From positions 76,818,001 to 76,882,000 of the forward strand of contig NC_043008.1 in the NCBI RefSeq assembly GCF_006345805.1: a stretch of 64,000 nucleotides of DNA, read 5' to 3'. The notes beneath the pieces were generated by a model. The model saw nothing but the letters and a program-made list of their open reading frames with translations, searched no databases and was not told where the DNA came from. Source of the DNA: Octopus sinensis. Its lineage: Eukaryota. Below, piece by piece: positions 1 through 64,000 of the stretch; position 1 is the stretch's first letter, and each line of letters starts with the position of its first letter. The position numbers and the translations under genes were made by a program.

Positions 1-815
1 GGGCATTTGGTCTTGATAGCCTTTCTTAATTGCCTCAGCGTGTTGGCACTCTCCATTGATGGTCAATAAACACAATGTCTTTCGCATCCCAAAAAACTTT
101 GCTGCAGATAAAACACCCTTTGCCTTGGAGCAGATGTGGAGGGGTATTTCAGCAGAATGGATTGTCTCTGTCTCTATGTGATGAATCCAGCACTCATTCT
201 GGCTTAGGAAATACTCAAGGAAACCAGCTGTATCTGCCTCAAGCAACGTCAGATTTTCCCGTGATGTAATCGGACTGGTGCACTTTTGGTCAAATATCAG
301 ATGACGTGGCACCCACCGAACTTAAAACTTCATCATGTCAAATTCAATGTGCAAAATATTCTCAACTCTCTCATAAGATATGCTGATAGCATTGGCTATT
401 TCACTTATAGTCAGTTGCCTGTCATACATCACCATGTGGCGAACGCGATCAATGTTTTCCTCGGTGGTAGCTGTTGCAGGACAGTCAGACCTTTGGGTCA
501 TCTTCAAAACTCTCCTTTTCCCTCCTAAATTTAGCTGCCTACTGATGTAGCAACCATGTCAGCATGAATATCTTTGTGGGGGCCCAAACCCTTTTTCTAT
601 AGGTACTTGATAACACTACGATGCCAATTTTTGTTGATTTTGGAGAGAAGTCGCCACCAATTCATTTTGAAGCTTTCTTTGAACAGTCAAATGTTAGTTT
701 ACCTGGTAAGAAATAATGCAGTTAGTAAGAAAGGTTGAAATTAATGTATGCAAGATTTCACAGCTCTAGCATCACTCCTTCATATTCAGCATATGAACTT
801 TTCAGTCCACCCTTA
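1..815 (-). mobile_element. mariner transposon relic (5' portion; runs off the window start)
   Basis: Minus-strand translation gives TATTEENIDRVRHMVMYDRQLTISEIANAISISYERVENILH (HTH region), DECWIH (first catalytic D) and LRQLRKAIKTK. A terminal-repeat-like end gaacttttcagtccaccctta is followed by TA at 816-817. Multiple frameshifts. Confidence 0.85.
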
Positions 816-817
816 TA

Positions 818-2270
818 TAAGAAAGACAGCTTTCTGTCATCCCATTTCTTGATGAGATTGGTTACCCTACTCGTCACCGCGTCCCATTTCTTCTCTACGT
901 AAAGATTCGGAGGAAACAAGACCCCAAACAATTTAACTGGTCCTTCTGTCCTGGACTGCAAGGACATGTCTCTTCAGGTGCCGAGCAGCAGGCCACTGAC
1001 TTCTCTTGATTAATTTTTGCTCCAGTCACTGCCCCGTATTCTTTAAGAGCAATGCCAATCTGGTGTATGTACCTGGTATTCTACTCTATGGCGGTGACAA
1101 ATTGTGGCTTTGTCGTCACGTTGCACCTCAGTCACTTGGACCCATCAAACGGCTTTCGTTCTCTCTTATCTTTGAGTACGTGTCTTAGCTCTGACAATGC
1201 ATCCGTCATGCTTAGCGTTGAAGAATTTCGCCGCCTGCCTTTTCTAAGGGCCTCTTTGTTTCTGAGTTTCCGTCTATTTTATTTCTTTTTATCACTAATC
1301 CTTTACTGAACCTAATAGATTCTACTCTGATTGCCCTTTTCATGGCAAACCACCATTTGTTATTGAGGATCGACCCACCCCACTCAGTGCCCGCTTAACT
1401 AATTCTCCAATCTGATCTCTGTAAGCTTGGGACACCAGGAGTGAAGCATTCAGCTTCCAGTAGCCGGGTCCCTGCCTACGAAGACTAAGTCAACTGCGCA
1501 AATCACAAATTTGTGATCTATGTAGCCGACGATATTGAAAAGTGGACAACTTAAATTATCCTTATCTACTGGTCGACATACAAACTAGATGACTCGATGC
1601 AGTTCGTTCATGTCCACACAGGCACAATCGGGAAATCAAGTCAATACCTATCAGACATTAAAAAACGTCTGAGCAGGTTTGCGAGACTTTGCATCCCAAC
1701 TCTTCTAACAGGTAGTTCCACACAATCTAGACGTACGTCCAAGTCACCCATTAGCACTATAGGTCGAGACATTCCCAGGAAAACCTCCAGACGTCTGAAG
1801 AAATTCGGTTTCCTGCGCCTGTCGGAGCATAGACAGCCACCATTCTGAAAGTACTCCTCTCGCTACTGTTCACATCCAGGACAACCAACTTACCTTCTGG
1901 GTCCAAGAAGATGGTTCTTATCTTGAGATCCCAACCTTTCCGGAACAACTCCGCAGTTTTACCCCTACCCCCACTTCCGGTTGACAAGGAGATAAGTAAA
2001 TCTCGTATCTATCTAAAATGAGAATGCTTGTCAATTGGAAAGTCTGGTCCCACTAATAGCTACGATATCTATACTTAATGACTTGCGTTCATAGGGTAGG
2101 TGACCCTGTTTCAAGGTGACCCCAGGCCGTGTGCATTTATACAGCCTATTCTAAGCAAGGCCATTTTTATCAAAGAATGAAGAGTATCACTTACCCTATT
2201 TCTGCGGAGAGACAGATTTTCTACCTTTCTGGTTATATGTGGGTGTCTTCACAAGCATTTCTTTGTAGAG
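818..2270 (-). mobile_element. Tx1/L1-clade LINE relic (APE endonuclease plus RT fragment, internally deleted)
   Basis: ORF2-like start MALLRIGCINAHGL near 2164, then GKLVVLDV..FRMVAVYAP and DHKFV motifs. The RT piece GPVKLFGVLF.PNLYVEKKWDAVT..W.DRKLS matches the ORF at 40893-42137. Confidence 0.8.
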
Positions 2271-2499
2271 TCTTTTGTTTATGATCCGACGGATATAATT
2301 ATAACAGCGGGTGTCCATCGTAGTAATGCTTTTACTAATGCTCTAACTAATTCTTTTACTAATTACTTTTATAAATAATTCAGTTAGTCGAGGTAATTTG
2401 ATATAATTGTGATATGATATCAAATTATGCTCTGTGGTAAGGGAGAGGGTCAGGGGGGGGGGCAATCAGATGTTAGGCAGGTAAGCTAATAACCTGTAA

Positions 2500-3515
2500 T
2501 GTAGGTATTAGCGGTATTTAGGGAATAAGAATTTATCTTTACGTAAGCATGTTTATTTTTCTCACCACCTTTATTAAGTCATTCTCACCACCTTTATTAA
2601 GTCATTGGCCAATAAAAGGAAGAATTTCTCATAATTACATAAATTACAGCGATTACTTTTAAGGTTATATGAAGCGTTTTGGCTAGGATGCGCCATTCTA
2701 ATCTATAATTAATGTTATCTTTAAGTTCCCAGATGTAACTGTTTAATCCGGTAGAATAAGCCTTATTTCTATTGCTGAAACTTGAGGGATGGGAATTATA
2801 TCTAAGTTTCATTTAATTTTTAGTTGCTCCTATATAAATTTTCTTGTAATTACTAGGGAATACATCACATTGGTAGATTACATTCTTAGTTTTACATTTA
2901 TTCAAGAATTCACAAGTATTTTTTATCTCTGCAACTACATACATTAGTAAAATTACCTGAACCTATGATATGGTGAGGGGATTATCATTTATAAGCTGGT
3001 TGTCCGTATTTTTAGAGGGCGAGTTATTAGGGGAATCGCTTATTATATCAATCGATTGGTTGTTGCGATTTTTATTGTTATTCTTCCTAGCTTCGTAGAA
3101 GTAGTCTAACTTTTTTATTGTTAATAGAGGCTATAATAGTAACTAGGTTGCTTATGCTATTACCTATTCTAATTCTATTGCTAAAGATTTCTGAGTATTT
3201 CGTATTCATATTGAAATACTTATTTATAAGTTTCGTTATAGATTTAACGATATTGGGTTTTACTTTGCTCGCGAAGGGGATTATTAGCCAGATGTTATCC
3301 TTTTTCCGCTTGTTATTCTTAATATTTTTGCTTTTGGTGTAAAAACTGCCCTCAGTATTGTTTTAAATTTATGGTTATAATTATTATTATTCTTTCTATT
3401 GTTATTTTTATTACTATTGATATCAGCTTTGGTAGGGTTGTTCCCATTCGATCTATTTATTTATATACCTTGGTATTATAATTGCTAACAGGGACTTTAT
3501 TGGTTTTTTATGTAT
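2500..3515 (-). mobile_element. Penelope-like element, C-terminal half (thumb/linker plus GIY-YIG endonuclease), degenerate
   Basis: KRKKDNIWLIIPFASKVKPNIVK, then CSCRDKK..CKTKNVIYQCDV..YIGATK, then KLRYNSH..STGLNSYIWELKDN.NYRLEWRIL. Stops and frameshifts present. Confidence 0.75.
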
Positions 3516-3520
3516 GTTAA

Positions 3521-3565
<45 letters not shown>

Positions 3566-3578
3566 GATTATTATTATT

Positions 3579-3611
<33 letters not shown>

Positions 3612-3660
3612 ATTATTATCATCATTACCATTATTACTATTATTATAATTGTAGATATTT
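3515..3660. repeat. compound (ATT)n/(GTT)n microsatellite
   Basis: Directly visible trinucleotide runs. Confidence 0.95.
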
Positions 3661-3981
3661 ATATTATTCGGTTTATTTTTATAAGGCTCCGAGTAAAGGT
3701 ACTTAATTTTTTGCTTATAGCCTGTTTCTTCCGATGCAGTGTTACAGTGTTCCTTATACTTATTGAATATATCTTCGTTGGACGAGAGATACGAAATTCT
3801 TTTACTAATGCCCTGAAAAAGTCCTCTTTATATAAAGTTTGGGTGGTTACTATGTGCATAATATATTTGAGGTTGATATTAGGTTTAATGTATGGTTCGT
3901 GTAATCCTGTGGTTAAATTACAATTGGCATATAAATAGTTAATAGAATTATACTCTAAATAGTTAATAGAATTATAGTCTA

Positions 3982-4066
3982 AATCATTCTGACGATGTTT
4001 GTTACATGGAACGAGATAAATGCAAATTTACCTCAAAAATATAAAACTGAAACAGCTGTAAATATT
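3982..4066 (+). ncRNA. hammerhead-like motif with long stem II
   Basis: CTGACGA at 3989-3995, GAAAC-AGCT-GTA at 4049-4060 (palindromic ACAGCTGT stem III), GTTT/AAAC at the base of stem II. Stem I is weak and AU-rich. Confidence 0.4.
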
Positions 4067-4272
4067 ATTTTAACTACAATTAAACTATGACCATTTAATA
4101 CCAATGATCAACTTGTAATTGTTAAGGGTTGCTCCATTTCTTTTCTTATCTGGATATATTAAACCACGGTTTACAATTTTAATTATCAACTGCTGTTAAC
4201 CTTATGGCAAGATCTATACATAGCTAGGTATAACACCAGTAGTGCCTATGGATACATTTATCCCTTAGACGG

Positions 4273-4470
4273 TTGCATAACTTCTACCTCATAATTTTTA
4301 TATATGTATGTATATATGCATATATATACGGGCGTATATATATATGTATATGTACATATGTATATTGTGTTTATATATATGTATATATATACATACGTGT
4401 ATATATATATATATGCATGTTATATATATATACATGTATATATACACATGTGTATATATATATAGACATG

Positions 4471-4527
<57 letters not shown>

Positions 4528-4560
4528 TTATATATATATAATATATATATATATATATAG
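4273..4560. repeat. (TA)n-rich microsatellite
   Basis: Directly visible. Confidence 0.95.
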
Positions 4561-4718
4561 ATAAGAAAGTTGGTTTGTGAAAGCACGTGGTTGAATATAT
4601 AGAAAATAGTAAAAAGTGAAGAAACTACAGAAGGCTTAAAGGTTAAAAAATATATATATTTGCGTCAATATGTCTGAAGAATATTAAAAAAAATTTTTCT
4701 TACAATGACATAGATTAG

Positions 4719-4757
4719 AAGAAAGACCGGTTTCGCGTTTAGCTTTTCAAATTTCTT
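4719..4757 (-). ncRNA. variant minimal hammerhead in PLE 3' repeat
   Basis: AAGAAA-TTTGAAAA-GCtaaacGC-GAAA-C-CG-GTC-TTTCTT: perfect 6-bp stem I and palindromic ACCGGT stem III, but the core is not CUGANGA. Confidence 0.45.
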
Positions 4758-6605
4758 GCGACGTAATGTTTATCTTGAACAGAGTTATCTTTATGTTTAT
4801 GTTTAAAAGAGTTCTAAATAAGGGGAGGTAATGAGTGATTTCTTCCGGTGTAAGGGAGATAATCGCTTAAAATTAAAAAAATTTTTTTCCTTTCCCTTGG
4901 TGTGAATTTCTCTGTATCAGTATGTTGGCATGGTTAAGTCTGGGCTTGTACTTTTCAATGAAGAATGTTTCCTTGTTTAGTCTAATTTGTGTTGATGATC
5001 CGATAGCACATTGGTAAAATGGAAAGATTAAAAATTGTGGTAGTAGTTGCTTTGCGCATTTCTCAATGTGCTCACTAAAAGGTATCATTCTGTATTCTGG
5101 GAATGCAATCTGTTGTCGATGCAGTGTGCATCTACGTCTGAGTGATAGTCCCGTGGATCACACGTAGTCTTGGTGGCAGCCCGAGCATTTTATGACATAA
5201 ATTATGTTTTCAGAGGCACAAGTAAAGTTAGATTTCATCTTGAATTTCTGTCCCTCTTTAAAGAGGAATTCTGATCCTTCTAGCAGGTTTGGACATGTTG
5301 CACAGTTCGATCTACCACATTTTTTTACTTTTGCATCCGTAATTTCAGAAAACAATTTTGCCTTTGTGAGAATCTTTTTAAGTGATTTAGGTTGTTTGTA
5401 GCTTTTAATGATTAGGTGTATGTTTAGAATTTCCTTTAATTTGGGGTCCTTATGAAGTATTGGTAAATTCTGGGTGATGATGGTGAAGGCTTCTTTGTTT
5501 CTGGGATTGTATGTAGATATGTAAGGTAGTATTTTCGGGGAAGGTGTGTTGTTGTGTTGAACTTTTCTTAAAGTTTCTATGTTGATTTCTGTTGCACGTC
5601 TGATACCATCCTCTATGAGTTGAGCTGGGTAATGTCTGTCAATTAGGGTGTTTTTGAGTTCTTGCAGTCTAAAGTTCCTGGTATTTTGTTCTGACACTAT
5701 TGTGCATATCCTTCTTGCAAGGTTGAAGGGGATGTTTGTTTTAATGTGTCTTGGGTGGCATGAATTAAAAAGAAGGTATTGTTTGGCGTCTGTGGCTTTG
5801 TAAAAAATGTCTGTTTCTATTTTAAGGTTAATTTTTTTAATTAGTATATCCAAGAACGGGAGCTCCTTTTGGTTGTATTCCATTGTGAACTGTATATTTG
5901 GGTTTATGCTGTTCAATAGGTTTTTAAATTTTAGGAGTTTATCTGTGTTTTCATTCCAGAGTATAAAACAATCGTCTAAGAATCGTTTCCAATTCTCTTT
6001 TATGTATTGAGAAAGGGGGTTTCCAAAGATTGATTAAGATTCCTGGTAAATGATTATTTCCATGTAGCCCATTGTTAGGTTCGCAATGACTGGTGCTGCC
6101 CTTGTACCCATAGCAATTCCGGATTTTTTACGGTAAAATGTATTGTCAAACATGAAGTGGTTATTATGTAGGATGAATTCAATTGATTTAGTAATGAATT
6201 CTTTACTGATCCTTTTTGGTATTTCTTCCGGAAATTGGTCCAGCCAGAACTGTATTGCCTCTAGTCCATAATTATGAGGTATACTGGTATATAAGTTAAC
6301 TACATCAAATGCTGGTTTCATTTGATGTAGTTAACTTATATACCAGTATACCTCATAAAGTATACCTCAACACAAATTAGACTAAACAAGGAAACATTCT
6401 TCATTGAAAAGTACAAGCCCAGACTTAACCATGCCAACATACTGATACAGAGAAATTCACACCAAGGGAAAGGGAAAAAAAGTTTTTTAATTTTAAGCGA
6501 TTATCTCCCTTACACCGGAAGAAATCACTCATTACCTCCCCTTATTTAGAACTCTTTTAAACATAAACATAAAGATAACTCTGTTCAAGATAAACATTAC
6601 GTCGC

Positions 6606-6644
6606 AAGAAATTTGAAAAGCTAAACACGAAACCGGTCTTTCTT
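6606..6644 (+). ncRNA. second copy of the variant hammerhead in the inverted pLTR
   Basis: Same motif as 4719-4757 with one stem II mismatch (gctaaacac). Confidence 0.4.
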
Positions 6645-6764
6645 CTAATCTATGTCATTGTAAGAAAAATTTTTTTAATATTCTTTAGACATATTGACGC
6701 AAATATATATATTTTAACCTTTAAGCCTTCTGTAGTTTTTTCACTTTTTACTATTTTCTATATA

Positions 6765-7131
<367 letters not shown>

Positions 7132-7307
7132 ATATATATATCACACGCTCACGTGGTCGCACATATTGATCCTATTTTTTCTTACCACTACGAACTTCTC
7201 CACTGGACTACTCCTCATCTACCATTTACGGATTCGTTTGGATACTTACCCTCCGGCTGCACCTCTCCTACACACGGATCACAGTGGACACTATATATAT
7301 ATATATA

Positions 7308-7344
<37 letters not shown>

Positions 7345-7348
<4 letters not shown>

Positions 7349-7608
7349 GTGTGTGTGTCTGTCTTTGTCCCCACCCCACCCTCATCGCTTGAAAACTGAT
7401 ATTGCTGTGTTTATGTCCTCGTAACAGCCGTTTGGCAAAACAAACCGATAGAATAAGTACTAAGCTTACAAAGAATAAATCTTGGGATCGATTTCTTCGA
7501 CTAAAGGTGGTGTTCCAGCATGGCCGCAGTCACATGACCGAAACAAGTAAAACAATAAAAAAAAACTATACCATTTTAATCCCGAGCAGCTTCGGGTATC
7601 TCTGCTAG
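7345..7608 (+). mobile_element. SINE family A 3' half joined to a Helitron-type 3' end
   Basis: SINE tail ccagcatggccgcagtcacatgaccgaaac, then the hairpin cccgagcagcttcggg and CTAG at 7605-7608. Confidence 0.7.
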
Positions 7609-8294
7609 TATAGATATATTTATGGCAGGGTATATGTGTGTTTGCGTTGATTAATAGAAATACAGTTGCATTTGTATGCATGTGTATTTGTATGTGAGTG
7701 GATGTGTGTATGAGTGTGTATGTGCGTGTGTGTTTGTGTGTGGTGTTTGTGTGTGTGTGTGTGTGTCTGTGTGTGTCTGTGTGTGTTTGTGTGTGTGTGT
7801 GTGCAATGTCTGTAACTCGATTTTCGATCAATTCAGTCGCTAGATTGTTCTCTTTCAGTTTTGCAAGAGAACTACACGATTTTACACGGATGTGACAACA
7901 ATGAGCGCGTTTTGCAGTATGTATCCGGAGTCCTCAGACACTCTGATACATTTCTTTATTCCATCTTGGAATGTTACATTTAGTGTTTTTGCTGTTTAAG
8001 GCAACGGCCAGCCACAGTATGCAACGCATAATAGAGATGTTAAAAATTAAGCGGTTTCTGTGCCTGAAGATTTTTAAAGTGAGGAAAAACTTTGCACAGA
8101 GCTTGTGCCACCCTCTAAATGAAGTAAGCATTTGCCCAAAAAGGAGAACTAGTCTACCTTACTGGGTGCAAATGAAGTCGCAGATGTTAAATAAGAGATT
8201 TCCTTCTCCTAGAGAGATGTTTAAGAAAAGGCAGGGGTTCTCTCACCCCCAGCTGTTGGAGAGTCGTTTGACAAATTCTGCTTCTTGTCCTGCG

Positions 8295-8690
8295 AGATGT
8301 TCAAAATATACGAAGCCCAGTATAACCATCATGACTACCCGTCTGATGAGGGTACACCAGGTACATGCATCACAAATATATGTGCGCGACATAGTGATCT
8401 CATATCAAGATAAACAGCACATCATCTTGCAGGTGGAGCCCAGTTAGAATTTTCTTCTGGTCGAGTAACCCATCCCGCTCAAAAGGCCCATGAATAAGGG
8501 TTGTTTAAGGATGTTGAACGAAACACCCATGTTTCCAAAGAATCTCTCTCAACACATGTCTATTATGCTCCCCCACTACTTCTGCTCATAATCGGAGATG
8601 CACATATCGTCAGCCACTAAGGGACATGCTCAACTGGCTACGGTCAAACAACTGACAAGCAAATCTGTGGTATGTATGTATGTATGAAAG
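8295..8690 (-). mobile_element. unclassified ~550-bp dispersed retroposon-like repeat, partial copy
   Basis: Collinear, high similarity to 60230-60625. Strand inferred from the (AAT)n/(GAT)n tail of the 60-kb copy. Confidence 0.6.
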
Positions 8691-9083
8691 TGATTAGACT
8701 AATAAGTTAGAATGTCGAATGAAATGCCTTGCACTATTCAGTCTGACATTCTGCGTCGAGAACAAATTTTGTTGGAGTCAGCTTTGGCTGTCATCCATTC
8801 AAGGTCGATACAAAATATGCAAATACAAGATCCAGGTTTGTGAATTGGCAGAACTGTTAGAATATCAGATGCGATTCTTTGCTGAATATCTTAAATCTGA
8901 TGCCCAGTTGTGTTACCCTTTCGACAGAATCTGTTGCACGATGAGTAGAGATCTGGAGATATTTGCACTTGTTAGTCTTCCGGAACAAAAATATCTTTGA
9001 CCAGACCTGCACTTTGATACAGATGCAGATATAAGGTCCTCTCTGATCAACTGGTGGCTTTCTGTGTATGTGAATATAAGTGT

Positions 9084-9132
<49 letters not shown>

Positions 9133-9349
9133 GTGTGTGTGTGTGTGTGCGTGCGCGCGTGTATGCATGTAATCAAATATAGTAATTATTATAATAGCGA
9201 AAAAGTAACTGGTATTTTAAGCCTTATAAAACATGCATGTTTTAGTAAATCAAATGACAAGATGACAAGCATTTGTCGAAATTGCTAAATCTTATCAACC
9301 TACCTCGTCCGAGCCTTTAGTTATATATATATATATATATATACACAGG

Positions 9350-9390
<41 letters not shown>

Positions 9391-9818
9391 GCACACGCAC
9401 ACACACACACACATATAATTGAGTTTCATTTGAATTAGGTACTTAAGTTGAAGCACTAAGTCAGTTCGGTATTACCCGTACAGCTCGAAGTAAGGTGAAT
9501 AAAATCAAAATAAGCAACAGGATATCAAGTAGTATTGCAGAACGACCATTTCGAACGGCTCCATTTAATTGGACAATGCAATCATTACATCAATTTAAAT
9601 GCAGTGCCATCATCAGCTGCACAAATAAATAGAATTTTTACTAGTTGGACATATTAATATAATTTTTCTCAAATACTTTAACAGAGCAAGAAGATGGAAG
9701 AAACTCATGTTGTCGCTATTGTAGCTAAGAATATACTACACTTCCAAGAATCGCATGAAGTCCATTAGGGTTATAGCTTGTAAAGGACTGTGATTCATTT
9801 CTAATTCATTTATCTCTT

Positions 9819-10278
<460 letters not shown>

Positions 10279-10790
10279 AATAACGGAAACAAAGGCGTTT
10301 TTTTTCTTTAAAGCATGCCGATCTGTTTTATTTGTGTTGTTCCCAAAACCCAGTGTGAATATATTTTCGCAGATATCATTTTTAAAAATATAATAATTTT
10401 TGTGAGATATTTTGAATTTTTTTCTGGGGGAAATTGTCAGAATTAAAATGGTCAATTGTTTGGCTCTTCCTGCTACTTGAATGTATCTGACATTCTTAGA
10501 AACTAGACTCCCTGTCTCTAAATCCCCCCCCCCCTGCTTCCTTTCCTTTCTTTTCCTCAAAGACTTCCAAACAGCCTAATTGCATAACACGGTTCTTTGT
10601 ATGAAATTCTCGGAAAATCTTCCGAGATATTCTGGCAAGCCTGCAGCAAGAGATTATGATCATAAGTTGAAGGACTTATTTCAAAGATATTTTGATGATA
10701 TACGTATTTAGGTATTTCTGGTATAAATAGGTTGAAATATGTATGTATATATATATGTGTGTATGAGTGTGTGTGTGTGAGTGTTTGTGT

Positions 10791-10864
<74 letters not shown>

Positions 10865-11589
10865 GCATATGCGTTTATGATTTTTTTCTCGAAATACAAT
10901 TTCAATGTACTTAAAACAGAATCTATTCGAGGTCACCACACCAAAAAGTTTAAGAGTAATATCATCTTATATAATGTACAGTATAGAGTGACTGAACTCA
11001 ATTTCAAGTTATATAATGTCACACACACACTTATTAATCGAAGTGTACAATATTATATATCCATTATGGCCAGTTTTATCATTAGGTTTCATTCTAAGGA
11101 TTCAACGGACTGTTAGATAACAACCCGATTATGTAACCCTGCGCTCTGCATCCAGTTTGTGGTCACTGTGAAAAAGATGACGAAATGAATCAAGCAAAGG
11201 TTAAGTTGATTTTTACCCCTTGGCACCAAAAACCGCCTCTGAGGATGATGCATAGCGACAAGAGTTTTCTAGAAAAGTGTGTATGGGAATTGTGTGTATG
11301 TTTTAGGGTTGTTGTTCTTGCAGCGTTGGAATGTATGCAAGGATATTCTATGTGTAGCGTTTACGGGACGTGGGGGTGGAGGCGGGTGCACAAAGGCCGT
11401 ATAAGCATCAGTGTGTACGTTTGTATTTTTTTGTTTGTGTTTTGGTTAAATTGTTTGGAGCATTTATGTAGGTACGGTGTGTGTGTAAGGGTACTATATG
11501 TGTGTATGTATGTGTATAAACACACACATATGCTCATTTTGTTGTTGTTGTTTCTGTCTCTCGTGAGAATATTCCAAACATCTTAAACT

Positions 11590-13180
11590 TCATACAAGTG
11601 CGATCACTCTGATAACTTACCTCATAAACGGATCCACATGTTTTCTGTGAACCTTACGTTATGTCCAAACAAGCAGATCTCATCATTCATTCCGCCCCGA
11701 ATTGCCTCATTTTGAATATTCTCTCGTAAGAATATTCCTAGCATGGATCTTTCCATGACCCCTTAAGTCGTTGCCAATGTATGTTCGTCTCTCTTCGTCA
11801 TAGCTCATGTTTCACTTTCTAATAACAACGCAGGCATGACTCTGCTTTTGAAGAGTTTGACACTTATGGTTCTGTCCCGCTTTGCTTTCAGCACGTCCTT
11901 TGTTGAGGTAAACGCCTTCAGTTCTGCCCTTAATCTGTTCGTGACTTCACCATCCACATTTCGACGCATATTCACATTGCCCTAAATAGCTGTACACCTT
12001 TACCACCTGAATTTCGCTGCTTCCTATCACTATTCGGCCTTGTGCAACATCTTCAGACCACATATATTTTGTTTTCATGTGGTTCATTTTAAGGTCTACA
12101 CCTGACCTATGATTATCCAGCTCAGTCAGCGTGGTCTGCAGCTGATCTATGGTTTCAGTAATGAGTACAATGTCATCTGTGAATATCTGGAGGTGAATAT
12201 CTGCAGCTAGCCCGTGATGTTCACATTGCCTGTCCAGTCAATGATGCTAATAAATGTTTCTAGATATGCGGTGAAGAGCTTCAGAGAGATGGCTTCTCCT
12301 TGTTTAACGTCCTTCTCAATTAGAACTCTCACTGGTGGCGAAAACAGAGATGCATCTATTTTACACCAAGAGTTCGCATCTCTGAGCACTTTGATGTATT
12401 ATGCCCCATCACCTTGCATTTCCAAAGATTTCAGTACTGCGTTCATCTTGACGGTATAGAAGGCCTTTTTGTTGTAAACGAAAGTTACGCACTGAGGCAG
12501 TTTGAATTCTTTCGCTCATTCTATAAGCTGTGTTAAAGTGAATATGTGGTCGGTCGTATCTTAAGGAAACTTGCTTGCTCCCTCTATGGACGGTCATAGA
12601 TATATTTTATAGTCTGAAAATATGACCTTTGTAAACACCTTATAGAGGTGGGACAAGAGTCATGTGGGGTGATAATTGATTTTTAAAATTCCATCACTCT
12701 TCTCATGAAGCAAGATGGTATTCGACTCTTTTCAAAGCGAGGATATTTTACCTTCTTTCAGATTACAAGTGAAGGGTTGAACGAGAATTTCCCACAGTTC
12801 TTTAGCTCCGCACTTCAACATCTCTGCTGGTATGTGATTCTTTCCTGCTTTCACCAATTTGAGAGCATTTTCAATTTCACTGACCAGAATAGTCGGTACT
12901 TCTTCCAACATTTGTGACATTAGAGGATCGATCTTCACTGGTGATTTAAAAAGATTGGTTTAGAAGGTTTTGTATACCTCTCCCATTTCCCCTTTGTCAC
13001 CTCTGACTTATTGTGTGCCATCTCTTTTCTGCATCTTTTTAAACTCTTCCTTTCCTCTGAAGCCTGTATCAGCTTCTTCAGTCTATAATTCTCGAGGTCA
13101 TGGTCCTCTTCATAGTTTTCCATTTTCCTAACATTTTTTTTTCTCTTCCGAGATTCTTCCTGTCAAGCTTTGCGTATGTA
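11590..13180 (-). mobile_element. RTE-clade LINE relic (RT region)
   Basis: VPTILVSEIENALK..K.G..HIPAEMLK, V.QGEAIS.KLF, IFTDDIVL..ET, YSYLGQ. Many stops. Confidence 0.85.
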
Positions 13181-14033
13181 ACTTAGATAACTTAGGTTGG
13201 TTTCGGCCCAGTATAGGCACAGGCCATGTCTCACTTAATAACACCTCCTGATGAAGTCTTTTAGCTCGTGATTCACGCCTCAGTCGTATATGGGACATCT
13301 AAGCCCACTCTAGCAAAGAGTTATTGCTAGAGACATCCAGTTGTAGGAGTTTGGTCCGGGATTTTTGGAAAAAATTTTTCCAGAGAATTTTTGAATTTTT
13401 TGGGATCTGCTTCCGTTTTGATATATTTTGGTATAATATTAAAGAGAACTAGACCGGTTGCGGTAAAGTAGTTGTATCGTAATGTTGTTATGTGTCTGGA
13501 ATTCGAATTTTGTAGTGGGCGGATAGCACAGGAGCCAAATCTTGGGTGGATTTTAAAACTGATGCCAACATCATTTGTGCAATATTGATGGAATATTTTC
13601 CATATCACACAAATAATGTAGCGCTCATGGCGGCGTTGGAGAGAGTAGAGATTGAGTTTTTTGGTCGACCCCAGTAGTCAATGCCTGTCATGCCGTCTGT
13701 CTTTCTTGTTATTGACCTCTGGAGTGCTTACACTTTCATAATGCTTTGCTTCGTGTGGGGAGACCACAGTGGGCAACAGTATTCGAGGTGGATCGGATAA
13801 AAGTAGAGTAGAGAAGGATGATGGTGTGAGCATTTCTAGACCAGAAAGTTCTCAGAATCCAGGACCACATCTTGCGGGCCAAGTCAGCCTTGCTGTTTAC
13901 GAGGGAGTTCCAGCTTAGATTGTTATCAACAATTACTCCAAGGTCTCTGATGTTGTTGGATGACACTAGGGAGTCGCCTGGGGGAAGAGCATATGGTAGC
14001 TTCAGAATATCCTCTTTTCCAAAGTGGATAAAA
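13180..14033 (-). mobile_element. CR1/L2-like LINE 3' end with UTR
   Basis: NIRDLGVIVDNNLSW..KM.SWILRTF, HLEYCCPLWSPH, LNLYSLQRRHERY. The 3' tail is ATGGCC-stem-loop-GAAAC followed by (ctaagtta) repeats. Confidence 0.85.
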
Positions 14034-15400
14034 GTTACATTAACTTCTTATTTGGTTCACGGTATGGTCTAAAACAATTATTTTATAGTTTTTACGTTGC
14101 GTCAAGAAAATTAATAGCTATAAGGTTAGTATCTACAGTAATAAATACTAAGTCTTATTTCTTGAAATATTTAAATTTTTTTCTACATCTATCTAACTTA
14201 CGACCGTTACTGTTTCTCAATAAATCTAGTATAGCCCTACAATTTCACTCACCGAGCTCCATCATAGGCTTCTCTCGAACAATTCGTTACTACTTTTAAT
14301 CCGTGTATCGCTATCGAAAAAAAGGGGTGATTTTCTCGAATTCATAAACACATCAATATCCGACTCACTAATAACAGTGTTTGTTTTTGAAAAATCTTGG
14401 GTTTTCACCAACGAAGTTAGGTTATTGAAAATTAAAAGTCAGCTATGTCAAATCACGTTGAATCAACATTTTTTCTTCTCTTTTACTCAAGGAAACCATT
14501 CTAGTACTTCTGAAGTGTTGCCCCATGATCTTAATGAGGAAACTACATTTTATTCTTTTGAGCATTGATTTTGCTAACTTTGCATAACTTTGGCTAAGCT
14601 GGGTTAATCAGTCCACTGTTAGGGTTACTCTCGAAGCTTTCTTCATGGTTCATAAGCGTTAAAAAAAGTGGAGGACTGAGGCTACTGGATATTCTACTTT
14701 ATCTTCTGCTTTGCAATTAACCCATTGGCTTCTAGATGAATGAACCTATAAGCTTTGTTTTTAGATTTCTTATTAATATTTATTATACTGATAGAAGTCT
14801 TTTATATGTGAAAACCCCTATGTTATAAACATACTTTGTTTTATTAGGAGAAACATGCAACTTATCGGATTTGCATAGAAGTTACTTTAGAAACTGTTGT
14901 CCACCTAACGGAAGTCGATTCTTTTAAAGAATCGAGTAGTTTTTCAGTCCTCACGTCATAGTTTCAGCATTGCAACTTTCTATACAAATTACTACCAGCA
15001 GTTTTATGTCAACTTCAATGAATACTTAAAACCGAAAAAAGTGTTAAAATACCTTGCGTACCTGGTCAGAGGATACAAGTAAAATATCAAAAATGTCCAC
15101 TTTTCTAGATGCAACGGCTGAAATCCTTAGTCTATAATAAATAAGAAGCGATCGGAAGAGAGGGTCAATAAAGCAAAAGCTAGAGTAAACTGCCTTCTGA
15201 TGACTCAGGTATCCTTTAGAAAAGTAGTTTCAAGCCGAAAATTTGAAAGAAGTCGTGATTGTATAGGATATTACTCGATAACATGTTTTTAGTTTAATTC
15301 ATTTTTAAATGTCACTGTTCGAGTTGACAATATTCCACGTTCTTGTATTGTGTCAACTAAAGTTTAGCTGCTTTTGTGAATTTTCTGTTTCAGTTCCCCA
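14034..15400 (-). mobile_element. Penelope-like element, N-terminal and RT half, degenerate
   Basis: SNPNSGLINPA, FDIADF, DIDVFMNSRKSPLFF, EIVGLY, ITVDTNLIAINFLDAT..FRPYREPN. Confidence 0.75.
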
Positions 15401-16170
15401 CCTCTTCCTTCCTTTCTTTTTCTGTCCCTTATGTTAATGTATTTGATGTAAAATCAATTCTACAAGCCTCACCCACACCCTCACGCGTTGGTGGGTGGCA
15501 ACAGAAGATCCCCTCTTACGGCTCTTCATACCTTGCATAATATTATTCCCATTGGCCCCAATTTCAATTCTGCACACACGCGCGCGCGCGCGCAAACACA
15601 TGAGAGACAGAGAGCGCAATATCTTGAAAGGGTTTGGAAATGCCATGGTCGCTATTTCTTCTTCTAGACTAATATAAATAGTAAATAAATAAAATAGGAG
15701 ATTAGAGTGAGGGCAGGTGAATGAAGAATGATTTTTAAAACAGATAGTTAAGAAAGAAATATGTTGGTAAAATATTTTAGATTTCTTAAGGTATATACCA
15801 ACCAGCTAGAAATAACAGTCAAATATCATTACTCTTTTAAAGAGAAAGAATTACACAAAAAATAATTTAATCCTAGATATACGAGACTGAAACAAAGACT
15901 TGCTGGTCATGACTGGAACATCATCTTATAATAATTCTACTTCTCATTGCGTTACTTGGCCCGTTGGTAACTCTTGCACGTGATTAGAGAAAAGAGGTAG
16001 AAAGAAAAGGAGAGAGAAAAGAGGAGGGAGAAAAAGAGGGAAAGAGAAGCGTCCATGGCGTGAGGTAGAGGGAATGTAATATTTATTACGTGGTTTAAAA
16101 AGTTAGTTAAAGGAGAGTTAAAAATATAATTTTAGCAGACTGATGTTCTGATGGTGACTTTAAAAAAGGC

Positions 16171-16201
<31 letters not shown>

Positions 16202-17919
16202 GACAGAGAGAGGTGGTGGTGGCGATGGTGGTGATGGTTGGCTAGTGAAAAGTATATATATTTTGTAATTGAACTAAAACTTTTTGTATCACCTATCACT
16301 TAACATATGCGCATAAGTGCAATTCCTTGAAATATTCATGCTTATTTACGTGGCAGATACATACAATTTAACTAAAGATTGTATCATATGTACGGGATTT
16401 GGGGTGGGGAATAAGAGTGAATATTTATTTTATGAGTGCTGTGTATTAAGTCAATAAAATTGTGCATAAAGTGTATATATAAAGTGCATTAAGTAATTCC
16501 AATTTCTTTCACTTTACAATGAGTAACAGATGAGCGACTATCTTTCCATATAGACACAACACAAAGTTTTCAGAAATAACTGAATAGGTTATTAATTCCA
16601 TGAAATATTCACGGGTCCCGCTAGTAAGGATTAATCTGGGAATTAAACAAATTAAAAGGAATATCAACAAGAAGTAAACATGCTAGGATTGAACCAGTAA
16701 TAGCGGAAACTGTATGTTTTAGAAGCAGTCTTGCAGTGAACTAGAGCTGAGTTAAAAACTTTTAAATAGCAATGTTAAGTCTGACATTTTAACAACCACT
16801 GACTAGAGATAAAAATTAGAACAGTGGTGGCGGCGGCGATGGTGGTAGTAGTGTTGGTGGTGGCAGCAGTGGTCGCCGTTGTTGTCGTTGTCGTGGCGGC
16901 GGCGGCGAGAGTGGTGATCGTTGTTTGTAGATTTATGCGATGGTGGTGGTGTGGTTGTGGTGGTGGAGGTGGTGGATATGTAAAATCCAATATTAAATGT
17001 AATGTTGGTATAATTCGGTGAAGGTCTCTCTCCCTCTCTCCTTCTTTGTCTCTGTCTCTTTCATTCTTTCTCTCTTTGTTTTCTTCTTTCCCTACCTCTC
17101 TGTTTCTCACTGTTACTAAAATAGCATCACGTGTCATGAAGTAACCCGGATGACAATGTTGTTGGAAAACAACATTAACTGACGTAGAGATGTCACGTGG
17201 TTACCGGGACACTTCGTCTGTTACACTTCCCACACATAGTAGTGTCCGAGGAGGTCACCACCACCACCACCACCACCACTTTTATTTCCTCTTTAACAGT
17301 ACACCACATTAACACACACACACGTACACACACACTCTCTCTCTCCCTCACATACGCACAAACACACACACACAAAGTTTTATGCGAAGCAGCTGTCATC
17401 TGACTGTTTATATCTCAGTCAAGGCTATTTTTTGATACATACATACACTTATAGGTACATACACATACATATGTATGTGTATCCGTATGTGTGTGTGTGT
17501 GTGTGTGTGTATCTATATATATATATGTATTTATCCCTATCAACGTATATCATCTTTCGATCTATATATATATATTGATGTGTATGTAGCCAGTGTAATA
17601 TAATGATGACTATATAAGAGAAGGCCACCAACATTATAAAGATTGTTACCAACATCAATAGTCAAACGTTTCTATCGTGAACAAAACAAAATCCAACATT
17701 GACATTAATAAGTATATCGACTAAACGTGATACCTATGGTGGATGACATGACTAAACTCACATCGGCCTCATCTAACTTCTAAAATATCAGTTGTTTTGA
17801 GATCAACCAAGAAATGCCAAATCCATTGATTTGGTTTTCATTATAACATCGTAATGTCTATCATATTGTCTAAAACATTGTCTTTCGCTGTCTATCATAT
17901 TATTTACCATATTGCCTAT

Positions 17920-18011
17920 TCTTTTATCTTTTACTTGTTTCAATCCTTAGACTGCGGCCATGCTGGGGCAACACCTTGAAAATTTTTTGTCAAATTTATC
18001 GACCCCAGTAC

Positions 18012-18068
<57 letters not shown>

Positions 18069-18240
18069 GTTGTTGTTGTTGTTATTTGTTTATTTGTTTT
18101 GTAAATCTTGATACTTATTCTATCGTTCTCTTTTGCTGAACTGCTAAGTTCCGGGGCGTAAGCGCACCAACACATGTTGTCAAGTGGTGGTGGGGGACAG
18201 ATATACATACACGTATATGTATGTGTGTGTTTTGTGTGTG
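17920..18240 (-). mobile_element. SINE family A 3' half interrupted by (ATT)n
   Basis: Contains gactgcggccatgctggggca and tttgctgaactgctaag, homologous to 42360-42540. Confidence 0.7.
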
Positions 18241-18288
18241 TGTGGTGTGTGTGTTATGTGTGTGTGTGTATGTATGTATGTATATATG

Positions 18289-18366
<78 letters not shown>

Positions 18367-18414
18367 TCGTTTCAGGACGATATTCAGGGACAAAGATAAA
18401 AAAAAACATCCCTA

Positions 18415-18535
18415 GGAGGCGCAATGGCCCAGTGGTTAGGGCAGCGGACTCGCGGTCATAGGATCTAATGGCGGTGCCCCAGCATGGCCACAGCTCATGA
18501 GCTGAAACTGGAATCAATCAATCAATCAATCAATC
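18415..18535 (+). mobile_element. chimeric mini-SINE: tRNA-derived head of family B fused to a CR1-like LINE 3' tail plus (AATC)n
   Basis: 18415-18465 matches 33331-33381. 18465-18510 matches the reverse complement of about 50440-50485. Confidence 0.75.
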
Positions 18536-19145
18536 GAAAATGATATGGACATTGAAAGAAGGAAGAGTAAGCAACCCCCAGATAACATGGAGCATTATTA
18601 CTAAAGCCAGAAAATACAGGTGACGAAAACCTTCTCTTCCTACATACACAAGCAATATTTTACACTCCGACATCTCAAAGAGGAACCACCACCCATTCCC
18701 CCATTACCACCAAGATAGTTTCTTTCCCTGAATGTGAACATTGAATACGACATACGTACTCCACACATATATGAATTCCCTCAGCACACAAACATACGAA
18801 CATCACATATACCCGGAATATAATATAACATAATATAATGCAAACAAATTCACCATCCAACATTTCTTCCACCCCACCCCACCCCCCAAAAAAGTTAAAC
18901 CCAAAGAAGATAATCACTCAAAAGGTATCATCCAAGCGTAGCACTCTTTGATTTCTTGCTTTCTTTACGGAACATTTTTGTGAATTACCAAGATTGTTCT
19001 TGTTTTCATTCAAAATGGAGACGAATAACATTCTCCCGTGTGATCGACTTGAAAAAAATAAAGATATTAAGATATTTTTCTTAACATGGAAACCAATGAA
19101 AACCTTAATATATATATATATATAATATATATATATAATATATAT

Positions 19146-19222
<77 letters not shown>

Positions 19223-19359
19223 GTTGTATACTGTCAATCTAACGTGACAGTAGGGGATTACACCAATATATATATATATATATATAAATATATACCTATA
19301 TATATATACATATATATACATACATGCATATATATATATATATATGTGTGTGTGTATGA

Positions 19360-21900
19360 TGGATTGTCTTGTCATGAACAACAAATGAAGGTTGAAAGAA
19401 CTAAAGTGTTAATCATGGACACGAATGTGTCTCCTGGGGCCTGTTTTGGCAAATGGAATAGGTTGAGGACACAGTTTGCTTGAGTGCTTGTGGATCATTT
19501 GCTATGTGTTTTCTTGAGTGGATGGCAACGCCTGCTTTGCTTCGTGCTACACAAGCATAATGACAGCTAAGGTTTCCATTTAGACAAGCAGCGTTTTGCC
19601 AGCATACCTTCATACTTGCACGAAGTTGGTCCCAATGTTGGAGCCAACTTTGCTCAAATCTTTGATCTGAGAAGTAGGACTGACACCAGGTCCTGCATTC
19701 TGATGCTTTGTTTTCCCAGGAATAAAAGGGAATGTTGCATCACTTCAGATTGTCTTTTAGTTTGTCTTTGAAGTGCATGAGTGACCCCCCCCCCAACTTC
19801 GGAATTCTAACATCACTCATGCGTAAGATGACCTGACCGTCTAAGCTGTATTTTGATGAGGATGGTTTCAATACCTGATGTATTGCATTTTGTTAGTACC
19901 TCACTGTCATGAGTATAGTCATTCGGTTTTTTGTTGGAGATGGTACGCAAGCATCGCATTTGAAAAACGTCGAGCTGGTTAATATGCTTTCGGTACTGAG
20001 TTCAAGATTAAGCACCATAAAGCAATATTGTCAAGACCAATTTCATCTTCAATGATACGTCGTGGCTGTTCCAATGCCTGTGATAAAGTTTACCGAAAGC
20101 GAAGCTAGCCTTCCCGATACTGGACTCAATTTTTTTATCCATCTTAGCAACATTGGACATAATGGAACCAACATAAGTGAAGGAGGAAACAGTTTTTAAT
20201 ACTTTCCCATCAGCATATACAGTAGGATCAACAGCGGGAAGATGGTCAAGAATGGGGTGATGGACAAGATCAGTTTTCTTAATACTGATAGTTCGATGTA
20301 CGTGAGAAGTTGTTTAGAATTCATTGCATGTCCTCAACAGAGTGTGCTACAAGTGCACAATCATCTGAAAAAAGCAAGTCTCAAACGGTTTGCACTAAAG
20401 TCTTAGTTGTTACTTTGGGGCGTTGTTGGTTGAACAAGCCAACGCCAATCCTGTACTCAAACTTTACTCCTTCTTTAACACCCTTGAATGCTGTTTCCAA
20501 CATGACGGAGAAATACAAAGCAAATAAAAGCGGTGCAAGAATACAGCCTAATTTTGTCCCATTTGAAACTGTGAATTAATCCTGCATTTCCCCGCTAGAT
20601 CTGACAGAAGCCATCATCCCTTGATGGTAAGAAATGATAACATTGAGCATCTTTACGGGAATACCTAGCTTTCTAAGGACAACCCAAAGAGCATTCATAG
20701 ATACGGTGTCGAAAGCGTTAGTTAGCTCTGCAAAAGTGCAAAAGTGAGAAAAAGGTGTCGGTTGTGCTCACGAGCTTTTCCTGTAGCTGTCTTAGGCTAA
20801 AAGTCATATCTACTGTCTCTCTATCAACCTGAAATCTACACTGAGATTCAGGCACTACTAAGCTGGCAAGGGCATCATTTAGTCTGTTTTAGATAAACCT
20901 TCCAATGATCTTCTCGACAACATACAAAAGGGAGATACCTCTATGGTTGTCACATTCACATTTGTTGCCTTTGTTCTTATAAAGACGAACAACAGAAGAG
21001 TCTTTAAATTCTTGTGGAACTTACCTGATTTTCAGATTAAGCAGGAGACTGCTACCACATTTATATATCTCGGCTGATGTGCCATCGTTCCCAGACGACT
21101 TTCCATTCGTGAGCTGTTTTATGGCCTTTTTTTATCTCAGCATTTGATGGAGCGATTGACAGTTCGTGAAGGATAGGACTCTGTGATAGGTTATTGATCA
21201 GTTCTTTATCAACAATTAAGTCCATATTCATAACATTTGAAAAATACTCTGCTCAGCGCTTCGTGATCTCTTTTTTATCTGTGAGAAGATTACCCTCATT
21301 TGAAATTTTGGGAGTTGAGGTCAAAAAATACCGTCTATATTCTGATAGAATAACCAGGAGTCAAATCTGTCCGCGGCATTCTACAACTCTTGTGCCTTCT
21401 TTTGCCACTATATCTGTTTCATTTGCCTCAGTCGTGATTGGCATGTATTTCTAGCCTTCTTAAACTCGTTGCGTTTTGTGACATTATTTTTATTTGACAT
21501 CCATTGAGAGTGGCACTCGTGCATATTGTCAAAAAGAGGAGATATGTTTAGATCATTTGAGTTGAAACAATCTTGGTGCTTCCTCTTAACATACCCGAGT
21601 GCTTCACAAGATGACTCAAATACAGCATTTTTAAAAGCAAACCAAGATGATTCAATATCTGTTTTGTCTGTGATGCCAACAAGTTTGTTGTCACAGGTTG
21701 TTTGAAATGAGGTTAAACAGTCATTGTTCCTCAGCTTTGTCATAGCCATTTTTCGAATTGGTCGAGTGCGATTGTTACAAATGGGACTGCGGATAGTAAA
21801 ATTCACCTTTGATCGTATCAGTTTATGGTCAGACCAACATTCCCCAATGTAGAAAGAAAGCGTTACTTGGACATCCTCCTTCCTGGAGACCTCACAATTA
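19360..21900 (-). mobile_element. RTE (BovB-like) LINE, 5'-truncated, degenerate
   Basis: End of APE (CWSDHKLIRSKVNF), WFAFKNAV..RKHQDCF, GKSSGNDGTSAEIYK, FDTVS, LFSDDCALVAH. The 3' UTR ends in (AC)n. Confidence 0.9.
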
Positions 21901-22279
21901 GGTAATCAATGAAGTGATATTAGTTTGATCGGGGATGCTTCCAGATAGTGTTATGGTAATTGGGGAGTTGGAAAATAGAAGCGTTTTTACTTTAATTCTT
22001 GCTGCTTCGTATGTTTGTATAAAGCGTGTGTACGTGCGTGCGTGCGTGCTTGCGAGCATGAATACGTGCATGCGTGGTGCGTGCGTGGTGCGTGTATGCC
22101 TACAGGAGTACGTGCGTGCGTGGTGAGTGTGTGCATGCGTGGTGAGTGTGTGCGTGCGTGCGTGTGTGTACTTACGAGGTCCTGTTCAGAATCTGCAAAA
22201 TTGTCTCTAATATATGAAGAAAAAGGACAAATTTACAAGTCCTTTTATTTAGAAAATAATAAAACAAATTATATTTTTA

Positions 22280-22682
22280 TCTCTATATTATAATTCTGAA
22301 ATGCAAAATGTTTCTTTGTCTGGTTTTTGGCATTAGAACGGGTTAAAGGCCACTAGATCCCGTCGGATCGACTCCAAAATTTACAGGGACATGTAAAATG
22401 AGACGAGGATGTCAGTGGGCTAGGTTAGAAAAGATGTCGTCGCTAGGGCCAAAAACGCACACTTTGACAAGTCTACTCTCATTTTTTTATGTGTCCGTCT
22501 TTCTCCATCACTCACTCTCTTTCCTTCCTTCCTTTCACCTTCTCTCTATAACGTCGTTTCACGGCGTCTACCTCCCTTACCTTCACTTTCTCTCTATAAC
22601 GTCGTTTCACAGCGTCTACCTCCCTTCCTTTCACTTTCTCTCTATAACGTCTACTATCTTTCTTCCGCCGCCTTCGCCAACG

Positions 22683-22748
<66 letters not shown>

Positions 22749-22936
22749 GTCTGTCTGCATTCATAGAGAGAATTATCATCGCCACAACCACCACACAATC
22801 ATGAGAACAAATATTATGAATCAGATATTAATTGGGTTAATTTATATATGTGTGTATGTGTTCTATATATAAATATGTATATATAATGTATGTATATATA
22901 ACAAAGTGTATATATCTGTATTTATATATAAATATG

Positions 22937-23007
<71 letters not shown>

Positions 23008-23111
23008 TATATAATTTGTATACATGTGTATATATAATGCGTACACACCACACACACATATATATATAATGCTTATATATGTACATATATATATATTTAA
23101 TGCGTATATAC

Positions 23112-23170
<59 letters not shown>

Positions 23171-23971
23171 TGTGTGTGTGTGCATTATGTGGTCGGTTGA
23201 GCTGAAAATATGCACACTTATGCTAAAAGTGCTGGCGAGTTTGCATGGCAACTATTTTTTTCCTCAAATGAAAGGCGTGACAAATTTCCTCATCTTATAA
23301 AATGTGGCCTGAGTAGAACCGAATGAAATCGGGTTATATTAACCATAATGTGAAAAAAATAGTTGCCATGCAAACTCGCCAGCACCTTTCACATAGGTGT
23401 GCATATTTAGGGTCTAAACGGGGCTGGCAGGGGATTAAAATTTACAGGAGCGGGTGTTTAGGGATTTTCTTTTACATCAAGTTCAAAATTTTACGCCAGC
23501 CGTTAAACTGCCACTACGTTGCTGTCCGTCGTTAAGAAATGCCAGCCATGGTGACTCTACTATCCACAGATTGTATCCCTTCAAACTTTGGTTTCCAATT
23601 TTTTTAATTTTTATTCAGCTCACAAGTTCGTCTGTCCCTTTTAAATGTTAGTGTTTTTCTGTCTGCCTTGAAGCAGACCTTTCCGTTGTCACAGCCTGAT
23701 ATCTATGATTGATCTTTCAAAATATTTCCTTTCTCAACTTACTCAAGATCTTTTGTTCTTTATAAATGGAAGAGAGATAGATAGAGAAAGATAGAGAGTA
23801 AGAGAAAGCGAGGGAGAGTCCGAGAGAAAGAAAGAGTAAAAGAGTGGGAAAGTGAGAGAGAAAGGAGTGAGAAACAAAGAGGGAGAATGTGGTGATAAAA
23901 GACAGAAAGGAAGCAACAGAAAGTAACAACCACACTCTTACCCGCGCGTAGAGCGGGCCACCTTTAGCTAG
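22280..23971 (+). mobile_element. non-autonomous Helitron, copy 1
   Basis: A|TC start. The 3' hairpin CCCGCgcgtagaGCGGG lies 10 nt before CTAG|T at 23968-23972. Internal microsatellites. Confidence 0.8.
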
Positions 23972-23977
23972 TCAATA

Positions 23978-25412
23978 TCTATAAATCTGAAATGCGAAAA
24001 GTTTGTTTGTCTGGTTTTGGCATTGGAACGGGTTAAATGCCACTAGATCCCGTCGGATTGACTCCAAAATTTACAGGGACATGTAAAATGAGGTGAGGAT
24101 GTGAGTGGGCTAGCTTAGAAATCCCTATCTTAAAAGGTGTCGTTACTCGGGAAAAAAACGCACACTTTACAAGTCTCCTCTCATTCTCTTATCTGCATGT
24201 CTTCCTACGTCTCTCTCTGTTTCCTCCCTTCCCATCACTTTCTCTCTATAAGGACGTTTGACAGATACTACTATCTTTCCTTCGCAAGCACTGTCACTCT
24301 TTCCCCCACCGCCTCCCCCTCTCTTTCTGTATGTCTGTCTGCATTCATAGAGAGAATTATTATCGCCACTACCACCACACAATCATGAGAACAAATATTA
24401 TGAATCAGATATTTATTGAGTTAATTTATGTGTGTGTGTGTTCTATATATAAATATGTACATATAATGTATATATACAAAGTGTATATATCTGTATTTAT
24501 ATATATATATATATAATATATATATAATGTGTGCATTATGTGGTCGGTTGAGCTGAAAATATGCACACCGATGTTAAAAGTGCTGGCGAGTTTGCATGGC
24601 AACTATTTTTTTCCTCAAATGAAAGGCGTGACCTCTAGGACAAAATTCCTCATCTTATAAAATGTGGCCCGAGTAAATCTGAATGAAATCGGGTTATATT
24701 AACCAAAATGTGAAAAGGGCTCTAAATGGGGCTGGAAGGGGATTAAAATTTACAGGAGCGGGTGTTTAGGAATTCTCTGTTACATCAAGCTAAAGAATTT
24801 GCGCCAGCCTTTAAATCTTCAATGCGTTGCCGTCCATGATGAAGAAGTTTTGAATGCTTGCATTGGTGAGTCTACTGTCGTGAGAAAGAATCACTTCAAA
24901 ACTTGCTGTTTAGGAATTTTCTTTTACATTAAATTCAAAATTTTACGCCAGCCGTTAAACTGCCACTACGTTGCTGTCCGTCGTTAAGAAACGCCAGCCA
25001 TGGTGACTCTACTATCCTCAGATTCTGTCCCTTCAAACTTTGGTTTCCAATATTTAATTATTTTTATTCAGCTTGCAAGTTCGTCTGTCCTTTTTAAATG
25101 TTAGTGTTTCACTGTCTACCTTGAAGCAGACCTTTCCATTGTCACAGCCTGATATCTATGATTGATCTTTCAAAATATTTCCTTTCTCAACTTACTCAAG
25201 ATCTTTTGTTGTTTATAAATGGGAGAGAGAGATAGAGAGTAATAGAAAGCAAGGGAGAGTCCGAGAGAAAGGAAGAGTAAGAGAGTGGGAAAGTGAAAGA
25301 GAAAGGAGAGAGAAACAAAGAGGGAGAGTGTGGTGATAAAAAACAGAAAGGAAGCAACAGAAAGTAACAACCACACTCTTACCCACGCGTAGAGCGGGTC
25401 ACCTTAAGCTAG
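23978..25412 (+). mobile_element. non-autonomous Helitron, copy 2 (head-to-tail with copy 1)
   Basis: Collinear with copy 1; TC start, hairpin and CTAG|T at 25409-25413; internal ~150-bp tandem duplication. Confidence 0.8.
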
Positions 25413-25435
25413 TGTAATTATAATTTATAAAATGA

Positions 25436-25819
25436 CTAGCAGTATCGCCCGGCGTTGCTCAGGTTTGTAAGGGAAATAACTATAAAGCATTTTTAGAGAG
25501 TTATAGCCAAAAAATAGCAAAAAAATGGAAAAAAAATGATGGTAAATTTTTTTTGAAAATTAAAAAAGGTGGAGTTGCGTCCCCTAGACGGTCTGTGGTT
25601 TGGGTTTTTGATTCTCGACCCCATGTCGAATTTATCGATCTTTTTCAGAACTGGGGGAACTTTTCAAAATTTTCGCTGCGTTAGTTTTGAATTATGACAT
25701 TGGGCTATGTGTGGGTCAAGTTTCATCAGAATCGGTTGAAAGCCGTGGTCAGAGTGAGGGTACGAGAAAACAGACACACAGAAAACGCACAGACAAACTG
25801 CCGTTTATATAGAGAGAGA
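25436..25819 (-). mobile_element. non-autonomous Helitron, second family
   Basis: On the minus strand it starts A|TCTCTCTCTATATAAAC and ends gagcaacgccgggcgatactgCTAG|T. Confidence 0.8.
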
Positions 25820-27280
25820 TAATTTCATTTCTGGTAGTTACATTTCTGAAATTATAGTTTACAAAATGATAATTTCAACAAAATTTTACAAAGAAATATT
25901 CTTCGTTGTAATTTTTTTTTTTTTTTTTCACTAAAACAAGGATTAAAATCTACGAGAAAGAATTAGAATTCATTTTATTGTTCCGAATATGGTAGTCTAA
26001 TCATCAAATTAGGGTTTTAAATGAATTTATATTTAGCACTTCTGGTAAGAACAAACAGGAAATGGTGAAAAAGTGTCTGTTGAGTCACTTATACATGTGC
26101 TAAACATTAAAATGCCACCCCATGCTAAAAAAAAACGGTGTGTTTCTTGAAAATTTGTAAATATTGAAGATTTTATTGCTAAATATCTCTTTACAACACC
26201 ACTTCGACACAACATGTTAAACATCTGTTTCAGCTCTATCCACCCAATATGCATTCATTTTATGTATGCATATACGCATGCATCAATGCATGTGAGTCTG
26301 CATGTGTACACATAAACGGATTTACGCAAAAATAATTGTATGTATGTATGTATGTATGTATGTATGTATGTATATACGTATGTATGTATGCATGTATGCC
26401 TGTATGTATGTTCATATGTATGTTGTTTATAAGCATGTTTGTGTGTAATGTTTCTATTTTAATTTTTTGAATCCTTCCTACAAGGAAGGTGCTACTTTGT
26501 AAGAAAGAAACAAGTTCCGTCGTAGAAGTTTTAATGATAACAGTGAAATGTTACATGCTGAACCTCAGATAAGTTTTGCATATTCATATTGTTCCACAGG
26601 CAGATTCTATTTGTAAAGTGTGTATTAAGTTCTTTGATAACCCTAGCTTCTCGAAATTGCTACTATTTAAGTAGCAAAGAGCACCAATAATTGTTGGTAT
26701 GTGACTGTAACCAGAGTAGATAAGTTGTAAGATTAGAAGCAGTTTTCTCATAGATTTTGAAAGAAATGTTTACATCAGTTGGACAGCCGACCTCTATGAT
26801 TGTACATGCTCTTTTGGTTCTTTTTTTTTTTTGGCTCTTTTCCCTATCCCCAGTAATTGTTTCAGGGGCGTTATAAAGGGATTTCGTATAGATTTTGTTG
26901 GGAATGTTCCACCAATATTCGTTCTGTTGATATGTATATATTAAATACTAGGGGCAATTTCTATATTTCTGCTAAGGCTGTCTTTCTTAAAGATGGAATT
27001 CTACGCTGTTTTAGCAACATAATGTTACAGTGTGAGATAGTAACTTAAAGTCATTTTTTCTCAACAGTTGCTGATCGCACGTGCAGTATCCTTCACAGAA
27101 ATTTGACATAGTCGACATTTTCGGTTACATCTAGGGTGAGGTCTAAATGTTTCATTGTCTCTTTTGTTAATTAGATATTTCATAGCTAATTCCTACCTAA
27201 CGCAACTTTTGAAATGCGACGTGATGTAACGGCCACGAGTCCAAGACAGGCTACACTTCATGCTAATATTATCTGCCATT

Positions 27281-27485
27281 AAGGCGGCGAGCACGCCGGA
27301 CAAAATGCTTAACGACACTTCGTCCGTCTTTACGTTCTGGGTTCAAATGCCGATGAAGTCAACTTTGCCTTTCATCTTTTAGGGGGGCGATGAAATATGT
27401 ACCAGTTGAACAAGGGGGTTGGAATCATCGACTCAACCCTCCCCCGAAATTGCTGGCCTTGTGCTAAAATTTGAAACCAATATTA
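27281..27485 (+). mobile_element. SINE family C (tRNA-like head, Meta/MESC-like central domain)
   Basis: ggttcaaat B-box-like motif and actttgcctttcatc..gtaccag core, homologous to 50018-50245. The superfamily label is from memory. Confidence 0.65.
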
Positions 27486-27879
27486 TTGACAAAAGTACCA
27501 GCTACCTTAATTGCTGTTATTGACAGCCTCACAACATTTCTTACATTTACAAATGAAGGCGGAACTATCGTCATTAATGTTATAAATATTTTAAAGAGGA
27601 TTATTCCAAGAAAGCCTGTCTGTAAAAATGTTCGTTTTGGCATTATATCAAATTATCATTCCTGCTGCAAAAACCAAAAGGCTATATGCTAGGGTTTGCA
27701 ACTGCTAGATTTAGTAATATAACCCATAATTTCTCTGTGAATGAGCTGAAGATTTATGATAAAAATGCTAACAATGTCAAAATGCTAGAGTTAATAACAT
27801 TTTCAGCTGTCATAGGAACGAAATTTGGTCAAAAGGAATGTTCGCATTTGATCTTGAACAGACTCTGTTATTAGTGAAG

Positions 27880-29230
27880 TACTACCACCACTTGTAAATG
27901 TGCGGTCCACCACCTTACCAAACCAGTGGTACACCTCCCTATTTCTTAGAGGCGATAATGAAAACATCAAATCTGACACTATACACTACCAAGAAGGCAT
28001 CCTTCGAGATGGTAGCTTGTCAGTACTAATCTTTGTTCTCTCATTAAAACCGCGTTATACCTAATCACAAAACATAGCAGCTATAGGAATGGGTTCAATA
28101 ACATCTTTCTCCTTGCCTTTTGTCATGGCTTGAAGCACATTGCCCACACCTTTGCAGTGTCTATCGTCACCACCACCAACTATTTGGCCAATTCTAAACT
28201 GGTCGCTACAAGAGCTCAACGAGATGGATGAACGAACTCGCAAGATCCTCAGTATTACTGGAAACTAAAACATCAATGTAAATGGAGACAGAATAAACTT
28301 CCCACGTAAAGATGGTAGCCGTGGTTTTAAATTTGTGATATGTCATATGGAGCACGTCTGGTGATACTGCAGCAGACGGAAGAAGTCGATACCTATCTTA
28401 ATGAGCTTGAGAAGAGATATGAAATAAGAGTTTATACAGATCTCTTCCCAAGAAGCATTGGTAAATTCTATTTATTAGAACAAAATCAAAAAACAAGTGA
28501 ACAAATTTACTGAGAAGTTAGAGCTTGGGTGCATGGTACAAAAGGCGTAAGTCAAAGAAGGAATAGATCATATCAAAGGCTTGGAATGGAGTACCAACAA
28601 ATTTATGATATCCCACTTTGAAAGCTAGGTGCCTGCGATTTAAAAGACAGGAAATCTCCACCACGTACCTTCAACACAAAAGGCTGAAAACATTGGCAGA
28701 CAATAAATGTACGTTGCGCAAAACGAAGACTAAATGGCATCAAACAGATTACTGAGAACTGCGAAAAGAATGTCTTCCAGATATTATCCTCACATGAGGC
28801 ATGATGCGGTGGTCAAAATAGCCTGGAACAAGATACAAAAAAAAACAGACGAAGTTGACTATAATGAGGTTGGTGGGTCCAAAGTATATTGGTAAAGATT
28901 AAAAATTAAAACAGCCAGCAGGTTAAAACAACTGGTCAAATACTGTTGTGTGGGACCACAGAAAAAGTACGCTGTGTTGTGGAAATCAGTGGCCTTCTGG
29001 ATACCACTGTGGTCAGAAAAATGCAGGAGAAAGAGAGCATATATGAACTACTCGCTAATCCAGTACCCGAGATACTTTCAGTTTCATACCTATTATCATT
29101 GGAGCAAACGGATTCGTACAAACCTACCTGAACTTGAATTCTTGAGGAGAGAATGCAACTCCTTAATTTGTACGATATCTCGATGTATCTCGTCTTATCA
29201 AATATCAGTCAAAATTTATAAAAATTTTAA
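27880..29230 (+). mobile_element. R4/Dong-clade non-LTR retrotransposon relic
   Basis: GILRDGSLSVLIFVLSLKP, RINFPRKDGSRG, RHDAVVK, VEISGLLDTTVVRKMQEKE (restriction-like endonuclease end). Confidence 0.65.
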
Positions 29231-29559
29231 GTAAAAACAGTGTATCTTCTGCCTGGGGGGGCAATATATATGTGTGTATGTATATATATATACACGCGCG
29301 CGCACACACAGATACAAATGTGTGTGTGTGTGTGTGTGTGTGTTCACAGAAGAGATCCAAATATTCTCCGTATAGATCTTTAGCTTTACGTTAACATCTA
29401 CGGGGCAGCTGATTTACTCAACTGTACACAGTTTCCCTTCTCAATCCTAAATCACAATGTCAGGTCTATTATGTTTATATTTTATTGAAGTTTTCACTGG
29501 GACATTCCACTAGTACTCTCTTTTTTATTATGAGTCGCTATGGCTTCCACCATACTGTG

Positions 29560-30870
29560 GTTTCTTATTTTTTGTCCTCTGGGTTATCCTTTCGACGGAT
29601 CTCGTTATACAGAGTTCTAGCAACAACAACATGTCCCATCGGTAGATAAAACCGTGATGACATTTTCGGACAACTGCATATGATATGAGTGATATCTTCT
29701 ATGTTAACTCCATAAAGTCTGCATAGGTTTATTTTGCTGCTTATTCTGCATTTCTGTCCCTTTTGTGCATCAGGTATTTGGTTGATATTTCCTGTTCCTG
29801 GATTACAAACGCATACCCTTCAAAGTGGGAAGTAGTAATCTGGTTGTTGGTCCATGATAGACTGTTTTGATGATCAATGTTACTATCATCTCGAAGCTTT
29901 CTACCAACATATCTATGCATGGTCTTCTGCTGACGCACGCTCATACTTTCAACTGATGATACGTTCATTGCAGTAGAGTTGTGCGACTTATTTGGGCCTT
30001 TATTTAAAGTTATCAGACAGGGAATGCTACTCAAGAAGCTGCTTTTCAAGTCTTATGATGTTATGAGCCTCATGTATGCAAAATTGGTCAAGAGAAGTAC
30101 TTCGACACTTGGTGGTTAATAGATGTTGCTGGAAATGATATGATACGACATTCAAAGGCCACCTTGTTTTCGTTTTAGGTAGAGGCGGTCTACGTCACTG
30201 TTAATGTGGGAATTATGTGTGTTGGTTAGTATCTTCCGGGTTTTCACATCAATGGCTCGGATCTCATCAAGCGTCCAATCAAGCAGCCCAAATGTTGTGG
30301 GCCACATTATAAGCTACTATTTTATTGAACGCAATGAGATCCGAGGTCCAAATTTTCTTTATTCGGCTGTAATATTTTTTAGTGACACGTGTTTTGTTAT
30401 GGGTGTCATTGTACGATATGTTTTCGTCCACTCCTAAATACCTGTAACATTCCTCATCAGATATAGGGAAACGCTCAAGTCATTGATGGAGATGTTGCTA
30501 GTCTAGTTTAGCTTTCCCCCTTTTCACAACCATCTAGCAACATTTATCCTGACCAAACTCCAACCCTGCATCCTTTGAAAATGTTGTAACCAGGTCGAGA
30601 CTTTTTTTCATCTCATGCACATTCTTGGCATATAGCTTCAAGTCATCCACAAAGAAACAGTGTGTAATTTTTGTAATCCTGTTTCTTTGTGAACCAGTGG
30701 GATATCTTTCAGACTTCCTTAACATGAATGACAAGGGGTTTACAACATCACTGAGAGGCTGTCCCCTATGAATATGCCTCTGCGATACTGTATTCTATCG
30801 GTGATAATACAATCACTCCTTGTGTTTAATTTCAGGGCGGTGGCCCTCGATGAAGTTAGGTCAGCTATGG
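29560..30870 (-). mobile_element. R4/Dong-clade relic (RT to zinc knuckle)
   Basis: YRRGIFIGDSLSVML, ITHCFFVDDLKLYA, FGQDKC, FEGYAFVIQEQEISTKYL, EDITHIICSCPKMS..GHVVVA. Confidence 0.8.
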
Positions 30871-31396
30871 CTTCGACTATACTCACTGGATCTTCAGTAT
30901 GTATGCATATTTGTCTGTATAGTTGTGTGTGCGCCCGCGTACCTGTGTATATGAGTAATGCGGGGGACATTATCACTGTATTCAGACATACAAACAGATG
31001 TGTGAAAAAATGTCTATTAATGTCACAGGAAACAACTTACATTACAGTAACGTTCTCTCCATTACTCACAAACATCGAGTAACTGTCTTTTACTAGTTGA
31101 ATAAAATATGATGACACTGAACAGTTAAAGCAGATTTGTTTACAAACAGCAGTATTTCTTGCTGTGAAACTCTTATTCTGTCGATTAACACCTAACGCAT
31201 GTAGCTTTTCTTATGTAATTCCTATTCTACACTGTCTTAAGTGTTATAAATTCTGTTCAGACTATTGACACCATATGAGTGTGCGTTTGTGCGTGTATGT
31301 GTGTGTGTGTTGCCTCAATAGTACAAAATGAATTAGTTAATATATATTATCCCATTATATTATATACATTTATATATATTCATTTCCACAGACACA

Positions 31397-31452
<56 letters not shown>

Positions 31453-31750
31453 TCTACGTATATATATATATGTGTGTGTGTGTATAATTGTCTCCTTAGC
31501 CTAGAATTTATCTGTACAAGATGGAATTTCCTTATAGAAGACAAATATAAAAAGAATTACAAAAATATGGTGCACGGAAGAGGGCCATTGGTAGGGACAA
31601 GAAGTTGTAGGGGATGCAACCCATCCTTCTTAACAGACCCCTATTATTTCGTCTAAGTAGCACTGTTTTCGATTTTTGACAAGCTTCTCCTCTAGGCCGA
31701 ATTCTTGCTCAGCTTGTGTATGGTGGGTTATGCATCAATTTAGATGTGTG

Positions 31751-31809
<59 letters not shown>

Positions 31810-31832
31810 CGTGTGCATATGTGTATATACAT

Positions 31833-31899
<67 letters not shown>

Positions 31900-32384
31900 A
31901 ATTTATGTTAGGGACTGTGTGGAGTGTGTGTGTATTGTTTAACATTCCATCTGATATTAGAGGCTGTTCCCTCCCAACTCCTCTCTTCTGTCTTTTCAAA
32001 CATTCCATTCCATTCTACTCACTCACCCACCCTGATTCCCCATTCTAGTCGTTAACCTTTAACTACCCCTCTCTGCCAAAACTCCTGCACCTCCTTCCTT
32101 CAATCTGTTATGGTAATAATAATGTTCACGGTCAAAGTACCACCATACCCAACCACCTACATTAATCGCAACCACACGCACATTCGTATATACACATATA
32201 CATTTATATACATGAGGTCCTCAGTCAAATGATAAACAAATAAAAGAATAAAAGAATATATATATGTATATATATAGAGTGGTTGTTTACTGTCAACTTA
32301 ACGTGACAGTCCTGTAAAGGAATTTCATTACCGTTGTTTAGCCCTAGGAAGCAACGACGCTTCCTGTCGGCATATATATTATCT

Positions 32385-32574
32385 GTTTCCTGTTTCAGTC
32401 ATCAGACTGTGGCCGGGCTGGGGCACCGCCTTGAAGAACTTTTTGATAAATGAACCAATTCCAGTACTTTGTTTTAAGCCTGATATATGTGCTGTCGCTA
32501 AGTTTTTGCCGAAGTTACGGTGTCATACAGTAACCAACACTGGTTGTCAAGTAGTGGTGAAAAGCAACCCCACC

Positions 32575-32659
<85 letters not shown>

Positions 32660-32968
32660 TATATACATATATATATCCATGTTGATTCGTTAGCTCCTGC
32701 ACGCATTTTTTTTCTCTCCTTGTTTCTTTTCTGTGTATCTTTCTGTTGAAGAGCGTAGACTCGAAACGTAAAAGACTTGTTTTATTTATATTCCTGAGCG
32801 CCATACTAATACAATTGTTTGTTTGTACTCCACCTGCCTTCGTCTTTTGTTTATGTTCGTAAAGCTTCATGTTATATATATAGCAAGACACTTGCCCAAG
32901 GTGCTACGCAGTGAGGCTGAACCCAGAATCATGTAGTTGAGAAGCAAACTTCTTACCACACAGCCACA
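32385..32968 (-). mobile_element. SINE family A (head at 32880-32968, tail at 32385-32575) with nested insertion
   Basis: Head tggctgtgtggtaagaag..gggttcagcc..ttgggcaagtg; tail cagtc-tgat-gactg-aaac. Confidence 0.75.
32678..32872 (+). mobile_element. pLTR-like non-coding repeat with hammerhead-like motif, inserted in (TA)n
   Basis: Near-identical to 51500-51712. The motif TCTTT-CTGTTGAA-GAGcgtagaCTC-GAAA-C-GTA-AAAGA is at 32738-32775. Confidence 0.6.
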
Positions 32969-33330
32969 CATATCTATAAATGTGTGCGTTTTATATGAAT
33001 AATATATAGTCTTTTGACAATTTTTCTATACGCTAGGCCCCTGGTAGTAAACATTTCTAAAATCTTTATTACCCTGATATTATTAATTACAACATCACAT
33101 ACATACATACATACATACATACATACATACATACATACATACATACATACATACATACATACATACATACAATGTACAGCACATACATTTGATCACTATC
33201 AACAAATCATTTGTGCAAGTTGTTCAGCAAAAAATTTCAGAGCCGTCTTTCTTGGACTAACATCGTCGTCATCGTCGTCGTCATCATGTATGTATGTATG
33301 TATGTATGTAAAAATTTTATTTCTATTCCT

Positions 33331-33711
33331 GGAGGCGCAATGGCCCAGTGGTTAGGGCAGCGGACTCGCGGTCATAGGATCGTGGCTTCGATTCCCAGAC
33401 CGGGCGTTGTGAGTGTTTATTGAGCGAAAACACCTAAAGCTCCACGAGGCTCCGGCAGGGGATGGTGGTAATCCCTGCTGTACTCTTTCACCACAACTTT
33501 CTCACTCTTACTTCCTGTTTCTGTTGTACCTGTACTTCAAAGGGCCGGCCTTGTCACTCTCTGTGTCACGCTGAATATCCCCGAGAACTACGTTAAGGGT
33601 ACACGTGTCTGTGGAGTGCTCAGCCACTTATACGTTAATTTCACGAGCAGGCTGTTCCGTTGATTCGGATCAACCGGAACCCTCGTCGTCGTAACCGACG
33701 GAGTGCTTCCA
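33331..33711 (+). mobile_element. SINE family B, full length (tRNA-derived; resembles octopus OK/OR-type SINEs)
   Basis: A-box TGGCCCAGTGG, B-box-like gcttcgattcc, body ending gtaaccgacggagtgcttcca. Confidence 0.8.
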
Positions 33712-33714
33712 TGT

Positions 33715-35330
33715 AAAAGTAAGGGCGGGGGAATTGATCCTGTTAGTTTCCCCTGGGAAACTTTAAGGTACATTTTGGAAAAGGCTGGGAACTGGGACAT
33801 TTGGACCTGGAAAGATATGACGTCAGAAAAATCAGCAATAATGATTTGCTTTTGCAGAAATTACGTACTGTTTTTCGTTTGTATATCTTGAGCATACCAT
33901 TCAAACGACAAGGTGATCCTGTCAGAACATGGATATATCCTGGAAGCCGCTAGTGGCATTCAGTTGTTGTCATTGTCCGCAAATAAGAAAAGCAGGATAT
34001 TTGCAATGTCCATTCTCTGCGCGCTACTAAATGCTGGGCTGACCATTCTTTAGCAATGGTCAGATTACGTTTGGTAATAAAACCGGCTGCCAGAAATCAT
34101 AATACAATCAAACTCCCGAAGCACCTAAATGTTGGAAAGCGGTATTTGTTAGATGTATAAGATGTTCTAGGAGAAGCTATTGCAGTAATAATCGATAAAA
34201 CATCATGGTATATTGCCAGAGATGATCTTCATAATGCAGCTCATGTAATTCTTGGTATAACTCCAGCAAAGAGTAAAGGCTGGTTTGATAAAAATTACTA
34301 GACTATAAAAACAGTGCTTTCCAAGAAAAATTGGATATACATGGTGATTCAAAAGTCACCATACATAGGGAAAATTTATTTTTTATAAGAAACAATTAAA
34401 TAAAAAAAAATAAATTGTTCTTATGTATGGCGATTTTTGAATCACTCTGTATAAAAAATACTGCAAGCAGAGATATCAAAGGAAAGGTGTCTTCATTTGG
34501 AAGAAAACTTCAAGCGTGCAGAAACCTACGAGATGCACCCTACGAGATATTCAAGAAAACTGGTGGACGAGACCGACAACCGACTGGCAAAAACTGGATG
34601 AGGAAATAACTTCATGCATCATAATGGTAACTGATTCTCTTGCCAGTCTTTGACATGTTTGAAATCAGAAGGAAGTTTAAAAGGCACTTATGACACTGCT
34701 TTACTCTAGTGAAACTTAGGCGGTCTACCACAGCACCCCATTAGCCTGGAGCAGATACACTAACGATGATTTCGTAATATTCTAAGCATTCACCGGAGTA
34801 CACATACACCTGAATCTGAAGTACTCCAAAATGCTGACGCTCTAAGTATTGAAGCTCACATACATAGAAATAGACTAGATGACAGCAGAATTCCAAAACA
34901 AAATTCTTTATGACGAGCTGATGTCTGGTATGTGATTTACACCTTAAGTCAAAATTGTGTTTTAAGAACTGTATGAAAGATTTTCTAATTCAATGCCTGA
35001 TTGGAACAATTGAATGGAAGTTTTTAGCGCTAAGCAGAAGTAATTGGGTATACCGAAATAACCAACGGCATCCGGACCTTTCCAGCATCTTCGTTAAAAT
35101 CGGCCAAGGTAAAGCTAGTAGGTAAGAAAAGAGAACCTGTTGTGAGTTGATGAATTTGCTCTCCAAATCTTGCCTCACAAGTCACGCAAGCAAACACTTT
35201 GAAAGGCCTCAAGTTGAATACAGCCAATTTCTAGCACCTAAGCCGATAAGCAATCTATGTGGTAGGGGGGTTTTCAACCGATTTGGACTCAAAAGGTACT
35301 TGAATGTACACAATCAAGGCATTCTACAGA
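33715..35330 (+). mobile_element. RTE LINE relic with large internal deletions
   Basis: APE pieces GTFGPGK and RTWIYPGSR.WH, GWFDKN, DSRIPKQILYDEL, C-terminal NLCGRGVFNRFGLKRYLNVH. Confidence 0.7.
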
Positions 35331-35531
35331 ACGATCGTTTGACTGCTACGCATGAAAATGGATACGGCATCTGCAACAACAAAAAATATTTAATTACTTG
35401 CTGGCTTTAAAAGCCTTTGTAGGCCCGTGTTCACTGAAAAAAAAAGTAAATAAACAAAAAAAAACCACAGAAATAATATTTGTCAGTGATACATCTAAGG
35501 AGTCGACAGCCATCATCTTTATTGGAGATTA

Positions 35532-35730
35532 CGAGGTGGTGGAGAAAAGTTCTTAGCTTTGGGTAAAAGAAAATACGGTAGGATTAGTTAATTATGATTT
35601 TATTCAACATGTTCTCCTCTCTGATTCACACACTCACCGTAGTGGTACTTCAATGTTTCTAAGCCCTTTAAAAGAAAACTGGAAGTTGGGCCTCCAGCCT
35701 GGCCTTCCGCGATATTCTTAAAGCCAGTTT
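35532..35730 (-). mobile_element. mariner 3' terminal fragment
   Basis: TA followed by cgagg..gaaaagttcttagc terminal repeat, similar to the end at about 795-815. The minus strand reads a C-terminal ..RGEHVE*. Confidence 0.6.
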
Positions 35731-35739
35731 TTCAGCACC

Positions 35740-36430
35740 TCTTTGTATATTACAGAATTGCTAAAGATTCGTTCGCAGTACCTCACGAAGTACGACCTAA
35801 CTACATCCAAAGCTTCATTAATAGATAAAGATAGTTTTTTTGTTTGCACATTTTCCTAGCACCTGAAATAAACCTACTTTATACGGTATCTTCTGTAATT
35901 TAGGAATCTAAAAAACAAAATAGGATAACCATATTCTTCTCTTGCCCTTTGAAACCACTCAACTTTTCCACCTTATTAACATCAAAGCCAAAGTTACTTA
36001 CTCCTCCTATCTCATAACCTAATACCCTTGTATAATATTTTTTATAAATAAAAACAAATTCTCAGATTATTTATCCACTAATACTATAACAAACTTAACG
36101 TGCAACTCTCTAGTGTATTCCTTAACCTCAAATTTACTTAAAGCTGATGGGTTTATTATCAAACTGTACAGCCTTCTAATAACGTCTCAGCAACACGCTT
36201 ATTCTGATCTACCAGTTTTGAAATTCCTCTAGTCTAATCATATTCTTGAGACTTCCCTATATCTCGTATTTTTTATCATAATTCTTTTCAGTTTCTCGTT
36301 TTTAATAATATTTAAATTTCCAGTATACACATTATGGCAGAATTCGGACTTATTGAAATTACTCATTCCTAAATAAATGCCCTTGAAACTTTCTAGGTTA
36401 GCCTCCGATAAAAACGTATTGCAGTTAAAT
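35740..36430 (-). mobile_element. Penelope-like element N-terminal RT fragment
   Basis: SEFCHNVYTGNLNIIKNEKLKRIM..RYRE and LHVKFVIVLVDK motifs. Confidence 0.6.
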
Positions 36431-36517
36431 AATACATTACCTATACATACATACATACATACATACATACATACATACATACATACATACATACATACAT
36501 ACATACTATAAATATAT

Positions 36518-37039
36518 ACGAACGGATTATAACGTATTGCTACAATCGTTTCATTAGATTTTATTGCATTGTAATATCGTTCAGACATGTATGAAGTGCA
36601 CCACCTATAAGATGCTGTTGTTGTTAAGCAACAAGACGGGTAAGGGTGATTAGGTGATGGTCTAGGGCTTAGGGGCGAGAGACCCCAGACCTTGGGGAAA
36701 AAAAATATCTTTGGTCGTCTTGTTGTAGTCGAGGGCTCTTCATTGACGCCCGACACCAATGGGAGGTAGCCCTCGAAGTCGCTGGAAATGGAGATCTCCA
36801 GATCCAAATTCTTGAACGGCCCTATAAGATGCTGCAAAGCATAGAGAACCTCTCAAATCTTCAGGTTGGACTCTATTGTGTAAGAGCCGATATTACAGTG
36901 CGCTGGACAATGTAGCTCTCTGTTGTGTTTTTGCAATATCTTATAGATGCTGCACTTCATAACACCTACCTGTATAAGTTATAAAGCAATAAAATCTAAT
37001 AATGAAACGATTGTAGCGATGCCGTTATTATCCGTTTGT
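36518..37039. mobile_element. fold-back/MITE-like element with ~100-130-bp imperfect terminal inverted repeats
   Basis: 36518-36615 is approximately the reverse complement of 36937-37039. Confidence 0.65.
36618..36820 (-). mobile_element. 203-bp retroposon-like insert with 14-bp TSD
   Basis: cctataagatgctg occurs at 36604-36617 and 36821-36834. The minus strand ends in a (CAA)-like tail. Confidence 0.6.
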
Positions 37040-37234
37040 TTTGATTATTTTACACCATGCTGAAGTACTCATCAACTAGTAGAGTAGCGGATTACCAAGC
37101 ACAGTGGATTTTCTGGATTGTTTACCTGTTGATTTATTTTATTATATAACCATTAATGCGGTGTGCTTCATTTTGATATGCTCCGATCTTGGATCTTCTT
37201 TAATCTGTGTGTCAATGTGTGTGCGTGCGTGCGT

Positions 37235-37265
<31 letters not shown>

Positions 37266-37284
37266 CAGTTTTTTTTTTACTTCT

Positions 37285-37510
37285 TTTAGTCATTAGACTG
37301 CAGCCCTTACTGGGGCACTGCATTAAAAGATTTTAGTCGAGCGAATCCAGCCCAGAACTTAATTATTTGTTAAAGCCTAGTACTTATTCAATCTATCTCT
37401 TTTACCAAACCGCTAAATTACGGCGACATAAACACACGAGCACCAGTTTTCAAGCGCTGATGGGGCACAGACTCAAAGAGTGAGTGCGCTCGCGTGCGCG
37501 CACACACAGT
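37285..37510 (-). mobile_element. SINE family A 3' half
   Basis: Homologous to 42360-42550. Confidence 0.7.
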
Positions 37511-37745
37511 CAAACACACACACACATTTATATATGTGTTTTAGCTTGTTATGCAATGTGGGCAGAGCCTGGGGATTGCGTGAAGGCATCAGACGTATTA
37601 TAAAATGCTGTCTGAGTTGATCTCATCGCAAGAAATTTTTAGTTGTCTATAAAAATCTACACTGTGTTTATAAAAGAATATTTATCTCTCATCAGATGGA
37701 GTACTTCTTTTTTTATCTTACCTTCACGGAACGGTAAAACGTATA

Positions 37746-37792
<47 letters not shown>

Positions 37793-37814
37793 ATATATTA
37801 TATATATATATATA

Positions 37815-38590
37815 CAGGGTGCGGCGAATAAACTGTCGTCTCAAATACGCAAAAATGGAAATAACACTGACATCTCATTTTAACAGATATATCTACCAAA
37901 CTTACATAACAATATCTTGATATACTAAAGAGTAAATTTTTCAATAAAATCGCCACTAGCTTCAACCACGTCCTCCAGACGAATTCGAAATTGCCTGCAG
38001 CTCTTCTGGCCGGTCTCCTTGTTTAAATTGGGGAATGCTGCTATAATCTTTGCCTTCAGTTCAACTTTGGTGTTACAAGGAGTTTTGTTGGTTTCTCGCT
38101 CAACTGCATGCTACACATAATAATCAATTGGAGTTGCAGTCTGGGGATTTCGGTGGCCAGATTTTATGGTGCAGAGTTGCCAAACATAGGGTCTTCCAGC
38201 AGCCAATCTCTTGACCCAGGGCAGCACTACCTCCTCCAGAGACTTGAAGTAATCCACCGTGCTGAACTTGAGGCCGTGTAAGAAGATGAATGGAGGCATA
38301 AATTCGCCATCACTCCAAACAGCATGATATTGACTAGGTGTTTGATTTCTATCACTCTCGGTATACCCAAGCATTCGGAAATGTTCGTATTGGAGCTTCT
38401 GGCGCGAATGCCAAGCAGTACAGCATGTCGTTTCCAAATTTCTAACAAAGTCATTTGTGTCATGGTGCTGTTTTTCTCATAGACGGTACCCAACTAACCC
38501 TTCTATACTGGGTAGCCGACAAAATCAAATACAAACAATGCACATGCGTGAAATTAAAAACATAATATCGCAACAATTTACGCATCGCAT
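37815..38590 (-). mobile_element. Tc1/mariner relic, DDxD (maT/DD37D-like), internally deleted
   Basis: TA followed by cagggtgcggcgaataaactg terminus; PWVKRLAAGRPYVWQ, WPPKSPDCN, IDYYV, ETNKTPCNTK. The opposite terminus is degenerate. Confidence 0.7.
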
Positions 38591-38597
38591 ATATATA

Positions 38598-38635
<38 letters not shown>

Positions 38636-38841
38636 TATATATATGTTAAGAGAAAAACAATTAGTTTTAAATCTCTGAGCGAGAAGTAGTAGCAGTATTA
38701 TAGTAAGTTCTATTTGCCAACGTAAAGTGGCAGTCCTGGTTAGGACGATGTTACTATGCTTTTTTAGCGCCAGGAAAACATCTACTGTGTCCTTATACCT
38801 CGAACAAGGGAGCTAATGTCCCAACTCACTAATAAATGGTA

Positions 38842-38887
38842 CCTGCGGACCACTGGTTTCTGGGTGACTTCCCATCATCGGTACAGG
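38842..38887 (-). ncRNA. type I hammerhead ribozyme (U4C core variant)
   Basis: CCTGTA-CCGATGA-TGGGaagtcaCCCA-GAAA-CC-agt-G-GTC-CGCAGG on the minus strand. Confidence 0.7.
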
Positions 38888-39167
38888 ATAACCACTGGTT
38901 TGAGATGGCAGCAGTAGGCCTTGCTCGAGGGATATACTTTTAAAGTGACACTGTCACTGATCTCCCAAGGAGAAAAACAATTAGTTTTAAATCTCTGAGC
39001 GAGAAGTAGTAGCAGTACTACATAGTAAATTTTATTTGTCAGCGTGACGTGGCAGTCCTAATTAGGATGATGTTACTACCTTTTTTAGTCCCGGGAAAAC
39101 ATCTTTTCCAGCTGGCTATCTACGCACAACTGCGTCCTTATACCTCGAACAAGGGAATTAAACGGCA

Positions 39168-39213
39168 CCTGCGGACCACTGGTTTCTGGGTGACTTCCCA
39201 TCATCGGCACGGG
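39168..39213 (-). ncRNA. type I hammerhead ribozyme (U4C core variant), second tandem copy
   Basis: CCCGTG-CCGATGA-TGGGaagtcaCCCA-GAAA-CC-agt-G-GTC-CGCAGG on the minus strand. Confidence 0.7.
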
Positions 39214-39378
39214 ATACCCGTTGGTGTAAGTATGCAGTTGTGCGTCGATAGCTTGTTGGAAAAGAAGTTTTCTTGCGGCTAAAAAAGGTAGTGACATCGT
39301 CTTAATCAGGACTGATACTTCGCGTTAGCAAATAGAATTTACTTTGTAGTACTGTTACTACTTACTTCTCACTACTTA

Positions 39379-40599
39379 CGGGGGTTAGACAAAATAATGG
39401 AAACACCTAGCATCATAGCATCATAATTTTGACATATCTATAAAACCGTCAAAAACTTGTTTATTTTTATGTTTTTTTTTTTACTTATTATTAGAGTTGC
39501 TTAATATGTTTTGCTAAAATTGCTGTTTCTTATCAGATATCATCAGAAAAAGGTAATTAAAATTCATTAAAATGATAGATTTATCGAACTTTCAAAGAGG
39601 TCAAATTGTTGGCGCTCGTATTGCAGGCGCTAGCGTAACGAAAGCAGCTGAAATGTTTGGTGTATCAAGAAATACTGTCTCGAAAGTAATGACAGCCTTT
39701 GAGAAAGAGGGAAAAACCTCCTTGTCAAAACAAAACTTCGGAAGAAAACCAAAACTTTCAGATAAGGACCGTCGGACTCTTATGCACATTATTAGAAAGG
39801 ATCACAAAAGTACAGCTCTCAAAATTACTGCAGAGCTTAATGACCATCTCGAGAACCCAGTTTCCACAAGAACTGTTCGCCAGGAGCTGCACAAAGCCGG
39901 ATTTCAAAAACAAACGTTTCAAAGCGTTTAGAGTGGAGTAAAAACCTACAGAAATCGTCCCTAGAGCTGTGGAAGAATGTTATTTTCTCGGACGATTCAT
40001 CCTTTACCTTAATTCCGACCACCGGCTGAGTATATGTGTGGAGACAGCCATAAAACGCATTTGACCCAGACTGCTTTCTTCCAACTGTTAAACATGGAGG
40101 AGGGTCTGTGATGAGCAGGAGGGCTATACCTTGTAAATGGCTTCCCTTCATGGTAGAATTAATAGTCAGTACTATTTAAGCATTTTATCTTATAAAATGG
40201 GTGCAGAATTGCTTCCGGAAGGAAACGCAAACTTTCAAGATGATAATGCACCAATTCACACAGCTAAAGTTGTTACTGAATGGCACGAGGAACATTCTAG
40301 TGAAGTTGAATATCTTATTTGGCCACCATAGGTCCAAGATCTGAATATTATTGAACATTTGTGGTACATTTAAAAAAAACAAGTAAGGTGTCGATATTCT
40401 CCACCATCATCACTACAAGAACTGGAGACTTTTTTAGCTGAAGAATGGACAAAAATTCCTCTGGAAACCATTCAAACTTTGTACGTGTCCGTACCTCGTA
40501 GAATTCAAACTGTAATTACTGCCAAAGGTGATCCTTACTCATATTAAAATAAATTTGTTTGAAATTTTAAGGTGTTTCTATTATTTTGTCGAGCCCCTG
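39379..40599 (+). mobile_element. Tc1-type transposon, DD36E (Incomer-like), inactive
   Basis: TA TSDs at 39377-39378 and 40600-40601; 29-bp imperfect TIRs. Transposase MIDLSNFQRGQIVGAR.., FSDDSSF, FQDDNAPIH-(36 aa)-E. Contains a deletion and stops. Confidence 0.9.
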
Positions 40600-40644
40600 T
40601 ACCTCGAGCAAGGCCTAGTATTGCCATCTCAAGCCAACGGTTAT

Positions 40645-40690
40645 CCTGTGCCGATGAAGAGATATAACACAGAAAACATTGGTCCATAGG
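40645..40690 (+). ncRNA. degenerate third hammerhead of the 38.6-kb family
   Basis: CCTGTG-CCGATGA..GAAA..GTC-CATAGG: stem I intact (6 bp), stems II and III eroded. Confidence 0.45.
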
Positions 40691-40892
40691 TACCGTTTAA
40701 GTAAAGCCTTCGATAAGGTCGACCATCGATACTGGCAGCTGTTCTCAAGGCTGCCGGTTTCGGTTCAGTCTTCCGTGGTGGATCGCTGCTTTGTACAGCA
40801 ACATCTGCTCGGGGATACGGGTGAACGGTCACCTTTCGGAGCCGTTTGACATCTCGCGTTCGGTTCGCCAATGATGCCCTCTCTCCTCCCTC

Positions 40893-42137
40893 TTGTACGT
40901 ATTGACTCTCGAGCCATTACTGCGCAAGTTGGAGGCTTTGAGGGGTATCCTGCGCGATCTAGGAGGTGGAAACAGCGTGTCTGCCTATGCCGACGACGTC
41001 ACCGTGATGGTGTCGAGCCACAGGCACATTGACCTGATTGACGAGACACTAAGCGAGTACGAAGCGGTGACAGGGGCAAAGATTAACGCGGAAAAGGCCG
41101 TGGGCTTGCAACTGGGCACCTGGAGAGGCAAGTCCATGCCGTCCAACAGTGTCGTAGGGCGCTCGACAGACGGACCCGTTAAACTGCTCGGTGTCTGGTT
41201 CGGTCCAGACCTCCAGGTGGATAAAAACTGGGAAGAGGTGACGAATCTCACCCAGAAATGGGCCGAGAGGAAGCTGTCCCTGAAAAGTCGAGCGGAGATG
41301 GCGAATGCGTACATCGCATCCGTTATCTATTACCGATTGACCGTCGTCCCTTGTCCCGACCGCTGGTTGGCCAAGCTGGTGCGCTTGCTCTTCGACTTCT
41401 TGTGGAAGAGTCAGGTACCACTGGTCAGGCGATCCATCTGCTGTCAACGGCCGCTGAACGGAGGCCTTGGCATGCCGTGGTTACTGATGCGCAAACATGC
41501 GCTCAGGCTACGGCATCTCAAGTGTTTCGTAGACGGTGAACAGGTGTGGTCATCTTTTGTCAGACGCGACTTTCCGCAGCTCGTCTCTTTGACAGAGTTG
41601 CAGTCTTGGATCAAATGCCGACCGAGAAAGGGCGCTTGGCACCTCGAGTGCCGTCAAGCTCTCTCTGCCCTCCACCAGGCGGGCAATGCGATCGGTAGTG
41701 GTTCCACTCTAGCGTTCTATAGCGGTTTAGTGGAAGAAAAGTGCGACGACGTTCTCGGGGAAACTCTAGGTGTTGACGATAACGAGCTAAACAGTCTGTT
41801 CGGGAGAACTTTCGGGCCGATGCCAATGGATAATTTCCAAAGGGCTCTCGCCTGGCAGTGCTACCGAGGGGCTCTGCCTGTTCGGGATAAACTCTACCGG
41901 CACGGAAGTGCCGTCAGACGGGCCTGCCCGAGGTGCGCCCAGGACGACGAAACCGTTCTGAACGCACTCGTCCAGTGCCCGAGTATTTCTGAACTATGGG
42001 TTTATGTCGAACAGCTACTGTCACGTATAGGATGGATCCGGCTATCAGCTGAATCCATAGTGAGGATTGCCCCGCCGACCTCCTTTAACCGGGAGGGCAA
42101 AACAGTTTTCCTTTGCCTAGTGGCTGTAGCGATATAG
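40893..42137 (+). pseudogene. open remnant of LINE ORF2 (RT C-terminal half plus zinc-binding domain, 414 aa)
   Basis: Longest ORF in the track; contains SAYADDVTV. The upstream RT is broken by a stop and frameshifts. Confidence 0.8.
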
Positions 42138-42339
42138 GTGATATGGTGGACCCGTTTGAAAGGGCTAAGGTCAGACACTTTCCTCTTTGGCCAAGGCTTC
42201 ATCAACTTTTTCAAGTTTCACTTGAAAAGGAAGATGAGAGTAGAGAGGGAAGTGATGTCTGGTAGCAAGTTTATTGAAAGTTGGGTGAATGTCACAAGAA
42301 TGGCCAGTATGAACGGACCAATTCTGAGGATACACCTTT

Positions 42340-42567
42340 CTCTTTTATCTCTTTTACTTTTACTTGTTTCAGTCATTTGACTGCGGCCATGCTGGAGCAC
42401 TGCCTTTTAGTCGGGCAAATCGACCCCGGGACTTATTCTTTGTAAGCCCAGTACTTATTCTATTGGTCTCTTTTGCCGAACCGCTAAGTGACGGGGACGT
42501 AAACACACCAGCATCGGTTGTCAAGCAATGCTAGGGGGACAAACACAGACACACAAACACATACACT

Positions 42568-42636
<69 letters not shown>

Positions 42637-42802
42637 CATATATACGACAGGCTTCTTTCAGTTTCCCTCTACCAAATCCACTCACAAGGCATTGGTCGGC
42701 CCGGGGCTATAGCAGAAGACACTTGCCCAAGATGCCACGCAGTGGGACTGAACCCGGAACCATGTGGTTGGTTAGCAAGCTACTTACCACACAGCCACTC
42801 CG
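42340..42802 (-). mobile_element. SINE family A, full length with internal microsatellite
   Basis: Head ggagtggctgtgtggtaag..gggttcagtccc..ttgggcaagtg (CORE-like motif); tail cagtcaaatgactgaaacaag followed by (taaaag)n. Confidence 0.85.
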
Positions 42803-43639
42803 TGGAATTAAAAGGAAATATAAAAGTAGAAAGGGGCTCTCTACCCCGTTTTTGACCAGACTCCCGTGGCTTTTGTGGGTTTTTCCACGAGTAACCTTTC
42901 GAAGCGCCTCCCCCTATTGGGATTTTTAATTGTTACTTATATTTCGTTGTTATCCTGCTTTTGTACACGGACTTTTTCAAACGGACAAAACCATTTGTAA
43001 CTTTCGTCCTGTGTTTTGTCCCTTTATGTTTTAATTGATTTTTGTTAGCCCTTGAGGCCAATAAACGAACGAATTATCATTATTATTATTATTACCCGTT
43101 CTTTTATCCTGTTGAACGACGACAGCTGTAAAGAAACGTGAAGGTGGTTTCCAGTATTATTATTGTACCCAGTGCGTGGAGTTTTTATGAAGAAACCGCT
43201 CTCTACATTTTCACGCATAACCAATACCACTGCCACTTTCCCCACCCCACATCTTACCATCCTCCTTTTTCTCTCTCTATTCCCCTTTCTTCAATGGAGT
43301 ACGTATGAATGAAATATTGGAAGATGTCGCCCTCTCTCTCTCTGCTTCTTTTTCTCTGCCTTCCTCACTATCCCCCAACTCCCTTCCTTCTCCTCCCTCA
43401 CTTTCCTTCATAATATCCGGCACAAGAAAAGTTTTTTTTTTTCTCTTTTATCAAGAAAAGCCTTTTTCCTATTATTCTACTGATTATAAAAACGCGTCCT
43501 CCGTTTAACCCTAAATTTTGATATACAACCAGTTCACTTTGACACACGCATACACACACATAATATGCATGTATTTATGCATATATTACATATACACACA
43601 CATGGTTAACATCGGAATAAGTCTTTATATATATATATA

Positions 43640-43825
<186 letters not shown>

Positions 43826-43967
43826 ACACGCACACACACATATACATAAATATGGATTTCTGATCATATATGGGTGCAGGACGAGTTGTGTACGTACATG
43901 CCTTTGTGTGTAAACACGTATGTGTGTGTGTATTTATGTGAGCGTGCGTGCGTATGTGTGTGTGTGT

Positions 43968-43979
43968 GTATGAATGTGT

Positions 43980-44051
<72 letters not shown>

Positions 44052-44328
44052 CGTGTATATACGGGGACGGTTTTAAACCAATTAGATACATTTGTTCAAA
44101 TTGGATCCCGCACCAAGAGAGGAGCCCGTGCCCACGCTCGAGTGGAGGATGCTATGATGAATTTCTACAATATCACTGTGGCTAATGGGGGGTGTCCTCA
44201 ACGCGTTTTCGCTGGGCTGCTTAAAACTTGAATCTTCAGCTTTTGTACTGTGGAGGACCCTACTGACAAGTATTAATTGGGTCTTACACTTCTTAGCGCC
44301 GGTGCTGTGTATATATTTGTGCCTATGT

Positions 44329-44360
<32 letters not shown>

Positions 44361-44382
44361 GTGTGTGTGTGTGTGTGTGTGT

Positions 44383-44421
<39 letters not shown>

Positions 44422-44707
44422 CGTGTATATACGGGGACGGTTTTAAACCAATTAGATACATTTGTTCAAATTGGATCCCGCACCAAGAGAGGAGCCCGTG
44501 CCCACGCTCGAGTGGAGGATGCTATGATGAATTTCTACAATATCACTGTGGCTAATGGGGGGTGTCCTCAACGCGTTTTCGCTGGGACTGCTTAAAACTT
44601 GAATCTTCAGCTTTTGTACTGTGGAGGACCCTACTGACAAGTATTTAATTGGGTCTTACACTTCTTAGCGCCAGTGCTGTGTATATATTTGTGCCTATGT
44701 GTGTGTG
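43968..44707. repeat. 370-bp direct tandem duplication
   Basis: The unique segment starting 44049 recurs at 44419. Two 1-nt indels and one substitution were seen. Confidence 0.9.
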
Positions 44708-44723
44708 TGTGTGTGTGGTGTGT

Positions 44724-44756
<33 letters not shown>

Positions 44757-44759
44757 TTT

Positions 44760-44950
44760 TCCTTGATACAAATTCTATCATTAGATCATAGGATACATTT
44801 TTATCCATCCTAAGTTAACTGTGTAGCATTCCTCATCAGATATCAGAAATTTTGCCAATGTAGGTCGTACTTTTCTCTCGTCCTATCTTGGCCAAACTTT
44901 ATCCCAACATGATTCAGGAATGTTGTTACCAGCTCAAGACTCTTCTTCAT
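44760..44950 (-). mobile_element. possible R4/Dong fragment
   Basis: cattcctcatcagatat is shared with 30448-30464; the minus strand reads ISDEECY. Confidence 0.35.
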
Positions 44951-45172
44951 GCTATTTACATTTTTGGTATTTTGGAATAACTTTTAGGATGCTCACAAGA
45001 CAGCAATTTATTATCAGGCTGGTGTTTCTGCCTCCCTTTGAGCCAACCACGTATCTTTCAGCAAAAGGCAAGGATTTTACTGAATGGAAAAACAATATCA
45101 CAGAGAGAGAGGGGGGAGAAAGAAAGAAAAGAGAAAGAAAGAAAGAAAGAAAGAAAAAAAAATAAAGAAAAA

Positions 45173-45234
<62 letters not shown>

Positions 45235-45630
45235 CTGCCACTTTAAAAATAACCTTTGCGATAAGTGCACGCTATTAGTTACAATAGAATGACTTAGTGT
45301 TTAGCTTCAGGATGTTAGCCCAAGAAAACATCAGGTTGAGTACGGCCTTCATTGTGGCATGTGCAATCAGTAGGAAACAGAATCAAATGTTTTCTTGTAA
45401 CCAATTCAGACTACGACTAACTTTTTCTCATAACCAGCACACATTTGATATCGCACTTTTGTAAAGAATTAGAAGTTGTTTTGCACGTCTCCAAACTTCG
45501 TTGTAACCGGCTCCGGAATCAGCTGTGATTAAAATGTCCTAAAACAATTGAAGCAGGTAGCATATTTGGATGAGAATTTAGATGTAACTCTCGAGGCATT
45601 TCCTTCTTTTTTGGTTTTATACACACACAC

Positions 45631-45693
<63 letters not shown>

Positions 45694-46409
45694 TTATATG
45701 CTATACAAATGCGAGTGTATGTGGTTATGTATGTGTGTTTAGCCCCAAAAGGCTTGGTAACTCGAAAAGAATTAATCTGTTTCTGAAATCTGCATCCTAA
45801 AACAGTGTCTTTCGTAAATGATTATAAAATAAAAAATGTAATTACCTCCGAAAAATAACTCAACTTTTAGATCGACAACTCTTCCACTCTCTATCACCAA
45901 CATTCTATCTCTATTATTTACGATACTCTTTGACACTTACTCTCTTTGTTTAGTAATAACGCTTACGCTTAACTTTAATTTTGTTTAAAAGTTGTTCTAC
46001 TAATGTTTACTTCCACATCATAAGAGCGATTACGCACAAATTTTTTTTTTTCTGATTGGATAAGAATGATCAAACTTTAAACTACTGTAACATTTTTCTA
46101 AATTTTTCTTTGAACAAATGAGCCGTGAAAAAGTACATCAATATATTAAATTTTGAAATTTTTACTTAATTTTCAAAATTTCTTTTCATTAAAGTTTCCC
46201 CACCGCTCATAATTTGCAAGGGTAAAATGGAGACATGTATCAAAAATTCTCGTCAAGGCGGCGAAAATCCAACTTAAAATAGAAGCACTCTTTTGGAATT
46301 CGTCTTTGAAGGATATTCCTATACCATCTAGAAAGGAATATATAATTTTCTAGATGGTGTAATTTAATTGTTCATTTTGAATTGATAAAAGGTGGGTTTT
46401 TTCTAATTT

Positions 46410-46946
<537 letters not shown>

Positions 46947-46974
46947 CACATATATATATAAATATATATATATA

Positions 46975-47256
46975 TCACCGTGACCGACCAGGTTATCAGA
47001 TGTTGCTACACATCGCTGGTCACGATGCGCTTCGCATTGTTTTAGCCTTCAAATGACGCCACCCCACTATCTAAGCGAGCAGGCCAACAGAAGAAAGAGT
47101 GAAAGTTGTGGCGAAAGAGTACAGCAGGGATCGCCATCACTCCCTGCAGGAGCCTTGTTGAGCTTTAGGTGTTTTCGCTCAATAAACATTCACAACGCCC
47201 GGTCTGGAAATCGAAACCGCGAGTCCGCTGCCCTAACCACTGGGCCATTGCGCCTC

Positions 47257-47257
<1 letters not shown>
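46975..47257 (-). mobile_element. SINE family B variant (same head, different tail)
   Basis: Head and centre match 33331-33505 apart from a short internal deletion; the 3' part is unrelated to 33510-33711. Confidence 0.8.
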
Positions 47258-47287
<30 letters not shown>

Positions 47288-47409
47288 GTATATATATATA
47301 TGTGTGTGTGTGTATGTATATTTACATATTATGTGTGTATAAAATTTTTTTCACATTTATCTCTCACTATCTATCTGTCTATATCTTATCTATCTATATA
47401 TATCTTATT

Positions 47410-48540
47410 TGTCTAGATAGCTAGCTCCTCTCTATATATCTCACTCGATTGTTTTCACTTTCATGTTTAGATGCTATTGTTTTCACTGTAAGTTTTCAAT
47501 CGCTATTTACAAACATCAACAAATTACTGACAGAAAGAAGCTCTCAATTACTGATGAAAGTAATTTCATACATAATTTATTGACAGAAGGAATATCACTT
47601 CAATCCGTACACTTCGTTAAATTTTGCTACAAATTTCTTATTTACTTTTGCAACATTACATGTTTTTTTTATGGAATTACTCATTTGCTGACAGAAGTAA
47701 CTACAAAAACTTCACTTAAATCCGTACACTTACTTAATTTCCCTAAAAATTTCTCATTTACTTTTGCAACGGTTTTGTGTTCTCTTGTTGTTAACGGCTT
47801 TTTTTTTTCTGGTTCCTTCGATACTGGATCTTTGGTTCGCTTCAACTCATACAATTCTTTATTTTCTGGAAAAACTTCTTATTTACTTTCTGCCCGTCGT
47901 ATTAACAAATGTAACTAGCATTACCTAGTTATTTTCATTGTTTAGTATCTTCGGCACCCATGTATTTCTGTATACGTATATAACCACGCCTAGAAGGAAA
48001 GTGTCAAATTTGTCTACAATATCAAGGTCAGCCAAAAGGATGTCTTTGTCCAGAGAAAGAGAGACAGCTGCAGAAAGGGAAGCATGCCAAGAAACGAACA
48101 GAATGTGCACTACAAAAGCCACAGCATCTCAAAGTGACGAACAGTGGAATGCACAGCTGACAAAGAATAGGATCTCCACTGCAGCACAGAGAACAGTTGC
48201 AACAGCCCAGAGAAGCTTTCAATTATGATCCAGCAATTCATTATGCTGATGACACTAGAGTTTCCATTGGTAAAATTACAACTGAGTGTATGCATTGTAA
48301 AGTAAGAAAGTGGCCTGGAGAGACACCTGCACTGTGCTGCAGTGGTGGAATGATTAAACTCCCTGCAATTGCCCAATCTCCAGAGCCATTGAAGAAACTG
48401 TTGTCATCAGCTGACCAAAATTCCAAGCACTTCCAAAATAAAATTAGACAAAACAACGCTGCGCTACTGATGACATCATTGAGAGCCACAAGAGATTTAA
48501 CTGAGCCAGGATTAGTGCAAACTTTCAAATAATCCCAAGC
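47410..48540 (+). mobile_element. Helitron RepHel 5' relic
   Basis: AFNYDPAIHY..VSIG..C.HC..KWPGET..CCSGG.IKLP..PEPLKKLL..HF.NKIR..MTSL..TFK. This is typical of the RepHel N-terminus and is preceded by a charged repeat region. Confidence 0.8.
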
Positions 48541-48849
48541 TTTATATAATTTGCTTTGCGGGAAGGACTGTTTCAGTGAAGTCGCGTCTTGTCCTTACCT
48601 TCGTAACGCGGAGTAGACGAAAGAGGGACAACTGAAGAAGGGGAATATTCCTTATGTTGTATGTCTTGTACTCTGTTTTTTCGTTATTTGAAAAAAGTTC
48701 GTTTCTATGTTCTTGCTTTTATGTTTTCGTTTCTCATTGTGTTCAACCTTTTTTTTTTATATCCTGTAGCCATATATGCATGTATATATACATATACATG
48801 TAGGAATGTACATATATGCATGTATATATGCATATATTTATATAATATA

Positions 48850-49205
48850 CTAGCACTATGACCCGGCAACGCCGGGTCGTAATGCTAGTGCATGCATATA
48901 CAGCTGCGTGCGTGCGCACATACACGCGAGTACTGTCCAAATCTCCGACCAATCACATACAGCTAGCTGGCATTCAATTGCCGTATTAAGTTTCGGACAT
49001 TTTGATTGGTTTTGGATAGAAAATTCACAAAAAAGTCACTTCTATTGATTTTTTAATGGGTTGGCGGGGTGACTGGGGAAATGTAAAGATGTGCTCGACC
49101 ACCCTTGGACGGTTTTGAATGACCATAGAAAGTGCTAGCCCTCTAACTGAAAAATTGTGGATTTGTATAAAGCACACGCACGCAGACATTTTGCCATATA
49201 TATAT
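48850..49205 (-). mobile_element. non-autonomous Helitron
   Basis: The minus strand starts near (AT)n-ggcaaaatgtctgcgtg and ends cccggcgttgccgggtcatagtgCTAG|T. Confidence 0.6.
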
Positions 49206-49265
49206 ATATGTGTGAAAGCGGGTAGCCAAGTGGTTTGTATTTTGCAACTACTGTCGCTAGTATGT

Positions 49266-49350
<85 letters not shown>

Positions 49351-49357
<7 letters not shown>

Positions 49358-49895
49358 AAAGGGCTTAGTAAAATAAATTACTTTGTCGCATACTGAACTC
49401 ATTAGAAATAGCAGCTAAAAAAACTTTTTTAAAGCTATTTCTAATACTTAAAGAAAACCTCTCTCATATAGTGTTTGCTCAACTCAAGGGGAGAACAGAA
49501 ATTCTTCGCTTGCATTTTTGAGTTTGCTGGCACTGTTAGTTTCGAGCAGATCTTCAGAAGCGATAAGAAGCCGAAAGGGTATGCTCCCACTTTCAGTGTT
49601 TTCAAATCCAAACCAGGGAGTTCTGAGCTGATGATAGAAATGTCGAGTTTGACTAATCTTGAAACGTACGTTCTCAAATAACCTTTGCATTTGATTTTTT
49701 AATGTCTCTACCCCCATACTTTCGTGAGTTGAGTTGAGTTGAGTTGAGTTGAGTTGAGTTGAGTTGAGCAAACACTATATGAGAGAGGTTTTCTTTAAGT
49801 ATTAGAAATAGCTTTAAAAAAGTTTTTTTAGCTGCTATTTCTAATGAGTTCAGTATGCGGCAAAGTAATTTATTTTACTAAGCCCTTTTATATAA
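49351..49895. repeat. fold-back element with 137-bp arms and (GAGTT)n at the inner junction
   Basis: 49351-49487 is the reverse complement of 49759-49895 (one mismatch seen). (GAGTT)n spans 49725-49768. Confidence 0.85.
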
Positions 49896-49983
49896 TGTAA
49901 TAATTTGAATTCGCCTTAATTGGTCCCTTTGCATACTGAATACTTGGTGAAATTGATTAATTAATTAATTTTACCCTCAATTG

Positions 49984-50017
<34 letters not shown>

Positions 50018-50019
<2 letters not shown>

Positions 50020-50245
50020 CTTTACTGCCCACAAAGGGCTAAACATAGAGGGGACAAACAAGGACAGACAAAGGGATTAAGTCGATTACATCGACCCTAG
50101 TGCGTAACTGGTACTTTATTTATCGACCCCGAAAGGATGAAAGGCAAAGTCAACCTCGGCGGAATATGAACTCAGAACGTAACGGCAGACGAAATACGGC
50201 TACGCATTTCACCCGGCGTGCTAACGTTTCTGCCAGCTCACCGCT
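50018..50245 (-). mobile_element. SINE family C, full length
   Basis: Minus strand: gcggtgagctggcagaaacgttagc..gagttcatattcc..gactttgcctttcatcctttcggggtcgataaataaagtaccag. Confidence 0.8.
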
Positions 50246-50325
50246 GGCAGAAATTATATATATTGTATATATAAATATATAATTATATATATTGTTTATA
50301 TGTATATATATATTATATATATATA

Positions 50326-50356
<31 letters not shown>

Positions 50357-50428
50357 ATACATATATATATATGTATATATATATGTGTGTGTGTGAGTGT
50401 GTATATATATACATGTATATATATGTAC

Positions 50429-51180
50429 TTTTTTTTTATCTAGTTTCAGCTCACGAGCTGTGGCCATGCTGGGGCGCCGCCATTTGGTGTTGCTACATGA
50501 TTTTACTTCATGAATACTTTTTAGCATTTGCATTAGGTGCATGAGAGAGTTCGATGCAGCTGCCCTCATCTGCACCTCCTGCCGTGAAGTTGGTTCATCT
50601 GGGACACCTGATAGGAAGAAATCCAGTTTTATTTTAAAGACATCTGCATCCACCCCATGCAGGTCTCTCAGGTTCTTCGGGAGGATATTGAAGAACTGTG
50701 GGCTTCTGAAGCCCAGGCTATCACAGTATCTTGTCCTACATCTTGATGGCAAATTTGGAGTCCTTGGCACTATGCAGTGGCGCCCAGTTCTAGCATTTGT
50801 GTAATTCTCGATGCCAAAGTTTGGGACAAGTCCTTCTAGGATCTTCCAGATGTATATTATGGCATATCTTTCTCGCCTACGCTCTAAGGAATAGAGTCTT
50901 AATCTCTTGAGTCTTTCCCAGTAGCTTATATGCTGCACAGAGGCTATCTTCTTCGTGTAGCTTCGTTGGATCGTCTCAAGTTCTGTAATTAACTTGACAC
51001 TGGATGGTGACCATAGCTGAGAGCAATAGTCAAAGTGGCTTAGGACAAGTGTCCTCCAGAGGACCATCATGGTATCTTGTTCTCTTGTTCTAAATGTTCT
51101 AAGAATCCATCCTGCCAGCCGCCTACATTTCATTGCCAATTTAGCAACATGCACATGAAAGGTTGCATCATCACTCATGT
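50429..51180 (-). mobile_element. CR1/L2-like LINE 3' end
   Basis: GWILRTFRTR..LSHFDYCSQLWSP..LETIQRSYTK..YWERLKRL.LYSLERRRERY. The tail is ccagcatggccacagctcgtgagctgaaac followed by an A run. Confidence 0.9.
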
Positions 51181-51211
51181 AAATATAGATATATGTATAT
51201 GTATATATATA

Positions 51212-51247
<36 letters not shown>

Positions 51248-51450
51248 AATATATATATATATATATATATATTATATAACACATATGCATGTATATATTT
51301 ATATACATGTATATATATATATAATATATATATTATATATATATGATGTATATATATATATACATATATATATATAATGCATATATATACATATGTATAT
51401 ACAAATGTATGTATATATACACACACATATATATATTATATATGTGTGTG

Positions 51451-51499
<49 letters not shown>

Positions 51500-51503
<4 letters not shown>

Positions 51504-51712
51504 CGCTATGTTGATTCGTTAGCTCCTGCATGCATTTCTTCTCTCCTTGTTTCTCTCCGTGTTTCTTTTCTGTGTATCTTTCGTTAAAGAGCGTAGGCTC
51601 GAAATGTAAAAGACTTGTTTTATTTCTATTCCTGAGCGCCATACTAATACAATTGTTTGTTTGTACTCCACCTGCCTTCGTCTTTTGTTTATTTTCGTAA
51701 AGCTTCCTGTTA
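51500..51712 (+). mobile_element. pLTR-like repeat with hammerhead-like motif (copy of 32678-32872)
   Basis: TCTTT-CGTTAAA-GAGcgtaggCTC-GAAA-T-GTA-AAAGA at 51577-51613, flanked by (TA)n. Confidence 0.6.
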
Positions 51713-52069
51713 TATATATATATATATATGTGTGTATGTATGTATGTATGTATGTATGTATGTATGTATGTATGTATGTATGTATGTATGTATGTATGTA
51801 TACATATAAAAATGGAACAAAAATTGCAATAGAGTACAATAAAACTTTCGGACTGATAGACGATACAAGGCGGACAAGAGAAACAATTAGATGGACAACC
51901 AAAAAAAAGACGGTTCATTCGTGGCCTTCTTTCCTCGGTCAAGTCCCAAGTCACAACCCTTTCGGGCAGTTACACTTGAGATGGTTCGATCTGGTTGCCC
52001 CAAAAATGTCTAAGCTAAGAACATTAGACCCCTTTGTAAGAAAGCTAGCGAATGTGTAATGTATGTGTG

Positions 52070-52297
52070 TGTGTGTGTGTGTTTGTACTCCCACCATCGC
52101 TTGATAACCGATGTTGCTATGGTTACGCCCGCGTAACTCAGCAGATACACTGATAGAATAAGTACTAGGCTAGTACTGGGGTAGATTTCTTTGACTAAAA
52201 GTCGTGCTCCAGTATGGCCGCTGTCACATGACCGAAAGAAGTAAAACAATAAGACTATGTCTTTTTAACTCCGAGCAACGCCGGGTATCTCTGCTAG
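52070..52297 (+). mobile_element. SINE family A 3' half joined to a Helitron-type 3' end
   Basis: Same arrangement as 7345-7608; hairpin ccgagcaacgccggg, then CTAG at 52294-52297. Confidence 0.7.
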
Positions 52298-53185
52298 TAT
52301 GTGTGTGTGTGCTTGTATGTGTGTGTATGTATATGTATGTACGTATGTATTTCTGTGTGAGCGTGTGCACGTGTGTGTGTGTATGTGTGGGTGTTTGTAT
52401 ATGTGTTTATGCGTGCGTGCGTATGTCTACGTACCAAAATAGACAGGCTGCGTTATGTGGAGAGGGTGGGATTAAAAAACGCTAAATATGCTGGGGGTGG
52501 TCGAATAACCGACATATTATTTGGAGAGAAACTGAAGGTCATAGAAGGATAGTCAGGGGATAGTGGTAAGAAGTAGACATATGCTGGCGGTGGCAGTGGG
52601 CAAGGTGGTGATGGCGGTTATTAGGGTTATAGGATAATGGTGGTGGTGGCGTTGGTGGTGGCGGTGGTAGTTGGGGGGGTAGTGGTGGTTAGCGATGGGA
52701 GTGTATTTTACTGTTACTGTTATTATAGCTGACAGCACTGCTACAATTTCATACACAATGCAAATATGTACATTTACTCACACACACATACACACATGCA
52801 CACACAGAGATAAATAGATATACACCCATATATGCATGTGTGTATATCTATTTATCTCTCTCTCTTTCATTATATATATATATATATATCTGTCTATAAA
52901 ACCACACAGCCTGAACCTATGTGTGTGTGTATGAGTGTGTGTCTATGAGTGTGTGTATGTGTATGTATGTGTGTATGTGAATAAGCGTGTGTGTATGAAT
53001 GTGTATGTGTGTAAAAAAGTGACTGGCGGACAGACTTTGATTGAAATATTACAAAATCATAGGCACCCTTTCGACCTACCTAGAATATTGAGTTCTAAAC
53101 TAGATATTTTCACCATGTATATATAACTGCACGAGTATATATTTTACAGTACATATATACATGTGTGTGTATCTTTATCTATCTA

Positions 53186-53239
<54 letters not shown>

Positions 53240-53266
53240 CTCTTTTTCCGTATCTATATATATATG

Positions 53267-53334
<68 letters not shown>

Positions 53335-53750
53335 TCTTTTACTCTTTTACTTGTTTCAGTTATTTGACTGTGGCGATGCTGGAGCACTGCCTTTAGTCGA
53401 ACAAATCGACCCCAGGACTTGTTCTTTGTAAGCATAGTACTTATTCTATCAGTCTCTGTTGACGAACCGCTAAGTTACGGTGACGTAAACACACCAGCAT
53501 CGGTTGTCAAGCGATGATAGGGGGACAAATACGGACACAACACACACACACACGCACACGCACACATACACACACACATACATATACAATGGGCTTCTTT
53601 CAGTTTCCATCTACCAAATCCACTCACAAGGCTTTGGTCGGTCCAAGGCCATAGTAGAAGACACTTGCCCAAGGTGCCATGCAGGAGGACTGAACCCGGA
53701 ACCATGTTGTTGGTTAGCAAGCTACTTACCACTCAGCCACTCCTGCGCCT
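53335..53750 (-). mobile_element. SINE family A, full length
   Basis: Collinear with 42340-42802. Confidence 0.85.
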
Positions 53751-53766
53751 ATAAAAATTTGCTAAC

Positions 53767-53839
53767 AGACTCCAGGGGATTCGAACCCTCGACCTCCAGT
53801 TTACTAAATTGGCGCTCTAACCAACTGAGCTATGGAGCC
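53767..53839 (-). tRNA. trnT: tRNA-Thr(AGT) gene or pseudogene
   Basis: GGCTCCA/TGGAGTC acceptor stem, GCTC/GAGC D-stem, loop TTAGTAA, TTCGAAT T-loop, and a T5 terminator about 9 nt downstream. It has one anticodon-stem mismatch and a 1-nt deletion in the T-stem. Confidence 0.8.
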
Positions 53840-54309
53840 ACCTTATGTATGCATGTATTCTGCATTTTCATGTGTTTGTGTGTTCGTATTTCTGTTTTAT
53901 GTGTGTGGGAATGTGTATGTGTGTGTGTGTATTTGCTATCTACCTCTGTCTCCTTGTGTGTGCATGCCTGAGTGTGTCTGTGTATGACTTTTTGTGGCTA
54001 TGTATGTGCGTCTGTTATGTATGGATGTGTTTCTCCGTATGTATCCTTGTGTGAAGTGTGCGTTTGTATATATGGTCATGTGTTTCAGTCTTCATTTGCG
54101 TATGTATGTGTGTAAGTGTGTGTGTGCTTGTCTGTCCATATTACCTATGTACATATCTATCTGTTTACATTCATATCCATTTACCTACATATACATTTAT
54201 ACACCCACACACACACACACACACACATACGTCTACATAGCCTATTATCTACCTGTGTATATATATATATATAACAGTGGGTTTTGGAGTATGACTACCT
54301 AATACGTAT

Positions 54310-55130
54310 ATTTCCTATTTAGTACTGGGGATGTTTCATTTATGTGGACGTACTCCTGTATTTATCTGAGTGCTGGGTCCTTCGGGTGCTTGGATAAAAT
54401 GCGGACTTCAACTTGACCCAGTGTGGCTCCATGTTGGTCTTTGGCATGTTGGTAGAGTATGGAGGACTGTTTTTGTCGTCATATTGTCTCAAATTGTCAT
54501 TTAGTTTCTCCCCAATGCTCTTAGATGTCTCACCTATGTATATCATGTTCTTGTCTTCACAAGCACCTTCTATGCACCTGATGCTGTAGACTACATTTCT
54601 AGTTTTATAGTTAATGCCAGGGGTAATCTTACATGCCATGCAGTTATCGTTGATGCATGTGGCATTTTCAAAGGGTACTTCCTACATAGTTGTGTTCTGA
54701 GTTTGGTCTCCTTCAGAACTTTTCTAAATCTTCTGACTAGTTCTCCATGGGCTGTGGCCTCTACATACATCCCTCTTTGATATTTGTCGGTCATGTACCA
54801 CGTGTTCACCCTGTTTGGTTTGTCACAAGTTCTTTGTATTTTACTCTAGTCTTTACTTCTATATCTAAGGCAGGTACCGCTGGTTTCATAACATACAATG
54901 CTATCTAACTTCTTTCTAGCAGCCCTGTTTACTCGGGCCCTATCTTTCTGATCATATCCAGAGAGTTACATGCGATGCATGAAGTTTTGTACATGTTTCA
55001 CTGTTTCAGAGGTTTTGCATAGTGTAGACACGTTATTCATTACCTTAACTAAGTCTGCTATCAGTATGTTGATTTTAATGTGGTGTGACAAAGCTGAGTT
55101 CTTGCGAAGGCTATTTGTAACGACTCCTCT
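54310..55130 (-). mobile_element. Penelope-like element C-terminal fragment (thumb plus GIY-YIG)
   Basis: KINILIADL..FMHRM*LSGY, MYVEATAHGELVRRFRKVL, NVVYSIRC..C..IYIGETSKS. Confidence 0.7.
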
Positions 55131-55415
55131 TATTGGTTAAAGAATACATCATATCAATTCCAAAGAAAACGTTTCATCCAGATGGCTACTTTACAATGAC
55201 GGACATGCCAAATAATTTAACAGAGTTCAAATTTTTTTATAAATTCCGGAGCCAACATTTCCAACATTCTGCAGAGTGATGAAAATGTTGGCTCCGGGAT
55301 TTAAAAACAAAATTTTAAGCTATGTTAAATTATTTGGAATGTCTTTCATTGTAAAGTATCCATCTGAAGAAAACGGTTTCTTTGGAATTGATATAATGTA
55401 CTCATTAATCAATTA
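55130..55415. repeat. imperfect palindrome (MITE-like, ~120-bp arms, ~20-nt spacer)
   Basis: 55142-55261 is approximately the reverse complement of 55282-55403. Confidence 0.8.
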
Positions 55416-55648
55416 AATCAGCCGTTAGAAACGGCCGCAATAGATTGACACCTGTCCATTTGTTATTTATTTATGTTATTCATGTTATTCACCTATCTCA
55501 GAACGTGCCCTTCGCATATTTTCAAGTTTATTACGGACTGTGCATTTAATAAAGTGCACATGACTGAATAGCTCAAGAGCGGATTGTATAATCAGCTGAA
55601 TCGAATTTTCTGGAAGCACGACAGGAATTTTCGTTCTGCCGGTACTTA

Positions 55649-56303
55649 CAGCCTTGGCCAAAAGTATTAGGCCACCCCATTGTTTTGGAGTTCTGCTATC
55701 TCAATGTTAATAAAACTCGTGCACATGGTAGATTATGGTATATTTCACAATAAACGTTAGTTTTAATATCTGGCTGATCCTCCTTTAGCATCAGTTACCA
55801 CTTTTATACTGTATTGTATATATGCAACCAATTATGAGTAAGACCAGCGTCTAAGATTAACTTATGTTTCCTTGATTATTTCAGAGTTTTATACTAAAAT
55901 AAGTTGTAGATACAGTTAATAAACAGAAAAACGCCTAAAACAAGGGAATTTAGTGAGTGTGAGCGAGGTCAAATTGTAGCTCATCATGAAGATGGAATGT
56001 CTCAAAGGCAAATTGCTCATAAGATGAAATGTTCTCGGTGTGCAGTGCAAACGACTCTCAAGCGCTTCAGGGAGACAAAAGATGTGATGACAATTCAATT
56101 AACAGGTAGAAAAAAGGTTACATCACCTCGTGATGACAGATCCATCATCCGTCAATCGCTCAGAAACAGGAGAGAAACATCGTCGGAGCTCAGTGCGGAC
56201 TTCAACGTGGCAAGTACTTTACAAATATCAACGAGAACTGTTAGAAAAAGGCTTGTAGAGTACGGTCTGAAAGGATGTCAAATCAGGAAGAAGCCATGGG
56301 TTC
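55649..56303 (+). mobile_element. Tc1 transposon 5' half, truncated at a microsatellite
   Basis: TA followed by cagccttggccaaaagtatt terminus; ..SQRQIAHKMKCSRCAVQTTLKRF..GRKKVTSPRDDR..STRTVRKRL..RKKPW. Confidence 0.8.
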
Positions 56304-56317
56304 TATACATACATACA

Positions 56318-56420
<103 letters not shown>

Positions 56421-56478
56421 AGAAAGCTAGATAAATAAATAAATGGCGTTAAACGCAGTTGTTGTTCATTTGTTTTTA

Positions 56479-56567
56479 CTTCCGACATAAGTTTCGAAGA
56501 AAACATTGGTATTATTCCAGAAGAAATAAAATAGTATAAAACAATGCAATCTTCTCATCAGGGAAAG
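56479..56567 (-). ncRNA. hammerhead ribozyme with extended stem II
   Basis: CTTTCC-CTGATGA-[59-nt stem II]-GAAA-C-TTAT-GTC-GGAAG. Confidence 0.65.
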
Positions 56568-56662
56568 ATTGAAACCAAACGCATCAATAAGATATCTCAA
56601 TAGAATGTGATGACTGCGTATATGATGAAGGGAATGCTAGCAAGGTTTTAAAAAAAAAACCG

Positions 56663-56835
56663 AGGCGCAGCAGTGGCATTGTGGTAAGTAGCTTGCTTAC
56701 TAACCGCATAGTTCTGGGTTCAGTCCCACTGCGTGGCACCTTGAGCAAGTGTCTTCTACTATAGCCTCAGACCGACCAAAGCGTTGTGAGTGGATTTGGT
56801 AGATGGAAACTAAAAGAAGTTCGACGTATATATGA

Positions 56836-56884
<49 letters not shown>

Positions 56885-57120
56885 CGTGTGTGTGTGTGTT
56901 TGTGTGTCTGTGTTTGTTCCCCCCACCCCAACATCGCTTGACAACCGATGCTGGTGCGTTTACGTCCCCGTAACTTAGCGGTTCGGCAAAAGAGACCGAT
57001 AGAATAAGTACTAGGCTTACAAAGAATAAGTCCTGGAACCGATTTGCTCGAATAAAGGCGGTACTGTAGCATGGCCGCAAGTGAAATGACTGAAACAAGT
57101 ATAAGAGTAAAAGAGTAAAG
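56663..57120 (+). mobile_element. SINE family A, full length
   Basis: Head gaggcgcagcagtggcattgtggtaag..gggttcagtccc..ttgagcaagtg; tail followed by (agtaaa)n. Confidence 0.85.
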
Positions 57121-57504
57121 AGATACAACGTCAAGGTAGTTTATAGAAAGAGGAGGAGGAGAAAGAAAGAAATTAGCAGAAAACTAATAGTAGAGAGATA
57201 TAGAGCGATAGGTGAATTAGAATAAAAACTAAAGGCATGGAAGGTCTTCTTACATTTCACTTCCACTAAATATATCTACTTCCATGCCTTTAGGTTTTAT
57301 TCTAATTCACCTATCGCTCTATATCTCTCCGCTATTAGTTTTCTGATAATTTCTTTCTTTCTCCTCCATCTCTTTCTATAAACTACCTTGACGTTTTATC
57401 TACTAATGGTTATTTTTTTTATAAACTTGCTAGCGTTCCCTTCATCATATACGCAGTCATCACATTCTGTTAAAATGTCTTATTGTTGTGTTTGGTTTCT
57501 TTCA

Positions 57505-57590
57505 TTCTCTGATGAGAAAATTGCATTGTTTTATATCATTTTATTCCTGCTGGAATAATACCAATGTTATCTTCGAAACATGTGTCGGAA
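57505..57590 (+). ncRNA. hammerhead ribozyme with extended stem II
   Basis: TTCT-CTGATGA(57509-57515)-[59-nt stem II]-GAAA-C-ATGT-GTC(57584-57586)-GGAA. Confidence 0.65.
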
Positions 57591-57891
57591 GTAAAAAGAT
57601 TTGAATAGCACCTGCGTTTAACTCGATGTATATATTTATCTATATTATACAAAGTATTTCACCTAAATCTTGCGTTGCTACCTTAATAGGTAGGCTGTTA
57701 CATCCTTGGTACATGTGTGAATTTTTGCAACCCTGGTAACTATGAGCAACGTGAGTGAAATGCTTTGCTCAAGAACACAGCGCAACCCACGATCTCGCAA
57801 TCGTGAGTGCTACACCCTAACCATTAAGCCATGCATACATACATACATGCATACATACATACATACATGCATACATACATACATACATACA

Positions 57892-57923
<32 letters not shown>

Positions 57924-58082
57924 AAGTATTGATAATGGCCACTTAAACATGGCTGTGCGCTAAGAAACAACAATATTGTTATTTTAATCCCTCAAAAGCA
58001 TCTCCTCTAGCTGTTATTCAGTGCGCTTCTCGCACCCAATATTTATTGCAAGCGGGAGATAACTCCTGTCAACTTAGCTCCG

Positions 58083-58123
<41 letters not shown>

Positions 58124-58299
58124 GGAGAAATTTATACAAAATGTATAGATAGATGATGAGAAAAGCACCGGCAGTTTCGATTACCATTTGTTATCCGTAG
58201 ACTTATTACAGGAACTTGGTAGTCGCGGTTGGGGTAACAGTATTAATAAGATAGAATAGAAGGAGAAAAGATTTTTTTGTGTGTGTACATAGGGTCCTC

Positions 58300-58700
58300 C
58301 TCTAGTGTTTATAGTGTACTTGTATACCACGTTCTTAGTCATGCATTGGTTATCCAAAGGACAATTGGATCTACCTTTGCCTGAGCATAACTGTTTGATT
58401 TTGTTGGCTTGTATACATCGAGCGTTGGAAGGATTGGTTCGGTATTTTGGTTGTAAATATTATCGTTTTATTATTACTAGGTGTTCTCAGTTTAATATTT
58501 GAACTGTTGTTGGTGTTATATTTTGGATGGTTATCATGGATATTGTAATTATTGCTCTGTTGGTTGGTAGTATAATTCGAGTTATAAACGTTGTCTTTAG
58601 GTTGGTCATACGAGTTATGGCTGATGTCAAGTAGGTTATTTTGAGTACTGACTAATCTTTGCCTCAGTTTACGTTTGTTAATCCTATGCACTCTATTTTT
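58300..58700 (-). mobile_element. Penelope-like GIY-YIG upstream fragment
   Basis: ..GRSNCPLDNQCMTKNVVYK.. preceded by an Asn-rich linker, like the 2.5-3.5-kb element. Confidence 0.5.
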
Positions 58701-59160
58701 ATATATGTATGTATGCATATATATCTTCAAATATGTATTAGAAGCAGCGTTAAGTTAATGTTTACAGCATTATCGAACACACATACTCAATGTACATGAA
58801 ACTGTATATATCCCGTGTCACTAAGATGTTTATCCCTATAATTATCTATAAACACACAGGTAAATGGAATTCAAGTGCAGCATACAATATTTCTGAGATA
58901 TTAGTTTTACTGTTCGTTTCCCAGTGTATATTCTAGATTGTATGTGAGCCTTTTGTATGATGCTAATTGATAGGTCAAACATGAGGAACTTGAAATTAAA
59001 CAGTCTGGATTATTTCACTGGCCTTCATGATATGTCGATTTCAGCACACCTGTTACGACCTGTTACGACTGATCTGGTAAATCATTTTATTGAATTCTGA
59101 AAGATGAAAAGGCAAATCGTCCTTAACAGGATTCGAATTCAATATTAGTGAACGAGACTA

Positions 59161-59196
<36 letters not shown>

Positions 59197-59694
59197 AAGT
59201 GAAGTTCAATCTTGCCTGCTTGCTTGCTTGCAATGTTACACAGCCAAACAAGCGCCTAATGGGAAAATACTTCGAAAGTAACATCACCCTGAAAGGGAAG
59301 AAACTTTAGCCTTTCACTTAGACACATTATGAGAGGCAAAATATTTTAAAGTAAAAATTACTGTAAAAATGCGGTAAATATTTCGTTAAAGACCGTTCGT
59401 AACCTCGTTGTGAAATAGTTTTTTTTCTTTCCATAGGTTTCTTTCGAGTACATTCAACGTATCTCAACTCCAAAAGTTTTGACTGTTATTTCTAGCACGC
59501 CATGCCACCACGTAACTGCTATTTGCGATAAAGAACCCCAAATACCTGTTACGTGGTAGCAGGGCGTGCAAGAAATAGCAGCCAGATCTTTTCTTTTCTG
59601 GGGAAAGGAACAGTTTACGCGTGATTTCTATGTCACATTCATGAAAGTATGCAAAATAACATTAAAAAAAACAACCCACGAAACAGAACTCCGT

Positions 59695-60745
<1,051 letters not shown>

Positions 60746-60755
60746 ATTACTACTA

Positions 60756-60810
<55 letters not shown>

Positions 60811-61004
60811 GTAAACCAGGCCTTCTAGCTTCTATTACTCTGTCAGTCAACCAACACTCAAGTGTGTGCATCTATTCACATAAGAATCTCAACCAACAAC
60901 CAGCACACCAGTTCAACCAACACACCAATTCAAGCACGTCCAACCAACACTACTACTACTACTACTACTACTACACTACTACTACTACTACTACTACTAC
61001 CACT

Positions 61005-62340
61005 ACTATGCTTATAATGTAATGTTGTCTGATGGTGTAGAGCTATCCAACGCTGATAAAATCCAGGATATTGAGACTAATAGATATATAGATATCTAGG
61101 GATTATAAAATACGTCAAAATCAAGGAAAGTGAAATGAAAGAAATCTTTAGGCGAGAATATCTAAGAAGAGCCAGGTTAATTACGAGAAGTAGACTCAAT
61201 GGAAAAAAAACATCATCAGGGCAATGAACACATGGACTGTTTCCTTAATGCTATACGGCGCAGGTGTTGGTCGGTGGACAAAGAACGAGCTTGAGGAAAT
61301 GGAAGGGAAAACTATAACAGTGATGACAATTAACAAGGAACGACAACCCAAAAGCGATACTGACAGACTATGTGTCTAGAAACAGGAGTGGAAGAGGTCT
61401 CATAGGATGCAAGGTCTGTGTTGTCAACGAAAACAGTCTGGGTTGGTGCATCAAACAACAGAGTGAATCCTTGCTTTCCGCTTTTAGAATTAACAAAATA
61501 ACTCCTACCGAAAATGCGATGCGCCCACAAACATTTAGAAGATGAAGAAAGAAAGAGTAAACAACTGGCAAATGAAACCACTGCATGGGCAATACGTCAG
61601 AGAAATTGAAAAAAAAAGAGACAAGATCTACACTTGGAGATGGCTAAGAAAAAGTGATATACATTGATATGCAGCGCACAAGAACAAGCTCTGAAAACTA
61701 ATTACACCAAGTTCCAAATAGAATCGCACCTTTGTAGGATGTGTGAAAGCAGAAACGAAACAATGCCACTTACTGTGAGTGAGTGTAGCAAGCTTGCCTA
61801 AAAGCACTACAAAAGGAGGCATGATAACGTGACTAAGTTCGTCCACTGGAGGCTATGTGAATAGTACGGCCTGAACAGAGCACGGAAATGGTACGAACAT
61901 GAACCAGGAGTCACCGGGAACAAAGAACATAAGATACTGTGGCATTTTACAATCCATTGTGACTCCTTAATCAAATTTCGGAGACCAGATATTGCTGTGG
62001 TAGATAAAGGAAAAAAGGAAACGAAGATCATAGACATTGCAATATCTGGAGATGCACGGATAAGTGACAAAGAACTAGAAAAGCTTGAAAAGTACAGACT
62101 GCAAAAAGGGAAAATTTCAAGAATGTGGACTATGAGGAGAGTGTCTGTCATTCCAGTAGTTGTAGATACACACGAAGCACTAACAACCAAGTTCCAGAAA
62201 TATATCAAAGAAATCGGAATTGACATGAGAACAGAGCTAGCCCACAAAACTGCTCTATTGGGGACAGCTAGGATTTTGAGATTGGTACCTATATGTTGAA
62301 TGTCTCCCACGATAATCAACAACCAAATATAAAAGCTTAT
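61005..62340 (+). mobile_element. R4/Dong-clade retrotransposon 3' half (RT end, CCHC, restriction-like endonuclease)
   Basis: YRYLGII, YGAGV..WT, RRHDNV.K.VHW.LC, KILWHFTIHCD..RRPDIAVVDK..IIDIA, TALLGTARILR; follows (CTA)n. Confidence 0.85.
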
Positions 62341-62371
62341 AATGTGTGGAACGTGACCCTGTGAAGGGACT

Positions 62372-62704
62372 AGTCGATAACATCGACCCAGTGCTTCACT
62401 GGTATTTAATTTATTGACCCCGAAAGGATGAAAGGGCAAAGTCGACCTCGGCTAAGCGCTTCGCCTGCATGCTAATGATTCTGCCAGCTCACCGCTTTAA
62501 TAATAATAATAATAATAATAATAAAAATTCTTTCCACTATAGACACAAGGCCTGGAATTTTGGGGGAGGGGGCAAGTCGATTATATCGACCTCAGTACTC
62601 AACTGGCACTTAATTTATCGATCCCGTAGGATGAACGGCAAAGTAGTCCTCGGCGAAATTTGAACTCACCCAGTCTGTGAACGGTTCTGCCTACTCGCCG
62701 TCTT

Positions 62705-62758
<54 letters not shown>

Positions 62759-62978
62759 CCTTTCTACTGAAGGCACAAGGCCTTGAAATTTGCGGGGTGG
62801 GGACTAATTGATTACATCGACCCCAGTGCTTCATTGGTTCTTAATTTATTAACCCCGAAAGAATAAAAAGCAAAGTCGACCCCCCCCCCGCGGTATTTGA
62901 AATCAGAACGTGAAGACAGACGAAATACCAGTAAGCATTTCGGCCGGCGTGCTGACGACTCTGCCGGCTCGCCTTCCT

Positions 62979-62980
<2 letters not shown>
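62372..62980 (-). mobile_element. three tandem SINE family C copies separated by (TAA)n
   Basis: The atcgacc/gaccccgaaaggatgaa core recurs at about 62390-62450, 62585-62660 and 62815-62880. Confidence 0.8.
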
Positions 62981-63029
<49 letters not shown>

Positions 63030-63052
63030 TATTATTATTATTATTATTATTA

Positions 63053-64000
63053 GGTATGAAAAGCGTGTATGAAAAGCGAGGTATGAAAAGCGTGTTAGAT
63101 TTTTCAAGGACAACAACATGTTCAAAAATAACACCAAGAATTTTTACAGGAAGATAGGAAAAACAGCGTTTACTGCAGGGTCTGTACCATCAAAAGAAGA
63201 AGTGCAGAGATTTTGGAATAAAATCTGGGCAGAAGAAAAAACACACAACGAAAAGGCCCCCTGGATTGACAGAATATCTACAGAACTGGACCCCTTAGAA
63301 GAGCAAAAGTGGGAGGGTGTCAAGGTAGAAGATATAAGATCTGCTCTCAGGAGGTCAAGCAAATGGAAGTCTCCAGGAAAGGATAAAATTCCTAACTTCT
63401 GGCTGAATGCCTTCCCAGAGAGCCATGAACTGCTAACAGAACTGTACAATGATGTTCTGCAACACCCTAGTAGGATGCCTCCTTGGCTAGTTAATGGGTT
63501 AACATTCCTGCTTCCAAAAAATGAAGAAACAAATGAACCAAAAAACTATAGACCCATAACCTGCTTAACAACTATGTACAAAACTCTAACATCTGTCCTG
63601 ACGGAATATACCTATAGTTTTTTTAACAGACAGCAGCATATTCCCTAATGAACAGAAGGATGTAAACGTGGATCCTACGGCTGTAAAGACCAACTACTCA
63701 TCAATAAGATGATCTTAGAAGATTGTCACAAACGACACAAAAACTTATCAATAGCCTGGATAGACTATAAAAAGGCTTTTGATAGCCTACCACATAGCTG
63801 GATTAGGAAATGCCTTGAAATGTATAAGATAGCACCAACTCTGCGAAACTTCTTGACTGTAAGTATGAGATCATGGAGAACCACACTAACTCTGAACAGT
63901 GACAGTGAATCCCTAAATGCTGGTGATGTAAAAATTTCGTGTGGCATTTCCCAGGGTGACTCACTGTCACCACTCCTCTTTTGTTTATCCTTAATACCTC
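63053..64000 (+). mobile_element. R4/Dong-clade retrotransposon, 5'-truncated, RT region (runs off the window)
   Basis: [64 protein letters not shown]; preceded by (TAA)n/(ATT)n. Confidence 0.9.

What the first reader, a model, noticed from the sequence alone, without database searches (positions are those of the whole stretch)
38645..40700. Tandem hammerhead units predicted to release a 326-nt non-coding RNA monomer (retrozyme-like)
Seen in sequence: a ~326-bp unit is repeated head-to-tail. Each copy carries on the minus strand a complete hammerhead fold (38842-38887, 39168-39213): 4-bp stem II TGGG/CCCA, 3-bp stem III ACC/GGT, a GUC triplet and a stem I of about 5 bp. The core is CCGAUGA rather than CUGAUGA. 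The predicted cuts are 326 nt apart. The array then flips orientation (39220-39370) and, after a Tc1 inserted at a TA, continues with a third eroded hammerhead (40645-40690) whose stem I stays paired through different bases (CCTGTG/CATAGG). There is no coding capacity. Established: tandem hammerheads that release unit-length RNAs, which can circularise, define retrozymes and PLE pLTRs. Inference: this is a non-autonomous ribozyme retroelement, possibly an undescribed family.
Basis: partly seen in the sequence, partly recalled or inferred. Interest (0 to 1): 0.85.

Follow-up and report, generated by a model that had tools for sequence, protein, structure and literature searches.

The report
Decayed hammerhead retrozyme repeat in cephalopod DNA
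This is a real but old and broken copy of a small non-coding mobile repeat that encodes a self-cutting hammerhead RNA, a kind of element already known in animals, here in an octopus-like genome and with a mutated catalytic core.

Summary
Two head-to-tail units on the minus strand (38645-39222) each carry a type I hammerhead-shaped motif at exactly the stated coordinates, and the predicted cuts are 326 nt apart. An inverted partial unit follows. It is split by a Tc1-like transposon and abuts a 5'-truncated LINE. All three motifs have CCGAUGA (U4C), so they fail the field's canonical descriptor.

Rfam finds no hammerhead here. It also misses two canonical-core relatives in the same window, so that negative says little. 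A covariance model I built from four published, experimentally active animal retrozyme hammerheads ranks the two sites first and second in the 64 kb. Its third hit (46739-46777) lies in a homologous 354-bp unit 8 kb away. That unit has a canonical CUGAUGA core and compensatory changes in stems I and III.

The tandem-plus-inverted layout and the ends next to TA/CA microsatellites match Penelope-like-element integration.

Verdict: a new family member of a known class (metazoan non-LTR retrozymes, which are PLE-derived repeats), in a probable octopod genome. This locus is most likely a dead relic. Cleavage, circular RNA and copy number remain untested.

The parts
38589..38644 (.). (AT)n microsatellite abutting the 3' end (sense orientation) of unit A; probable insertion target
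   Evidence: TRF. 6.9% of window positions lie within 10 bp of such a block.
38645..38969 (-). Repeat unit A (325 bp)
   Evidence: Direct-repeat families D1-D5; BLASTN; MAFFT alignment.
38970..39222 (-). Repeat unit B, 5'-truncated about 9 nt upstream of its hammerhead
38842..38887 (-). Hammerhead motif c1, type I, core CCGAUGA (U4C). Predicted cut between 38848 and 38847. Distal stem I extends the motif to 38832-38901.
   Evidence: Model R1 18.2 bits, E 0.005, top hit in the window; descriptor scan; sequence.
39168..39213 (-). Hammerhead motif c2, core CCGAUGA. Predicted cut between 39174 and 39173.
   Evidence: Model R1 17.1 bits, E 0.011, second hit; descriptor scan.
38848..39173 (-). Predicted 326-nt unit-length RNA released if both hammerheads cut
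   Evidence: Cut sites read from the sequence. Linear fold -91.1 kcal/mol, z -2.48. Circular fold -87.5 kcal/mol, 58% paired.
39223..39376 (+). Inverted, 5'-truncated partial unit C (unit positions about 54-200), joined head-to-head to unit B
   Evidence: Inverted repeat I1, 141 nt, 82% complementary; alignment.
39377..40601 (+). Degenerate Tc1-like DNA transposon with flanking TA dinucleotides. About 60-70 nt of the repeat unit is missing at this junction.
   Evidence: Terminal inverted repeats I6; Pfam HTH_Tnp_Tc3_2 and DDE_3; frames with stop codons.
40602..40700 (+). Piece D of the inverted unit, with the eroded hammerhead c3 (40645-40690; stem I intact, stems II and III broken, core CCGAUGA)
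   Evidence: Inverted repeats I2 and I4; alignments; pair counts.
40701..42338 (+). 5'-truncated LINE reverse transcriptase with frameshifts and a premature stop, in the same orientation as piece D and starting at the KAFD motif
   Evidence: Pfam RVT_1 and zf-RVT; 76% identity to P0001; frames; 3' end.
46592..46945 (+). Element E: one 354-bp unit homologous to A/B, circularly permuted relative to the cut site. Its hammerhead lies at 46736-46780 (cut 46774|46775), with canonical CUGAUGA and a palindromic helix III, ACUGCAGU.
   Evidence: Model R1 16.8 bits, E 0.014, third hit; alignments; sequence.
46513..46591 (-). Inverted 5'-truncated partial copy of E, joined head-to-head and abutting a (CA)n/(TA)n microsatellite
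   Evidence: Sequence; alignment; BLASTN self-hits.
49357..49897 (+). Element F: a separate hammerhead-bearing element. Motif at 49622-49678 with CUGAUGA, GUU and palindromic ACGUACGU, lying between 141-bp inverted arms that are 98.6% identical.
   Evidence: Model R1 13.8 bits; model R2 23.5 bits, E 1.4e-4; BLASTN; sequence.

Best explanation
The locus is an old, rearranged insertion of a short non-coding retroelement of the animal 'non-LTR retrozyme' class, that is hammerhead-bearing repeats derived from or mobilised by Penelope-like elements. The host genome is probably an octopod cephalopod.

**Shown here**
- There are 1.8 head-to-tail units with a 326-bp period on the minus strand, plus an inverted 5'-truncated unit on the plus strand.
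- Each unit encodes a type I hammerhead architecture: a 6-bp proximal stem I, an internal loop, a 5-6-bp distal stem I, a 4-bp stem II with a 6-nt loop, a weak 3-bp stem III, and GUC.
- All three local copies have U4C in the core.
- A homologous 354-bp unit 8 kb away has the canonical core. It differs from the local copies by compensatory changes in stems I and III.
- By eye, that unit also carries a long-range helix at the same place as in the 326-nt unit but with a different sequence.

**Inferred from published work on this class**
1. A multimeric transcript folds two neighbouring hammerheads into a dimer through the near-palindromic helix III.
2. Both sites cut, giving a unit-length RNA with a 5'-OH and a 2',3'-cyclic phosphate.
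3. A tRNA ligase of the RtcB type circularises it.
4. The RNA is copied and integrated by a PLE reverse transcriptase/endonuclease at TA/CA microsatellites. This leaves partial tandems with an inverted 5'-truncated copy.

This locus itself is most likely inactive.
For: **Independent model.** R1 was built only from four experimentally active retrozyme hammerheads (coral, mussel and two from axolotl; supplement of PMC7229834; alignment A1). Across the whole window with filters off, it ranks 38842-38887 and 39168-39213 first and second. Third is 46739-46777, which lies in a unit homologous to the finding's unit.

**Chance.** My descriptor scan gave 2 hits against 0.013 expected per window.

**Covariation.** Over the four related hammerheads, 89.5% of cells are paired, against 22-45% when partners are slid by 1-3 columns. 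Five pairs change on both sides.

**Dimer-type helix III.** As a hairpin it is worth -0.3 to 0 kcal/mol. As an intermolecular duplex it is worth -12.2 to -13.0 kcal/mol in c1, E and F. This matches the dimer-type animal hammerheads described in PMC4209133 and PMC7229834.

**RNA structure outside the ribozyme.**
- A long-range helix appears in the circular minimum-energy folds of both subfamilies at equivalent positions, but with different sequences: CCUUGUUCGAGG/CCUCGAGCAAGG against CCCUUUGCAAAUA/UAUUUGCAUUGGG.
- The hairpin GGAAAA-GAUG-UUUUCC becomes GGAGAA-GACG-UUCUCC.

**Class features.** Unit sizes of 326 and 354 bp fall in the 150-450 bp range. The unit is non-coding. G+C is below 50%.

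**PLE-style integration.**
- Partial tandem plus an adjacent inverted 5'-truncated copy occurs at two loci of this family. Element F, of a separate hammerhead family, also has inverted arms.
- Element ends abut TA/CA microsatellites although only 6.9% of positions do. Both traits are described for PLEs in PMC8557442.

**Host.** The best named relatives of the adjacent LINE reverse transcriptase are from Argonauta hians and Octopus sinensis.
Against: - All three local motifs carry CCGAUGA. They fail the canonical centre CUGANGA/GAAAY/RUH used in the field (supplement of PMC7229834). U4C is reported to reduce activity considerably in vitro (PMC3088659).
- No Rfam hammerhead family matches, even at E<=10 on 81 nt. 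The same is true of the canonical-core E and F motifs.
- The hammerhead fold of a single motif is not the minimum-energy fold: -15.4 against -19.5 kcal/mol for c1. Fold z-scores of the motifs are weak, at -1.4, +0.1 and -2.2.
- Only four related sequences were available for covariation, and several changes are CpG-type transitions.
- R1 rests on four sequences and its E-values are rough.
- No further copies could be retrieved from any searchable collection. Copy number, consensus and selection are therefore unknown.
- No PLE ORF is present in the window.
- Neither cleavage nor a circular RNA has been shown.
Confidence: 0.75

Rival explanations
1. The repeats are not a separate non-autonomous family. 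They are solo or truncated pseudo-LTRs left by an autonomous Penelope-like element whose coding part was 5'-truncated away or lies elsewhere. The hammerhead would then serve PLE transcript processing rather than production of a small circular RNA.
For: PLE pLTRs carry hammerheads. PLE insertions are typically 5'-truncated partial tandems with an inverted upstream copy, and they favour microsatellites (PMC4209133, PMC8557442). That is exactly the layout seen here. The 2026 preprint finds retrozymes and pLTRs phylogenetically intermingled.
Against: No RT/GIY-YIG ORF lies next to any of the three loci, nor among the 27 ORFs of at least 120 aa in the window. Element E is almost exactly one unit long (354 bp) and is bounded by microsatellite. 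Helices outside the ribozyme appear conserved, which suggests constraint on the whole small RNA.
Confidence: 0.15
2. The same element, but mobilised by LINE machinery. The sense-oriented unit piece D is fused directly to a 5'-truncated LINE in the same orientation. This would be a chimeric retrocopy made by template switching of the LINE reverse transcriptase onto a retrozyme RNA.
For: The D/LINE junction at 40698-40701 joins the two in the same orientation, with the LINE truncated inside its reverse-transcriptase domain. Cervera and de la Pena (PMC7229834) class these elements as non-LTR retrozymes.
Against: The junction lies about 18 nt past the predicted cut site, not at an RNA 3' end. Elements E and F have no LINE beside them. 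A simple nested LINE insertion explains the junction equally well. The microsatellite downstream of the LINE is internal to a SINE, so no shared target site could be shown.
Confidence: 0.05
3. The hammerhead resemblance is a chance or degenerate motif in an ordinary short tandem or inverted repeat with no ribozyme history.
For: The core deviates from consensus, Rfam is negative, the thermodynamic z-scores are weak, and my descriptor thresholds were fitted after the fact.
Against: The independent model ranks the sites first. A homologous unit has the canonical core and compensatory stem changes. The expected number of relaxed motifs is 0.013 per window. Stem I has the 6-bp stem / internal loop / distal stem layout typical of animal type I hammerheads.
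Confidence: 0.05

Closest known systems
Metazoan non-LTR retrozymes (Cervera & de la Pena 2020, PMC7229834), including the ~330/350-bp newt and axolotl 'satellite 2' repeats
   Same: Non-coding tandem repeats of 150-450 bp with G+C below 50%, one type I hammerhead per unit, a weak helix III suited to dimeric action, and a predicted unit-length, well-paired RNA. The unit size (326/354 bp) is almost the same as in axolotl (331/353).
   Different: There is no detectable sequence similarity outside the ribozyme architecture. The local copies carry U4C. Only 1.8 direct units are present here, not a long array. Expression, cleavage and circularity are untested. I found no report for cephalopods.
Penelope-like element pseudo-LTRs with hammerheads (Cervera & de la Pena 2014, PMC4209133; Craig et al. 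2021, PMC8557442)
   Same: Hammerhead in the repeat; partial tandem plus an inverted 5'-truncated copy; insertion next to TA/CA microsatellites; hammerheads found close together on opposite strands.
   Different: No RT/GIY-YIG ORF lies between or beside the repeats. The hammerhead here has the canonical animal layout (6-bp helix I, 4-bp helix II) rather than the 'minimal' PLE variant with a 7-8-bp helix II and no helix III.
Schistosoma Sm-alpha and cave-cricket pDo500 hammerhead satellites
   Same: Repetitive, non-coding DNA of animals that encodes type I hammerheads.
   Different: Sm-alpha is SINE-like with a pol III promoter. ARAGORN found no tRNA-like head in the unit. This comparison rests on my own knowledge and was not tested further.
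Natural U4C hammerhead variant of a viroid (Ambros & Flores 1998, as cited in PMC3088659)
   Same: The same core substitution. It is reported to lower in vitro activity considerably while remaining sufficient in vivo.
   Different: That case is a plant viroid hammerhead in a replicating RNA. Here it is a genomic animal repeat with signs of neutral decay.

Membership tests
Hammerhead ribozyme, type I | Conserved catalytic centre CUGANGA / GAAA(Y) / RUH | tested here: not met
   c1, c2 and c3 read CCGAUGA (C at position 4); GAAAC and GUC are present. The homologous E motif (CUGAUGA, GAAAC, GUC) and the F motif (CUGAUGA, GAAAC, GUU) do meet it.
Hammerhead ribozyme, type I | Three helices around the core, with helix I open and helices II and III closed | tested here: met
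   Independent model R1 aligns all helices at the stated coordinates. 89.5% of cells are paired across four relatives, and five pairs change on both sides.
Hammerhead ribozyme, type I | Match to the curated Rfam hammerhead models | tested here: inconclusive
   No hammerhead hit at the gathering score or at E<=10. The canonical-core E and F motifs are missed as well.
Hammerhead ribozyme, type I | Site-specific self-cleavage after the H17 nucleotide | not testable with these tools
   Needs in vitro transcription of monomer and dimer constructs.
Metazoan non-LTR retrozyme | Head-to-tail repeats of about 150-450 bp, each with one type I hammerhead | tested here: met
   326-bp period with two motifs 326 nt apart. 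Only 1.8 direct units are present at this locus.
Metazoan non-LTR retrozyme | Non-coding, with no LTRs, primer-binding site or polypurine tract, and low G+C | tested here: met
   Longest ORF is 77 aa. The ORF spanning hammerhead c2 has no protein relatives. G+C is about 0.40. Primer-binding site and polypurine tract were not searched formally; no LTR-like terminal direct repeats were seen.
Metazoan non-LTR retrozyme | Expressed as unit-length linear and circular RNA | not testable with these tools
   No transcriptome data were available. Only the predicted fold was computed.
Metazoan non-LTR retrozyme | Many genomic copies forming a family | tested here: inconclusive
   There is one homologous unit elsewhere in the window (E). 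No copies were found in metagenome, prokaryote-genome or viral collections, nor in 64 kb of Argonauta and Octopus sinensis DNA. The source genome itself could not be searched.
Penelope-like element (as pLTR of an autonomous copy) | Repeats flank an ORF encoding a reverse transcriptase and a GIY-YIG endonuclease | tested here: not met
   The flanks are a microsatellite with a mariner-like remnant on one side and a LINE reverse transcriptase (RVT_1 + zf-RVT) on the other. No GIY-YIG domain occurs in any of the 27 ORFs of at least 120 aa.
Penelope-like element (integration signature) | Partial tandem with an adjacent inverted 5'-truncated copy, and insertion bias for microsatellites | tested here: met
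   Head-to-head junctions lie at 39222/39223 and 46591/46592, and F has inverted arms. Ends of A, E and F abut TA/CA runs, against a 6.9% background.

The most novel reading that the evidence does not exclude
The C4 (U4C) core is not decay but a tolerated natural variant. It is shared by three copies in both orientations that are all about 80% identical to each other, so the source RNA already carried C4 when it was reverse-transcribed. On this reading a C4 subfamily cleaves well enough, as a dimer, to propagate. That would be a first genomic animal example of a functional U4C hammerhead, and a first retrozyme family described in cephalopods.
Probability: 0.12. Interest if true: 0.5.

Novelty: new member of a known kind. 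Interest (0 to 1): 0.3.

Why it matters
- **Taxonomic reach.** It adds a probable cephalopod family to the catalogue of animal hammerhead retrozymes. I found no paper linking hammerheads to octopus genomes beyond a PLE survey.
- **Support for the PLE link.** One 64-kb window shows the PLE-style integration signature at three hammerhead loci that lack any PLE ORF: partial tandem, inverted 5'-truncated copy, and microsatellite target. This fits the recent proposal that animal retrozymes are non-autonomous PLE derivatives.
- **Annotation.** Rfam's hammerhead models missed all five motifs in the window, including two with a canonical core. Standard annotation probably undercounts these dimer-type animal hammerheads.
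- **Limit.** The locus is probably inert, so its biological weight is modest.

Tried and rejected
1. **Rfam.** I ran it at the gathering score on the whole window, at E<=10 on 2.6 kb, and on 81-101-nt slices. There was no hammerhead hit, not even for the canonical E and F motifs. I treat this as uninformative.
2. **Public collection scans.** The pattern GATGAN{12,16}GAAACCAGTGGTCC was scanned against metagenome, prokaryote-genome and viral contigs. All 59 loci were chance matches with no flank similarity.
3. **Protein-database search.** A spurious ORF spanning the hammerhead was used to try to fish out other copies. Nothing was found.
4. **Comparison with published retrozymes.** BLASTN of the unit against the four published retrozyme sequences showed no homology beyond the motif.
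5. **Related genomes.** Models R1 and R2 and BLASTN were run on 64 kb of Argonauta hians and Octopus sinensis DNA. No family copies were found.
6. **Single composite insertion.** I considered that the retrozyme plus LINE went into one (AT)n tract as a single event. I dropped this because the downstream (AC)n(AT)n tract is internal to a SINE.
7. **U4C and an inactive fold.** I considered that U4C stabilises an alternative inactive pairing (ACCG/UGGU). I dropped this because the U4 version folds just as well into an alternative.
8. **R2 hit at 35879-35938.** It has no core and is a chance match.
9. **Supplementary table of the 2026 preprint.** It held only an oligo order form.
10. **Two papers on U4 mutational data.** Neither was held in the library.
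Full report
**Observation**

- The repeat finder and BLASTN show two head-to-tail copies, 38645-38969 and 38970-~39225. Start-to-start spacings are 320-326 bp in ungapped blocks (one short 33-nt block is offset 345). Identity is 82-98% in those blocks and 75% over 276 gapped columns.
- An inverted partial copy lies at 39223-39363 and is 82% complementary to 39004-39144.
- After a 1.2-kb insert, a further inverted piece lies at 40602-40699.
- The insert has 30-nt terminal inverted repeats and TA on each side. It encodes degenerate Tc1-type domains: HTH_Tnp_Tc3_2 (1.2e-8) and DDE_3 (4.9e-10).
- About 60-70 nt of the unit is missing across this insert, so the junction is not a clean TA insertion into an intact unit.
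- No other copy of the unit was found by BLASTN in the window, apart from a 37-nt match near 46.87 kb.

**The motif**

On the minus strand, 38887->38842 reads CCUGUA CCGAUGA UGGG AAGUCA CCCA GAA ACC AGU GGU C | CGCAGG. The second copy (39213->39168) differs at two positions, both in stem I. The predicted cuts, 38848|38847 and 39174|39173, are 326 nt apart.

After an internal loop (UAU on one side, U on the other) comes a 5-6-bp distal stem, GUGGU/ACCAU. This is the usual layout of animal type I hammerheads: a 6-bp helix I, a 4-bp helix II, and a short helix III (PMC4209133).

The third copy (40645-40690, plus strand) keeps stem I and the same CCGAUGA core, but it has lost stems II and III.

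**Is it more than chance?**

A descriptor of my own allowed one core mismatch, stem II of at least 4 bp, stem III of at least 3 bp, and 5 of 6 pairs in stem I. It hits only these two sites on both strands of the window. It gave 0.013 hits per 64-kb first-order Markov shuffle (2 of 150), and none with a canonical core. I chose the thresholds after seeing the motif, so this is only moderate evidence.

Rfam gives no hammerhead match at the gathering score, at E<=10 on 2.6 kb, or at E<=10 on 81 nt.

**An independent test**

I took the four retrozyme hammerheads shown to self-cleave in PMC7229834: coral Amil224, mussel Mg353, and axolotl Ax353 and Ax330 (sequences from its supplement). I aligned them (A1) and built covariance model R1 with the textbook structure. 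None of these sequences resembles the window's unit outside the motif.

I searched the whole window with filters off. The ranking was:

| Rank | Coordinates | Strand | Bits | E-value |
|---|---|---|---|---|
| 1 | 38842-38887 | - | 18.2 | 0.005 |
| 2 | 39168-39213 | - | 17.1 | 0.011 |
| 3 | 46739-46777 | + | 16.8 | 0.014 |
| 4 | 49622-49678 | + | 13.8 | 0.12 |

The calibration is short, so the E-values are rough. The ranking is what matters.

**A homologous unit with a canonical core**

The third hit reads GCG CUGAUGA CGGG UCAAUA CCCA GAA ACUGCAGU C | CGUGC. Its surroundings (46513-46945) align with the 38.6-kb unit along the whole length. Shared blocks include ATAGCCAGCTGGARAAGAYGTTYTCC, GGCAAATA, CTCGYTCAGAGATTTA, GATCAGTGAC...GTCACT and AAACCRGTGRTT. 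This element E consists of one 354-bp unit (46592-46945), circularly permuted relative to the cut site. It is preceded head-to-head by a 79-nt inverted partial copy (46513-46591).

The finding's family therefore ancestrally encodes a canonical hammerhead, and the local copies are U4C derivatives.

**Covariation**

On the alignment of the four related motifs (A2), with the hammerhead structure including the distal stem I:
- 89.5% of cells are standard pairs, against 22-45% when the 3' partners are slid by 1-3 columns.
- Five pairs change on both sides. Examples are C-G to G-C in proximal stem I, G-C to A-U and U-A to C-G in distal stem I, and C-G to U-A in stem III.

Four sequences are few, and some of the changes are CpG-type transitions. 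I rate this as supportive, not conclusive.

Outside the ribozyme, the circular minimum-energy folds of both subfamilies contain a long-range helix. It pairs a segment about 20 nt downstream of the cut with one about 70 nt upstream. The two subfamilies use different sequences at aligned positions: CCUUGUUCGAGG/CCUCGAGCAAGG against CCCUUUGCAAAUA/UAUUUGCAUUGGG. By my count, at least six pairs change on both sides. A hairpin, GGAAAA-GAUG-UUUUCC, becomes GGAGAA-GACG-UUCUCC.

Duplex energies against shuffles are only modestly unusual: 9 of 300 and 27 of 300 shuffles did as well. The 326-nt monomer folds with z = -2.48.

**How it probably works**

Helix III is almost worthless as a hairpin (-0.3 kcal/mol in c1, 0 in E and F). 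As an intermolecular duplex between two copies it is worth -12.2 to -13.0 kcal/mol. For a single motif the hammerhead fold is not the minimum-energy fold: -15.4 against -19.5 kcal/mol.

This is the behaviour described for newt and axolotl repeats and for PLE hammerheads. Those cleave poorly as monomers and well as dimers in tandem transcripts (PMC4209133, PMC7229834).

From those papers I infer the cycle:
1. A multimeric transcript is made.
2. Neighbouring hammerheads cleave as a dimer.
3. This gives a unit-length RNA with a 5'-OH and a 2',3'-cyclic phosphate.
4. A tRNA ligase of the RtcB type circularises it.
5. The RNA is reverse-transcribed and integrated.

None of these steps is shown here.

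**Who mobilises it**

Three features match the integration signature described for Penelope-like elements in PMC8557442:
- partial tandems;
- an inverted 5'-truncated copy at the 5' end (junctions 39222/39223 and 46591/46592);
- ends that abut TA/CA microsatellites: the 3' end of A at 38645, both ends of E, and the left end of F.

Only 6.9% of window positions lie within 10 bp of such a microsatellite block.

No RT/GIY-YIG ORF lies beside any of the loci or among the 27 ORFs of at least 120 aa, so these copies are non-autonomous. This agrees with the 2026 preprint that derives animal retrozymes from PLE pLTRs.

An alternative is hinted at by piece D. It is fused in sense orientation to a LINE truncated inside its reverse-transcriptase domain, at 40698-40701. 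That could be a template-switch chimera, but a nested insertion explains it as well. The junction is 18 nt past the cut site.

**State of this locus**

All pairwise identities among A, B, C and D are about 80-82%. This fits a single old event followed by independent decay.
- The hammerhead of D differs from c1 at 11 of 46 positions and has lost two helices.
- c2 has two stem I mismatches, and its hammerhead fold is worth only -4.6 kcal/mol.
- The near-identity of c1 and c2 (2 differences in 46) is matched by another 51-nt block at 98% identity. It therefore looks like patchy homogenisation rather than selection on the ribozyme.

U4C is shared by all three copies, so it predates the local duplication. 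According to PMC3088659 (citing Ambros and Flores 1998), U4C considerably decreases activity in vitro, yet it sufficed in vivo for a viroid.

I conclude that this locus is most likely an inactive relic. At best one 326-nt monomer could be released from a minus-strand transcript.

**Host**

The best named homologues of the adjacent LINE reverse transcriptase are from Argonauta hians (64% identity) and Octopus sinensis (50%). This points to an octopod cephalopod. From memory, the SINE-like repeats in the window also resemble octopus SINEs; that is a lead only.

I searched 64 kb of A. hians and O. sinensis DNA fetched through these proteins. It contains no copy of the family. One Argonauta site is hammerhead-like, with a UUGAGGA core.

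**Comparison with what is known, and novelty**

The class is well described: type I hammerheads in 150-450-bp tandem repeats, expressed as 170-400-nt circular RNAs in cnidarians, molluscs (mussel), amphibians and others (PMC7229834). The link to PLEs is also established.

The present unit shares the architecture and size, but no sequence, with published examples. A literature search found no description of hammerhead repeats in octopus.

It is therefore a new member of a known kind. The U4C core is the only unusual trait, and decay is its most economical explanation.

**Method note**

Rfam also fails at E<=10 on the canonical-core E and F motifs. The Rfam negative for the finding should therefore not be read as evidence against a hammerhead.

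Noticed in passing
window 46513-46945: Element E is a 354-bp unit homologous to the finding's repeat, with a canonical CUGAUGA hammerhead (46736-46780). It is exactly about one unit long and circularly permuted relative to the cut site. A 79-nt inverted partial copy precedes it, and the whole sits inside a (CA)n/(TA)n microsatellite. A 38-nt internal duplicate is 100% identical, so E looks younger than the 38.6-kb locus.
   Followed up: yes
window 49357-49897: Element F is a separate hammerhead-like element. Its motif (49622-49678) has CUGAUGA, GAAAC, GUU, a palindromic ACGUACGU helix III and a long helix II. It lies between 141-bp inverted arms that are 98.6% identical and is flanked by TTATATAA-like sequence on both sides. 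It could be a PLE-style inverted copy or a MITE. Outside the motif it has no similarity to the A/B or E units.
   Followed up: partly
window 40701-42338: A 5'-truncated LINE (RVT_1 + zf-RVT) with frameshifts and a premature stop at 42137. It is 76% identical to a JGI protein and 64% to an Argonauta hians protein. It is joined in sense orientation to hammerhead piece D, about 18 nt past the predicted cut site. This could be a template-switch chimera or a nested insertion.
   Followed up: partly
window 39377-40601: A degenerate Tc1-like transposon with many stops and frameshifts and TA/TA flanks. About 60-70 nt of the host repeat unit is missing at the insertion point.
   Followed up: partly
window ~37950-38460, minus strand: A remnant that looks like the C-terminal part of a mariner-type transposase (WPPKSPDCNS.. 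/ ..DYYV). It has stops and frameshifts. Pfam gave no hit for the best frame.
   Followed up: partly
window 42339-42800 (minus); also 47000-47260 and 50020-50200: SINE-like repeats. The first carries an internal (AC)n(AT)n microsatellite and directly abuts the end of the LINE. They resemble cephalopod SINEs from memory only.
   Followed up: no
window 53766-53840, minus strand: A tRNA-Thr(AGU) gene or tRNA-derived element (Rfam 51.5 bits; also called by ARAGORN).
   Followed up: no
window 50150-51178, minus strand: A 342-aa ORF that is the C-terminal part of another LINE reverse transcriptase. It reads on through a TA/CA microsatellite (a run of HTHTHTYIYIY...). Pfam gave no hit, and the exact protein is not on record.
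   Followed up: partly
L061 18190-18237 (Argonauta hians BAAFZT010000001.1): A hammerhead-like motif with a perfect 6-bp stem I, a UUGAGGA core (U3 with G8) and a 12-nt perfectly palindromic helix III (AUCCGAUCGGAU). Model R1 gives 15.2 bits. It may be a hammerhead relic in a related cephalopod.
   Followed up: no
whole window: TA/CA-type microsatellites are very dense: 77 blocks of at least 12 bp in 64 kb. Rfam's hammerhead models missed all five hammerhead-shaped motifs in the window, including the two with a canonical core.
   Followed up: partly
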